From positions 31,992,001 to 32,056,000 of the forward strand of contig JAGIQG010000026.1 of the NCBI GenBank assembly GCA_024679065.1: a stretch of DNA of 64,000 bases. The letters run 5' to 3'. The notes under the pieces are model-generated. The model ran no database searches. It saw only the letters and a list, made by a program, of their open reading frames with translations, and was not told the DNA's origin. This document shows, one piece after another, positions 1-64,000 of the stretch; the first letter of the stretch is position 1, and every line of letters starts with the position of its first letter. Both the position numbers and the translations under genes were made by a program. Source of the DNA: Sphyrna mokarran (Eukaryota).

Positions 1-94
1 AGTAATTCTTTGTCCTATTCCAAGCACTTTTCACGATGCTGACTAGATATTTTGACACTTGGATTTCATAATTTAGGTGATTCAAAGCTAGGGC

Positions 95-275
95 CTTGCT
101 TGCTCCAAAAACCAAGTCAAATTCAAATTGAATCCAATTCATAGTCCCTAGACACACAAATCCAAACTGACAAGAAAAAGCATTGCACCTGATCTTGAGC
201 TTGATTAATCAATCTTTTGGGTTTGATTATGACCAATCCTTTGGGTCCTTGATCTTAGCTAAAAGGCTGAGAATC
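95..275 (-). repeat. Degenerate U2 snRNA-headed repeat (U2 5' fragment plus U2 Sm-site/stem-loop III-like motif)
   Basis: Minus strand 273-248 reads TTCTCAGCCTTTTAGCTAAGATCAAG vs U2 TTCTCGGCCTTTTGGCTAAGATCAAG; minus TTTTTGGAGCAAG near 99-111 resembles U2 ATTTTTGGAGCAGG. Confidence 0.55.
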
Positions 276-399
276 ATCTCACACGTTTAGTCATTCTTAT
301 ATTTTCACTTACTTGAAATGATTCTTAATAATCCATTGAATTTTATTGGAAGAGTCTGTGTGTGATTAGTAGGTGATTAAAAACCCTATTTGTGACATT

Positions 400-575
400 C
401 AGTAGGATTGGTTGCTCAAAAGAGATGTCAAAAAAGAGGTGTAGGATTGATTGTTCTATTATGTGAATTTCAAGTGGTTAGTTTAACAAAGTGCCCTCAC
501 AAGCTGATACGATCAGGTGTATAAAAGCATTGCATATGCAACTGATTGGAAGGCAAACCAAGTTTGTGGAAAGTA
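400..575 (+). promoter_or_regulatory. Putative perilipin core promoter and short non-coding first exon
   Basis: TATAAAAG at 520-527; inverted CCAAT boxes (GATTGG at 406-411 and 544-549); candidate donor AA|GTAAGG at 573 (alternative CAG|GTGGG at 612) upstream of the ATG-containing exon. Confidence 0.45.
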
Positions 576-819
576 AGGGTGTTTTAGTGGCTTTGATTCA
601 GTGAAGGGCAGGTGGGGAAAACTGAAGGCTAGCTTTAATATTGTTAAATTTCTGCTATATTGAGGCTTTTTTAAAATATGTTGTTATTATTCTGATGTTA
701 GGGACATCGTAAATCAGTTTATTTAAACTTCTAGATTGTAGCCATTTTGGAAGATTGGAGTTGCAGTAAATTGAGAAATGGTTATCTCTTTCTTTCTAAG
801 TAGATTTCTGCAGCTCACC

Positions 820-882
820 ATGGCATCAACAACAGCAAATGTTACCAACATGACAGAGGGCCAAGAAAATGGAAGCCAACAG
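820..882 (+). CDS. Perilipin coding exon 1 ([21 protein letters not shown])
   Basis: Kozak CACCATGG at 820, pyrimidine tract upstream, CAG|GTACAG donor, phase 0. Confidence 0.8.
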
Positions 883-3800
883 GTACAGCCTATGTAGAGC
901 AAGTATTTACTTGTCTAATCTGTCAGTAAAGCTGTTTCTAAGTAGAAGCATGTTAACAAAATTGCAATGCTAGTTTCAGTAATGATCAATTCTTGATCTT
1001 CCTAAGGTGTATAAGCTGACTAACTTCTACAAAATTGATTCTATTGGTAGCCCCACAATCTTCTGCCTGATTACAAAGACCAAAAACTACAACACAAGGA
1101 CAGGCCCTTTGTCCCTTCAAACATGCATAGACCATGCTGCCTGACTTAACTAAAAGCTTCTTTGCTTACAAGGACTGTATCCCTCTATTCACATCTTAAT
1201 CATATACTTGTCAAGATGCCCCTTTAAAAATTGTTAATATATCCACTTCCACTACCTCCCTGGCCCACCACATTTTTTAAAAAAAAATCTATCTTGTACA
1301 TCTCTCAACTTGCACCTTAAACCTATTTTCCCTAGTAACTGACCCTTCTGTTTCAAAAAGCTTGTGACTATCCACTCTGTCCATGCCCCTCATAGTCTTG
1401 TAGACTTCTATTAGGTCTCCCCTCAACCTCTGTTGCTCCAGAGAGAACAGACCAAGTTTCTCTAACCTCTAATCATAGCTAATGCTCTCTATACCTGGTA
1501 AATTTTTTTCAGTACCCTTTCCAAAGCCTCCACTCCCTTGTGGTAGTGTGGTGAATTGAACACCTATATTCCAAGTGTGGCTTAACTTGAGATCCTATAA
1601 AATGTCAACATGGCTTTCCAATTTTTAAACTCATAACCAGGCTGATTGAAGGCAAGAATGCTGTATGTCTTCTAGACAACTATCCTCTCCACCTGCATTG
1701 TCACTTTTGGTGATAATACCCTCCCTGTGTTTAAAGAAACAATAACTGCAGCTGTGTAACTCACTAAATTGTGTAATTGTCTTGGTAAGTTGGGACTGTT
1801 GGCAGTCAGTTGTTTTAACTATAGCAAGATCACTAGGAAGGTGGTATTTGAGTGCACTAGTAATCCAAGAAATATTCTGGAGACCTGAGTTTGAACCTTC
1901 CATGATAGATGGTAAAATGTCTGGAGTTAACACATCAGCTAGAGTCAGAAGTTTACAACATGGAAACAGACCATTCAGCCTAATTTGTCAATGCTGTCTT
2001 TTCAACTAAACTAGTCCCAATTGCCTGCATTTGGCCCATATCTCTATTCATGTGACTAAATGCTTTTAAAAGACAACTTTACCAACTACTACCTCTGGCA
2101 GTTTGCACACCCACCTGCCTCTGGTGGTGGGGAAGGGTGGAATTGCCCCTCTGAACCATCTTATCTCCCCTCACCTTAAACCTATGGCCACTAGTTTTAG
2201 TCTGCCCTATCTTTGGGGGGAAAAATGAACCTTGTCTATGCCCTGATTATCTTGGATCTCAAAGTCTCCTACGCTCTAGAGAAAAAAGTCCCAGCCTCTA
2301 TGACTCAAACCAAGTACCAGTAGTACATATCTCATGAACTTTTAGTTTTAATAATATCTTTCCTAATGGTTTTAAAACCTGTCTAGTTCACTAATGTCCT
2401 TTTAGGGAAGCAAACATGACATCCTGGTCTGCATGTAACTCCAGAACCACAGTAACATAATTGACTCTAAATGCCCTTGGAGATGGGTAATAAATACTGG
2501 CCAAGCCAGTGCTGTCCTTCCATGAATGCATTAAAAAGACTTGTTTGATGTCCTGCCTTGCTTTCAGAATTGAATAGTGGTGATTCATCCTTTTGCAAAA
2601 AGTTATTTTTCCAAGTGATAGCTGCTTTAAAAATCCTGGCTAGGTTTCTGCTAAATGGTGAAATCATTAACTCAAGCCGAAGTTAATTTTAACAACACTA
2701 TCTTTCAGAATGTGGTTGATAGAATGACAAATCTGCCACTTGTGAGCTCTGCATGTGAGCAAGTATCTGTTGCATATGTGAGCACCAAGGAGAGCTCTCC
2801 TGCTGTGAAGACCATCTGTGATATGGCCGAACAGGGAGTGAAGACTATCTCTACTGCAGTAGCTGCTGGTGCTAAACCAATTCTCGACAAGCTGGAACCT
2901 CAAAGTAAGATGAGTTGGGGTTTTGGAGATACAAGAATTGCTGTCCAAATATTGCACCACAAAGTAGTATAATGAGTGTGCAGTTGTTAATGACCACATT
3001 CTTTCCTAAACTCTAGAATGTTTCTAACTAAGCTACTGGACTGTTTTGAGAAATTTAGCTTTAACTACCTGGTCGTGACATTGCAACTGAGTAGACTGAC
3101 TTAATGGCCTGTCAATATTGTACACTTTTGTAAATGTTTCTTGAAGGATTTAATTTCGGGGTACATTTTGCTTAAATAAAGCAGACTGTTTGTTTAAAGT
3201 CACTAGTTCTTGACTCTAGATATTAAGTCAAGTGATACATGGGACAGCACTCTTGGCCAAACTGGTGCTAACCAGCATGGAAGACTATATTCCTTATTAA
3301 TCCAAGAGCAATCTATTAATAACATTGATTATATTCTACATTCAGTTGCAGCAGCTAATGAATATGCCTGCAAAGGTTTGGATAAGTTGGAGGAGAAACT
3401 TCCAATCCTTCATCAAGCTACAGATCAGGTTAGTGCATGATTCAACAGAGGGGAAAATACTGCTCCATAAGAGCTGAGTCAATCTCCCTTCACTATTTTG
3501 GCATCATTTGGGTAGATTTAACATTATTAATGTTAAATCAGCTCTTTTTGAATGGCAGTGCCCCTGGTGCCAAGACATCTTGGCTTCTAGTAAAAGATAA
3601 AAAACAGGTTCTAGATTTTGAATCTATGGCAATTGCTTAAGATGACAAGTGTTCTTAATTGAAGGGAAAGTAAACTTCTTGCCCTATTACAGGTACTTGC
3701 TGAAACCAAGGAGCTTGTGACATCTAAGATGACTGATGTTAAAGAAGCAGTGATGGAGGTTGTTGACACTACAACCACTGCAGTACAAGGCAACCTGGAG

Positions 3801-6351
3801 AAAACTAAAGCTGCTGTAGGTCAACTTGTGGCTACTGGTGTGGATATTTCTCTCCTCAAATCTGAAGAGCTGGTTGATCACTACCTTCCTATGACCAAAG
3901 AAGAACTAGGTAATAGTTATAGAAATGTCTATTGGCTAGCCTAACATCAGATTGAGAATTGATCTAATAAATATATATTTTCCAGAAACCCTTGGGGCAT
4001 TTGGGTTTTCTGCTATCTCTCTATTGGCTTTGCAATATCTCATTAGCTGAAATCCCCAGTGGGAGAAAAGTAGTTACAACATCAAGACATTCACTTTTTT
4101 TCAGCTGAACTAGCTGCTTCCGCTGAAGGCTCTGACTCTGCAGCAGCACAACAGCAGAGTTATTATGTACGTTTGGGATCTTTATCATCTAAGGTTCGTA
4201 ATCGTGCGTACCAGTATTCCATCACCAAGATGCATAGAACTAAGCAGAATGGCCAGGAGACACTTTCTCATCTCCACAATCTTGTAAACCTGGTAAGAAA
4301 ATAAGAGACTTCTAGATGTTAGTTGTACTCTTTGGATCAATATTGTGAAGTGATCAATTCCTGGATGTTTGCTTTTATGATGCCTGAAAGCTTCCCCCAT
4401 CCCACTGGATATGTTCACAAAATTTACTTCACCTAAGAACACTTCATCCCTGGAATATTTGATATTAATTCACTCTGTTCCAACAATTCTGTAAATTGTC
4501 CTTTTTTAGATTGAGACAGCAAAAAGAAACACCGAATCTGCACACCTAAAACTTGAGGATGTTCAAGCAACTTTGCATCAGATCATTTCTGAATGGAGAA
4601 AACAACAACCTGAGCAAGGTCAAGCAAAAGGGGAATTGTCTGAAAAATCTGAAGTAAGTGCTTCAGTATAGACATTCTATAATGTATCTGTTTCCGTCTT
4701 CATCACTCAGCATTTTCTTTTGTGAAGAATTGATTTTGCTACCTGAAACCATTGGCTAGTCTGACCTGACCTCAATTGCCTACTTGTGACCCTGTTCACC
4801 CTTGTGACTCTTGTTATTGACACTCGCCCCTACCTGTAACACTTCACCCCTTGGAATCTATTTAACTCAGATTGGCATTTTCTTCAGATCTTTTAATGCA
4901 AAAAGATACACTCAGAATTAAGTGAATGATCCTTTGCCAGAGCTCTAAATTGTCCACAGAACATCCTGCATATCCAACATCCATCATAGGATGGACATTA
5001 AATCAACTGGTCTGTATTTGTCACCTTTTTCCTGCTCAAATTTCCTGAAATGCCTGGAGACCCATTCTGCTCCATCAAACAAGGCAAAATTCAGTCATAG
5101 ACCCTTGCCACCATTCCACTATATTAGAAAGTGGACATGTCTTGCCATACAGAAACTTTTTTTGTGGAGTAAACACAGGCAAGTATTGTAATTACAGTTG
5201 AGGTGACCTGAAGATCTGGTTAATACATAGTAGGCAGGGAATTGGTTGGTATATCCATGTTTACAACATGGAAACAGGCCCTTCAGCCCAACTTGTTCAT
5301 GTCAGTTTTAACTATGAACTAGTCCCAATTGCCCATAATCCCTCTTTGTCCACTTAACTCTAAAGATGAGAATTGTACCCACCTCCATCTGGCAGTTCAT
5401 TCCAGCTACACTGGAGGAGAGGGGGAAATGCCCCCTCTGGACTCTTGTACTTCCCTACATCCTTCTAGTTTTAGACTCCATCTTTGGGGTGAGGGAAGAA
5501 TGATTATCTATACACCCATTACTTTATTGACTTTAAGACCACCATCCTTAAGTCTCCTACATACCAGGGAGAAAATCCAAGTCTCAACTCAAACCAAATC
5601 TAGTAGCATCCTAGCAAATGCTTTCTGCACTTTCTTTCTAACTTAGTCTTGCTATAATTGCATGACTAGAACTGTACACATTCCAACTGTAGCATTACCA
5701 CCTTGAACAACCTCAAGCCATCACAACTGTGTTCAATATTCTGATGCTAAATGCATCATCTGTGGCTCTACTTTCAAGGAGCTATGAAGTCATACTCCTA
5801 GATCTTTGTTCTGTAACTCTCTCCAGTGTCCTATCATTAACTGATTTTAAATGATTTCAGACCTTTATACCTCTGACTTCTCTGACAACTTAAATTCCTA
5901 AATTATAAATGCAAACAATTTTTATAGCCTTTTCTGTTCCTTTCTACTCTACAATGGGCTGAAATGAGATTGGACTAAAGTAATTTCTTTATTTCAGCAA
6001 CTTGAATCTGAAACACTGGCTGTGACTCAGAATTTCTCTGAGCGACTCCAAACCATCTGCCAAACGCTGGTTTCAAATGTTCGTGGTGTGCCTCAGAATA
6101 TTGAGGATCAAGTGCAGCATGTGTGTAAACTGGCAGAAGAGATCTACAGCACTCTCTCATCAGCCACCTCCTTCCAAGATCTCTCCACACAATTCCTGAC
6201 CCAGAGTAAAGAGCAAATGCTGAAAATCAGTGAGGGACTGGATGGGGTGATGGATTACCTGCTTCACAACACCCCTCTTAACTGGCTGGTGGGACCCTTC
6301 ATCCCCCAGGTCACTGAAAAACAGGAGCAGGTTTCCACTGAAATGCAGTAA
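820..6351 (+). CDS. Perilipin family protein (perilipin-2/perilipin-3-like), complete spliced CDS, 414 aa
   Basis: Exons 820-882, 2709-2904, 3346-3428, 3693-3909, 4105-4292, 4510-4653, 5998-6351; all GT-AG with compatible phases, 1245 nt total. PAT-domain motifs [54 protein letters not shown] and C-terminal [11 protein letters not shown]. Confidence 0.95.
1085..1720 (-). mobile_element. Degenerate CR1 LINE 3' fragment (perilipin intron)
   Basis: Reverse-complement CR1 3' end motifs (acaggcccttt..., cttctattaggtctcccctcaacct..., tattccaagtgtggc). Confidence 0.7.
1840..2540 (+). mobile_element. DeuSINE/SacSINE1-like SINE interrupted by an antisense CR1 fragment (about 1950-2360)
   Basis: Head ctagtaatcc...tttgaacc at 1857-1897; body gttcactaatgtccttttagggaag...actccagaaccacag...tgactctaaatgccct at 2386-2530. 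Confidence 0.6.
2709..2904 (+). CDS. Perilipin coding exon 2 (PAT domain)
   Basis: tctttcag acceptor; [15 protein letters not shown]...PILDKLEPQ; A|gtaaga donor, phase 1. Confidence 0.95.
3346..3428 (+). CDS. Perilipin coding exon 3
   Basis: ttcag acceptor; [27 protein letters not shown]; |gttagt donor. Confidence 0.95.
3693..3909 (+). CDS. Perilipin coding exon 4 (11-mer amphipathic repeat region)
   Basis: ttacag acceptor; [20 protein letters not shown]...[17 protein letters not shown]; G|gtaata donor. Confidence 0.93.
4105..4292 (+). CDS. Perilipin coding exon 5
   Basis: ttttttcag acceptor; ...[24 protein letters not shown]...LHNLVNL; |gtaaga donor. Confidence 0.95.
4510..4653 (+). CDS. 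Perilipin coding exon 6
   Basis: ttttttag acceptor; [31 protein letters not shown]...SE; |gtaagt donor. Confidence 0.9.
5255..5850 (-). mobile_element. Degenerate CR1 LINE 3' fragment
   Basis: acaacatggaaacaggcccttcagcccaacttgttcatg is the reverse of the CR1/HE1 3' tail, followed by reversed RT-coding remnants. Confidence 0.7.
5998..6351 (+). CDS. Perilipin last coding exon (four-helix bundle end)
   Basis: atttcag acceptor; [11 protein letters not shown]...[22 protein letters not shown]...TAA. Confidence 0.95.
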   Translation, partial: QLESETLAVTQNFSERLQTICQTLVSNVRGVPQNIEDQVQHVCKLAEEIYSTLSSATSFQDLSTQFLTQSKEQMLKISEGLDGVMDYLLHNTPLNWLVGPFIPQVTEKQEQVSTEMQ

Positions 6352-6469
6352 TCTGCTATTGATGTAATTTAATAGGTTGTGGAGTTTCATTGCTAATCTA
6401 AAATTGTTACTAATTGTAAAACACTGGAGCCATAAATGCATCTTTAGTGGCAACTTAAACTATATTTGT

Positions 6470-6475
6470 AATAAA
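6470..6475 (+). terminator. Candidate perilipin polyadenylation signal
   Basis: AATAAA about 120 nt after the stop codon; second AATAAA at 6598-6603. Confidence 0.55.
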
Positions 6476-9243
6476 CAATGCATATTCAAAAGCAATTTGG
6501 CACTTAACTCTTATTTACATGGTAGCAGTGTGTGACCACAAGGGAATTTCTGTCTATAACTTTGCTATCCTATTTCACTTTAGTACCATCTGTGCATAAT
6601 AAATTAATATAAGCCTTTAACATTTTAGCTCAGTACACATTTGAGGTTTACATGCTAAATCGGTGTAAATGCTTAGCTGAAGACTTCTACATTGTAGAAT
6701 TTAGACTAATTTGGGGAGAGAATACTTACTTTCAGGCAGTACCACAGGAGGGACAAACTATCATAGCACAACTAACCAGAATGTTGTAGCAATTCTTCTA
6801 ATGCTGGAAGATTTCAACAAATCTGGGGAGAATAGCATTCTCTGCCAAAAGCAGATATGGGTATAGTTCAGTAAACTTAGCCTCCTTCAAGGAGGGGGCA
6901 AGTGTCTTGTGTTGTAACTGGCCTCCATTATAAATCATTGCCTCTGCATGAGGGCTGAATACCTAACATCAAGTCACTAGCTTACCCTGAGATTGTTGAA
7001 GGGAACTAAAGGTTGTCCAATTTTAGGTAAGTATATTTGATTTTTGTGTGGTTATTTTGGTACCATATTGTTATGTCAAATGATGTCTTTTCTGACAATG
7101 TAGGCATGAGCCTCTTGTGTATATTCAGTGAAGCATAATTATAGTTTAGAAACCTGTATTTGAAGAATTTAATACTGACCCAGTAGAAAGTCCATTTTGG
7201 AAATAATCCTGCAATTTTTGGCACTTAACAGGACTGGCACAAGTGGTTTCTTCCCCCTCAACATGTCAAAGATTTGTTCAGCTTGTACATGATAGCTACC
7301 AGTTGGCAGTTCTGTAAATAGAAACCTGATGCTCTCTAATAGAGCTGTGAAATTCAGTTATTGGTACTTCTGCATGCAGTCTTTGCCTTAACTGGTCAAA
7401 GCACAATCTCCTTAAATAAGGATTTAAAAGTAGCAGCTGTTTCATAAATTGGTAATTGCAGCTTGTAAACACTCATATCTACCAAGAGAAATAGGGAGAC
7501 CACCTGCCCTTGGGTCTTTAATAGTTATTTAACAAGCAGGTAGTTTTGAATAACTTCCTCTGAAGTTAACACTTGTGCACATATAGTATTATATGCTCCT
7601 TCAAGTTCTGGAGCAAAGCTTCAACTTGGCTTCCTGTCACAAACAATCCTGATACAGGTATGGGTTCCGGAACTGAAAGTTATTTGGGTTGGCATATAAT
7701 CTCTTTGGAATATTGTGTAAAAGCCCAATAAGGAACCCAGTCTGATCATGTATAAACAAACAATTATTAAAGAGTATTTAACTGGCAAACATGCACAATG
7801 AAAGGGATTAAATGCTCAAGACAGTTACATGAATAACAAACATTATGTATGTTTCAAAATATTACCTATGATCCTGAACTCACTAAGACTACTTTTCCCA
7901 GATGTCCAAATTAAATCATTCTATAGTTACCATACAATAGAGGGCTGGTTCAAGTTGGGGAAATCCTTTTATTCAACAAAGATATTTAAAATTGCCTTTA
8001 TTCACTTTTCTGTGATGTCTTAACTCTAAGATGAGGATACAACATTAACATCTCAGAAGTAAACAATATCATAGGACCCCTTTAGCTACAAAATGGGTCC
8101 TAGTCTCCTGGTGAATGCTGGACTAGTGTAGACTGGCCTGTCTCTTTCTGAGATAAGATGGCAATTGAGGGGATGGTCTATTTTTACTGTTTCCTTTTTG
8201 TTTCAAATTCAAGTGTTGGCTGTCTACAGATCTCATTGTTCCCTCCTTGTGGAGTTAAGGATTTCTGTAACCTGTTTCTGCCTGATGAGCATATTTCTAT
8301 AGCAGTCATCTAAGTAACCTGTTTCTACTCTTAGAGCAATTCACACCTGATCATCTTTAGATGCTATCATGCCTTTGGAATGTACTTTTAGAGGCTTGTC
8401 TGCCCCTGGAAATGCTGGGCAGTTGCTAGGCAGATTTGTATCTTTCAGGCCTTTTTAAAAAAAGTTGTTCCTGTTGCCAGGCAGGTTCCTGAAATTCCAA
8501 AAAATATTACCAACTAGATTTGAGGAATGGATGTACAACTAAACCTTGAGACAAAGTTTGTTCATGTAAAATTTTACATTTGAAGGTAATGAGAGAAGAC
8601 TTTTTAACCATAGAAGTTTAGTACTGAATTAATCTTTATTTATGTTAATGGCATTTAAAACTACAGGTTAAATGGCAACAACTTGAGAGCAGAATGGCTC
8701 CAAAAGGGTCAATATAGTTGTTGAGGATTACAGTTGCCCACGGATGACTATTAAACCAAGTATCCAGTGCTAATTCTGAAGGTTAGTTATTTTACAGAAC
8801 TTCAATTTCCATCAGTAAATTTTAACTATAGAGAATTGAGCACATTTCATCTGTTTTGTGTATTGAAGCCTAATATAGTAACTGTTAATCTGTTAAAATC
8901 TAAAGATTTCTCTCCCATGCTGCTCCAAACTTTATTTTTAGCTTCACCAATGCAGGAGTGGAATTTGAGTTTAGCATCATTATTTTTTATGACCGTATGT
9001 GCTTCTATTTGTGGGAACACCAAAAATCAAATTAAAAGCAGGATTTTTTTTTTGCTATTATCTCACAACCCTAGCAGTTTTGCAAGGTAACAGAATATAT
9101 ATTTCACTTTGCTGCCTTGGTTCAAAGTGTTGGCGGGGGGGGGGGGGGAGGTGTGGCAGTTGAAGCAACAGTGACTATCAAATTACAATGTTTTCAATCC
9201 CTGAAGAATTTTAAAAAGCTTCATGTTAGCTGCATTTAAACAT

Positions 9244-9509
9244 GGGCGGCCTGGTGGCACAGTGGTTAGCACTGCTGCCTCACAATGCCAGGGAACTGGA
9301 TTCAATTTCTGATCTGCTGTCTGTGTGGGTTTCCTCCATGTGCTCTGGTTTCCTCCCACAGTCTAAAAGATGTGCTGGTTAGGTGCATTGGCCATGGTAA
9401 ATTCTCACTCTGATGCTCATTTGGACACTGAGGATGGCGAATAGGGGATTTTCACAGTAACTTCAATGTAGTATTAATTTAACTTGTGACGAATAAATAA
9501 AACTTTAAA
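9244..9509 (+). mobile_element. tRNA-derived SINE (HE1/V-SINE-like)
   Basis: Head ggtggcacagtggttagcactgctgcctcac; central tttcctcccacagtc; tail aataaataaaactttaaac. Confidence 0.8.
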
Positions 9510-9661
9510 CAGACATTATGCAAGAACATGTATCACCTTTGATTATACAACATTTTATGTTGTATTTTCATTTCGTAGAAAATGACTGAGTTGCCTACAA
9601 TTGTTCAGTGGATAATGTATCTTTCAAAACAAGGAATTCAATGCATCAACAGGAATGAATT

Positions 9662-9930
9662 ATAGAATCCCTACAGTGCAGAAGGAGACCATTCAGCCCA
9701 TCAAGCCTGCACTGACAACCATTCCAGCCAGGCCCTATCCCTATAACTCCATGTACTTAGTGTTCATTCCCTGACACTAATTAGCATGGTCAATTAGTCT
9801 AACCTGCAAATTTTTGGAGTATGGGAGAAAACCCATCCAGACACAGAATGTGCAGACTCCACACAGACCCGAACCAGGGTCCCTGACACTGTGAGGTGGC
9901 ATTGCTAACCATGGTGCCATCACGCCACCC
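9662..9930 (-). mobile_element. tRNA-derived SINE (HE1-like, CR1-type tail)
   Basis: Reverse-complement SINE head at about 9890-9930; tail atagaatccctacagtgcagaagg. Confidence 0.75.
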
Positions 9931-10344
9931 TAAACTGCTCAAGAGCCTCAAATTTCTAGGTGTCCAGATCACTAACAACCTGTGCTGGTTCTTCCATGCT
10001 GAAGCTGCAGTTAATAAAGCCACCAACTCCTCTACTTTCTCAGGAAGTTTGTGACACTAATAAATAAACTTTAACCTGTTAACTAGCAATGTAGACATGT
10101 TGACAGGTCAATGTCACTGCTGCTCATTTTTTATTAAACTGAGGCATACCAATCAATGTATCTTTGACTTTACTAAATACTTTGGCCGTATTCTTTGACA
10201 TGCAACCCATAATATTCAAACCAGCATCTGTTAAATGGCTGCTGGTTAGACTGCCCACGTTTCTGGCAGAAGGGCAAGCTTAGAGAGCACTTATGTAAGG
10301 AGTAACCTTGCTTTCATTAGAGCAACATTCAATATGTACAGATC

Positions 10345-10855
10345 TGGGCACCCTAAAGAAAGAATAAATATCATAAACTAGAAAGAGTGCAGAAAAGATT
10401 TACCAGAATGCTACCTGGACTTGATGGTTTGAATTATAAGAAGCTGGATAGACTGGGACTTTCTTCTTTGGAGCGTAGAAGGCTGAGGAGTGATCTTATA
10501 GAGGTCTGTAAAATAATGAGAGGCACAGATAAGCTTGGTAATCAATTATTTTCTCAAAGGTAGGGGAGTCTAAAATTAGGGAGTGTAGATTTAAGCTGAG
10601 GGGGGAGGGATATAAAAGTGTCCAGAGAGGCAAATTTTTCACACAAGGTGATGTGTCTGGAACAAGCTGCCAGAAGTAGTAGTAGAGATGGATGCAATTT
10701 TGTCTTTTAAAAAACATTTAAACAATTACATGGGTATAGAGGGATATGGACCAAATGCAGGCAATTGGGATTTAGTTAGGGGTTTAAAAAAAAGGACGGC
10801 ATAGACATGTTGGGCTGAAGGGCCTGTTTCCATGCTGTAAACCTTTGCGGCTCTA
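10345..10855 (+). mobile_element. CR1 LINE 3' fragment
   Basis: agagtgcagaaaagatttaccagaatgctacctgg ([12 protein letters not shown]) through tail gttgggctgaagggcctgtttccatgctgta. Confidence 0.85.
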
Positions 10856-11486
10856 ATGCTTGCTGACTAGTGAACAACTAACCTAACTTTAAGGGCCAGG
10901 AATCTTTTGGTGCAGATTTTGTGCCAGTTCCTGTTTGGCACTTGATGGGCACACTGGGTATCACTTGGCAGAATGCTTCAAGTATGTACCCTCTGCATAA
11001 TTAAGCACTTTGAACAGCTGCTCCTGCATCATTGGCATCAGTTTTAAATTGGCCTTTTACAAGGGAATTTGTTGTTGAGTCCAGAACCCCTGGCCTGTTT
11101 CTGGCTACAGGCCAAATAATTATTAGCAACAAGGGCAATCTAAATTTAAACATGTATCTAGAACTCTGCTATCAAATCAACCCACTAGATATTTCACACA
11201 CTGATACAGCCTAGGGAATGGCTGTGCATTTTGCTCTTGCTGCAGCTAATAGTGTAACTATCCAATTAACACCAATTTCTGCACATACTCTCCTTAAAAA
11301 TCCCTTCAACTGTTAATCCAATGCTAGTATTGAATTTGATTCCTCCATTTTTTTAGGTAGTGGATTCTCTCACTTTGTTTTAAGCCTGCCTCGTGTTGCC
11401 TCTTGTTCAACAATCTGACTTTAACTGAAAACAGTTTTGCTTTGTTTACTTCATCAAAGCTCCAAAGGTGGAATTTTCCAGACCTA

Positions 11487-11765
11487 AGTTTATTTATTAG
11501 TGCCACAAATAGGCTTGCATTAATACCGCAATGAAGTTACTGTGAAAATCCCCTACTCACCTCAGTCCGGTGCCTGTATATTGAGGGAGCGTTTAGCATG
11601 GCCAACTAGCACATCTTTCAGACTGGGGAAAAAACCACAGCACCTGGAGGAAACACACACAGACATAGGGAGAACTTGCAAACTCCACACAGACTGTAAC
11701 CCAAGCCGCAAATTGAACCAGGGACCCCAGCACTGTGAGGCAGCAGTCCTAACGATTGTGCCACA
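11487..11765 (-). mobile_element. tRNA-derived SINE
   Basis: aagtttatttattagtgccaca...gtgaaaatcccc...cactgtgaggcagcagt...gtgccac is the reverse of the 9244 element. Confidence 0.8.
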
Positions 11766-12114
11766 ACTCCCCAGTTCTCTGCCAGTTGGGCAGGTGAGCA
11801 GTTGAAGAAGTGAACTGTATAAAATGCCATTGACTTTAGTGAGACAGAAAGATCATGCTAGTACTAATGGTGAGCTGTCATTGGAAAACATGCTGCAAGG
11901 GGGGCTGGAAAATTCCTGGCCTCTGATTTTGAGTGCCTCTATGAAATCTCCTCCCTCTCTGCTCCAAGGAGAACCATCCATATCCATTTCACTTAAATCC
12001 TTCAAACCTGGTTATATTCCTGTAAATCTTTTCTGCATCCTCTTCATGGCCTCAACGCTCTTCCTAAAGGAACTGGACCCAAATTGAACCATGTGAGATC
12101 TAACCAATTTTTAA

Positions 12115-12300
12115 AATTCTTTCATGGGATGTGGGCATCACTGACACAGCCAGCATTTATTGCCCATCCCTGATTGTCCTTGAACTGAGTGTTTCACATG
12201 TCATTTCAGACGGCATCTAAAAGGGCATTGCTGTGGGTCTGGAGTCGCATATAAGCCTGATCAATAAGGACGGCAGACTCCCTTCCCTGAAGGACATTAT
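12115..12300 (-). mobile_element. DeuSINE/SacSINE1-like 3' half
   Basis: ttcatgggatgtgggcatcactg...catttattgcccatccct...ctgtgggtctggagtc...ccttccctgaaggacatta. Confidence 0.65.
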
Positions 12301-12659
12301 TGAGAAAGGTTTAGCTAAGTTGCAATTCTACTCTTTCCAAATTAAAGTCAAAGGCTCCTATGTGCCTTTTAACTTGTCCTTTCACCTTCAAAGGTTTGTT
12401 TATGTGCATCCCTAACTGGGTCTGTCCTTTACTGCATCCTCTTTAGAATTATCATCTTAGTTTATGTTGCCTCTCTGCATCTTTCCTCAAAATGCACTAC
12501 TTCACACCAATTTTCATAAGTTGATGCCCTTCTTGAGTCTTACTGTCGGTTTCATTGCTTATTATATTTTGTGTGTTTTGTATTGTCTGCACATTTTTTT
12601 TTGAAGATTCAGAGTTACAGATCATCACAACATGTAGTAAACATCGAAACTAACCTTCA

Positions 12660-15150
12660 TGGGGTCTTTTATGCAGTTGTTGCCACTCCATTTAATTAGT
12701 TGAATCTCTTCCCCTGGTTAATACTAGTGTGTTAGAGCTGGTTACAATGAGTGACTGGGCTACTCCTATTGTACCTGTCATGAAACCAGATGTTTCAGTT
12801 TGTATTTAAAACAACCATATATGTGTGCTGATCAATATCCACTTCCTTCAGTTGGGGATTTGCTTGCTGGGTTATCAGATGGGCAGAGATTCAACAAGAC
12901 TGATCTTTAACAAGTAATTTACAGATGAATGTAGCTGCTGAACCTCTATCATTGTTACTCAAAAGTTTATTTCATTATAAAAGATTGTCTTTTGAAATAA
13001 CATCCACATCAGTCCTATTCCAAAGATCGATGGATCAGAAGATGGACGATATTCTAATTACAGGGTCTAGTGAACAGAAGCACTTTGAGTATTAAGCCTT
13101 TAAAATTTATTTATTAGTGTCACATATAGTCTTATATTAACACTGCAATGAGGTTCTATGAAAATCCCCTAGTTGCCAAGCATAGCCAATGCACCTAACC
13201 AGCATGTCTTTCAGACTGTGGGAGAAAACCAGAGTAGCTGGAGGAAATGCATGCAAACACAGTGACTCAAGCTGGAATCAAACACAGGTCCCTGACATTG
13301 TGAGACCGCTAAGAATGTGATACCATGCTGCCCATGGTGAATATTGAATATATATATATATAATATAAAATATTTAACATAGGAGAAACATGAGAACATT
13401 TTATGCACATGGTCTGTGTATTGAGATAAAGAAAAGTGAATTCTTTCCAGACTTCAATCCAGTATTTAGGTTACGTTTTTGATAGTAAAGGCCTACATGA
13501 AACACCTAAACAGATGGACATTACTTAAGAAGCACCATGACTGACAAATGTGGTGCAGTTGAGGTCCTTTCTAAGATTAATAAGTTATTGTGGCAAGTTT
13601 GTTCCTAATTTAACTACATTATTCAAGCTACATAATTTACTGTGTTAAATAGTCATGGGACTGGACAACAGGCTGTGAGAAAGCAAACATAAAGATTCTT
13701 TGCAGAAGTCTGAAGTCTTGGTTCATTTTAGTCTGAGGCTACCATTACTGCTTGCTTGAGCTGCTTCACCTTATGGAATGGGGCAGTCATTTCACAAATT
13801 GTGCCTTTGGGAGAAGAACAACCAACAGCTTTTGCTTTGCAAAATCTGACAAGTGCTGAATCTAATTATGCACAGCTAGAAAATGAAGCATTTAGCATAA
13901 TTGTTTTACAAATGTTTATCATTTATATGATCATTTCATATTACTGACAAATCATTGGCCCTTAAGTGCTATTTTTGGGCCATATAAAGGCCCGTTAACT
14001 GTTAATCAATTGCAAAGATGGTGACTTAGCTGCACATTTCTACCATAGAGTGTCATGCGATATCGATGTGTTATTATACTTACCTTTACCTATCGAGCAC
14101 ACACACTAACTAGTTTTGCTAATATTCTTCATTTTTCACTAGTGGATCATTTGCCTGTGACAGCTTCTCACATTTAGACACATACCAGCAATGATGCCAT
14201 GATGGAAAAGGTGATGGATATGGTATTGAAAGGAACAATAGCTGGTACACATCATCTGCACCCTGATTTTAAACCATGATTGTCAAGAAAGCATGAGTTG
14301 ATCATCCAAGGTGGGTGTCTATGTGGAGAAACCAGGTGATTGCTCTTCCTAATCTACATGGAAGTTCTTGAACAACTACATGAAGGTCATCTTAGTATAG
14401 GCTGGATAAAGGAATTAGCATAGTTATTTTTGGTGGCCAGGTCGGGATGCTCAGATTGAATAGTGGGAGTGTGTCAATTTTTTCCATATATAAGAAATAC
14501 ACAATCATTTCTTCCTTTACACCCTTGGAAATGGTCTAAAATGCCATGGCAACAATTGCATGAGGTTTTATTGGTCCATTTGACCAATAATTGATGTACA
14601 AAGTGACCAGGAGTTTTCATCATGAGATTTGGTAAACCAGAACAGATTGTTAGTGATATTGGTTTAAGTAAAAGAGTTTGAGGATTATCTCAAAATAAAT
14701 AGATAAAATCTGCACCTTCTTCTCCATCAACTAACACTAACACATTAGCTGATTCATACAATCCTTAAAACATTATTTTAAAACATCAGAAGAGCAAGAT
14801 TCATGATCACGTTGTGTGAATAGCTTTTTGGCATCTTGTAGAAACACTATTCGTGACTACCCAAAGTTTACTGCATTACTATCCTTAAAGAGAGAATTGA
14901 GAATCATGTTTAATTTATTACCTCCACAAACTTAACAGATAGTGGAGAGTCAACAACAATCTCAAGTTGCTAAATGAGAAGTGAGGGCAAAGCAACATTT
15001 CAATAAGGAGATTGTGTGTTAGCGACTAATTATGCCATGAGTGAGAAATGGGTACAAGCCATAGTTGTGGCAAAAACAGTCCAACTTCTTAAAAGGTTCA
15101 AACCGAAGATAAACTAGTTTAGTGACACTTTGCTGTCCAATTGTTGTCCT
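12660..15150 (+). mobile_element. Degenerate Ty3/Gypsy LTR-retrotransposon pol relic (RT-RNase H-integrase), interrupted by a SINE at about 13100-13333
   Basis: Fragments translate to SDWATPIVPVMKPD, DQYPLP..DLLAGL, DDILITG, IQYLGY, GAVISQ...NYAQLENEA, LHEGHL..FWWP, LHPWKW..PWQQLH, RFGKPEQIVSD; many stops and frameshifts; RT-RH-IN order. Confidence 0.88.
13100..13333 (-). mobile_element. tRNA-derived SINE nested in the Gypsy relic
   Basis: tttatttattagtgtcac...agccaatgcacctaaccagc...accatgctgccc. Confidence 0.75.
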
Positions 15151-15265
15151 CTTGAAATGATTTCACAAAATCATTTCCAGGAGTATCCACATCTTAGTCC
15201 TAGTGTTGTGAATGCTACTCAGAAGCCTCAGCTGAATCTGAGTTTCCTGATAATTGAGAATTATA

Positions 15266-15605
15266 AAATCATAGAATCCTAAAGTGCAGAAGGAGGGCAT
15301 TCAGTCCATCGAGTCTGCACTGACTCTCCAAAAGAGCACCTTACCCAGGCCCTATCCCTGCAACTCCATGTTTTTAATCCCACTAATCCTCCTCACCTAC
15401 ACATCATGAGGCACTAAGGGACAATTTAGTATGGTAATCATGCACATCTTTGGACTGTGGGAGGAAACCAGAGCACTGAGAAGAAACCCACACAAACATG
15501 GGGAGAATGTGCAAATTCCACACAGACAGTAACTTGAGGCTGGAATTAAGAATGGGGTCCCTAGCACTATGAGGCAGCAGAGTTAACTGCTGTGTCAAGA
15601 CCACA
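15266..15605 (-). mobile_element. tRNA-derived SINE (HE1-like)
   Basis: atcatagaatcc...ctttggactgtgggaggaaacc...gaggcagcag. Confidence 0.8.
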
Positions 15606-18503
15606 AAAGGAGGGATTTTATATATTTAAAAGCATTCATGATTGCTTTCACAGCTGATCACATGTTTTGATGGTGATGTCATTAGAAAGTTGTGGAGGCT
15701 GCTTTTCACTTTTGATGTGTAATCTGTGCAGTTCAGAAAATATCTGTTTCAATAGATCTGTTATTAATTTCAATATACGTGTGCAATCCAAATCTTTCCT
15801 TTTTGCCAGGGACCTGGATTTGATTTTTCTGGCACCAACCTGATCCACATAGACTTCTCCAGCCCATTGAGCCTGCCAACCTTCAAGGTGTCATAGTTGC
15901 TATGGGAATGTACACTTCCAGATCAGACCACATCTGGAGTACTGTGAAATTTTTTGTCCCCTCATTTAAAAAGGATACAATTATATCAGAATGTTCACTT
16001 GACTCATTCTTGGGATGAAGATCTTATTTTATGAAGAAAAGGTGACCAGGTTGGGCCTATACCTGTTGGAGTTGAGAACCGGCCTCTCCAAGGGCTGGCC
16101 TGAAGATGAGAATTGGCCCATGAATGATTCAGCTTACCAGACTGTTGGACTTAACACTGAAGATTTAATTGACCTCGAATTGAAAAATGCTATGCAGAAC
16201 AGAGTATGGTGATTGCAAGGAGTGAAGCATCTGCAGTGGGATGTAGGCAAGTTGGGCCTTGGAGTAACTTTGAGTGGGGGGGACAGATCTCAAAATTTGG
16301 GCAGGGCCCTGATACAGCATGTGGGATGGATGGAGGGGTTAGAATGTGCAAGGCAAGGGCTGCAAGGGAGGGGTGGGGGAGGAGGTCACAAGATCCCTAA
16401 TCAGGCCCTGCCATTGTTTTGAGAGGTTGATAGAATACTGAGATTGCCACCCATGTCTACAATGTGTACACGTCCTTACTCCTTACAGAGCTCATTTCAC
16501 TTACACTTACTCACTTCAGTCCATGTATTTATCTAGTAATAACCAAATCCAGAATTAATAAAGGGAATTATGGGTTGCAATCCAGTGAGCAACTCCAGAG
16601 AAAAAAATCTGATAATAGCAGTACCCACATTCAAAGGGGCTGATGAAATGCATCCTCTTTCCAGTAACAAGATTAGCAGACACCTTGGTAAGATCAGATA
16701 TGAATATCCAAGATGGTTGTGAGATCAGAAGAGGCATACAGATATTCATTTTCAAGAATAAAGGAATGTAGGCAAGACAAATGGCCCAAAATACAGTGAG
16801 CAGAATCAAGCGAGCCAGTGGGATAATTGGCAACTCCTGCAGAATAAGGGAGGCCAGTTTAGCATCTCATTGACAGTCCAGAGTACCTTATTTAACATGA
16901 ATGTTGTGTGGGGAAGAGATATTCTTACTGAGTTCAGGTATCATAAATACAGTTTAGAACAAAGGGTATTTTGAGATAAAATTGTGTGTATTTGCATTAT
17001 TCCACTTTGTGCTTTATAAAATTATAGTCCTGTTCATGTCTTTTTTTTCAATTACTAAATAGTAATTGGTACACTACAACTGCTTATTTTTATGAGTGGT
17101 TTCATGTGACCCCCCCTCACACCATTTCAAAAACAATATACACCACAACAAACTGGTGTCTAATGTTGAGATGTCCTTGCAGATAATACTTGCATGTTAC
17201 AAGAGTGATCCTGAGAAGTAAGATTTGTACTCCAGGCCTGGAAATTATCTGCACTAACCACCCAGAATACTTATCAATGGATAATGGTGAGCCCCTTAGG
17301 AAGCCTGAGCCAGGAGAGGTAAATTGAATTGGAAGGCCGAGTCTTTGAAGGTTTTGGACTGGTAACCTCTTCATTAGTGAGCACCATGGGTGTGAGAAGA
17401 TAGCTGTTTACAAGGAGTGCAATACCAAGCACCATTATTTTGTACAAAACATTTTGGCAGATCTGAGATTCAGAGGTGAGAATCACCAACTGAACTTGTT
17501 GAAGCAAAGCATCATCAGGCAGCAATCTCTCTTGAAGGCTGCGTGAACGAGAGTTTATCTTTCATAACCAGAGTTATGAGACAGTATCCAAGGTCAATTG
17601 CTTGATAGCTTGATGCAATAATCAAGTGAGGGAAGCAATTGGTCAATGAGGAATTTATGAAAGATTGCTTGGGTCTGTTTGTATCTGTAGCATTAACAGT
17701 CGGTGGTGGAGGGAACCAGCCTTTCACACCAGAGCACTGACAAACCTAGCAGCCAATATTTAGAATTCTCTAATCATATGACTGAATGTCTTTAAGTTTT
17801 ACAATCTGTGTCTTGATGACAACAGATGATACAACTGAACTTGCAATCGCTGCAATAGGAGTCATAAAAACCTTTGGAGTTTTTAAGGATGACCTCTGCC
17901 CAATGAAAGGCATGACAACAGAGTCAGAGGTCTTCACTGAAGTGCAATGTACAAATACTGTGGCCTGACAACTGCTGGAGTTCCTTTGATGCTAGGCAAA
18001 CACAATAGTTTTGTCAGTCTGATGCTCAAATTAGTGCCTCAGGGAGTCATCACACATCATTCATGAAGATAAGTTGTGTGCAAAGACCCTGAAGAGGAGA
18101 CACATGAGGGACAAGGTCCTCTCAACTGACAATTTCATACAGTGCAAAGGGCTTGATCAGATAGTTATGAAACTTCCTTGCAGATGCAGGCTCACAGCAT
18201 AAGAGGTTTCATTTACTTCAGCCAGGTGCACCAGCTAAGGAAGGTGGCCACACAATTTGAAGGTGAAACTCCAAGGATCAGTTTGTCAATAGACTGCACG
18301 AGCATGTCCATGTGTTCACTGAGAAGTTAGAACCACATTATAAAACAATTAGCTGGGAAGAGAGCTGTCCATTTCACAGCATTGTTATCAGAGCATGCGG
18401 AGGCAGTGAACCATGAGAAATATACTGATTGGTGGCTCGAGAGTTAAATTCGAGCATGTGCATTTCCGGAAGCACTTTGGAACTGATGCTGCTAACATGT
18501 TTC

Positions 18504-18548
18504 AGATGGAGCTAACAGAGATGGAGCTAACAGAGATGGAGATGACAG
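18504..18548. repeat. 15-bp minisatellite, about 3 copies (AGATGGAGCTAACAG)
   Basis: Direct inspection; third copy diverged. Confidence 0.85.
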
Positions 18549-19384
18549 TGAAGGATGCTTTTGCAGACCATAACCATCTTGACATTTTACAGGCATTATG
18601 TTCGCACTGAATCACCCATATCCGTTAAGATGCGCTGGTCGCATCATTGCAAACAGCCGTTTTTGTGAATAGAGTATCAAGTCAAAAATCAAGATCACTG
18701 TTGACAAACAGACATCAACCTGGAATACTCTGCGTCACCTGAAGTGTGCAGGAAGCAACTGACTTCTAGATGGCAGATGGGATGGGGGTTACTGAAATGT
18801 GGATGAAGTGATAAATTAGTTCTCTTACGTGTCGACTTACACATGAAGGTACAGATTTCCGTTGCTCGCAATAAATTTCAAATCATCTGGTTATTCCCTT
18901 TTCTTCCAGGCCTTGTGCATGGGACCTCCTGCAAATGAGAAAAGAATAGGAATGTGGTCCCTCACATGAAGGGGACAAGAATAAATTAGGATCGTTCCTG
19001 ACAGTTGGGAATCAGGTCTGGGATTAGTACATGGGACTTAGTAAGATAGAGGGTTATAGGTAAGCCTAGTAGGTAGAGATATGTTCAGCACAACTTGTGG
19101 GCCGAAGAGCCTGTTTGTGCTGTAGTTTTTCTATGTTCTATATGTCATGTTGTTATATCAAGTACATGGGAAGGTTATTAATGTATTGTAGTAAGGAAAA
19201 ACAAGGTCTGATTTCTCACTGAATAAGTAATCAACCAACAGAAGTTGAGGCAATAAATTTGTCTTATCTGCAGTTTGTTTATAGAGATGCAGATTGTTAT
19301 TGCTTGAAGTAACAAAATAAATTTCCATTCCTCTCAGCCAGTTTCCTTTTCTTCTCAAGCATTGTTTCATCTCCCTAATAGAAA

Positions 19385-19676
19385 ACTTTCTTTTTGTTTT
19401 TATTCCTACTCAATCAAGTCCAATTCAGAGTCTGAACAAGGTGAGACATCCCTGATCCCTCACCTCCTATTTTGGGCTTGATCTACATGATCGAAGCCAG
19501 TTGGAGCAGGCATGGCTCCTCCTCCAAAACTTGTTCTCATTTGCATCTTAATCAAAGGGCCGAGATGCCGCTTTAAAAAATTGCTTCAAATGAAGCTGAA
19601 ATGTAACCTAATGATTTTAGCCAAGCATAGCACGTCAATACTCCACTTGATCTTAGCCAAAAGGCTGAGAAGCGAT
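19385..19676 (-). repeat. U2 snRNA-headed structured repeat / U2 chimeric retrocopy
   Basis: Minus 19676-19638 ATCGCTTCTCAGCCTTTTGGCTAAGATCAAGTGGAGTAT matches U2 nt 1-39 at 37/39; second U2-like unit at 19572-19475; A-rich end with AATAAA near 19385-19405. Confidence 0.75.
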
Positions 19677-21012
19677 ACCAAAAAACATTAGACAAGCCTG
19701 GTTTAGAAACATGAGGGGCGATCTTATTGAAACATAGCAGATCCTGAAGGTACACGAGAGGGTGGGTGTATGTGTTCCTAGACCAGGTATAAATGGATAC
19801 GATTAGGTCTGCTTCTAATCTTAATCCTTAGGGTGTATGTACGTTCATACATATCTCTGTCATCAATGTCACAATGCTTGTTCGCACAACTCAATTGATT
19901 TCAAGTGGTTGGACTTTGTGAAGATTCAAAGGGCCTGGCTGATTGACATTTTACTATCCTTCAGTCCTAACCTTTCATGGAGAAATCTATCAATGGAGCA
20001 CATTTTTTCAAAGTTTTTGTTTAAAAACACATCTAACTTTATACTGTGATGTTAATTGGTTCCAGAAAATAACAATGAGTCAGCTAGCACTGGGGTCATG
20101 CAGGATGGGTGGAGTAACAGATTGGCATTGGTGACATGAGAGAATCTTTTGAACTTGCCTTGTAGAAGATCCCCTCAGGCATAGTATGATTCACAGTTCC
20201 TCTAAGGAGCCATAAGCTAGGAGTCTTTAAAAACCTGACCCACCTCAATGAAAACTGCAGGAAGAGGAGGTATCCATCTCTGCAATACAGTTGGCCAAGT
20301 TGGAAATACCAGATGCAGTCTTCTGGCAAGAAGCAATCCACATCCTTTAAAGGCACACACAAAAAAACCAAGCAACCCAAGAACAGGATCAGGAACCTCA
20401 GGAATCAGCAACCACACGCTATTATTAAAGGGTCCCCCACCTGAAAATCCAGGCCATTGTTCTGAACAAACAGTTTTCCATTTAAGACTGAAAAGGAGAA
20501 ATGTTCTTCTCTCAGAAGTATGTGAATCTTTGGAATTCAGAAAGTTGGAGAGCCAGAGTCATTGACTATATTCAAGGCTGAATTACAACAGAATCAAGGG
20601 TTATAGATATAAACAGGAAACTGAGGCCAACACATTATATTTTCAAGTAGTAGGTTAGATGTAGCTCTTGGGGCAAAAGGGATCAAAAGGTATATGGGGG
20701 AAAGCAGGAACAGGTTATTGAACTTGATGATCAGCCTTGATCATAATGAATAGTAGAGCAGGCTCGAATAGTCAAATGGCCTACTCCTGCTTCTATTTTC
20801 TATGTTTCTATGATGTTGAGATCAATATCAGAGCAGCCTTGATCTTGAAGCATACAGAAATATAAGGAACCGAATGGCATACTCCTGCTCCTATTTCTTA
20901 TGTTTGCGTCCACAGCCTTATTGAACAAAAACCTAAATAAATTTTAAAAATCGGTGTTCTGTAATGTTTCAACATTAACTCCATCAATTGGAGTTAATGC
21001 CAATTGGAGTAT

Positions 21013-21213
21013 GCCGCACTTGGAGTATTGTGTGCAGTTCTGGTCCTCGCATTATAAGAAAGATGTGGAGGCATTGGAGAGGGTACAGAGGAGGTTTACC
21101 AGCATGTTGCCAGGTATGGAGGGCAGGTCTTATGAGGAGAGGCTGAGGGATTTGAGGTTGTTTTCGTTAGAAAGAAGGCGCCTAAGAGGAGACCTTATTT
21201 AAACGTACAAGAT
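21013..21213 (+). mobile_element. Internal CR1 ORF2 fragment, truncated at both ends
   Basis: [34 protein letters not shown]...RRLRGDLI; highly similar to 21909-22108. Confidence 0.9.
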
Positions 21214-21512
21214 TCATTCATTCTAAAGCAAATAATATTTAAAAATATATACAGAACCTCCAACATACCAAAACTACACACATGCCCTTTTCTTTCTTCC
21301 TCCCTTGCAATCATATTTCCCCAAGTGAAAAGGTGTGACTATTTCACTTTTTCTGTGCATTGTCATCTTTTCAGAGCTTTTTGGCCCATTCAGACCAATT
21401 ACAAATTACCCTTTATTACTGAGCCCTTTGGAAAGGCGTAGGCATTGGTGGCATCCTTGAAAAACTGGCGCTGCTACTGTGTCCAAAGTAATTGCATGTT
21501 TATCATTGCAAT

Positions 21513-22642
21513 AGCAGTTAGTAATGCTGCCTCACAATGCCAGAGACCTGGGTTTGATCCCTGGCTTGGGTAGCTGTATGTACAGAGTCTGCATGTTCAA
21601 TCCATGTGAGACTTGGACAAGTTGCAGAACTGGGCCAAGAGGTGGCAAATGGAGTTTAATGTGGAAAAGTGTGAGGTAATTCACTTTGGCAGGAATAACA
21701 AATGTGTAGAGTATAGGGCTAATGGTAGGACTCTTAATAGTGTTGATGAACAGAGGGATCTTGGTGTATTTGTGCACAGATCCCTGAAAGTTGGCAATCA
21801 AGTCAATAAGGTTGTTAAGAAGGCACGTGGAGTCTTAGCTTTTATTGGTAGGGGGATTGAATTTCGGAGCCGCAACGTTATGTTGCAACTGTACAAAACT
21901 CTAGTGCGGCCGCACTTGGAGTATTGTGTGCAGTTCTGGTCCTCGTATTATAAGAAAGATGTGGAGGCATTGGAGAGGGTACAGAGGAGGTTTACCAGGA
22001 TGTTGCCTGGTATGGAGGGCAGGTCTTATGAAGAGAGCTGAGGGATTTGAGGTTGTTTTCGTTAGAAAGGAGGCGGCTAAGAGGGGACCTAATCGAAACA
22101 TATAAGATGATTAGAGGTTTAGATAGGGTGGACAGTGATAGCCTTTTTCCTAGGATGGAGAAAGCTAGCACGAGGGGACATAGCTTTAAATTAAGGGGTG
22201 GTAGTTATAGGACGGATGTCAGAGGTAGGTTCTTTACCCAGAGGGTGGTAAGGGTATGGAATGCCCTGCCTGCTGCAGTTGTAGATGCGCCAAGTTTGGT
22301 GGCGTTTAAGAGGTTAGTAGATAAGTTTATGGACGAAAAGGGAATGGTTTAGTCTGGAGGCTCATTGCTTTTTCCTAATTGGTCGGCGCAACATCAAAGG
22401 CCGAAGGGCCTGTTCTGCGCTGTAATGTTCTATGTTCTATGTCTGTATGGGTTTTCCCCGGGTGCTTCATTTTCCTCCCACAGTCTGAAAGACATGCTGA
22501 TCAGGTGCATTGGCCATGCTAAATTCTCACTCAGTGTACCTGAACAGGTGCTGGAGTGTGGCGACTAGGGCATTTTCATAGTAACTTCATTGCAATGTTA
22601 ATGCAAGCCTACTTGCGATGCTAATAATAAACTTTAAACTTT
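21513..22642 (+). mobile_element. tRNA-derived SINE split by a young CR1 insertion
   Basis: SINE head 21513-21607 resumes at about 22442 (ctgtatgggttttccccgggtgc...taataataaactttaaactt). Confidence 0.8.
21608..22441 (+). mobile_element. Young 5'-truncated CR1 LINE (ORF2 C-terminus plus 3' UTR)
   Basis: ORFs 21613-22041 and 22047-22352 ([42 protein letters not shown]) joined by one frameshift; tail ggccgaagggcctgtt...(tgttcta)n. Confidence 0.95.
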
Positions 22643-22878
22643 ACAGAGCTAGCACTTTGATACAGTAACCTTCTGCTGAAGCAAATTTGAGCTACAGATA
22701 GTGAATTATCAGACTCTGAATTATCAGTTTTTCCTAGTACTTCAAATGCCTATACGTGATTTATATAGTGAGGAGTTTCCATTATAGACAATAGCTTTTT
22801 AAAAGATTTTAAAAATATATACTGTGATCTGTTTTCTGGTCCATATCTCAACTGCAGAAAAATACATTCATTTGAAAT

Positions 22879-22884
22879 TTTATT
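22879..22884 (-). terminator. Candidate HDGFL2 polyadenylation signal
   Basis: AATAAA on minus strand; ATTAAA alternative at about 23099-23104; 1.2-1.5 kb of unique 3' UTR-like sequence from the stop. Confidence 0.35.
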
Positions 22885-24347
22885 TGTTGTTTGAGCTCAG
22901 GTAATAAGCTGAAATGGTCACAAGTATATGTTTCAGAGCACTTCCAAAACATTTCTAAGATGGGCAAAAGCAGTCACCAAGTCAAATAGTCAAGTTAAGA
23001 ATCTTCAAATTTCTACAGCGGTCAGATTGATGTTATTTATGAATCTTTGATAACTAGTAGGAAACAAACTCAAAAGAATACTCCACACAAAATTTTTTTT
23101 TAATATATAAAAGTTTGCATTTTAAAACTTTCTAGATTAACCTGCTAAAGGCCATTTTTCCTTGGTGGTCTTTTACAACAGATTTGATTTTTCTCTCCTT
23201 TAAATTATTAACAAACAAAAGCCAGAGGTCAAGGCTCACAGTGCAGACCACCACAGTTAAGACGAAAAGCAATGATGAGGTTGATCAAGATGTAGAAGTT
23301 AGGCAATGTCAAAATGGAGTTTTACAAGTCTCTGGATTAAATGAGGAACGGAAGACAAAGAATGATAAGGAGCCCACAGTTTTGAGGTCATGTGGAAGAG
23401 TCGGAGATGATGTGACAAATGTTGATTTCAATATAGTAAGGATGAAGAGTACACAGAATGACATATTTGGAATTTAGAAGGAATGAGAGGGGAAGACGTT
23501 CAGAGGATCAACATGGAGTTGCTGCTCTTCCCTGCAGTGCTACTTTCTCGCACCCTCTTCTTAACATAAAGTAACTTGAGAAGGAAGCTCACTACATCTG
23601 TATCAACATCACATTAAAAACTCCCACAAGGTCAAACTTTAATAACTGGTACTGATAACAAAGTTGCACTTTACAATGACAAAACTGCCAATCTCTACAT
23701 AATCATTCTTCCTGTAAAAAAATTAGGTTAAATGCTGAGATATTAGCTATTTGGGGAAATTATGTAATGTAACATTGCAGCTGGAAGAGGTTAAAGAAGA
23801 AAATGAAGGAAAACGCACTTTGTCTAATTCTGTGAGCCAACCCATCATGGAGAACATACTTCAGACTGACAGAAACTTTAAACAAAAAACTTCATGAGAA
23901 GTAAAAGAAAACATACGCTCTGAAGTAAAGCATCCGCCATTAATTTCCTCGAGTGTTCTCCCAATTGGCCACTGCAGCAAAAGCCTGCGTACATGTCTAT
24001 CCAGGACTTCCGCTACTCAGGAGAACCCAGAGGAAATTCCTGGTGATAAATTTAATCCACCAAAAAGCAGCCATTTCTGCACTTTGCGCCTCATTGACTT
24101 CCTCTGCTCAAGGTCAGAAAAAAAAAGATACATTTAATGTGCAGATCTATATTTTTGTTTTTCTTTTTTCAAAAAGATGAAGAAATACAGAGTTCTGCAA
24201 AGTAAGTGACCTCATTCAGCTTCTTCACGTGGGCAGACAACAAACCAGGCTTTACTAGCTTCTAGGACGATTCAAGTGACAAATGTTCTTCTTTGAAAGC
24301 AACCCAGATTTTAAAACGTGTCCCATAGTTGATTATGGCTCAAAGCC

Positions 24348-24444
24348 TTAGCTCTCATTAGCTGATTCCATCTCCATTGGAACGATCTCTGTATCGGTGG
24401 TGTGTTGATCATCTGATTGAAGCACTGCAGATATGTATGGAGCA
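24348..24444 (-). CDS. HDGFL2: HDGFL2 terminal coding exon ([10 protein letters not shown]...MESANES*)
   Basis: ttttacccttgcag acceptor, phase 2; TAA at 24350-24348; acidic ...ES* ending as in HDGFL2. Confidence 0.7.
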
Positions 24445-27400
24445 CTGCAAGGGTAAAACACACAATCTCATAATTTCAATTCTATGCAATAATAAACTCA
24501 TTGGAACATGCCAGGATCTTCCACACTTAATCGCTTCATAAATCTAGCATTTTGTAGGAGGAGTAAGCACTTCTGCTTGTTTATTTTCAATAAATGATAA
24601 TTTTAAAAATTGATTACCAAAACATGATCAATGCTAAAATGGGTGGATTTATCAGTGGTGAGCTGCTGATCTATACAAAATAGGGATGTTCATGATTTGA
24701 TCTTCAGTATGTTAGTTGTTCTCAACCTGGAAGGCAGCAACAGGGCACAACAATAAGTTTCCTTTGAGTCATGTGAGATGGAGGAAAGGAAATCAGTTAG
24801 AGTGCCAAATACTATTGACTGACTGACCCTAATTCTAACAGGATTAGACTAAGTAAATTCAGAAAGAACGTACCTGATGGTGGCAGAACTCCAGAACTTA
24901 GGGGTCATTATTTAAGGACGAGGGGTAAGCCTTTTGGAACTGAGGTGAGGAGAAACTTCTTTAATCAGAAGTGGTGAATGTGTGGAATTCGCTATCACAG
25001 AATATAGTTGACATTGTGTAATTTCAAGAAGAAATTAGATACAGCTCTTGGAGCTAAAGGGATCAAGGGACATGGGATAAAGAGGGGAAAATCGGGACAT
25101 TGAACTTGATGATCAGCCATGATTATAATGAATTGGCAGATCAAGCTTGAAAGGCCAAACAGCCTACTCTTGCTTTTAGTTTCTATGACTTATGCTCAAA
25201 CAGTTGAGAGAGCTACTAACATCAACTTTGGGTCTCTTCCTCTGCAAACATTTTCCTCGGTAGATAGGTTTGTAGAAGATTCTTGTCTCTAGTTTGAGAG
25301 GGCATTATCTGTACAATTCACATAATTCCCTTTGCATAAGTAGGTTTAGAAGAAACTTGACGAATGGGAAAAAAGTGACATGAAGCAAATGAAAGTTACA
25401 GGTAGAAAGTCAAGACTGAAAATGAAACAAAGGATTGGCCCATTTAAAGTCCAATACAATCCAAACCAACACCATTTATTAACAGGTTGACAAACCCATG
25501 AATTGCTTAGCAAACTGGTGATATATTTTGATGCAAATCAACTAGCGATAATCTTGTGCCTTTTTACACATGAAAAAAAATTGGGAAATGAAATGCAATA
25601 CAAGACAAACTGGAAGAAACAGATTACTGACAAAAAGTAAATGCAAATTATTTAAATCCAGAATCTGCCAACAATAACCAGAGAAAGTGTAGAAAAAAGT
25701 ACAATCACTTGTCAAATAATTGTTTATTACATTTGATCAAGTGAATTTACCTACCTAAACAGGGTTACTGCATTCTGGAAATAACTCACCTGAAGCATTA
25801 TGAAACATCTCAACCACATAAAAAAGCAGTTAATACAATTAAAGACATTTCTGGCTCAATCAGATGGAAGTAATCAGCTCCAGCGAAGAAAGGCAAATGT
25901 ACTAGTTCAATCAAGAACACCTCCTGAAGTTCAGCATCCATCCCTTAGCTCCAATAGCCTCTGGACTCCTCCCAAGACCCTGATCATGCTGCCCTCGGAC
26001 CTTCCCAACCTTCCCTACACGGGGACCCCATGAACTTCCTCGGGCCTCCAGTGTCCTCAAGCAATTCTTTTTCTGTCCACTGAAGCCCTGTTGCTGCAAG
26101 AACAGGAGTTGCTGCCCAATCAGGCTGGCCAGCAGCTCTCTGAGAAGGGGATTTCCTCCTGAATGAGCTGCGGCAGACCCACCTGCACACACCTAATGCA
26201 CGTTTTGAGTGTGAAACGGCAGCAGAACATTCTGAATCGGCGGCGATGTGTTCCCTATCAACTCCTTGGAAAACGGTGAGATCCGGCCATCTGAAAAATT
26301 CAGGCCATGGTGGCACGGAAGACTATTTCAGTTACACAAATACCAACACTGAAGACATATTTAATGCATTTTTAATTAGGGAGGAAAATCATGTAGATTT
26401 AATTAATTAGGTGGAAATAATAAGTGGTATTATCGCTAGATTATTAATCCAGAAACTCACGGATTCAATGAAAGTAATGTCTGGAATTAAGAATCTACTG
26501 GTGACAATAAAACACATTGTTGATTGTCAGAAAAACTCATCTGGTTCACTAACGTCCTTTAGGGAAGGAAACCTGCCCATCCTTACCTGGTTTGGCCTAC
26601 ACGTGACTCCAAAGCCACAGCAATGTGGTTGACTCTCAACTGTCCTCAGGCAAACAGGGATAGGCAATAAATGCTAGTTAGATAGTGATGCCCACGCCTG
26701 AAGATTTGTTGCCCAGCACCAGTAATAAGTTTCACATTATATAAAACAAAAATAGTAAATGTATGTTCAATTGTACAATTAATTTTCACAAAAAAAAAAA
26801 AATAATTGCATGTGGGGATCAGTGAAATTTCATTTCTGATCATGGGACCTTGCTCATTTCCCCATAACAAAGACTATAATTTGAAACCACTCCATTGGCC
26901 GTAAAATACTTTGCATCTCCTGAGGTGTTATAGAAATTCAGTAAAGGGCTCCTTCAGTTACACTTTCTACATTGTTTTGACATCTAAATCCTTAACCTAA
27001 CTCTAGCAATATCTCAAAAGATCTTCTGCCTACCAAGGCTTATTTTGAACACTTTCTGATGCATGTTCTATATTAGGCTCATACCTCAACTGGTATGGAT
27101 TTTGCCTTTCACGGTCCCCTGCAAAAACTGAAATTGATATAGATCTTTGGTCTCCATTGGAATGGTCTATATTCCATACTGACTTGAACAAAAGAGTAAA
27201 TAAAAAACGTAGTCTTTATTTGCATTAGTGCCACAACTTCAAAAAAAATGTTCCAACAAATTTTGTAACTCATTAACTACTTTCGAAGTGCGGTCATTGC
27301 TATGAGGGGAAATGAACCAGAACATTCTGTGTACGAGGACTCAGACAGCAAATAAAGTGAACAACCAGTTAATTTGTTTTTGGCTTTGGTGATGATTTTT

Positions 27401-30400
27401 GCATAGGGATCACAGTCCAAAATACAGTGAGAACTCGTCAAATAATGCTACAAAGTGGTTTGGATCATCAAACTGAACAGTTTCAAAAGCACAATACTCC
27501 CTCACTACTCTAATGGTTAACCTAGATTGTGGGCTCAAGTCCACGATGAGACTTGGTTCTACATACATCTAGCACAAAGTTTGATAACTAAGCTGAGCTG
27601 ATTGGAACTGCTCATAGTTCACATGCAATGCAGTGTCAAGGGTGCGGATGAATCACTTGCTGTTGCTTATTCAGAACACTCACCTATTCGGTTTGCCAAC
27701 CAATATTTCCTCAGCATTCTTCTTCTCCGTCTGTGACTGATCCTGTTCTTGGTTTTCTGGAAGTATTTCATTCTTCTGCTTCTCTGGAAGTATTTCATTC
27801 TTCTGAGATGCTGTCTCTCCATTTACTGCGGTAGCAGAATCTGCAGATTGTTTGTCAGGGAAAACAGAACAGATCAATTGCAGATTTTTTTTTCCCCAAA
27901 TGCACCTAGCTCAGGGATAAATTATCAATAACTTAACAGATATTATTTTGGGCGTCCACATATTCAGCTATTCTCTTTTAGAACAAACAGCCAGCAGGTT
28001 AGTTAACCATAGTCCGCAACAAAGTAAGGTCCGATCTGTCCTTGAAATAAATACAAAGAGTGACTTTCCAATAGTGCATGTAGGGGGGAGGGTGAGCTGT
28101 GAGGATGATGCACAGATACTTCAGCATATTTGACAGGCTAAGTGCTATTCACTTTGGTGTAAATAATAGGAAGACAGATTATTATTTAAATGGGTATAAA
28201 CTTAAAGAGGTGGATACTCAGCAAGACCTTGATGTCCTTGCTGAAACTAATACAAAAATAGAGCAGGCAGTAAAGAAGGCAAATGGTATGTTGACCTTCA
28301 CAGTGAGAGGATCTGCGTACAGGAATAGGAATGTTTTACTGCAATTGCATAGGGTATTGCCGAGGCTACACCTGGAGTTTTGGTGTCCTTATTTGAGGAA
28401 GGATGTCCTTGCTATAGAAGGAGTACAGCAAAGGTTTACCAGGCTAATTCCTGTGATGGTAGGTCTGTTATATGAAGACCTACCATTTGGGGTTGTTTTC
28501 ACTGGCGTTTAGAAGAGCGAGACAGGATCTCATAGAAACTTGTAAAATTCTAACAGGTTAAACAGGGTAGATTCAGAAAGAATGTTGCAACGGTGGTGAG
28601 TCCAGAACTAGGGGTCATAGTTTGAGGATAAGGGCTAAATCAATTAGAGCTGCAATGAGGAGATTTTTTTTTCCACCCAGAGACTGGTGAATGTATGGAA
28701 TTCACTACTACAGAAAGTAATTGAGACCAAGACATTGTATGATTTCAAGAAGAAATAAGATACAGCTTTTGGAGCTAAAGGGATCAAGGGATATGGGGTT
28801 AAAGGGGGAATCAGCACATTGAATTCTATGATCAGCCATGATCATACTGAATAGCAGTACAGGATCAAATAGCCTACTCTTGCTTTTAGTTTCTATGTTT
28901 CTATCACCCTCTCCTTCCAAAGCCCAACTGCACTACTCCAATTGCTGATGACCAGATAACACTCAAACGTAAGGACTTTGATCTGTGTGACTCAGTGCCA
29001 AATCAAATACAATTTTACCACTGAGCAAAGATACAAACTTTTAAAATTCCATTTACAGTGAATTGCAATCCATGCCGAAATTAAGAATGACTACCAGAAC
29101 ATTAACGAATCACACTAGTTAATGGCTGTAAGTGATATAGTGAGCCCCAACAAGTGGTATTTATATGGAGCTTTCAACATAAAAGTATCTCCCCAAAACA
29201 TACAAAAAGATAGAGAAATGAACACTAAGTCACGTAAAGAGATTAGATGTGTAATGGACATCATTGAAGCCAGCTATAGCCTGCATCACTGTATCCCACC
29301 TAAAGAGTGCTCACCAGAATCCTGCTTCTCCTTCATGCTGTTCTTAGCGTCTTTATCTTCCTCTTTGGTTTTGTTATTTTGCTGCTGCTCCTGTTCTGAA
29401 GGAGTCTTCTTCAGTGTACTATTGCCAGAATCATCTCCTCCCATAAACATGGACTTTAAATGACTGTAGATCTCACCCGCTTTTGCCATGACTTCCTGAC
29501 TGGCTTTATAGCGGCGTATCTAGAAAACATTGCCAACAATACGTAGACACATGGATTATAACGGTCTTACATATGAAGGACAGCATTTCACGTACTCCTT
29601 TGGGTAGTCTCAGAGTTCTCGCTGAGGAGATGGGGAATTGTGCAGGACAACACCTCCTAATTCTCACAACACTCCTTTCAGCACTCACCTTCATTCTATG
29701 CTTGTTCAAACAGTTTGGGTGAATTCAGGAAACAAAAGATTACAAGGGAGAACTCTGGACAAAGGTGAAGCTTAATTTCTTGCTGTGGTTTCATATAGGT
29801 TCTTTAATTCAGTTACTCTGAAGGAATTTTTTAATTTTTTAAAAACGTTAGGATTTTATCTCAAGTTTAAATTTAAAGCTAATTTATCAGGTGTTTCATT
29901 AGTTGTTTCTAGCCCTTGAGGGAGGATCCAAATTACTTTATTATTTGCTCGGTTATTTGCTAATTATCACTTTTTAAACGTAACCAATTACTATTCAAAT
30001 CAGGAATTTCCACTAACCATTTATAGGACTTTAGCTCTATTGGTTGGAGAAAGTCAATTTTGAATTTCAAAGTGATATAGTTCAGAACTAACAAAACTCC
30101 CAAAGTGATTTATGAAATATAAGAAAAACATTGCCTGAAGAAGTTATCAGTAAGATTATTCGGTTAGCATTGAGATGGTGTGACATTAATATACTTTAAG
30201 AATTTTTTAAAAAGTCACGTTCTCTGCAGTTGTATGCAGATCTTTTCAGTTATTTTTCTTCTCATTGTTGCCAGGCCATCTGCTAGACTCGTTTCATTGC
30301 TACTTCAACGGCTTAAATGAAGTTTTGTTTATTTATTATTATGCATTCTGAGGGGGAAGATTAACTGACAAGTCAAAGTCAGGTGGTTCCTCCCCAGGAA

Positions 30401-33400
30401 AAGATATAAGGATTCATTTTTAGTTTGGAAGAATGGCCATCAGATTGGAAAGCAGTGTCTTTTTTTTTCTCTCTCTCCCCTCCTCATATGCTGGCTAAGT
30501 GTGAGCAAGGTTCTTGTCCTTCCTGGAATGGAAAATCTGCTGTTAGTGGTTAGCTTGCCAAGAGTCTCTCCCTGGTGTTTTAAGAAGTTGTTTTGACTCT
30601 AAGCGTGTCTGCATGTGCCAAGAGAATTGTAGCATTCATCCAAAAGACTAACTTCCAGTATCAGATGCTGTATTAAACATGTGACAATGGTTCTGTTTAT
30701 GGGATTTGTTTCGCTGGAACTGTGTTTAGCTGCTAAGGTTTATATATCATGTTTGTTATTTTCATGTTTGAATTGGTAGAAGTTATTGCTAATTTTCTTT
30801 CTACACATATTCCCTGTATATTTAAATAAACTTTGTTTGATGAAAGCTCATTAGTGAGTCAGTTGAATCATACCTCAAGCGACAAATCTTATGCTCACCC
30901 TAGCCAAATTCAAAGTGCAAAATTTATGGTCCAGTCGGGTTTCATGAAACACTTTGGAGTTTCTCACCAAATTATAATGATGGCAATCTTTTGCGTTGAA
31001 CAAGACTATCTTGTAATCTTACGACTGTATAGACTTGCGCGAAGTCTTCAAAACAAACTCTTTCCAACACCATTTATTTCCAGTTTCTCAACAGAATCAG
31101 TTCTTACCCCATCCAACGCTGAAACACTTTGGAATATTGTCACTTCTAGATTTGACTATTCTATTTTATTCTATTTGACTATTCTAGACCTTTACTGGCC
31201 TTCCATCCTCACAAAACACTAACTCGCTCAAAACTGGGCCCATTAATTTACTCTGGCTCACAATCTTTAAATGTATTACATTTAAATTCCTTACTTGCAT
31301 TTATAAATCTCTTCATGGTTTTGTCCACTCCAGTTCTGCAATTTTCTCCAATGCTGCAGCTGTTACCAAATACTCCAACCATCTGGTGATTCACAACACT
31401 GTTGTAAGTATGTAAACCTCTCTGCCACACTACCTTAAAAAGAACCACAAGCTTGCCAAGCTTTCAGTCATTTAAGTCTCTCCTCCCTAGTTTACCATCT
31501 GTTTTCTCATTACTTATTTCTTAAATACTTCGGAACATTTTCTGTGTTAAGGTGCTACACAAATGCAAGTTGTTTTCCTCGATTAGTTACTTTGAAGGAT
31601 TTTTCTCTCACTTCATAGATATTTTACTTTATTTGTTACATTCATAATTCACTGAATTGTTAAATATTTCATTATTCAGTACAATTCTCAGTGATATGGC
31701 TCAACATAAAACCTCTATTCATACTCAAATAGTAAGTACATGTACAATATTACCCAGCTATCTTCAACACTTTAATCACATGCAGAGTTATTTTATAGAA
31801 ATGAATAACATTTATAATGACATAGTTGTATCTCTTCTGTTGTGCCATTTCATATACAACAACTTGCATCTCAAGCACAGTCCAATACGATTTTTGAAAA
31901 CAAACCTAGGCTGTTGGCCAGGACATTGGGAAATATAATGATATGGGTTCATTTACAGCCATCCAAAAGCCACATAAGATTCCACTTCAGTTTTTCAACT
32001 GAACAGTAGCATCTCTAACTAACTGTACAATGCACTCTTGCATATCCGATGGGAATATCAGCAAAGAGTACTGCTTGGATCCCAGAACTTTAAGGCTACA
32101 ATCATTTACAGCCAACTCACACTGTTTGTGACCTCCTCTGTTATGAATTTGTTTACCCGCACAGAAGTATTTGTAGGCCTGATGGTGGTTCACGAACCCA
32201 AATTTTCACCCAACTGAGATTTAATATTTAAAACTTCTCACCTAAACATATGTTGGTCCTGAAATAAATAAAAGACTGAATTTAGAGGCCATGAAAAAGT
32301 GATTGTTCAGTGTTGAGTTACCCACATCGAAAATGTGCATTGCACATGTTTTATTGTGATTTACTGGATACAGTTAATTCCCAACCAGTATTTTGCAGTT
32401 CAGATACAGTACAACACTTCACTAAAATTTAGCAAGTCAGCACTAAGCCTCAGGAACGTCTTGACACTTGAACAAAAAGTCACAACTTTAGATAGCCTGA
32501 AAAATATGGCAAATGCCACCAAAGGAATAGTTTGTCAATGAATTCACAATCAGGTGCATTAGACAGTCTGAAGGAAAAATAAGGGAGTGTTAGCATTTCT
32601 GTAGTGGTACTGCTTTTATGAGCAGAAGAGAAAATGGAGAATTGTTCACCAATTGATAGAGCACCAGCATCAAAGGAGGAGTCCAGTTAATGGTCTAGTT
32701 ATGTGAAACAAACCACTTGAATTGTAGCAGATAAAGAGTAGTAAAGGAGATAGTGCTGGTGTCACCAGTGACGATGAAGGTGGTGCAAAAGTGCCTCTGC
32801 TTCAACTTTGAAAATCTTTTCAGCCAACACAGGGTGGTTTGATCATTTTAAAAAGCGTTTTGATCTGCATTATGTGAAGTTGGTGGGGAGGCTGTTTCAG
32901 CTGACCGTGCAGCTAGCTGCAGGAGAATTTTCCAAGATGCTGCAAGAATACATTGAGGAGAGCAGCTACCAGGCAGAGCAAGTTTTCAACAGAGACAAAC
33001 CTGGCCTGTTCTGGAAGATGATGCCAAAAAGTATCTACATTTTGAAAAAAGGTGGCAGCTCCTGGTTTTATAACAACAAGGGACAGGTTGATGCTTCTAC
33101 AATGTGGTAATGTGACTGTCTTTAAATGTAAATGTTGGTTTATAGGTCCCTTGAACCCTCGAACTTTTAAAAAGTAAAATAAATCTTATTTGCCAGTTTT
33201 TTGGAAGGGTTGTAACAGCAGTCTTTGAAGACTAGTTTGCTAATTGCTTTCTGCAGGAGGTTGGAGCTTATCTTTCAAGGTCCGTTTAATTCTCAATCAT
33301 GTACTGGCGTCTGCACTCTCTCACATACAGCCATCCAGCTGTTGACATTTTACTTTTACCCCCAAATATGACCTAATTTATCCAACCAATGGACCAGGCA

Positions 33401-36400
33401 ATATCTGCCTCATTCAAGGCTTACTATACATGAAAAAATTTCAGCCACACCCTTCATATGATGGAAACAAGACCCTTCAACACAATCCTTCATTGCTGGA
33501 ATCAATTCAACATCCTTTTAACAACAGACATACTTATAGACTCCTGGAATGAATTTAGATCTTCAATCATAAATGCCTGCTGGAAAAAAGTTTGACCTGA
33601 GGATGTGATTTATCTCATAGAGTTCCCCAATGTTGATGCTGAGCCATAAAAAAAAATTGCAGTGCAAAAAAAGGGTATTCAATCCATGGCACTAGTCAGT
33701 CAAAAAGAAAAGGAAAAAATAAAACTAGCTGCTCATTTTAATCCCATTTTCCAGTAGCCTTGCAGGTTATAATAGTTCAGATATAGATCCAGATATTTAA
33801 ATGAGTTGAGCGTTTCAACCTCAGTCACCAACTTAGGCGGTGATTTCCAGATGCCCAGCACCTTCTGAGTGAAATGTTTTTCCTCACATTCCCTCTAATC
33901 CTTTAACAGTCACTTTAAATCTATGCCCCCAGGTAATTGACCCCTCAGTTAGGGGAAATGAGTCTTTCCTGTCTATCAAGACCCCTCATAACTTTGAACA
34001 CCTCAATTAGGTCTCCTCTCAGCCTCCTTTGTTGAGAGGTTTAAGTGTGTAGATCACCAACAACTTGTCCTAGTCCCCCCAAGCTGATCCTATAGTTAAG
34101 AAAGCCCACCAACACTTCTACTTTCTCAGAAGACAAAGGAAATTTGGCATGTCAGCCACGATTCTCACCAACTTTTACAGGTGCACTATAGAAAGCATTC
34201 TTTCTGATTACATCACGGCTTGGAATGGCTCCTGCTCTGCCCAAGACTGCAAGGAACTACAGAAAATTGTGAATGTAGCCCAATCCATTATGCAAACCAG
34301 CCTCCCGTCCATTGACTCTGTCTACACTTCCTGCTGCCTTGGCAAAGCAGCCAGCATAATTAAGGACCCCACTCACCCTAGACATTTCTCTCTTCCACCT
34401 TCTTTTTTTATTTTTTTATTAAGCAACACAGCACGGGAAACAGGCCCTTCGGCCCAACGAGCCCGCGCCACTGTAATACCAAATCATTATCCTATTTTAA
34501 TATTCCTATATAATAATATATATATTAATCCTAATTTGGAAAATTTTCACCATAGTGACAATTTGTTACCCAATCAGCCTAAGAGCGAATTTTTGGGTTG
34601 TGGGAGGAAACCGGAGTGCCCGGAGAAAACCCACGCAACCACGGGGAGAACGCGCAAACTCCCGCAGACGCCGGCCCAATTCCAAGTGTCTGCACAGCCA
34701 CATCGATAGTCTCTGAGCTGTCATGGTGCCCTTCAGGTGGTCCACATAAAGCACTCATATACGACATGAGGTACCAGGCAACCCATGAATCAACATCCAA
34801 GAGCTGTACCCGAACCACCTGCCGAATGCGTGCTCAAATTATGGACCGAATTACCTGTGGAAAAAGCCGTAGTTAAACAGTCCTAATATATCCCTCTATC
34901 TGCATACCGCTCATGTGGCTGTCCAAGAGACCCTTAAACAGCCCCAGCGTGCCTGCTCCCACCACCTTACTCGGCAGTGCATTCCACACCCCCACTACCC
35001 TTTGTGTGAAAAACTGCCCTCTAATATTCGTCTTATACATAGCCCCCTCACCCTATGGCCATGACCCCTCGTCCTATCCATTTCTGAAGGTGGAAAAAGT
35101 TTACCTCCATTTACTCTATCTATACCCCTTATAATCTTATACACCTCTATGAGATCCCCTCTAAGCCGACGTCTTTCAAGGGAAAACAACCCCAGTCTAT
35201 CTAATCGTTCCGCATAGGACAGTCCTTCCATACCAGGCAGCATCCTGGTAAACCTCCTCTGCACTCTCTCCAAGGACTCCACATCCTTCCGATAGTACGG
35301 AGACCAGAACTGGGCGCAGTATTCCAAGTGAGGCCTAACCAAAGTTGTATACAACTGCAACATCAAACTCCTACTCTTATATTCTATACCCTTTCCTATG
35401 AAAGCTAACATACTATACGCCTTCTTTGTCACCTTCTCCACCTGTGAGGACACCTTCAGAGACTTGTGAACCTGCACCCCCAAGTCTCTCTGCGTCTCTA
35501 TGGGACTTCCTTTGCGTCTTCCTTTGGGAAAAGATACAAAAGTCTGAGGTCACACATCAATTGACCTGACTCAAGTTCAGCTTCTTTCCTGCTCCTTTCA
35601 GACATTTGAATGAACTTACCTTGCATTAAGTTGATCTTTCTTTACACCCAGCTATGAATATAACACTACATTATGCACTCTTTTGTTTCCTTCTCTATGA
35701 ACGGTTTGTTTTGTCTGTATAGTGTGCAAGAAAAAATACTTTTCACTGTATGTTAATCCATGCGATAATAATAAATCAAAAATCAAATCAAAGGAAAATA
35801 ACATAGCTAATCCAAACATCAGGATAGCCAGGATCATTGACTTGGCAAACAATTTGGAGGGGAGGGGTGTGAAGAACTGACTACAAATGAGTTGCTTTGA
35901 TCTCATCAAGAACTGTCTACAGAGGAGTTGTTGAATTGATGAAATTAAATGAATCTAAACAGCAGCAGAGAGAAAGAGACTCTGTTTCCAATAATCATGA
36001 TAAATCTCATAAGATCAGCTGAAGATGTGAAAAAAGTAGATGGCAGATCATGACAAAAGCATGGAAAGAACTGTTGTCTTTGTAGAGAAATTGACATTGT
36101 TATTTCTCCTTACCAATAACTTTACAAAACTGAAAAACAAGAGACAAAGCAGTCAGCAATATCATTCTTTTCATCCACATCAATGCCTGCATCAATCATG
36201 TCACCCACTCCCTCTACCTCCACTCTCAAGTATCTGTACTGTACAGAAATGTAACTTAATACCATAATTGATAAGTCCTATATTGCTCACATTTTCCTGG
36301 TTGTCAAACAATTTCTGCAGTAAAATTGTCATGAATTTACTCAAAAATGTAGTTTTTAATGTTCTCATTCCTTTAAAAATGTCAAATTTTGGGATAACCG

Positions 36401-39400
36401 GAATCTAACTAATTCACTCCCATTATCGAACATATTCAATTTCACACTTCCACGGGAAGTAACCACAATGAATGGCAGAACTTGACTGCAACTCAAAGAC
36501 AAGCTATCAACTAAACTCAGCTGACAGGATACAAAGTGACTTCGATTTTGTTTCTACAGAAAATATATCAGAATTTAATCATAGTACCATCACTTACTCC
36601 TGAGCTACATTTAATGTAAGTGCAATTTTGCACCTGCTGTGTAATTGGTCTGAAGGAAATATTGGATTTTTTTTTTAAGTAATATTCCCGCATTAATTTT
36701 ACAAAGTCACACTACATTGATTACTCATTGTTGGGTGAGCGGAATATACGTCAATATATCAGGTTTTTTTGGCTGCATTTGCACCAAGAAAAATGTGGAT
36801 TAGCACATTTATTTAGTTTGTTTGGATTTAATTTCCAGAGGTTAATTAGACCCAAAGTTGAAGGAGGAGGCCTTCCATTCTAGTGCTACATTACTGTCAT
36901 TCAGTCATATATCTGTTATCGATGTTACTGCTTAAAAATAAGGGGTCACTATTTAACACAGGATAAGAAGAAACTTTTTATTTCAGATGATTATAAGTCT
37001 TTGGAACTCTCTTTCTCAAAAGGCAGTGGAAGCAATCTTTAAACATTTTTAATGCAGAGGTAGATCGATTTTTGATAAGCAAAGTGAAAGGTTATTGGGG
37101 ATGTATAGCAATGGGGAGTTGAAGTTACAATTATATCAGCCATGATCTCATTGAATAGCAATGCAGGTTCAAGGGGAAGTGTTTTCTACTCCTGATCCTA
37201 ATTCGTATGTTCACATATATTAAATAATCACAGACACAAAACGGGATCTAATATTATGATACTACTAAGAGCACAGCTGATGGTAAAGAGCAGGGTATTC
37301 CAAATCCCAGAAGGAAAACTTGAAACATCTGCTCTCAACTGTATTTTGTCAATTTTGGTGTAAAAGGAAGAAAGATATGAAAATCAGAGGAGGGTGTCCC
37401 AGACGTCTTTCTGATGCTTTCAAACAAAATAAATGTTTATTAAACAATGTAATACATAAACAATAAAGCTAACTAGAAATACACTTTACAAATTTAATAG
37501 CTGTACACTGTATCCCTAAATTTACCCAGTTCCAAATCCCTTATTTCTCCTAACTTCAGAGCAAATCCTTCCCAAACAACATCCTATAAGAATTGAAAAA
37601 AATGTAGACAAAATCCAGGCATTTTATCTTTGAGGATTACTTCTGATGTAGGGCAGAACAACTCATTATCCAAATAAGTTTTTCTACAGACAGAGCTTAC
37701 AGGGAGTTCACAGCAGCTACTCCTGCTGTGAATCAAGTTCTCAAAACAGCCAACTTGCATTGGTTAAAATTGTTCCTGATTTATCATTTTTCCTTTTGAT
37801 ATTTCCTTACATGAGCTAACCTCCTCAGAAGCCACATTTAGTTATCTTTATTTCATGAGTCTACATTTAGAATGTAATTGTAAAATTAATCTAGTCTGCT
37901 TTGAACTTCTAGCTATTTCTTTAACCTCTTGACAGTCTTCTTGTTACCAACTTGTCTTAGGTAAACTTCTGTTTACAGGATTGCTAAACTTATCAGCATA
38001 TAAAAAGCACTAGTTCCATCAATCGAACATAGCTATCTCTGCGACACTGAGGCAATCTTGAGCATGTGTTCACTGAGAAGATTACAATTTCCAATTTTTG
38101 CCATCCATCATTAGCAAGAAAATCAGGTTCACATCTATAATGGGCATAAACCTGATTTTAATATATTTTAATAAATTTAAACATAATTAAAGACTGCCCC
38201 CCCACCCCCAGCACATATTTCCCCCAGATATATTTTCAAATGTTGCCAATGTGACTTTAGAACAGCACCTAGATGTGAACCTGCTGTGGGGATCCTCCAC
38301 CTCCTCCTCCACATCCCCCCAAGGGTTAAAAGTAAGTATAGCTCTTGGGGAAAAGGGACATGGTCAGGCAGTGTCCTGGCACTGCCCCTAGGCACAGGCT
38401 GGCATTGCCTATTTGGAATGGGGGTGGGGATGTAGAGCCCCTGATACTCCGTGATGGAGTGGGGGAGGAAGGTTTTTGTCCCTCTGATCAGGACATCTTT
38501 TAAACAAAGGGTCAGAAGCTCTGGTGAGAAAACCGGTCTGTTTGTCTGAAGTAATAAACTGGTTTTCAGTCAGACCCTGACACTTCAATATTTTTTGATA
38601 GGATTCAGCCCCAGATTATATTTTAAAATATATTTTTTAAAGAATATACAATAAATATTCCCAATTACTGGATCGCCTTGATTTTTCATATTATCAAAAT
38701 TTCCGGACAATACTTTGTGTCATAAACACGAGACCGCCCCTTTCACCTTTCCCTCAACTAATTCTGGTAGCTAAGGAAAAGTTCTTCTGTTTATAATCCT
38801 AGGAATGATACCAGAAGCTCATCTAGAAATCAAGTCTAGTGAAGTTGCTCCTGAAGGCACAAGGACTCGATACTCACCTTTGATAGTGATCCCAGAAGAT
38901 CTACTTCTTGGAAAGGGTATTGAATTTGTGGAACTAGCTGCCACATAGTGCAGTGGAGTCTGAATCATTCAATTGTTTCAAGAAGGAGATAGGATGTATT
39001 TCTAATATAAAAAACGGGATAAGGGGATATGGAAACAGGCGGGGAGGTGGATTTGAGACCCGGGATAGATCAGCCAAGATGTGATTGATTGAGCAGGTTC
39101 GAAGGACTGAACTTGCCTACTTCTGCTCCTAATTCCTATGTTCCTAGCAATAGATACAGATGCTATAAAAATGTAGAGCAAGAAGAATGGAAACAGACCA
39201 CAATAATATAAAGAGGAAAATTGAGTTTTAGTTGTCTTTGAATGCCACTAATAAGAGGAAAATAATTCACCACCCCAAATTTTCTCCTCCTCTAGATGGT
39301 GGTGACTCTTGCTGGGGTATAATACTACAGATTTCAACCACCTTTGGTGTTGGGGATAAAATCCTAATAGGTTACTGAAGATTTTAAATCATTAGATATT

Positions 39401-42400
39401 TGACAGAATTACAAGCATCAAGGTAAATGATTTTAAATCCAACTTATAAGCAAACAAGAGAGAGTAGTCTGCACACATATGAAATGCAATAAGAAATTTA
39501 AATAAGTGATGATGATTTAAAAACATATACGTTGATATTTTGGAATGTAGTAAATTACTTTATAAATGTATTTTATAAAGATTATTGTTCACTTTAGCCA
39601 TAGGCAGATTCCCATGAAGTATGATGATAAAGGGCATTTGCACAGAACCACATTCTAACGGAATAACGAAACCTTGGAAATATGTACGTTTTATCAGCAG
39701 AGTTTCTAATGGTGAAACATTCACGGCAACTTCATGAATAGCTTTGTTTACTGTCCAGATGAGATGGATGCATGCCCAAATGCGTGATAATGTGTTAGTC
39801 TGACTTGACAATGACCTGGAGGGACGTGCGTGGGAATGTTAACTTTGAACTTAGTGGTCAGGCTTCCGGTTACTAAGGGATACAGGATGTTGAGTTAGCT
39901 AAAATGGAAAAATACATCCAATTTCATTGACAAATGAAATACCTTTATGCCAGAATATAAGGTGCAATTGGCTGGAGTATGTAACAGGTTTAATTGTTAA
40001 TTTATGTATATTGAGGATGATTGATTCAAAACTAATGAAAGGCGGATGGATCTAATTCTAAAATGTATAATTGATCTATCTTGAACTGTATATGCCAGGA
40101 CTTATTGAAGACATCTGGCTGCGCCTAGGACTCTTGAATAATTTCTCCCCATGATCATTTGTCAAATAAAGTTACTTCTAACTGAGACACTGGCTTTCAT
40201 GAGCCTTTATTGTCTAAAGTTTCAGCAATATCTGGCTCACCTCGCAAACTCTAAAACACCTGTTTTTTTTCCAATGACAATTCTTTGTGTTTCAATTAAT
40301 TAACTGAGGCAGGAACAGTCCATAATGTGGTTCTGCATATGATGGTGCCATTCTACACAAGATTTCTTGGCATCCTGTATTTTGCCTCTTTGACATATTT
40401 TGCAATTACTTTATTAAAAAGAACCATAAGAGACGTTATTCTTTCTTTCACTTTTACCTGGGCTGAGCAAACTATTCTCCATTCCCTTTACCAGAAATCA
40501 CCCCAGTTTTGCTTAGAAACTCGTAGCTCAGGTTGGGAACTAAATAGTCGTGCTAGCACCTCTAGCACCATCTTACTCCTTTGAAATCTTATCCCCTATT
40601 CATTATCTTGTAAACTTCCAAAATCAAGCTGTTCATCTTAAATGTAAGGCAGCACAGAATTCATAGAATCATATTGTGCAGAAAGAGGCCATTTGGCCCA
40701 TTGAGTCTGCACCGACAACAATCCCACACAGACCCTATCCCATATTCCTACATACTTACCCACTAATCCCTCTAACGTTTGCATCCTGGGACACTGAGGG
40801 ATAATTTAGAACAGCCAATTAACTTAGCCTGCACATCTTTGGACTGTGGGAGGAAACTGGAGCACCCAGAGGAAACCCAAGGAGACACAAGGAGAATGTA
40901 CAAACTCCACACAGGCAGTGACCCAAGCCGGGATTTGAACCCAGGTCCCTGGAGCTGTGAAGCAGCAGTGCGAACCACTGTGCTACCGTGTTGCATTGGA
41001 GACATTATTGTACGAGTAGCCCATCACTACTCTACAACACTGAGATGGAATCAAAAAATTAAATCAAATGCATCAGCAATGCCAAGCACTATAAATAAAG
41101 TTATCTGATTATTTAGCCTAAGCTTTCAAACAATTTAATACCCATATGACTGACTGACCTAAATTAGGATCAAGTAATACAGACAACAATAGAAAGCACA
41201 GTAAATAAACATACCTTTTTTAATGTTGCAACGAGATCACTGTGTTTTTGCAAGAGTTGTGTAGTGACTTGCAGTGTTCGCAGTTCTTCAAGTGCCTCCA
41301 CACACTTCTTGACATCCTACAAAACACCAGCCATTAAAGCATTTGGCAAAAGTTTAACCTCTATATATTGTTTGCTTAGCTTTCAATTGCTTTTCAGTGG
41401 AATCTTTGCATTCCTCTAAGATCCTAAGAAATAAGAGCAGGGTTAAACCATTCAGATCATTGAACCTGCTCCCTCTTTCAGTATCATCTGATGGTGGCCT
41501 TAAGTCCACTTTCCCAATCTGTCATTTAAAATCCTCAACTCCCTTGTCAAGTAAAAATCTCTCTATCTCAGTTATAAATGTATTCCATCACCAGAGAGAA
41601 TAAATTCCATCTTCATCTGAAAATAGGGACATCTTATTTTTAAACTGCATCTTCTGGTTCTAGATGCCCCCACTGCAGGAGACATCCTCTTAGCACCTAC
41701 CTTATCTTTTTTGACAGTCATGAAATGGTTCCTTAAACTGAAAATCTGATGTGTTATATTTATTCTTACCTAGAGAATCGTTTACTAAGAAATTATTAAT
41801 TAATCCTGTTTCATTATCTATTACCATGTCTAAAATAGCCTGCTAGGTTTCAGATCATTTTGTTCTCAAAAAACTAACCCGAATACACTCCATGCACTTA
41901 TTCTCTAGGTTACCTTTGCCAATTTAATTCATCCAATCTATTTGAAGATTAAGATCTCTTATGGTTGTTATCTTACAGGCCTTTCTTACTTCTTGATTCA
42001 TAATCCACTTTTGTACAAATGCTAAACATCACAAACTGTTATGCATCTCTAGATTCGAAGATTGTCAACATCCTTGACATTTTTCATTCAGTTCTTTTCT
42101 GACATAACTCTACCTAGCAATAGTAATAAGATGATATTTTCTACTATTTCCTAAGCAAGACTAGCCATGCCTGTGACTTTTAGATACACAAAACCTGAAC
42201 AATAGTGCCATCCAGTGACTTGCTATAAACAGTGTATCTGAATGGCCTGAACATCAAAACTTTCACATCCAATAGTGAAATCATTTCTTCATTTCTCAAT
42301 CTTCTCCAAGAAAATAATTGCCTTCTTTCCATAATACAATGGATAGTGCATTGGCAATGTTTGATGTTACATTTCACTTGCTCAACTTCAAAGCTATTTC

Positions 42401-45400
42401 CTATCTAATTTTCATTTCTATGTTGTAAGTTCTGTATTTAATAAGACAAATGATACTAGTTCCACAAAAATGGTGCAGGAGGGAGGTGTCAGTGGTGGTG
42501 GTGGCGTCTCAAAGCAGAAGCACAAATCTTATCTTTTATGCGTCAGGAACTTGCCCTTCCCAAATTTTGGGTTTGCACTGTACAATATAGTGCTTTGAGA
42601 TCAGCATTTTGCAGTACATTCCTCTGGGTTCATTTCTGTGTAACTGGATGACCACTGGCATGTGAATGGGATATTGCAATCTTGCAAAAGTCCTTCTATT
42701 TTCTGGAAGGGACCTGCATGCTCCAAGCAATATCAATTGTGAAACAATTCAACATGGCCAATCAATCTAACTTGCACATCTCTGGGAGGAAATCAGAGCA
42801 CCCAGAGGAAACTTACATTGTTGAACAGGTTAGTTATTACAATGATTTTAAATAACTTTCTTAATAGTTCTCCTAATACAAGGACTCCACACTTAGTGGG
42901 CCAAATGTTTTTTAATTAGTATTCTCCCAGTATCTAGTTGTACTAGATCTAAAACTCCCTTTTCCATATTTACTTCTTTACTGTTGCAGACTGTCATACA
43001 CTTTCACTCATTATGCTTCCTTAATAGGGCATGAAGCAGAATCTCTGACCCTTATTGTCACTACCTGAGGCATCAGTTTCCTGGGCATTATTTTCACCAC
43101 ACCCACTCGACCCCACCCCAGCATCACCATCTCCCCAATCCTTGTACCGACATGAATAAAGCTATTGAGCATCACACTCAATTTTCTCCAAGATGCCCTA
43201 GAAATAATCTAATTTTCTCAAACTAATGTGGTAGTTGAAATACATCCTGGACAGGCGCCAAGTCTAATTCTTTATGTGCTGAATGATAATCCGCAGTTTT
43301 AAAAGTCGCAAGTTGTGAACCTAACCTCACTCAGCTGCATATATACCTCAAATTCCTTGAATATTAAATCATTCCCAAAATAAGTTATTTGGTTAACTGG
43401 GAGTCTAATCTTTTACATGGTAGGCTTCCCTTGAGGGGTCTCACTTAGTTAGCTTGACATATGTACTTGTCCCAATCCAAGTGATTGGGTATCCTTGGTT
43501 CAAGACATTAGATCTTAAAAGAGGATTTATTTTACCTAATTTGAATTGATATAAGTAAATGCAACCAGAAACTATGAAGTGCCTAGACTGGAAAAAAAAA
43601 TTCTGCACAATCAGAAAAACTGTTAAATGAAATAAAGAAAAGCTTTACATGAACTGGATTCCACTTTGAAATTGCTAGAATCTTCGAAGGACTTGGAATT
43701 AAAAACAAATTATTTTAAATCCTATACAAACTACACATCAGTCCCGACTTCCCCAAAGGAAATACGAAGCCGATTTTCAACGCAAATCTTTACTGATACT
43801 CACAGGACTGTCAACCTTTAGAGCATGTTTAATGTCTGTGTGAATCTTTTGAAGCTTCTGTTCTGCGGTCATCTCTGTTAAATAAAAGAAATGTGTTGGA
43901 TCTTCCACAATATTCCTTTATATACCACAAGAGGGAGACAGCATGAAGACAGCAGACCAGGCAAATTATTAATTCATTCAGTCTCTATCATTCAAGCTAT
44001 AGGGTTGATATGTGCACATCTTAGATCCTACTTCAGCCTTTGTAAAAAGTTTTCTCCATTAAGTTCAGGAGACCTAGTTCATGGATTAAAGGTCTGGATA
44101 GAACCACAGAATTTATACTGTGCAGATGGAGGCCATTCAGCCATTGAGCCTGCACCAACAACAAATCTCACCCAAGCCCTATTCCCATAGCTCCAAGTAT
44201 TTACCCTGCTCGTTTCCCTGGCACTAAGAGAGACAATTTAGCATGGTCAATTAACCTAACTTGCATATCTTTCGAGTGTGGGAGGAAATCAGAGCACCCA
44301 AAGGAAACCCAAGCAGACAAGGGGAAAACGTGCAAACTGCACACAGTCACTTGAGGCCAGAATTGAACCTGGGCTGAGGCAGCAGTGCTAACCTCTGTGC
44401 CACTGGTTTTTCCTTTGGTTACTTGAAGAGAGCAAGATGAGTTTGATATTTTAATACCATCCTGCCCTCATTTGAAAACTAGCCTGTGCAACAACAATCA
44501 CATCCACAGATGCTCTATACAGTCTACTCCACCACAATATGTTTGCAGTTGTAATGATATTGATGTTATTAACGTTTAGCATCATTAATCTATGGCAGAA
44601 CTATCACCTCGCCTGCCACAGAATTGGCGCAGGCGAAGATTTGACAATGGAAATCTCCATTGACATTGTGGAAATTTCCAGTCTCGCCTGAGTGATGCCA
44701 TAAAATCCTGTCCTAGGTGTCTTCACATCTCAATTTTTATTTTACTTGTAAAAATCATAGAAAGAGAACCATAAAGCCTGATTGTTACTTCCTGGTTTGC
44801 TGACTTTGAGAATGCTTTAAGATGATTGGCTACTTAGCTTGCTTGTCAACATAATTCCTTCTTGATGCCAAAAGTTCTCACTATGATAAAATTCACATTG
44901 GAGAAGATGAAATCCATGTCAGATAGATCACTAGATCTTGTGGGCAGCTTTTTTAAAAAAAATCAGAGGGGAAGTGCTATCATTTCATACTGACTGCCAA
45001 ATCTGGGCTATCAAATTCCCATTAGATTGCATGTTTAAATTGCTTGTTTCCAACAGTAACTCAAACCCAAGAGGTACATACCTTTTTTCTTTTCTAGTTT
45101 CCGAGCTTGCAACTTTTCTTCTTTCTTCTTTTCCTTTTCTGCTTTGGCTGCCCTGCAGAAAAATTAATTACTTAAATATGAGAAAAGAAAATCTCTTCAA
45201 TTAGTAACTTCAATCCTGGGTTTTCAGGAGTGGTAGCTTTTTCTCTTTAACAATAAAGGGAAAGGCGTGCATTTGTAAAACATCTTCCTTGACCTCAGGG
45301 CATTGCAAGTGCTTTGCAGCCAATTAAGTACTTTACTGAAGTGCTCTAACTCGACCAGCGTAGGAAGTGTGGCAGCCACTATGCACAGATCAAGGTCCCA

Positions 45401-48400
45401 CAGTCAGAAATGTGATAATGAGCAATTTTAAGCTGTAGTAGCACTCCCTTGTGACTCTTTATAATATGGTAGTGTCATCTTTCGTGTCCAACTAACGATT
45501 TGGCTTTAATGTGAAGTCTCACGAACTTCTTACAGGCTGTGGTTTCATTGCACTGATAGTCCAACAGATTTTTTTTGGGAGATAAGCAGATCCTTTGTCA
45601 AGGATCTTACATCCAAGTTGAATACTATTTTTAGCAGAGGCATTGCAAGTGCACTGTGTTATAAGTGTTGTGAGAACTTGGGCTGATCTTGCCTTCCTTA
45701 GCTCAGGGAATTACCCAATTGTTTTTCTGAAATCAGTCATGGACAACTTCCTTCAAGAATGCAAAAGCAGCATTTATTAAAAAATTGGATATTTAACAGA
45801 TTTTTGTTATATCAAGTTGTTAAAAGACAACTTGCCTTTCTTTGTGACGTTCTTCCAGCTTACGTTTTCTTTCTTTTTGTTCTTTCTCTTTTTTCTGTTG
45901 ATTCTGTTTATTTGTGGGCTCGGGATGTGGTTTCTTGGATTTTTTCTTCACCTGTAAACAATAACGTCACATATATTCACTTTTGTTTAACTGCAAAACA
46001 GGAATCAAACACTGCCCACTTATATATATCCTCGTCTTCCCAAATTTTCCTCACTTCCATACATTTTAACCTTCCACAAGAACGGATTGGTTTTTCTGGT
46101 ACAGAGGAATGTTCTGTTGACTAACTTGCTGAACGATAGTAGTCATGATGTAGAAATTGGTGTAGCCAGACTTTACTAACTTGCTGAAAGCAGACCAAAA
46201 ATCTGGTTCTATCAATGCATCAACTCCCTTTTTTCTCTCCAGGTGTATTCTACAATCAATACAAATATATATTCATAACTAAAGCATCCTAGATTGTATT
46301 TATACTACAGTTTAGTATAAATTCAGACAGATAAGTGTAAATCCAGAATCCAAGCCCAAACTGAAGGTAGATGAAAGGAGACTTAGATCCTTTCTACAAC
46401 GTGGGGTAGAGACAATGCAAAACTTTCTCGGCCAGAGTGCACAGTCAATGCAATGACAAACCAGGTTTAAAAGTCCACAGTTCTTCAACTTGCAATTAAT
46501 TTAAATGTTTAGAAAGCAGTGACACTGCCTAATTAAACATTCAAAATTTAACTGCATATATTTGCAAGCATACATCTTCAAGCAAAAGCAGCTGAATTTA
46601 AGGTTCAACCAGGCAATATAAACAGAGTATGACCAAAATGAAAGCTGAAGTTATCAGGCTCAAACTGGTAGCTGGAGTGAAATTGCTCTGCCCCAAGTTA
46701 GGGTTGGGCTAATTTTTTTCACTGGGCAACGCAATATAAGGGCTGGTTAATAATACATTCCTATTATTTTCCTATTTCACCTTGAATGCATCTATGCATC
46801 AAAAACTCAACTGTAACAGCAAGTTCCACAATTATCCAGCCATCTATTATAATTCTCAACGTTAAACCTTGTAGTTGTGTCAAGTTATATTAACTGATGC
46901 ATCTCTGTACCTTGCAATCTTTGATGAACTAGCTCAATTATAGCGTAGTGTCTTTGTTGTGAACAGCATAGTTTGTGGTAACAATACAGTTACAATGGGA
47001 AGCCTAAATTTTGTAATCCAAATATTGATGAATATTATTCATATGGACTTGCAGAAGACATTTGACAAAGTCCCTCTTATGAGACTGTTAGCTAAAGTTA
47101 AATCTCATGAAACTGAAGACTTCTGGCTGGGAAATTGGCCAAGTGACAGGAGAAAGTGTAAGGATATTAGGCAAGTATTTTAATTGACAGAGTGTGACCT
47201 AGTGATGTCTTACAAAAATGATCGTTTTGTGTCGCTGATCAGGGTTGAGATGCTAAATGGCTTGTCCTGTCCTATGGTCTCTAAAGGGACATTTTGTTTA
47301 CACAACGTATAAGGTGACAGGTCCCATCATTATTACTATCCAGTTAAATAGCGTGCTAACATTCACACAGTGGGCGCACATATTAAGCACAGCAACTTGG
47401 ATGAGTATTAATTGGCAGCTAATGGTCATAAAATGGCACCCAAAATGAATTTGCACCTTTAACAATGCTAGCATGATCATTTTAGCGTAATGAATATTCA
47501 TTTAGAATAATGAATATGAGAAGACAGTCACCTCTTTTTCCACCTCCGAATCGGAGTCAGAGGCATATTTCAACTTGTTCCGATTCTTTTTCGTCTTCTT
47601 TGAATCTTTCTTCTTTATTTCATCTACTTCGAGTATTTTGTCCTGTTCCTCCTCTTTTTCTTTCTCTTCTTTCCGTTTCCTCTTCTCTTCCTCTTCCTCC
47701 TCCCTTTCCTTTTCTCTTAACCTTCTCAGCTCTTCTTCCTGCTGCTTCTTCCTCCTTTCCTCTAGCTCTCTCTTCCGTTCCTCATCTCGTTTTTTCCAGT
47801 CACTGATCTTGGCTTCAGCATCGCTGTCACTGTCACTGCTAAAATTAGATACTAAATGTAAGGTACGTCTATCTTTTCATAAGGGAACTCTAAATAACTA
47901 GCACAGGTGCAATGGGTCAAGTATAGAAGTTGTAATTGCAACAATTATAAAAATACAAGTGGTATTTTACCAATTCATGGATTTACTAATCAATTTGAAT
48001 TCTTCAAAACAAGTCATTGATCCTTTTATATTTATTATTCTGCTCATATCAAGTTAAGCTACAAGACAATAATAAGCAAACTTAGTCTTTATGTGGATAA
48101 CGCGATATGATTTCTACTGGTTATTTTCCTTTAAGGCATTGATGTACTTCATTCTATTCCGGTAAATGTGGAAATCCAGTTGGGTCTATTTGGAAAACCA
48201 AATATTTTTGGCCATTTTACTAACCTGAGGCTGCTAGAGACAGATGGTAACCTTTCAATCTTTGGCTTCCTCCCACGGGGTTTTGGAGTCTTCTTTTGTG
48301 CTGCTAAATAAAAAGGAGAAAACGGAGGATCTAAATCGGGCTTGTGGTTAATCGGATATTGACAACATACTTGTCGGTTGTACTAAGCTCCGTATTTTTA

Positions 48401-51400
48401 ACACAATAAACTAATCATGTTATTGTATCTTTAGAAAGTTACAGACATTGTAGGCCTCAAGATAGCAAGCTAAATAAATAATTCATTTTGTCTAATTAAC
48501 CCATCGTAGGGAAGATAGGTTACAAATGCTAATTAATACTTATGACAAGTCGTAAATTGATTAATGTTTAATTGCAAGTACATAAATAATGAAACTAATA
48601 ATGAACTCATCCATTCCCCAATGCTTAGATATTACTAGTTGCTATGAAAATGAATGCCAAATGCAGAAATGATTTTCCTTCATTGCAATACCTGGTTTCC
48701 TGCCTCTGGTAGGTTTCTTTATAGAGTCATCAGAGTCAGATTCTCTCTTATATTCTTCATCGTCATCCTCATCTTCTTCTTGCTTAGCTTGTTCCTGCTC
48801 CTCTTTATCATCATTTTCATCCTCTTGCTTCTCATCTTCTTCCTCCTCCTCTTCCTCTTCAGAATCATACTTCTAGAAAAGTTTATAGAGAAAATAAACA
48901 ATTTGACTCTTAATCTGAGGTTGTGGAGAGAAGGAGAAGGGGGGAATAAGAGTCAAACTGTACAAAATCTGAGTGATTGACAAGTCATCCAAAAATTGGA
49001 TGGTGTTTGCAAATCATTCAACAATAAATGATATGTGCATACAGTATTCTCAACTAATAAGATGTCCCAAAATCCTTCACACACTGAGAAAGCCAAAATA
49101 AAATAAAAGTTTTGAAGAGATTTTTAAAGGCAGAGAGAGAAGTAATACAAAGGGATTTATGATGCAAGTTCCAAAAACAGTGACAACTGTGCTACTGATG
49201 GTAAAGCAAAGGAAGGAACGGAGGGAAGATGCATAAGAGGCCACAAATGAAGGAATCAGAGGGTGAGAGAGAGAAAAAGGACTGCAGAGAGATGGTGGAG
49301 AATGCTTATGGAAATGATGATGTAGTGATAATGTCACTGGACTAGTTTAGAAGATTAATCCAGAAGCTCAGGGTAATGCTCCGAGGCCATGAGTTCAAAT
49401 TCCACCACTGCAGCTGATGGGATTTAAATTGATGAAACAATGAAATTAATATCAATCTGGAAATGAAAGCTAATCTCAGTAATGATGACTATGAAATTAT
49501 TAATGACTGTCATAAAGACCCATCTAGTTCACTTACATCCTTTAGTGAAACGAATCTGCCGTCCTTACACGGTCTGACTAGATATGACTCCAGGCTCACA
49601 GCAATGTGATTGACTCTTAACTGCCCTTTGAAATGCTGAGCAAGCACTGAGTTCAAAGACAGATTAGGGAAGGGCAACAAATGCTTCTAGTGACGTCCAC
49701 ATCCCATGGAAGAATAGAACGATTGCTGCACTGGTTACAGTAAGAACTCAATGTGGGTTAGGAAACAAGATGTAGAGATGCCAGTGTTGGACTGGGGTAA
49801 ACTCAGTAAAGTTTTGCAACACCAATTTTAAATCCAACCAATTTATTTGATAGTAAATCCGCGAGCTTTCGACACTATGTTGTGCCTTCGTCAGGCAAAT
49901 GCAGTGTTCTGATCTGCAGAGGCACTCGTATCCGTGCCTCTGCAGATCAGAACACTGCATTTGCCTGACGAAGGCACAACATAGTGTCGAAAGCTCGCGG
50001 ATTTACTATCAAATAAACTGGTTGGATTTAAAATTGGTGTTGCAAAACTTTACTGAGTTAGGAAACAAGCACAGGATTCTGAAACAGCTATGCAACAAGA
50101 ATAAAAATAAAAGATAAAGATACAGGTAGACACTATTGAGGCAGTGCTAAGTCTTTGTTATAGACAGAGTACAAGACTGGAACTCAAATCAAGGTCAAAG
50201 AGGACATCTGTGTTGCATCGCATGTTTCAGCCTCACCACCGTGGGTAAAGAATCACAGAACTGTTACAGCGCAGAGAGAGGCCATTTGGCCCATTACTTC
50301 TGCACTGACTCTCCAAACAAGCATCAAGGTTTGGTGCCATTTCTCTGCCTTTCTCATGGCCTGCGCATTGTTTTTATTCAAGTAATCATCTAATGTCCTC
50401 TCGAAAGTCTCGACTGAATTTGCCTCTCCCACACTTACAGGCTGTACATTCCAGACCCAAACTACTTGTTGTCTAAAAGCTTCTTCTCACATCACATTTG
50501 CTTCTTTTGCAAACTGTGGCACAATCGTTAGTTCAGTTGCTATGCAGATACAGGGATTTGAGCCGGTATCTGTGGGAGTTTGCGCATTCTCTCCGTGCTC
50601 GCGTGTGTTTACTCCGGGTGCTCCAGTTTCCTCCTACACCTCAAAGATGTGCTCTTAGGCTGATTGGTGAAACAAATTGTCCCCAAATTGTCTCCCCAGT
50701 TTGGTTCCAATAAAGATTCCCATAAACATAGACAAGGATCATGGGTGGAAGTGTGAACATCAAAATGGCGGCGCAGGCTCGTTGGGCCGAAGGGCCTGTT
50801 TCCCATGCTGTGCTGTTCTTTGTTCTAGCAAAGTTCCAGGGACCTGGATTCGATTCTCGGCTTGGGTCACTGTCTGTGTGGAGTTTGCACATTCTCCCTG
50901 TGTCTATGTGGGTTTTCTTTGGGTGCTCCAGTTTCCTCTCTCAGTCCAAAGATGTGCACGTTAGGTTGACTGGCCATGCAAAATTACTTCTTACTGTCCT
51001 GGGATGCATATGTTAGAGGGATTAGCAGGGTAAATATGTGGGGTTTTAGGGATAGGGCCCTGGGCAGGATTGTTATCGGTGCAGATTTGATGTGCCAAGT
51101 TGCCCCTTCTGCACTATAGGGATTCAATGATCATCTTTTAGATCACTTTAAATCTGTGCACTTTTGTTTTTGGTCCTTTTACAAGTGGGAACTTTTCACC
51201 CCATCTACTCTGTGCAGCCCTTTCATGATTTGAACATCTTTATCAAATCTCTTAGCCTTCTCTCCAAGGAGAACAGATCTAATCTCTCTAAACTATCCTT
51301 ATAACTGAAGTTTTGAATCATTCTTGTAAACTCTTTTGCACATCCTTCCTCTAGCGTTGAGCCCAGAATTACGCATTATATTCCAGCTGAGATTTAACCA

Positions 51401-54400
51401 GTGTTTTGTATGAAAATATTTTCATTGTCACCAATACTGAGACTCATTTTATATTCCAGAATTATTAATTTAGTTTTGGTTCAACCAGCTGCCAAGGTAG
51501 GATTTGAACCAATATCCCCAGACTATCAATCTGGATTTTGGATTGGTTGAGCTACCATCTCCCGCAAAACAAACCAGCATTTAACTTTACATACATGTCT
51601 GTAGGTTAAAGCTTCTTCCAAAATTCTCAATCCACATCTTGGTGACTAATCTGACTTTGTTAGATTCTAGCTCCTCCTTACAAATAGAAGCACTTTCTCA
51701 GTTTCTCCTCAATCAAACACTTCCATAATTTTAAATATCTCAATTATCCCTTAACCTGCTCTTTTCATGTGGAGAGAGACCCAATATGTTCGGTCTTTTC
51801 CACTAAGTGTAATTTCACAGTTTTGGTGTCAGTGTGAGTCTTATTTGCAGTCTCTCCAATGCCTATGCATCTTTTTCATATGATATCCATTTCTATACAT
51901 AATACTCTAATGCAATCAAGGTCCAATGCAACTTTAGTGTAATTTCTCTACTCTTCAATTCTATCCCTTTAGAAAATGAATCCGAGTATTTAAGCTTGGA
52001 TATTTTATTATTGACCTGCATTCCTTTGTGATGTGTCTTTGTACACCCAGATCCCTAACCACCTAGATTCTCATCTTCCAAGTAATATGACCCCCTTTAT
52101 TTTTCTTACTAGAATGCAATTCTTTCACTTATGTTGATATTCAATTACCAATTATACATTCATTGTGCAAATTTATTGTAATTTGTGCAGCCCTCTTTGG
52201 TGTTGATTATTCCTCTCACTAAGAGTCATTCACAAATTTAGAAATTCTGCTTTTAATTCAAAATCTAAATTGTAGCGACCCACTGCATTGATCTTTGCAA
52301 GTCACCATTTCCTGCCTTCTGTCACTCTGGTTAACTAATCTCTATCGAAGAGTGAGAGATGATCAGGCAGAGGTGTTTAAAAATATTAAAAACATTTAAT
52401 AGGGCAAATATGCAGAAACTATTTTCTCTTGTGCAGGTGGAGTGCCATAGAGAGAGAATCAGGAATAAGAGGACATAATTATAAAACTGGTCATTCGCGA
52501 GCATATCAGGGAGAACTGTTTCACACAAAGGATAGAAGAAACATGGACTTTTTTTTCTCCCTCTCTTTTCCCTACTCCAACTCCTACCAAAAACTAGTGG
52601 ATAAGTAGCAATTTGAATGCAGAGAGATAAGTATGCTACAAAAGGGAAAAGGTGGGAAAATAGAGTTGTGGTGCAGATCATCTATGATCTAACAATACAG
52701 CTAGTAAGGCTGAATAATCTGACTGTCTTGCAAATGTTTCAAAAAGCAAACGGAGAAAAGGCTTAGCTCATATTTAGTGAAATATGTGAAATAAATATTT
52801 TAAAAGATGGCTAGATAGTAAATATATTGGGTGGGAGGGGGAGAGAGGATTGAACATCTATCTAATAGATGAATCTAGTTGCATCTAATCCATCTAGTTA
52901 CATGCACTTGCATATCAAAACTTAATGCATGACATTGGTGCCTTGTTTGGGTGTTTCAGAATCCAAATCCATCATCAAGAGTGCTTACTTCCATGAAAAT
53001 ATTCTATTCCTTAATAATACTCTCTTAATCTCATAGTAGAAATCCATTCTAACTTCTCAAGTTCTGTTTTATAAGCAAAAAGCCTCTGCATATAATGGTA
53101 GATGTGTAGATGGCTAAATAGCAAATAAATGCGTTCCTTTACTTTATACTTCAGAGCTTAAACTTATAAAGATTGGGATTTTTATGCAGAAAAATTATAT
53201 CTTTGGGTCATTAATCAATCAGAGATTTGCCAATCTTTGTAAGAGAATTTAGTTATCCTGTCACAAAGACACTCATACAACACAATTCAAATATCCAAGT
53301 TGAAAATGCTGATTACCCTTTTCTTCCTTCCAGCTGCAAGGCCGCGCCGAGGCGTTCTGGAAATTACTTTCTTTTCTAGCGTGAATTCCTAGAGGGAAAA
53401 ACATGAAACAGATCAAAAATATTTATCACAGAATTCCTATAGTGCAGAAGGGGGCTTTTTGGCCCATTGAGTCTGCACCAACCACCAACCTACCCAGGCC
53501 CTATCCCCATAACCCCATGCATTTGCCCTTCGAACCCCCCTGACACTAGGGTCAATTTAGTAAGACCAATCAACCTAACTCACACATCTTTAGACTGATG
53601 GAGAAAACTGAAGCACCCTGAGGAAACACACACAGACACGAGGAGAATGTGCAAACTCCACAGAGACAGTGACCTGAGACTGGAATTGAACCTAGATCTC
53701 TAGCGATGAGAGGCAGCAGTGCCAACATTATATCACCATGCTGCCTTCCCTGGGGATCGTCTGTGGCTGCTGTGCATTCAGTGTGGGCAGATTCTCTCTC
53801 ACTAACTCAGAAGCACTAAGTATCATCGCAGTAGCAGTCAATTAATTCACCACAAACTGGGACACATTGAAGCCCTCTCTGGTCTGTAAACTTTAACTAT
53901 TCAGTGGACCATCGAGAGATTTAGACTGAAATGGTGAGGGAAGTGAGGGTGGGGTGGCGGAGGGCCAGAGTGAGAAGAATGTCAATGGATGTTCCTGAGA
54001 CTGTCAAGCCTGAGATCGATAGATTTCTATGTATTTAAAGCATCAAGGGATAGTGCTGGAAAAATGGTGAAGAAAATGATCACTATGATCGCATTGAATG
54101 ATGCTGTGGGCTCAAAGGACTGAATGGCGTCTTCCTGCTCCTCTTTCTGCTCTTACGTTCAAAGATTGCACACAACTATGAAAAGGTAACAGCCCATTTT
54201 TATTATTTTTCTCTTCCATGAATCAATATTTAATGTTTATACTTACTTGGTCACTATTTTTCTCAGATTCTGAAGAACTTGCTTCAGAATTCTCCTCCAG
54301 CGAGTTAGAGCCACTTTCCTCTTCTTCTTCATCACTTGATTTATGAGCTCGTTTTGGAGGCAGTTTCTGCAGATTTACAAAAGAGCAAACTTAATTTTTT

Positions 54401-57400
54401 TTCCCATTGATCAGCGTTTGATTGGTGCTGGTTGGGATTTACTGCTTTTAATAAAAAAGGCAACTTTGATTAATTTCAATTAGAGATAAAAACGCTACCA
54501 CGTGAATCAATCATATCACCTCTCATTTTTCTGAGCTCCAAGGAATACAAATCCAATCTGTTTAATCTTTCCTGATATGCCAATTTCTCCATATCCAGGA
54601 TCATCCTGGTAAACCCATCTGTACTGCCCCCAATGATCATAGAATCATAGAACCCTACAGTACAGAAAGAGGTCCTTCAATCTATCGCGTCTGCACCAAA
54701 CACAATCCTACCCAGGCCGTACCCCCATATCTCTACATATTATACCCACTAATCCCTCTAACCTACACATCCTTGGACACTAAGAGGAAATTTATTAGCA
54801 TGGTCAATCAACCTAACCCTCTCATCTTTGGACTATGGGAGGAAACCAGAGTACCCGGAGGAAACCCAAGCAGACACATGGAGAATGTGCAAATTCCACA
54901 CTGACAGTGACCCGAGCCAGGAATGGAACCCAGGACCGTGCTGTGAAGCAGCAGTGCTAACCATTGTGCTACCATGCCACCCAAATAATATGTCTTTCTT
55001 TTCATAAAGGAATCAAAACTGTATATTGTATTCTAAATATGGGCTGACTAGTATCTTACACAGTGGCAGCAACACCTATAATTTTGTACTCCAATTACCT
55101 TGAAATGAAAGCCAGAATTCTACTTTACCACCTGCACCCGTATGCTAGCTTTCTTGGTTTCAATGATCAAGGACACCAAGTTCCTTTGTGCTACAACTTT
55201 TTGCAGTCTCTTTCCATTTAAACAATAATCCAGCTTCTCATGCTTTCTTTCAAAATGAACAGTTTCACATTTTCCCACATGGAATTCCATTGGTAACTAT
55301 ATAAATAGTTACAAGGAAGGCATGGTGGCACAGTGGTTCACAGTGCTGCTTCACAGTGCCAAAGACCCAGGTTCAATTCCAGCTTTGGAAGACTGCGAGC
55401 AGTTTACACATTCTCCCCGTGTCTGCGCAGGTTTCCTCCCACAGTCAAAGGTGTGCAGGTTAGATGGATTGGCCATGCTAAACTGCCCCTATGATGTGTA
55501 GTCAGGGGGATTAGCGGGGTAAATACGTAGGGTTACGGGAAAAGAGCCTAGGTAAGATAGTCTGTCAGAAAGTCAAAATGGACTTGATGGGCTGAATGGC
55601 CTCCTTCTGAACTGTAGAGGTTTTATGATACTAAGATTGGAAGGCACTATTTATACTGGCTACAAATTTTACAAGTTCCAATAAATTCCCCAATCCTTCA
55701 AAACTTCTGCTTTGTTTGAATGTTTTTTTTACATTAAATGGTTCAAAAGAAAACTTGCCACAACACAGCAGTGTAATTCTAATATTTTAGACAAATACAG
55801 CCACAGTGGAACTCCAGGCAAGTTTGATTTCTGTTATCAATGCTCATTTTTGCTTCAATTTTGAGAGAATGTTTAAACCTTCTAAAATGTGATAAAGAGC
55901 TAAACTGGGCCAAACATATATATAATACAAAGATGAGTAATCAATGCACATTTGGAATTCCTATATTAGGATAGTACATCCTATTCGAGAGATCTGGAAA
56001 GCAGATAAAGTGCCTACAATCTATCTGCACAAGGAATGACAACTGCATCATCAATGTGATATATTGGGGATAGGAGACTGGTCATCCTAATTTGAAAAAG
56101 ACGATTAACACTGCTAAAATTGTAACTATATTTCAGAAATCCGCCAGGGATGAATCAGACCTTTATTGCTACCTAGTGAAAAACCAAGGTTATTGTATTG
56201 TGGCTTTGTTCAAATTAAACTCCCGATCCTTTGAATCTAATACCATTAATTTGATAGTTGATAAATTTTCTTTGACCAGAATTTTCCAGCTCTTCACACT
56301 GGCAGAATTCTCTTTGTTTCCCGCCAGCAGTGCATCCTTGCTGCAGGTTTTCCAGTGGCATGGGTGACTTAAATGGGAATTCTATGATCGGAAGAATGGT
56401 TTGCTGCTCTGAAACAAGAAAAACCCAGTGTGGTTACTGGGATAGTGGGAAGGATTGTTAGGATTGTTGTCATGCAGATACAATGGGTTGAATGGCTTCT
56501 TTCTATACTGCAGGGATTTTTTGGCCAAAGATGATCTGCCCAAAGATGATCTGCCCAATAGATGGCAGAAATTGGGAGATGTTGAGAGGATCTAATGGGT
56601 GGTTGAGGGGGAGGAAAGTTTTAAAAATAGGGCGCATGTTGTCAGTAGTTAGCACTACTGCCTTACAGCACCAGAGACTTGGTTCAATTCCGGCCTCAGC
56701 TAACTGTGTGTGTGGAGTTTACCCGTTCTTCCCTTGTCAGTGTGGGTTTCCTCTGGGTGCTCCAGTTTCCTCCCATATTCAAAGATGTGCAGGTTAGGTT
56801 GACTGACCATGCTAAATTATCCATTAGTGTCAGAAAGATTTAGCAGGATAAATACATGGGGTTACAGGGATAGGGTGGGATTGTTGTTGGTGCAGACTTG
56901 ATAGGCTGAATGGCTCTTTCTGAACTGTGGGATTCTATGATGATTCTCTGAGGCCAGATTTTGTTTACTTTGAACAGACTCCAGACCAAGAATGTTATGG
57001 ATAATCTGTTTTGGAGGTAAAGGTCTTGCTTACTCATGGGAGCATTGTGGGTTTTAATTGAACAGGATTTATTTTAATTTGTAAGCTTTTTCATAACGTT
57101 AAGTACAATGTTTTGACTCAAAACAATCATTAGTCATAAAAATATGTTGGTGAACTTGGCTGTTGAAGTGTTAATTAGATAACATATTAGCTGTCAAATT
57201 TTCATTTGTACTTGTATCAAAACATGAAGCCAGCCAGTCAATCAAAAAGACCCAGCACTGAGAAATGCCTTAGGCTTAGCAAGAATGGGCTTCATTCATT
57301 GTTGTTGATAGACTACTTACGCTTAATGAAAAAGGTGCTGGAAGCACTTTTGAGTGGAAAATTAAGATATCAACATTTTCAAATCCACCAATTACTGATT

Positions 57401-60400
57401 TCAACAGAATCACGATAAGGGTCAGTTGACCATTCCACCCTATCGTTAACTCCTGTCAGATGACTTTTAGATCATCAGAAAGCTGACTGGTAAAGAAGGG
57501 TGATTTGGGTGTGATCCAGAAATCAAATGCCTTTACAGCACTGCTTGTGGGCCAGGAGAAGCAAGACTGTTTCTTCCAGATATAAAAAACTGACCCCACA
57601 ACCTATCCTACCAAACTGTCTGACACAACTCAGGGATCTCTTCACCACTCCTCTTTCTCACTAAACCTACTTGAAGATTTTCCTACTTAACAGGGAGACT
57701 GCCAGCTTATCAATCAGGCTGGCTGTTGGATGGGATACTCAGCAAATACCACCTGGCTAGGTATATGTTTCCTAAACAGTTCAATGGAACACAAAATCAA
57801 TATCTTACAGGCCCACCATTAAACTTCACCAGAACCTGAGATTATACATGGGTTAAATACATTCATGTTTAGCATCATAAAATTGAGGTGGAACCCCAAT
57901 TAGTACTTCTATATCAATATCGTTCTATTCAATCCTTATTTAAATTTCAGTTGATTTCCATTGCTCCAAGGCAATAATTTGATTTATAATCTTAATTGTT
58001 AGCAAAAGCTGCATGGTAACTACTGAAATTTGTATACAACAAAAATGAGGACAGGAAAAGCAGCATCCATAAAGCCTGACATCATGACTCCATCTGCCAC
58101 ATTTCCAATCCATTCCCCTGACAATCTGCTTGTGGGGACCAACTTCTGCTCATTGTTAATGTAAATATGAATAATTTGAATTAAAGATATGTTATGGCAT
58201 CTAAAATATTTCTAAGTGTCCAAATTCACAATATTCAGTGGAGTTTATTTTGTTCCTATGCACCATGGTAATTCGTCAACTTTGATTATAGCATTGTTGT
58301 TGAGGCACTTGATTACTTAATACTCTTCAACCATTGCTTCATTACACCTTTACTGTATTAATACATAATGCCAGAGGTAGTAGTAGACACGGCTCCCAAT
58401 TTTGCCTTTTAAAGAGCACTTAGACAATTATATGGATGAGATGGGTATAGAGGGATATGGGCCACATGCAGTCAACTGGGACCAGCTTAGTGGTAAAAGC
58501 TGGGCAACAAGGGCAAGTTGAGCCAAAGAGCATGTTTCCATGCTGTGAACCTCTATGACTCTAGAACTGAAATTGCACACTACCTAATGACAGCAGTATT
58601 AATGTTGAACAGAGCCATTAGTCAACATTAACCATGCAATTTTACTAAGGTAATTAATAAAGAACTCAATGGTATCTATTTGTAGCAGTACAAATAATAA
58701 TAAAAGCATTTGAACATCCCTCGATTAATGCTGGAGGACACATTTCATGATAATATGTTGTTAAATGTGCTGTTATCAGTAACAGTACTCTGCAGTTGCA
58801 AAGCAAGATAAAAGAGAAACAAATAAAGAGAAAGAGGGAAGGAAAAAGAGACAGAGAGAAATAGGGAAAGAAAAAAGAGCAAGAGGGGTGGGGGGAGGGT
58901 TGGTGGTGGTGGTGGACGGTGGACAGAGAGAGAGAAAGCGCATGCGTGCGATTGAGCGATATCTTCCACGTATGTAAGTCATTTCACATCATTTGAATGT
59001 CCGAAATGAATCAACATTAAAATATTCTAAAATAGTCACTATTTATGCAGGCATAAGTGGTAATCAATTTGTACATAAAAGTCTTGCAAATTTCTATGTT
59101 GATTAATTATTTACTTTATTGTTTTTAAAGAAGTGGTGTTGGCTGAGGTATAGATGTTGGCTGTGTTGAATTCTTTGCTCTTCTTTGAGAAGGATGTGAA
59201 ATATTTCAAACAGACCTGAACCAGTAGGTCTTGGTTTAACCCCTCATCCAAAAGACAAGCCAACATTCTAGCGAGTGATTCTCCCATCCCACTGCACTGA
59301 TTTTTTTAGGGCCAGATTTCAGCAGGGCTGGATTGGCGTAATCTGTGCTGGGCATTTGGCACTAATATAGAAGATAGAATATTACAGCATAGTACATACC
59401 CTTCGGCCCTCAATGTTGTACCGAGCTATATCCAATCTGAAGAACAAACTATCCAACTCCCTATAATTCTGGTGTGCTCCATGTGCCTATCCAATAACCG
59501 CTTGAAAGTTCCTAAAGTGTCCAACTCCACTATTAAAGCAGGCAATCTATCCCACACCCCAACCACTCTCTGAGTGAATAATCTACCTTGGATATCCCTC
59601 CTACATCTCCCAGCATGAATCTTATAGTTGTGCCTCCTAGTAACTGCTACATCCACTCGAGGAAATAATATCAAGCCCGCACTAGAAATAGTAAAGATTT
59701 TAATGTTTCTTAAATACAATTAGCAGGACCGGGACTGAAATCTCCAGACCCACAACCTCCACCATAACCTTCAAATACTCCAGGAGTATTTTATTCCCAG
59801 GGATGTCCGATGGAGGGAGCGGGAGACAGTGATTGAGCTGGCCAGCAATCAGGAGGCCGGCACACAGGGGCTTCTGAGCATGTGCCAGTCTTGGCACTGA
59901 CAGATCGACATAAGCGCAGTGGCTATGCTGCCAGCCTCCTGGTGGGAATAGAATAGACCCTGCCCACAGCTTTTCAAGCTAGTGCACTCTGTAATGCATA
60001 ATGTGGGAAATTCATTTTCAAACGGTTACTGAAAACAAACAGTTCCAATACTCCAGTTTTCATGCAAATTCAACACTGTGGGAGAATCCTAGCATCTCTT
60101 TGGATTGGATGGGAATGTCACCCTAGTGTATGTGTTGATGTTGATCATCTAACTCAGGCAAGCGTGTTACCAGTGAGACAAGCTGACACAATGTTAGAGC
60201 AAATAGTCAAAATGCCTCAGCATCTTCCAGAGAGAAGAGGCTAATGCAAGGAATCACAGCAGGAAAACAAGCATTATTCTCAAAAAGGCTAGATGTCTAT
60301 AACAACCAACAGCCTCACTTGTAAGGATGTACCTTTGCAAGAAGCGGCTTCCTCTTGATTCCACTCTCTTCAATGCTATCCTTCTCGGATTCCACATCAC

Positions 60401-60479
60401 TTGCTTCTTTCTCTACCTCCACCCCACTTCCCGGGACTACTTCATTGTCTGGAACTTCACTGTCTGAGGAACTTGATGG
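24348..60479 (-). CDS. HDGFL2: Hepatoma-derived growth factor-related protein 2 (HRP-2), 5'-partial: 13 coding exons, 574 aa
   Basis: Phase-consistent exons 60479-60333, 54366-54247, 53388-53317, 48872-48692, 48303-48225, 47838-47532, 45951-45836, 45152-45082, 43874-43804, 41316-41215, 29519-29315, 27840-27684, 24444-24348 (1725 nt). Motifs [70 protein letters not shown]...[27 protein letters not shown] match recalled HDGFL2 rather than PSIP1. PWWP exons not found in window. Confidence 0.93.
24830..25190 (+). mobile_element. CR1 LINE 3' fragment
   Basis: ggggtcat...gaggagaaacttc...gtggaattc...ggatcaaggg...gatcagccatg...cctactcttgc tail. Confidence 0.75.
26410..26705 (+). mobile_element. DeuSINE/SacSINE1-like SINE
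   Basis: ctagattattaatccaga...catctggttcactaacgtcctttagggaaggaaacctgcc...gtgactccaaagccacagcaatgtggttgactct...ggcaataaatgct. Confidence 0.75.
27684..27840 (-). CDS. HDGFL2: HDGFL2 exon ([14 protein letters not shown]...)
   Basis: ctgcag acceptor, AG|gtgagt donor; conserved VNGE..SQK motif. Confidence 0.88.
28070..28900 (+). mobile_element. Degenerate CR1 LINE 3' fragment
   Basis: ORF 28099-28512 ([40 protein letters not shown]) plus tail tttctatgtttctat. Confidence 0.88.
29315..29519 (-). CDS. HDGFL2: HDGFL2 exon (IBD end: [25 protein letters not shown])
   Basis: ttttctag acceptor; G|gtgagc donor. Confidence 0.92.
29781..30980 (+). mobile_element. Probable degenerate solo LTR (boundaries uncertain)
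   Basis: LTR-like composition with AATAAA at about 30824 followed by a short U5-like segment; termini not cleanly resolved. Confidence 0.35.
32420..33660 (+). mobile_element. Tigger/pogo (Tc1-mariner superfamily) transposase relic
   Basis: [16 protein letters not shown] (CENP-B-type HTH), [48 protein letters not shown]...FKAYY (DDE); many stops. Confidence 0.88.
34040..35790 (+). mobile_element. Rex1/Babar-like LINE 3' fragment, split by a CR1-derived insertion (about 34402-35515)
   Basis: [17 protein letters not shown]...[11 protein letters not shown]...IIKDPTHP; resumes at gggaaaagatacaaaagtctg; tail aataaataaatcaaaatcaaatcaaa. Confidence 0.8.
34402..35505 (-). mobile_element. Young CR1 LINE 3' portion with extended 3' UTR containing a SINE-like central domain
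   Basis: ORF 35483-34995 ([35 protein letters not shown]); then spacer, SINE-like body (34700-34570), CR1 tail gttgggccgaagggcctgtttcccgtgctgtg and A-rich end. Confidence 0.85.
39348..40230 (+). mobile_element. Solo LTR (883 bp)
   Basis: Starts TGTTG, ends CAATA (one change from CAACA); flanked by TTTGG / TCTGG (5-bp TSD with one mismatch); AATAAA at 40165-40170. Confidence 0.7.
40655..40993 (-). mobile_element. tRNA-derived SINE (HE1-like)
   Basis: Full-length reverse copy: catagaatc...ggactgtgggaggaaac...gacccaagccgggatttgaacccaggtccctgg...accactgtgctacc. Confidence 0.85.
41215..41316 (-). CDS. HDGFL2: HDGFL2 exon (IBD core)
   Basis: [34 protein letters not shown]; ttttgtag acceptor, gtatgt donor. 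Confidence 0.95.
43804..43874 (-). CDS. HDGFL2: HDGFL2 exon (IBD start)
   Basis: [24 protein letters not shown]; tttaacag acceptor, gtgagt donor. Confidence 0.95.
44100..44404 (-). mobile_element. tRNA-derived SINE (HE1-like)
   Basis: Same head, body and tail motifs as the 40655 copy. Confidence 0.8.
45082..45152 (-). CDS. HDGFL2: HDGFL2 exon (Lys/Glu-rich)
   Basis: [23 protein letters not shown]; ttttctgcag acceptor, gtatgt donor. Confidence 0.88.
45836..45951 (-). CDS. HDGFL2: HDGFL2 exon ending in a GC donor
   Basis: [12 protein letters not shown]...KLEERHKE; tttacag acceptor; AAG|GCAAGT donor gives the required phase 2. Confidence 0.8.
47532..47838 (-). CDS. HDGFL2: HDGFL2 exon (charged helical / coiled-coil region)
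   Basis: [44 protein letters not shown]...[10 protein letters not shown]; gtgact donor. Confidence 0.93.
48225..48303 (-). CDS. HDGFL2: HDGFL2 exon (AT-hook-like KPRGRKPK)
   Basis: tttatttag acceptor; AG|gttagt donor. Confidence 0.9.
48692..48872 (-). CDS. HDGFL2: HDGFL2 exon (acidic tract plus KKPTRGRKP)
   Basis: ttttctag acceptor; G|gtattg donor; open frame. Confidence 0.88.
49315..49720 (+). mobile_element. DeuSINE/SacSINE1-like SINE
   Basis: gtagtgataatgtcactggactag...gagttcaaattcc...catctagttcact...gactccaggctcacagcaatgtgattgactcttaactgccct...cacatcccatg. Confidence 0.8.
49857..49900 (-). ncRNA. Minimal type I hammerhead ribozyme motif (mirror copy, sense to HDGFL2 pre-mRNA)
   Basis: Exact reverse complement of 49959-50002. 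Confidence 0.7.
49959..50002 (+). ncRNA. Minimal type I hammerhead ribozyme motif
   Basis: Stem I ATTTGC/GCGGAT, core CTGACGA(A), stem II GGCAC-aacata-GTGTC, GAAA, palindromic mini stem III AGCT, predicted cleavage after UC at 49996. Confidence 0.7.
50517..51130 (+). mobile_element. HE1-like SINE with a nested headless SINE-like/CR1-3'UTR insert (about 50532-50826)
   Basis: Host head gtggcacaatcgttag resumes at ...ccagggacctggattcgattc; insert ends gttgggccgaagggcctgtttcccatgctgtgctgttctttgttct. Confidence 0.75.
53317..53388 (-). CDS. HDGFL2: HDGFL2 exon ([24 protein letters not shown])
   Basis: ttttccctctag acceptor, gtaatc donor; resembles recalled human DFTPEKK...PRRG...GRKKK. Confidence 0.92.
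53428..53746 (-). mobile_element. tRNA-derived SINE (HE1-like)
   Basis: Reverse SINE motifs ...gaatgtgcaaactccac...gaggcagcagtgcc...accatgctgcc. Confidence 0.8.
54247..54366 (-). CDS. HDGFL2: HDGFL2 exon ([11 protein letters not shown]...SESEKNSDQ)
   Basis: ctgcag acceptor, gtaagt donor, phase 0-0. Confidence 0.92.
54636..54982 (-). mobile_element. tRNA-derived SINE (HE1-like)
   Basis: atcatagaatcatagaaccctacag...ggaggaaaccagag...gcagcagtgctaaccattgtgctaccatgccaccc. Confidence 0.85.
55318..55630 (+). mobile_element. tRNA-derived SINE (HE1-like)
   Basis: ggcatggtggcacagtggtt...caggttcaattcc...tttcctcccacagtc...tgggctgaatggcctcc. Confidence 0.8.
56525..56558. repeat. 15-bp tandem duplication (CCAAAGATGATCTGC x2)
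   Basis: Direct inspection. Confidence 0.85.
56629..56945 (+). mobile_element. tRNA-derived SINE (HE1-like)
   Basis: gttagcactactgcc...ggttcaattccgg...gtgctccagtttcctccc...gggattctatgatgattct. Confidence 0.8.
58800..58940. repeat. Purine-rich low-complexity / (GGT)n / (GA)n microsatellite
   Basis: Direct inspection. Confidence 0.7.
59368..59680 (-). mobile_element. CR1 LINE 3' fragment
   Basis: Minus ORF LFPRV....TRRH.YK...[15 protein letters not shown]...FKRLLDRHM plus tail. Confidence 0.85.
60333..60479 (-). CDS. HDGFL2: HDGFL2 exon following the PWWP domain ([11 protein letters not shown]...[10 protein letters not shown])
   Basis: tttttcctttag acceptor, gtacat donor, phase 0-0. Confidence 0.9.
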
Positions 60480-62659
60480 CTAAAGGAAAAAATTAGAAAT
60501 GGGGTCAGTTACCAAATCTTTGCAAAGCAGAAAATAAAAGCTCCATAGTCACATCTTATTTATTGTCTTCTTTATCAAGGAAAATGCGCACCTAGCCAAT
60601 AATCCTGGAAAAGCGGTATAAATGAACAGGTTACGTTTACATAACATGTTTAACATTGTAAAACATTCCCAAGGTGCATCACAGGAGCATAACCAAATTT
60701 AAAAAAATGAATGAACTGAAAAAGAAGTTATTAAGGATGGATGACTATAAACTTAATCAGAGGTAGATTTTAAAAAATGTCTTAAAAAGGAGATGCGGAG
60801 AGCTTAGTGAAGAACTGCTGAGTAGCAGTTAAGGGAGATAAGATGTTGGTGCTACATTTCAGGTTTCACCAGATACTTTATCTTGCCCACAACCTGAAAT
60901 TTAGTTTGCACACACAAGCCCTTGGCCCTCCTGTGAAGCAAAGCAAGATCTCATGTGCCTGCAATACTTTTCGATAAAATGCCTTTGACAAACAAAGGCT
61001 CATTATCTCTGGATTACACAAAGACTTTCTGAATGATACCTGCGTCACTTGACCGATATCAGTCACATCAGACACTTTAAAGTGAAATATTCACAGATGA
61101 GTCATTTGTAGAAGCTGCATTAACAGCCAGTTACGGTACAAATACCAGCCTGTAAAGTGGTAGAAAAATTACAGTATCCTTCTAAATAATAAAACATTGC
61201 TAAATTCTTGTAGGACAGTTCTGTGTAATTAAGTATAACTTGATTATTCCACTGTCACTGACTTCAATTGCTTACTGAAACTAGTTCTTCTGAAGGCTTT
61301 AATTAGCTAAAACTTGACTGATCTCTGCTGCTTTACAAAGTGGCCCAGCAGGTCCATCAGTGAGAGTTCCTCCAGAGCCCTTGGAAGCAGGCTGCAACTT
61401 CTCATTTTTGACACAAGTGATACTGGAAGTTAGTCTTGTTATGATGCCATTGCGACCTTCAGTGGCATTCGTTGCTACTAGGAATCATAAAATCCACTTA
61501 AGTGTCTACTTTAATTCTCTTTACCCTATGTTTTTATACTTTTCCTTTTGAAATACTTATTTGATCCTCTTTTTTGATCCTCTTGATAGCCATTTGTGGA
61601 ATGGACAGAGGGGCCAGAATTTTGCCAGTGTGTCTGCCCCAATTCCAGGGGTGGGTGAGGCTTGAAAAATGGCATTCTCCATCAGCATTAGGTGGGATCA
61701 TACAAACCTCAGGCGGATATGCCAGTAAAATTCCATCTAGGGAATCAGGAGCAAGTGTATCTTCAAATGAAGTGGGATTAGAGTCTGAGGAATAACTGGG
61801 TCAGGATTTTTAGATGTAATAACTTTTGAAAGTTATGCATTCTGCCCTTTTCTGGCAAGGACTGATAAAGGACACTGAGCATGGATTCGTGGCTCGAAAA
61901 ATCATGTTTCACAGACAGTAACCCGAGGCCAGAATTGAATCCGATACTGTGAGGCAGCAGTGCTAACCACTGCACCACCATGCCACTATGCTAACCACTG
62001 TGCTACCATGCCACCCACAATCCTCATTATACTTAGCAGAGTCCTCAAAGTTTGATTCTCAAGGCACTGATGCATACTTACCTCAGACCATACAATTCCA
62101 TGTCCAACTTGGGTGATGCTTCCATATGACTACCCATTCTGTAGAATTGGGCTTACTCACCCAACTGTTGCTCTTCCCCTTTCACTGACCCATGTTCTAA
62201 CTCAGGACCCTCAGACAATGAGCTAACAGTGACAAGTCGCTTTTCTCCTTGTCACTAACGACTAAACTTCAGCGACGCTAACCAAACTGGTCTTTATTCT
62301 ATACTGCAGGTTTAAGGTCCAATTTAAAGAATATTCATTAATAAAAGCCTTGAAAGCCCTGCTAGAGTTCTTCAACCATGCTATTCAATCACTCAGTTGT
62401 CTCCTAATATGAATAAGGTACACTATCAAGCACTTGCTATTTTTTGTCACATTATTTTACAAATTGTTTTCCTACAAATTGCATATTCTGTTCCTGTATA
62501 CAAACTGTACAATCAGCACAGTGGGGGAAATTACATGAGAATACCTACAGCGTATCTGTACCATGGTTTTAATAATGCAGCAGTACATCATAACCTAGAA
62601 AAAAAGCAGGTTCTAAAGATTCTGATATGAAAATAATATGACGGCCTACAAAATACAAT

Positions 62660-63822
62660 TAAACAACAACTTCAGTTCTGTCTTCATTGAAGAAGACACA
62701 AATAACTTCCCAGAAATGCTAATGAATCAAGAGTCTAGTGAGAAAGAGGAATTGAAGGAAATTAGTATCACTAGAAATATAGTCTGGGGAAATTAATGGA
62801 ACTGAAGGATGCTAAATTTCAGAGCATGATATTCTACACCTCAGGGTATCAAAGAAGATGGCCATGGATATATTGAATGTATTGGTTATCATCTCCCAAA
62901 ATTCTATAGATTCTATAGATTAGAACAGTGTCAGCAGATTGGAAGGTAGCAAATGTAACCCCACTATTTAAAAAAGGGAGAAAACAGGGAATTACAGGCT
63001 AGTTAGCTTAACATCAGTTGTAAGGAAAATGCAAAAGTCTATTGTAAAGAATTCAACAAAAGTACACTTAGATAATATAAACAGAATTAGATAAAGTCAA
63101 CATGGATTATGGAAAGAAAGTCTAAACCTACTGGAAGCTTCGAGGGCATAACTAATCGAACAGAATATATAAGAGTGAACCAGTGAATGTGGTGTATTTG
63201 GATTTTCAGAAAACGTTTGTTAGAGTCTCACACAAGAGGCTAGTGTGCAAAATTAAAGAACATGTGACTAAGGGTAATACCTTGGCATGGACTGAAAAAG
63301 GTTAGAAGACAGGAAACAGAGAGAATGAATAAATGGGTCTTTTTCAATGTGGTAGGCAGTGATTGCATGGATCAGTGTTTGGTTACTAGCTAGTCACAAT
63401 ATACATTAATGATTTGGATCAGGGAACCAAAAGTAATATTTGCAAGTTTGCTGACAACATGAAACCTGGTAGGATTGCAAATGGTGAGAAAGATGTTAAG
63501 AGGCTTCAAAGTGATTTAGACAAGTTGAGCGAGTGGGCAACCACATGGCAGATGCAATATAATGTGGATAAATGTGAAGTTTTCCACTTCAGATGGAGAA
63601 ACAGAACAGCAGAGTATTATTTAAATGGTGACCCATTGGAAATGTTGACATACAAAAGGGACCCGGATATCTTAGTACACCAGTTACTGAAAGAAAGCAT
63701 GCAGGTACAGCAAGCACTGAGGAAGGCAAATGGTATACTGGCCTTCATTGCAAGAGGACTTGAATACAGGAGCAAGGATGTCTTACGGCAATTGTATAAG
63801 ACTTTGGCAAGGCTGCAAGTGA
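62660..63822 (+). mobile_element. Degenerate CR1 LINE ORF2 (RT region)
   Basis: DWKVANVTPLFKK, YLDFQK.F..V.H.RL, YINDLD..., KFADNMK, WQMQYNVDKCEVFHF, KANGILAFIARG. Confidence 0.9.
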
Positions 63823-64000
63823 GGTAAAATTTTTAGGATGGCAAGCGATTGGCAATTGCCATCCCAAGAGTCAGCACATGTAATGTTGTCCCTCCAACTC
63901 TCAGAAGTCCACTGCCAATTAACATTCAACTGAGCATCGATTGGCAATGAGTGAGAATTCTAATTGCCCATGGAAGGACAGTCCTCCTTAGAAATGTTGG

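Follow-up and report, generated by a model that had tools for sequence, protein, structure and literature searches.

On its minus strand, the interval 19385..19676 of the window (the whole 64,000-nt stretch of Sphyrna mokarran DNA analysed here) is a decayed copy of a dispersed, non-coding retroposon of about 305 nt that is present in about 2,000 copies. Full-length copies of this element begin at U2 +1 and carry no U2 upstream flank. What is new is that copies also lie inside U2 sequences, at the insertion site of the retrotransposons Keno and Utopia, one of them (locus L092) in a genomic U2 unit that retains promoter and 3' flank. We consider it probable that the element is read from the U2 promoter of occupied genes and copied by a Keno-type Tx1 LINE.

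An earlier note, made from the letters of the window, had held that this was not a simple U2 pseudogene but perhaps a U2-derived SINE or other non-autonomous element related to Keno or SINEU. The multicopy body, the TSDs and the copies at the Keno site in U2 all bear this out, and both the U2 head and the A-rich end with AATAAA that it described are present in the window copy. The Rfam U2 match in the window scores 43.3 bits (E 1.9e-6), which is below the gathering score of 46. The window copy belongs to the young clade and is 88.5% identical to its subfamily majority, and the 292-nt stretch folds with a z of -2.3. Its parts are as follows.

19638..19676, minus strand: U2 snRNA-derived head, nt 1-39, identical to the genome's own U2 gene at 37/39 positions and ending at the Keno/Utopia insertion site
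19597..19637, minus strand: 5' body segment, the part of greatest divergence between old and young subfamilies
19583..19596, minus strand: small hairpin followed by a T-run, retained in 4/4 subfamily majorities
19543..19568, minus strand: second U2 stem-loop-I-like unit with an extended stem, assigned by its match to U2 nt 3-33 in the majority (27/30) and by its fold
19489..19536, minus strand: module 1, 48 nt, a long hairpin that has its outer stem in common with module 2
19454..19483, minus strand: module 2, which spans 49 nt in the majority but has lost 19 nt in the window copy through a private deletion
19430..19447, minus strand: terminal hairpin, damaged in the window copy, with one U-A > U-G > C-G path among copies
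19386..19429, minus strand: pentamer-repeat tail, AATAAA and A-rich end; the TSD score of 4 in the window copy is not convincing

The window holds another short U2 5' fragment at 248-276 on the minus strand (nt 6-31, 92%), which has no element body.

A single-copy body would have counted against the reading of the earlier note, and the body proved to be multicopy genome-wide: a first look returned 2385 candidates for the non-U2 part, 40 of which were scored. Two exact motifs gave 182 and 578 matches, with cross-presence in 3/30 and 8/30, and from these figures we estimate the young clade at ~1,800-2,200 copies. The old subfamilies have a different tail motif, so that they are additional to this estimate. 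Eighty copies had a mean identity of 92.3% to the majority, and the best of them reached 97.4%; like the other samples of copies used here, they were selected by similarity or exact motif rather than at random. The 305-nt reference has the makings of a retroposon family, being non-coding and polyA-tailed, with a fixed head junction, 5' truncations and subfamilies. After removal of six rows (four duplicates and two U2-embedded loci), 134 copies could be compared for their start: 117 begin inside U2 nt 1-37, 20 begin at nt 1 and 15 begin beyond nt 40. In the 26 copies starting at U2 nt 1-3, the 30 nt upstream agree with the U2 gene at only 3-11 positions. TSDs of ~6-20 bp adjoining both ends reached a score of at least 6 in 18/74 copies, compared with 2.7% of 1500 mismatched pairs (six rows having been removed from this sample as U2-embedded or broken); the other 56/74 had no TSD at that threshold. 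Tandem runs of element copies occur at L009, L084, L148, L160, L163, L172, L177 and L260, some with an intervening TSD. Words from the body stretch were found at shares of 0.44-0.60 in 14 sequencing runs from eight studies and at least six organisms, one of which may be the source sample. None of the listed runs with such words was identified as RNA; six that we guessed to be RNA had shares of 0.20-0.28 and are not used as evidence.

Clustering of 116 copies gave two old groups, one of 9 copies (88.6% to its majority) and one of 14 (90.7%), and young groups at ~93%, with old and young parted by a single branch (support 100/99 in a 43-row tree). The two also differ where the head joins the body. 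Old copies leave U2 at nt 37 and young copies at nt 39/40, and the triplet at U2 38-40 is non-U2 in 18/23 old copies and U2-type in 50/84 young ones; this difference fits re-entry into a U2 gene. Deletions in module 2 were considered as a recurrent feature of the family and set aside, as they are unremarkable in motif-selected copies. Their apparent recurrence in the first 30 copies arose because the query itself has the deletion.

At four loci (L051, L061, L065 and L092) the element is flanked by U2 on both sides, with U2 resuming at nt 38-42. These copies, a minority of the total, have the arrangement expected of Keno, that is, insertion at U2 nt 37-39 and continuation of U2 downstream. Indeed, the 3' flank of the element at U2 insertions is the Keno target quoted in PMC6136364, and PMC4640811 describes the U2 sequence 3' of Utopia as beginning at nt 39, with an identical 3' flank for Keno. 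L092 lies ~40 kb from the genome's U2 array (contig C949). Since it is homologous to U2 genes both in the promoter region and over ~600 nt downstream, it is a genomic U2 unit and not a retrocopy. The element within it is decayed (87% to the nearest majority, on a long branch), and another repeat sits in the promoter. Two further loci, L074 and L275, have the 5' junction only. L074, a U2-unit paralogue, retains the promoter, U2 nt 1-39 and ~15 nt of element body. At L275, nt 1-40 of the target U2 are followed by an element carrying its own head, and the head must therefore travel with the RNA. Insertion into U2 genes is thus established; transcription from the occupied genes is what we infer, since L092 is decayed with a repeat in its promoter and L074 has only ~15 nt of body. 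An intact source copy behind a U2 promoter was looked for in two promoter searches, which gave 8 and 15 matches, and among 14 new loci sharing an exact junction motif. Only decayed or partial cases came up, although searches of this kind overlook diverged units, as the first of them omitted L092.

Among dispersed copies, 4/126 have a U2-like 3' flank (at least 8/10 positions), compared with 0.6% of 788 control A-runs. In two of these four the U2-like flank lies within the TSD, and so represents target sequence. With only 4/126 such flanks the site preference must be loose. The flanks that recur next to copies are U2, LINE tails and tails of the element itself.

The same U2 site is occupied in this genome by a Tx1-type LINE family (1939 candidates). 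A search for an A-run followed by U2 from nt 39 on gave five matches, three of them LINE tails and two of them copies of the element. Pieces of the LINE have RBD_ZCCHC3, zf-CCHC (zinc knuckle), RVT_1 and zf-RVT domains, and relatives of its protein have AP-endonuclease domains, one being named Transposon TX1. Among the 120 listed of 1257 protein matches, the nearest named relative is from a ray (76%), in keeping with a cartilaginous-fish host, and none is named Keno; the LINE is likely to be of Keno type, a name that we give it by target site and not by tree. Its 5' end was reached in 5 of 20 fetched regions, and all five begin with U2-containing heads: three are U2 5' pieces, and two have a U3-like piece before U2 nt 34-52. 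In L255 (2495-2565) and L261 (2425-2500; both in LINE orientation) a U3 snoRNA-like 5' piece is fused in this way to form a U3/U2 chimeric head; the Rfam U3 model matches it in L261 only, at 29 bits (E 0.006), which is below gathering. Separately, LINE insertions at L062, L063, L066, L260 and L265 leave U2 nt 39-57/58 between tandem copies, remnants that fit a TSD of ~20 bp such as PMC4640811 reports for reptile Utopia.

LINE and element are also found side by side. The element lies at or within ~100 nt of the LINE tail at 2/30 LINE loci, and a LINE tail lies no more than 70 nt upstream of 6/130 element copies (one of these probably a loose match), against 21/8644 background windows. The two thus form head-to-tail trains much more often than chance would give, and in some trains a TSD separates them. 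Their sequences are different: the body of the element has no significant similarity to five long pieces of one LINE family (best E 1.9), and in 30 examined of the 578 motif matches no LINE with the element's 3' tail was found, all 30 being the element itself, with 0/30 of these tail-selected loci extending into an ORF. Because body and tail are unlike the LINE, we infer the partnership from shared sites only, and on these grounds a Keno-type Tx1 LINE is the likely copier of the element.

A head that runs from +1 to the insertion site is most simply accounted for if an occupied U2 gene is transcribed and the LINE then copies from the internal A-tract. The U2 gene has its Pol II promoter upstream and lacks an internal one (PMC4494074). 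The T-runs in head and body speak against Pol III, an argument also made for SINEU (PMC4494074). Nor does the element have the head of a classical Pol III SINE: at the window copy the head is U2, several T-runs are present and Rfam gave no match to tRNA, 5S or 7SL families. We favour a scheme in which the source copy would reside in a U2 gene, where Pol II would initiate at U2 +1 and produce a transcript comprising head, body, A-tract and probably the remaining U2. LINE proteins would bind the structured body and prime on the internal A-tract, and the cDNA would be inserted mostly at loosely specific sites and occasionally back into U2. Re-entry into a U2 gene would create a new source lineage with a fresh head, and dispersed copies, having no upstream promoter, would decay. 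A more specific form of this scheme, which we hold tentatively and judge somewhat less than even, makes the element a promoterless SINE that breeds in U2 genes. Each source would be an occupied U2 gene giving a chimeric snRNA-type transcript that extends to the 3' box, a Keno LINE would copy it from the internal A-tract, and re-entry at nt 37-40 would found each subfamily. If so, crocodilian SINEU and U2-headed LINEs would have obtained their heads in the same way, and the LINE protein would take the conserved hairpin modules as its recognition signal.

The head could have been acquired differently. In the model that Kojima put forward for SINEU, one or a few template switches onto U2 snRNA would have supplied the head, transcription would depend on unrelated flanking promoters, and copies in U2 would be by-products of the target preference of the LINE. 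This mechanism has been proposed for crocodilian SINEU (PMC4494074), and template jumps do occur in this genome: at L061 a complete 5S rRNA copy (1960-2078, minus strand; 65.5 bits) abuts the U2 head of the element, probably through such a jump, and two LINE copies have the U3-like piece described above. The promoter and junction searches, which found no intact U2-embedded source, also speak for it. However, in every subfamily the head stops at nt 37-40, the insertion site, and not at varied points, the 26 full-length copies have no evident common 5' extension, and the element is present in genomic U2 units. We therefore think template switching unlikely.

We are equally doubtful that the body derives from a Keno LINE, older or unsampled, whose 5' and 3' ends were fused by internal deletion in the manner of R2 SIDEs, and is not that of a SINE in its own right. 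The SIDEs are a precedent (PMC3414825), and the insertion site is identical to that of Keno. Moreover, the 3' outer-stem octamer of the modules (GCTTGGAT) lies just after the head in 3/5 LINE 5' UTRs, two of which have both arms. Against this, the five long LINE pieces have no significant match to the body, the LINE tail is different and none of the 30 tail-selected loci continues into an ORF. This alternative concerns origin only and is compatible with transcription from the U2 promoter and with template switching alike. The 5' UTR motif, seen after the U2 head in L257, L259 and L265, resembles the outer stem of the modules and may be a shared RNA signal.

Returning to the RNA that the favoured scheme would have the LINE bind, all subfamily majorities share a core fold (z -4.5 to -4.9) made of the small hairpin, the extended U2 stem-I-like unit, the two related 48/49-nt modules and the terminal hairpin. 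Changes between majorities fall on 8/118 paired and 18/68 unpaired positions (p=3e-4), in a comparison of 26 columns across four majorities with a structure derived from one of them. In contrast, decay after insertion in the main group showed no avoidance of stems (6.1% at paired vs 5.7% at unpaired positions). Lineage changes that spare stems together with decay that is blind to structure suggest that the structure has been under selection in source copies only. Covariation of the hairpins, which the earlier note had proposed as a check and whose absence it had counted against its reading, did not emerge: the score was 0.089 compared with 0.088 for shuffled alignments and was reached in 213/500 shuffles, and the RNAalifold covariation term for 41 copies was -0.18 kcal/mol. 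The sole compensatory path seen was U-A/U-G/C-G in the terminal hairpin.

The earlier note had gone further and suggested that the body held a miniaturised U2-like RNA or might be a U2 mimic. One part of this is real. The second U2-like 5' unit (19568-19543) aligns in the family majority with U2 nt 3-33 at 27/30 positions with a one-base gap, 0/1000 shuffles equal its score, whether in the majority or in the window copy, and the unit is retained across subfamilies. The remainder did not hold up, and the mini-U2 reading was rejected. Only the window copy has the Sm-like run before the GGAG stem, the commonest 5-mer at that place being a form other than the T-run (61/116 copies). For the window copy and for one old subfamily, the top local alignment is the likeness to stem-loop III, yet this is matched by 204/1000 and 152/1000 shuffles, respectively. 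At 19498-19475, the hairpin comes from an alternative pairing of the two repeated modules, with a probability of 0.002 in the young majority. That at 19465-19439 is restricted to the window copy, where it results from the private 19-nt deletion and a private substitution, and is not a feature of the family. The layout of a functional U2, with branch-point pairing region, stem-loops II-IV and Sm site in order, is not found in the element, and the similarity of its body to U2 nt 41-191 is not above that of shuffles.

That the host uses the element as a functional miniature U2 or U2-mimic RNA is accordingly very improbable. The reality and conservation of the second stem-I-like unit, the good folding of the core and the weak stem-loop III likeness in an old subfamily would be in keeping with such a role. 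However, the majority has no Sm site, the second unit lacks a branch-point pairing region and the stem-loop III likeness is not significant. Furthermore, copies decay neutrally, covariation is absent and there is no conserved locus close to the majority.

By structural definition the element is a SINEU: 117/134 copies start in U2 nt 1-37, so that the 5' head is U1/U2-derived, and the copies constitute a short, non-coding, polyA-tailed multicopy unit rather than independent chimeras. We set it beside the crocodilian families by description and not by sequence. SINEU-1 of crocodilians, which is moved by Tx1-Mar, is likewise short (<500 nt) and polyA-tailed, with a U2-derived head and repeated U2 pieces; its 3' part resembles no LINE, it has internal T-runs, TSDs of ~10 bp and tandem insertions, and its partner is a Keno-related Tx1 element able to carry snRNA heads (all as described in PMC4494074). 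In that account SINEU is reported from crocodilians only, prefers Mariner-N4 and has no known promoter. In contrast, the shark element joins at the U2 insertion site, occurs inside U2 genes and belongs to a cartilaginous-fish genome. PMC5786205 and PMC4758252, in the portions available, merely cite SINEU. With Keno (Tx1 clade, AP endonuclease) and Utopia (RLE) the element shares the U2 site and the resumption of U2 at nt 38-40 after the A-tail (PMC4640811, PMC6136364). However, these are autonomous, coding elements of several kb, whereas ours is 0.3 kb, non-coding and mostly dispersed, and brings U2 nt 1-39 along. The ORF1 and AP-endonuclease/RT ORF2 of Keno are not present in the 0.3-kb element; it is the separate LINE family that has RT domains, and its relatives that have AP endonuclease. 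R2 SIDEs of Drosophila are similar in being non-autonomous, in lying at the site of a LINE in a multicopy RNA gene and in depending on transcription of the host gene (PMC3414825). They consist of fused LINE ends with a self-cleaving ribozyme and are confined to rDNA (PMC3414825), whereas our element retains the 5' part of the host RNA as its head and has spread genome-wide. The homology to LINE 5' and 3' ends that marks a SIDE was not found against five pieces of one LINE family (best E 1.9), and Rfam gave no ribozyme match in the window copy. In the literature compared, no U2-headed SINE is described from cartilaginous fish, nor any SINE at the Keno site; Repbase, Dfam, the SINEU supplement and Kojima and Fujiwara (2004) lay outside this comparison and may describe one.

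PMC4494074, which named the snRNA-headed SINEs, poses their transcription as an open question, because U1 and U2 have no internal promoter. A head ending at the LINE insertion site, together with copies in promoter-bearing U2 units, offers a concrete and testable answer for SINEU. The element would also add a second vertebrate lineage with snRNA-headed SINEs, and provides, for a Tx1 enzyme with site preference, a natural RNA template of 0.3 kb in which a few conserved hairpins are the candidate recognition signal.

Two other kinds of U2-related sequence were seen in this genome. At L270-L278 and L281 (contigs C1548, C771, C113, C927, C993, C882, C1 and C1104) there is a dispersed composite of U2 nt 39-186 of a second type, a spacer of ~220 nt and U2 from nt 1 to nt 39-58, followed in most cases by LINE fragments. 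In the spacer, 45 nt ahead of U2 +1, lies a motif resembling that of type-A promoters (3/7 at that distance), and the unit may carry its own snRNA promoter. Finally, many U2 pseudogenes (L037-L042, L051, L053 and L060) share an endpoint ~35-40 nt beyond the mature 3' end, past the 3' box, as if a read-through precursor had been retrocopied.

Follow-up and report, generated by a model that had tools for sequence, protein, structure and literature searches.

The palindrome at 49757-50069 of the window, the 64-kb stretch of DNA analysed here, is a dead, doubly 5'-truncated stub of a Penelope-like element (PLE), both arms being copies of the 3' pseudo-LTR (pLTR) end of a young family. It is a head-to-head insertion that probably arose when both nicks of a staggered 13-bp cut primed reverse transcription. 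Its inverted, one-tailed layout inside a target-site duplication (TSD), with hammerhead motifs on opposite strands, is an already published architecture, and as one of many such stubs the locus matters little; the statistics of its family bear on an open question, the origin of PLE inverted units that carry a tail at one end. The sequence-only reading of the palindrome as a PLE with hammerheads stands, whereas its descriptions 'very recent' and 'self-neutralising cassette' do not.

The two arms (49800-49925 and 49934-50059) are 126 bp each and differ by one mismatch (49841 versus 50018); they enclose a central loop of 8 nt (49926-49933), and a 30-nt extension (49770-49799) is present on the left only. 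An exact 13-bp direct repeat, found at 49757-49769 and 50057-50069 and nowhere else in the 64-kb window, flanks the whole. The arms, mismatch, loop, extension and repeat were thus all recovered at the coordinates first reported for them. As DNA, the palindrome folds with z = -35.5, and none of 100 shuffles was equally stable. Rather than a spacer, the loop is the continuation of the left arm, as the match to other copies covers 49770-49933 in full (164 nt). With positions d counted back from the tail end of the element, the window copy holds d0-164 in its left arm and d30-156 in its right arm, and 3 nt (50057-50059) belong both to the right arm and to the right TSD copy, a microhomology. The features of the locus are the following.

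48873..53316, minus strand: putative HDGFL2 host intron, about 4.4 kb (GT/AG and phase read from the sequence)
49757..49769: left target-site duplication, 13 bp (exact repeat; typical TSD length of the family)
49770..49933, minus strand: tailed arm, the last 164 nt of the PLE pLTR, with its 3' end at 49770 (96-98% match over 164 nt to many copies)
49770..49799, minus strand: PLE tail, 30 nt (abuts the ORF start codon in tandem copies, L031 and 162 exact tail-to-ATG junctions genome-wide)
49857..49900, minus strand: minimal type I hammerhead motif in HDGFL2 sense, predicted cut after 49863 (motif search and folding)
49926..49933, minus strand: unpaired loop, the extra 5' 8 nt of the tailed arm, with a blunt junction (alignment to other copies)
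49934..50059, plus strand: tail-less arm, d30-156 from the tail end (alignment to the family)
49959..50002, plus strand: minimal type I hammerhead motif antisense to HDGFL2, predicted cut after 49996 (motif search and folding)
50057..50069: right target-site duplication, 3 nt of it inside the arm (exact repeat)

Copies of the element were counted by exact patterns in the 2.77-Gb genome of the same animal. The 36-nt hammerhead pattern has 464 matches, against 0 for its control, and a pLTR 25-mer has 1,223, which amounts to roughly a thousand end copies. Around the pattern matches the window arm aligns at 96-100%, and copies extend upstream into ORFs with reverse transcriptase (RT) and GIY-YIG domains, so that the Penelope origin claimed beforehand is borne out by the very kind of ORF-linked copies that had been proposed as its check. 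In these linked copies RVT_1 scores above its cut-off (E 1.6e-9), and GIY-YIG (E 2e-4, 21.9-22.2 bits) falls 0.4-0.7 bit below the Pfam cut-off of 22.6. One copy, L177, has an unbroken frame of 850 residues with DKG, RYIDD and YIG motifs and a CX4CxxC linker at residue 755; another, L031, is full-length, with a 5' partial-tandem pLTR whose tail stops one base before the ATG. Across the family, the 5' pLTR pieces in partial tandem upstream of the ORF measure 65-817 nt. On the element map the predicted cut site is at d93, followed by the start of the hammerhead core (d125), that of stem I (near d131) and the stop codon (d345). The stub had been called an ORF-less PLE; it is a truncated copy of an autonomous family and not a separate ORF-less element.

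In EN+ PLEs, units with an inverted 5'-truncated copy, a one-sided tail of 30-40 bp and a TSD have been described (Arkhipova et al., 2013, PMC3846280; Craig et al., 2021, PMC8557442). The shark family shows these features together with a single ORF that combines RT with a C-terminal GIY-YIG domain, and a partial-tandem pLTR. According to the available sections of one of these reports, a CX2-5CxxC linker before the GIY-YIG domain marks the Neptune and Nematis groups, and Penelope/Poseidon elements are without it (PMC8557442). By its CX4CxxC linker, rather than by a tree, the family would be of the Neptune/Nematis type, and membership in the Penelope/Poseidon clade was rejected on account of the linker in the L177 ORF. 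A non-LTR retrozyme was also considered and rejected: retrozymes of this kind are defined by tandem direct repeats with a hammerhead in each unit (10.64898/2026.07.22.740005), whereas the layout here is inverted, with one sense copy per strand and no tandem direct repeats.

The inverted layout is the default insertion product of the family, and the window locus is ordinary in this respect. In all, 88 insertions were classed, namely the window and loci from the first 100 listed of the 464 hammerhead matches (L101, which holds no element, was dropped). Fifty-one are inverted with both 3' ends and four are inverted with a 3'-truncated partner (55/88 inverted in total); 20 are solo and tail-less, and 13 solo and tailed. 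Wherever an inverted unit of this first set retains both 3' ends, one outer end is tailed and the other tail-less (51/51), three of the tail-less ends being further shortened to d45-81. The same holds for 19/19 inverted units of a further set, identified by visual inspection among 45 additional loci selected with the 25-mer, and for one suspected exception (1/1), which brings the total to 71/71 and makes the one-sided tail noted at the window locus a rule of the family. Two loci that had been candidates for exceptions, L178 and L223, are complex inside and nevertheless tailed/tail-less at their outer ends. At L223 (4649-5384), a 735-bp unit comprises seven pieces of two subfamilies, about 85% and 95% identical to the reference copy, tail-ATG junctions included; multiple template jumps would account for it, the outer ends still being tailed and tail-less. 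At L178 (889-1602), a single TSD encloses outer arms that are separated by a second inverted pair and some 400 bp of unrelated sequence. The centres of L036, L040, L087 and L051 contain fillers of 17-32 nt partly re-copied from nearby element sequence, as in short templated-synthesis repair.

Target-site duplications were called for 37 of the 56 pairs that passed the end filters, out of 69 entered; most of the 19 misses have at least four element bases after the tail, beyond the offset limit. All 37 are 11-14 bp long with a mode of 13, the length found at the window locus, where a flanking TSD had indeed been proposed. Near-perfect palindromes are a known artefact of reads and assemblies, and a fold-back of that sort would have to be envisaged for the palindrome. 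It is extremely improbable, given the family-typical TSD length, the one internal mismatch, the one-sided tail, the unique flanks in frame with the gene and the 70 other units of the same build. Of the 24 sequencing runs listed in a word search, one contains 0.78 of the words and is possibly the source sample, and no RNA run is among those listed, which is evidence in neither direction.

The ends of the arms are informative as to the template. The bases that follow the tail agree with the RNA continuation C-A-T-G in 51, 49, 46 and 33 of 56 cases at positions 1-4, and this start-codon sequence indicates that the template extends past the tail. Tail-less ends are scattered over d31-40, with a microhomology of 1.4 versus 0.5 nt (n=35), a figure inflated by the TSD-calling method. 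Among 87 arms taken from contig C1 of the same genome, which were selected through the 25-mer rather than the hammerhead, 20 have their 5' end at d110-142 (14 of them at d125-142), none at d145-160, and another 20 at d300-450, as a second cluster that spreads broadly to either side of the stop codon. The d110-142 cluster corresponds to the upstream edge of stem I, not to the cut site, and the 5' ends of the window arms lie just beyond it. These clusters possibly represent RNA starts or RT stops.

The window copy had been taken for a very recent insertion. Its left arm differs from the commonest letters of the family at 3/164 positions and its right arm at 1/126, against a median divergence of 0.8% over 134 arms, 28 of which show no difference at all. 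The family is young, and the window copy is not its youngest member.

Eleven segregating non-CpG sites of the family, which form linked haplotypes, show whether the two arms of a unit share a source. Within single insertions, the arms differ from each other at 59/244 sites in a first set (0.29 for random pairs) and at 20/89 in a second (background 1.1%); over family-segregating non-CpG sites, disagreement amounts to 75/292, against the 1.1% background. Sixty-one pairs were pooled, and the 34 with at least five informative sites were counted as informative: 19 differ at two sites or more, 3 at one and 12 at none. The two mirror arms thus often come from different source copies, 19 of the 34 informative pairs having different linked haplotypes. 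The window copy spans no informative site.

Arms with different haplotypes might also result from two separate insertions, a second copy having later targeted the 5' end of an existing one in the opposite orientation, and a review, in its available part, describes PLE insertion within or next to older copies (PMC6765202). This origin is highly improbable, as a single TSD of 11-14 bp brackets the whole unit and tail status is complementary in 71/71 units, whereas solo copies comprise both kinds, 13 tailed and 20 tail-less.

Fold-back or self-priming is the explanation with a published basis, self-priming having been proposed in one of the EN+ PLE papers (PMC3846280) and endonuclease resolution of the tail in the other (PMC8557442). 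A single cDNA or RNA would form a hairpin and be copied, the endonuclease would resolve the second end before the tail is reached, and arms of unequal length would be due to a central deletion or conversion at a later time. As expected from such a process, fully concordant pairs are in excess (12/34, or 35%, against 16% by random pairing with a 95% range of 4-30%), and arms of near-equal length are too: among 45 simple pairs, six complex units being left out, arm lengths are correlated (rho 0.76) and 18 pairs agree within 25 nt, against 3.4 expected. The 8-nt loop of the window copy is likewise element-derived. The site-level contrast between matched and unmatched pairs was not significant (p 0.11). 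On the other hand, the different linked haplotypes in 19/34 pairs do not fit with fold-back, and the tail-less arm is the longer one by more than 25 nt in 14/45 pairs (the tailed arm in 13), which a tail-first fold-back could not produce. Haplotype discordance combined with a tail-less arm that is often longer is not predicted by one cDNA copied back on itself, and the strict tailed/tail-less pairing of arms from different source haplotypes favors two primed RNAs over fold-back. Later gene conversion or central deletion could mimic the discordance or the length asymmetry. Fold-back is therefore unlikely overall; it may apply to a subset of units, the window copy included, but not as the general route.

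For the family at large, we lean toward double target-primed reverse transcription on two RNAs, often from different loci, with obligate asymmetric starts about 30 nt apart. One staggered cut, of 13 bp in the case of the window copy, would supply two nicks, and each would prime reverse transcription, with one start where the tail meets the start codon and the other some 30 nt deeper in the element. Priming would occur inside an RNA that spans a pLTR-ORF junction, in a complex that would hold two RNAs and would probably be dimeric, and the two cDNA 5' ends would be end-joined at the center, often with a short filler. In vitro, an anole PLE initiates internally at two sites, cuts and extends both target strands, and is predicted to be a dimer (PMC11167929); the C-A-T-G continuation after the tail fits this internal initiation at two sites. 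Contrary to the asymmetric priming proposed here, the start sites of the anole enzyme are alike on both strands, and no primer-template homology was observed, whereas strand asymmetry is strict in the shark family (PMC11167929). The excess of concordant pairs and the correlated arm lengths imply that a share of units may use one RNA twice or fold back, and the near-symmetric window copy is perhaps among them. If double priming on two RNAs is correct, the one-sided tail and the head-to-head palindrome would together make up one signature, that of an asymmetric dimer, and haplotypes would reveal it wherever a genome harbors a young family; the model is testable with the published purified-protein assay. 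A two-template model for PLE inverted units was not found stated in the titles and abstract openings searched, a scope that does not extend to key subscription papers.

The core motif of the hammerhead occurs twice in the 64-kb window, once per strand, against 0.14 expected. The features listed for PLE minimal type I hammerheads are all legible in it, in keeping with the initial claim, with cleavage itself only predicted: the core is intact, with an N between positions 9 and 10.1, a G10.1-C11.1 pair, palindromic positions 15-16 and an NUH triplet, and the motif has a 5-bp stem II and a 6-bp stem I without stem III. A relaxed minimal-hammerhead core is found 4,469 times genome-wide, against 3 for the reversed control. 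These cores span several PLE families that differ in stem II and have the same palindromic AGCT, which makes cross-family dimers possible in principle. Core position 7 yields ACG in the window copy and ATG in other families, and, in frame with the ATG of the ORF, the pLTR stays open across the hammerhead (in the window, 49748-50002 on the minus strand and 49857-50117 on the plus strand). Stem II pairs above shuffled partners (3.0 versus 2.5 of 4 over 25 distinct variants, p 0.0002, relatedness being uncontrolled), and the pairing of stem I across families is not above that of shuffled partners (p 0.36). An Rfam covariance-model search returned no hammerhead family up to E 10, as expected of a motif without stem III, and only sub-threshold miRNA hairpins. 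A miRNA precursor was discarded, the best score of these generic hairpin matches being 66 bits for a gathering threshold of 95.

Both hammerhead stems form in folding, with z of about -0.2 to -0.9, and in the natural context an alternative hairpin is predicted to bury the core. A modeled hammerhead dimer (-18.9 kcal/mol) does not gain over two monomers (2 x -9.6) and falls short of the minimum free energy of the dimer (-25.1), so that folding gives no support for dimer formation. The palindromic hairpin is predicted to out-compete the ribozyme fold, as had been suggested, with a ddG of 79.8 kcal/mol in its favor. The cut anticipated after 49996 would apply to plus-strand RNA; in the HDGFL2 pre-mRNA, transcribed from the minus strand, the predicted cut is instead at the mirror site, after 49863. 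The head-to-head arrangement means that, whichever strand is transcribed, the polymerase reaches the antisense arm first.

Single minimal PLE hammerheads are inactive and dimers cleave weakly, as reported in the accessible part of a survey (PMC4209133), and in vitro ribozyme cleavage needed the element's protein and was dispensable for insertion (PMC11167929). The notion of a self-neutralising cassette does not survive, because the inverted layout is the family default (55/88) and the minimal motif needs a second sense copy where the window has one per strand. With no partner in the window, the motif would probably be silent even without the antisense arm. In the HDGFL2 pre-mRNA the hammerhead is thus predicted to be inert, lacking stem III and a sense partner in cis and having its antisense arm made first, and the exclusion of the hammerhead by the hairpin would be a by-product rather than a device. 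A 126-bp duplex is a plausible editing substrate, and the predicted hairpin in the pre-mRNA would exclude the hammerhead fold; both might speak for a self-neutralising ribozyme with a bearing on HDGFL2, be it by switching cleavage or by serving as a substrate of ADAR/Dicer. Such a function appears quite improbable in view of the default layout, of the position of the stub about 0.9 kb from the nearest putative splice site, of the inactivity of monomers and weakness of dimers (PMC4209133) and of the dispensability of cleavage in vitro (PMC11167929). Most likely, the stub is a neutral piece of the intron and folds into a 126-bp hairpin.

The identification of the host gene as HDGFL2, on the minus strand, is supported by the exon at 41215-41316 (minus), which appears to encode the LEDGF/IBD domain: it matches Pfam LEDGF (E 1.7e-10), and its best structure match is HRP-2/HDGFL2 (chain 6t3i_A, E 4e-11, versus 2e-8 for LEDGF/PSIP1). 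Pfam was uninformative on low-complexity exons. The HDGFL2 exon at 48645-48872 (minus) codes for an extended acidic stretch, about 40 residues long. Under the predicted splicing, the insertion separates two exons of compatible phase, one ending at 53317 and the next starting at 48872, with the intron's 3' splice site as the nearest one; its location in an HDGFL2 intron, as first proposed, is therefore upheld. One short interspersed repeat has many copies in the window (40772-41108, 44201-44467, 50575-50957, 53570-55501, 56492-56797), and CR1-like LINE fragments are found at 59426-59719 and 63390-63827; these presumably resemble shark SINE and LINE families.

The nearest known systems are the EN+ PLE units, which have in common with the shark family the head-to-head inverted pLTR arms, the one-ended tail, the short TSD around the whole, the pLTR hammerhead and the partial tandems in long copies (PMC8557442, PMC3846280). 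They differ in that both window arms are reduced to 156-164 nt, and in TSD length, 11-14 bp in the shark family against 8-10 bp in the Adineta examples; the available sections of these papers invoke self-priming or endonuclease resolution, not two templates (PMC8557442, PMC3846280). With the minimal hammerheads of metazoan PLEs (Cervera and de la Pena, 2014, PMC4209133), the window motif shares the core, the extra nucleotide between 9 and 10.1, the G10.1-C11.1 pair, the palindromic 15.2-16.2 and the absence of stem III, and in Schistosoma opposite-strand pairs of such motifs lie 100-700 bp apart. The family and host are different, and the window motif is a putative ribozyme with a 5-bp stem II and a 6-bp stem I. 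Poseidon_Ac of Anolis (Frangieh et al., 2024, PMC11167929) likewise has two internal initiation sites that bound the tail, cutting and extension of both target strands and a predicted dimer; it does not show the strand asymmetry of the shark family in vitro, and its hammerhead and tail lie inside the ORF start region, whereas in the shark family the tail stops at the ATG and about 95 nt separate the upstream cut site from this codon. The CX2-5CxxC linker, present in the shark family, is absent from Penelope/Poseidon elements such as Poseidon_Ac, as far as the available descriptions go. In LINE-1 twin priming, both target nicks prime cDNA and an inversion arises inside one TSD, as proposed for the shark PLE; L1 makes use of a single RNA and yields segments that do not overlap. 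In contrast, the arms of the shark units cover the same sequence and often come from different sources.
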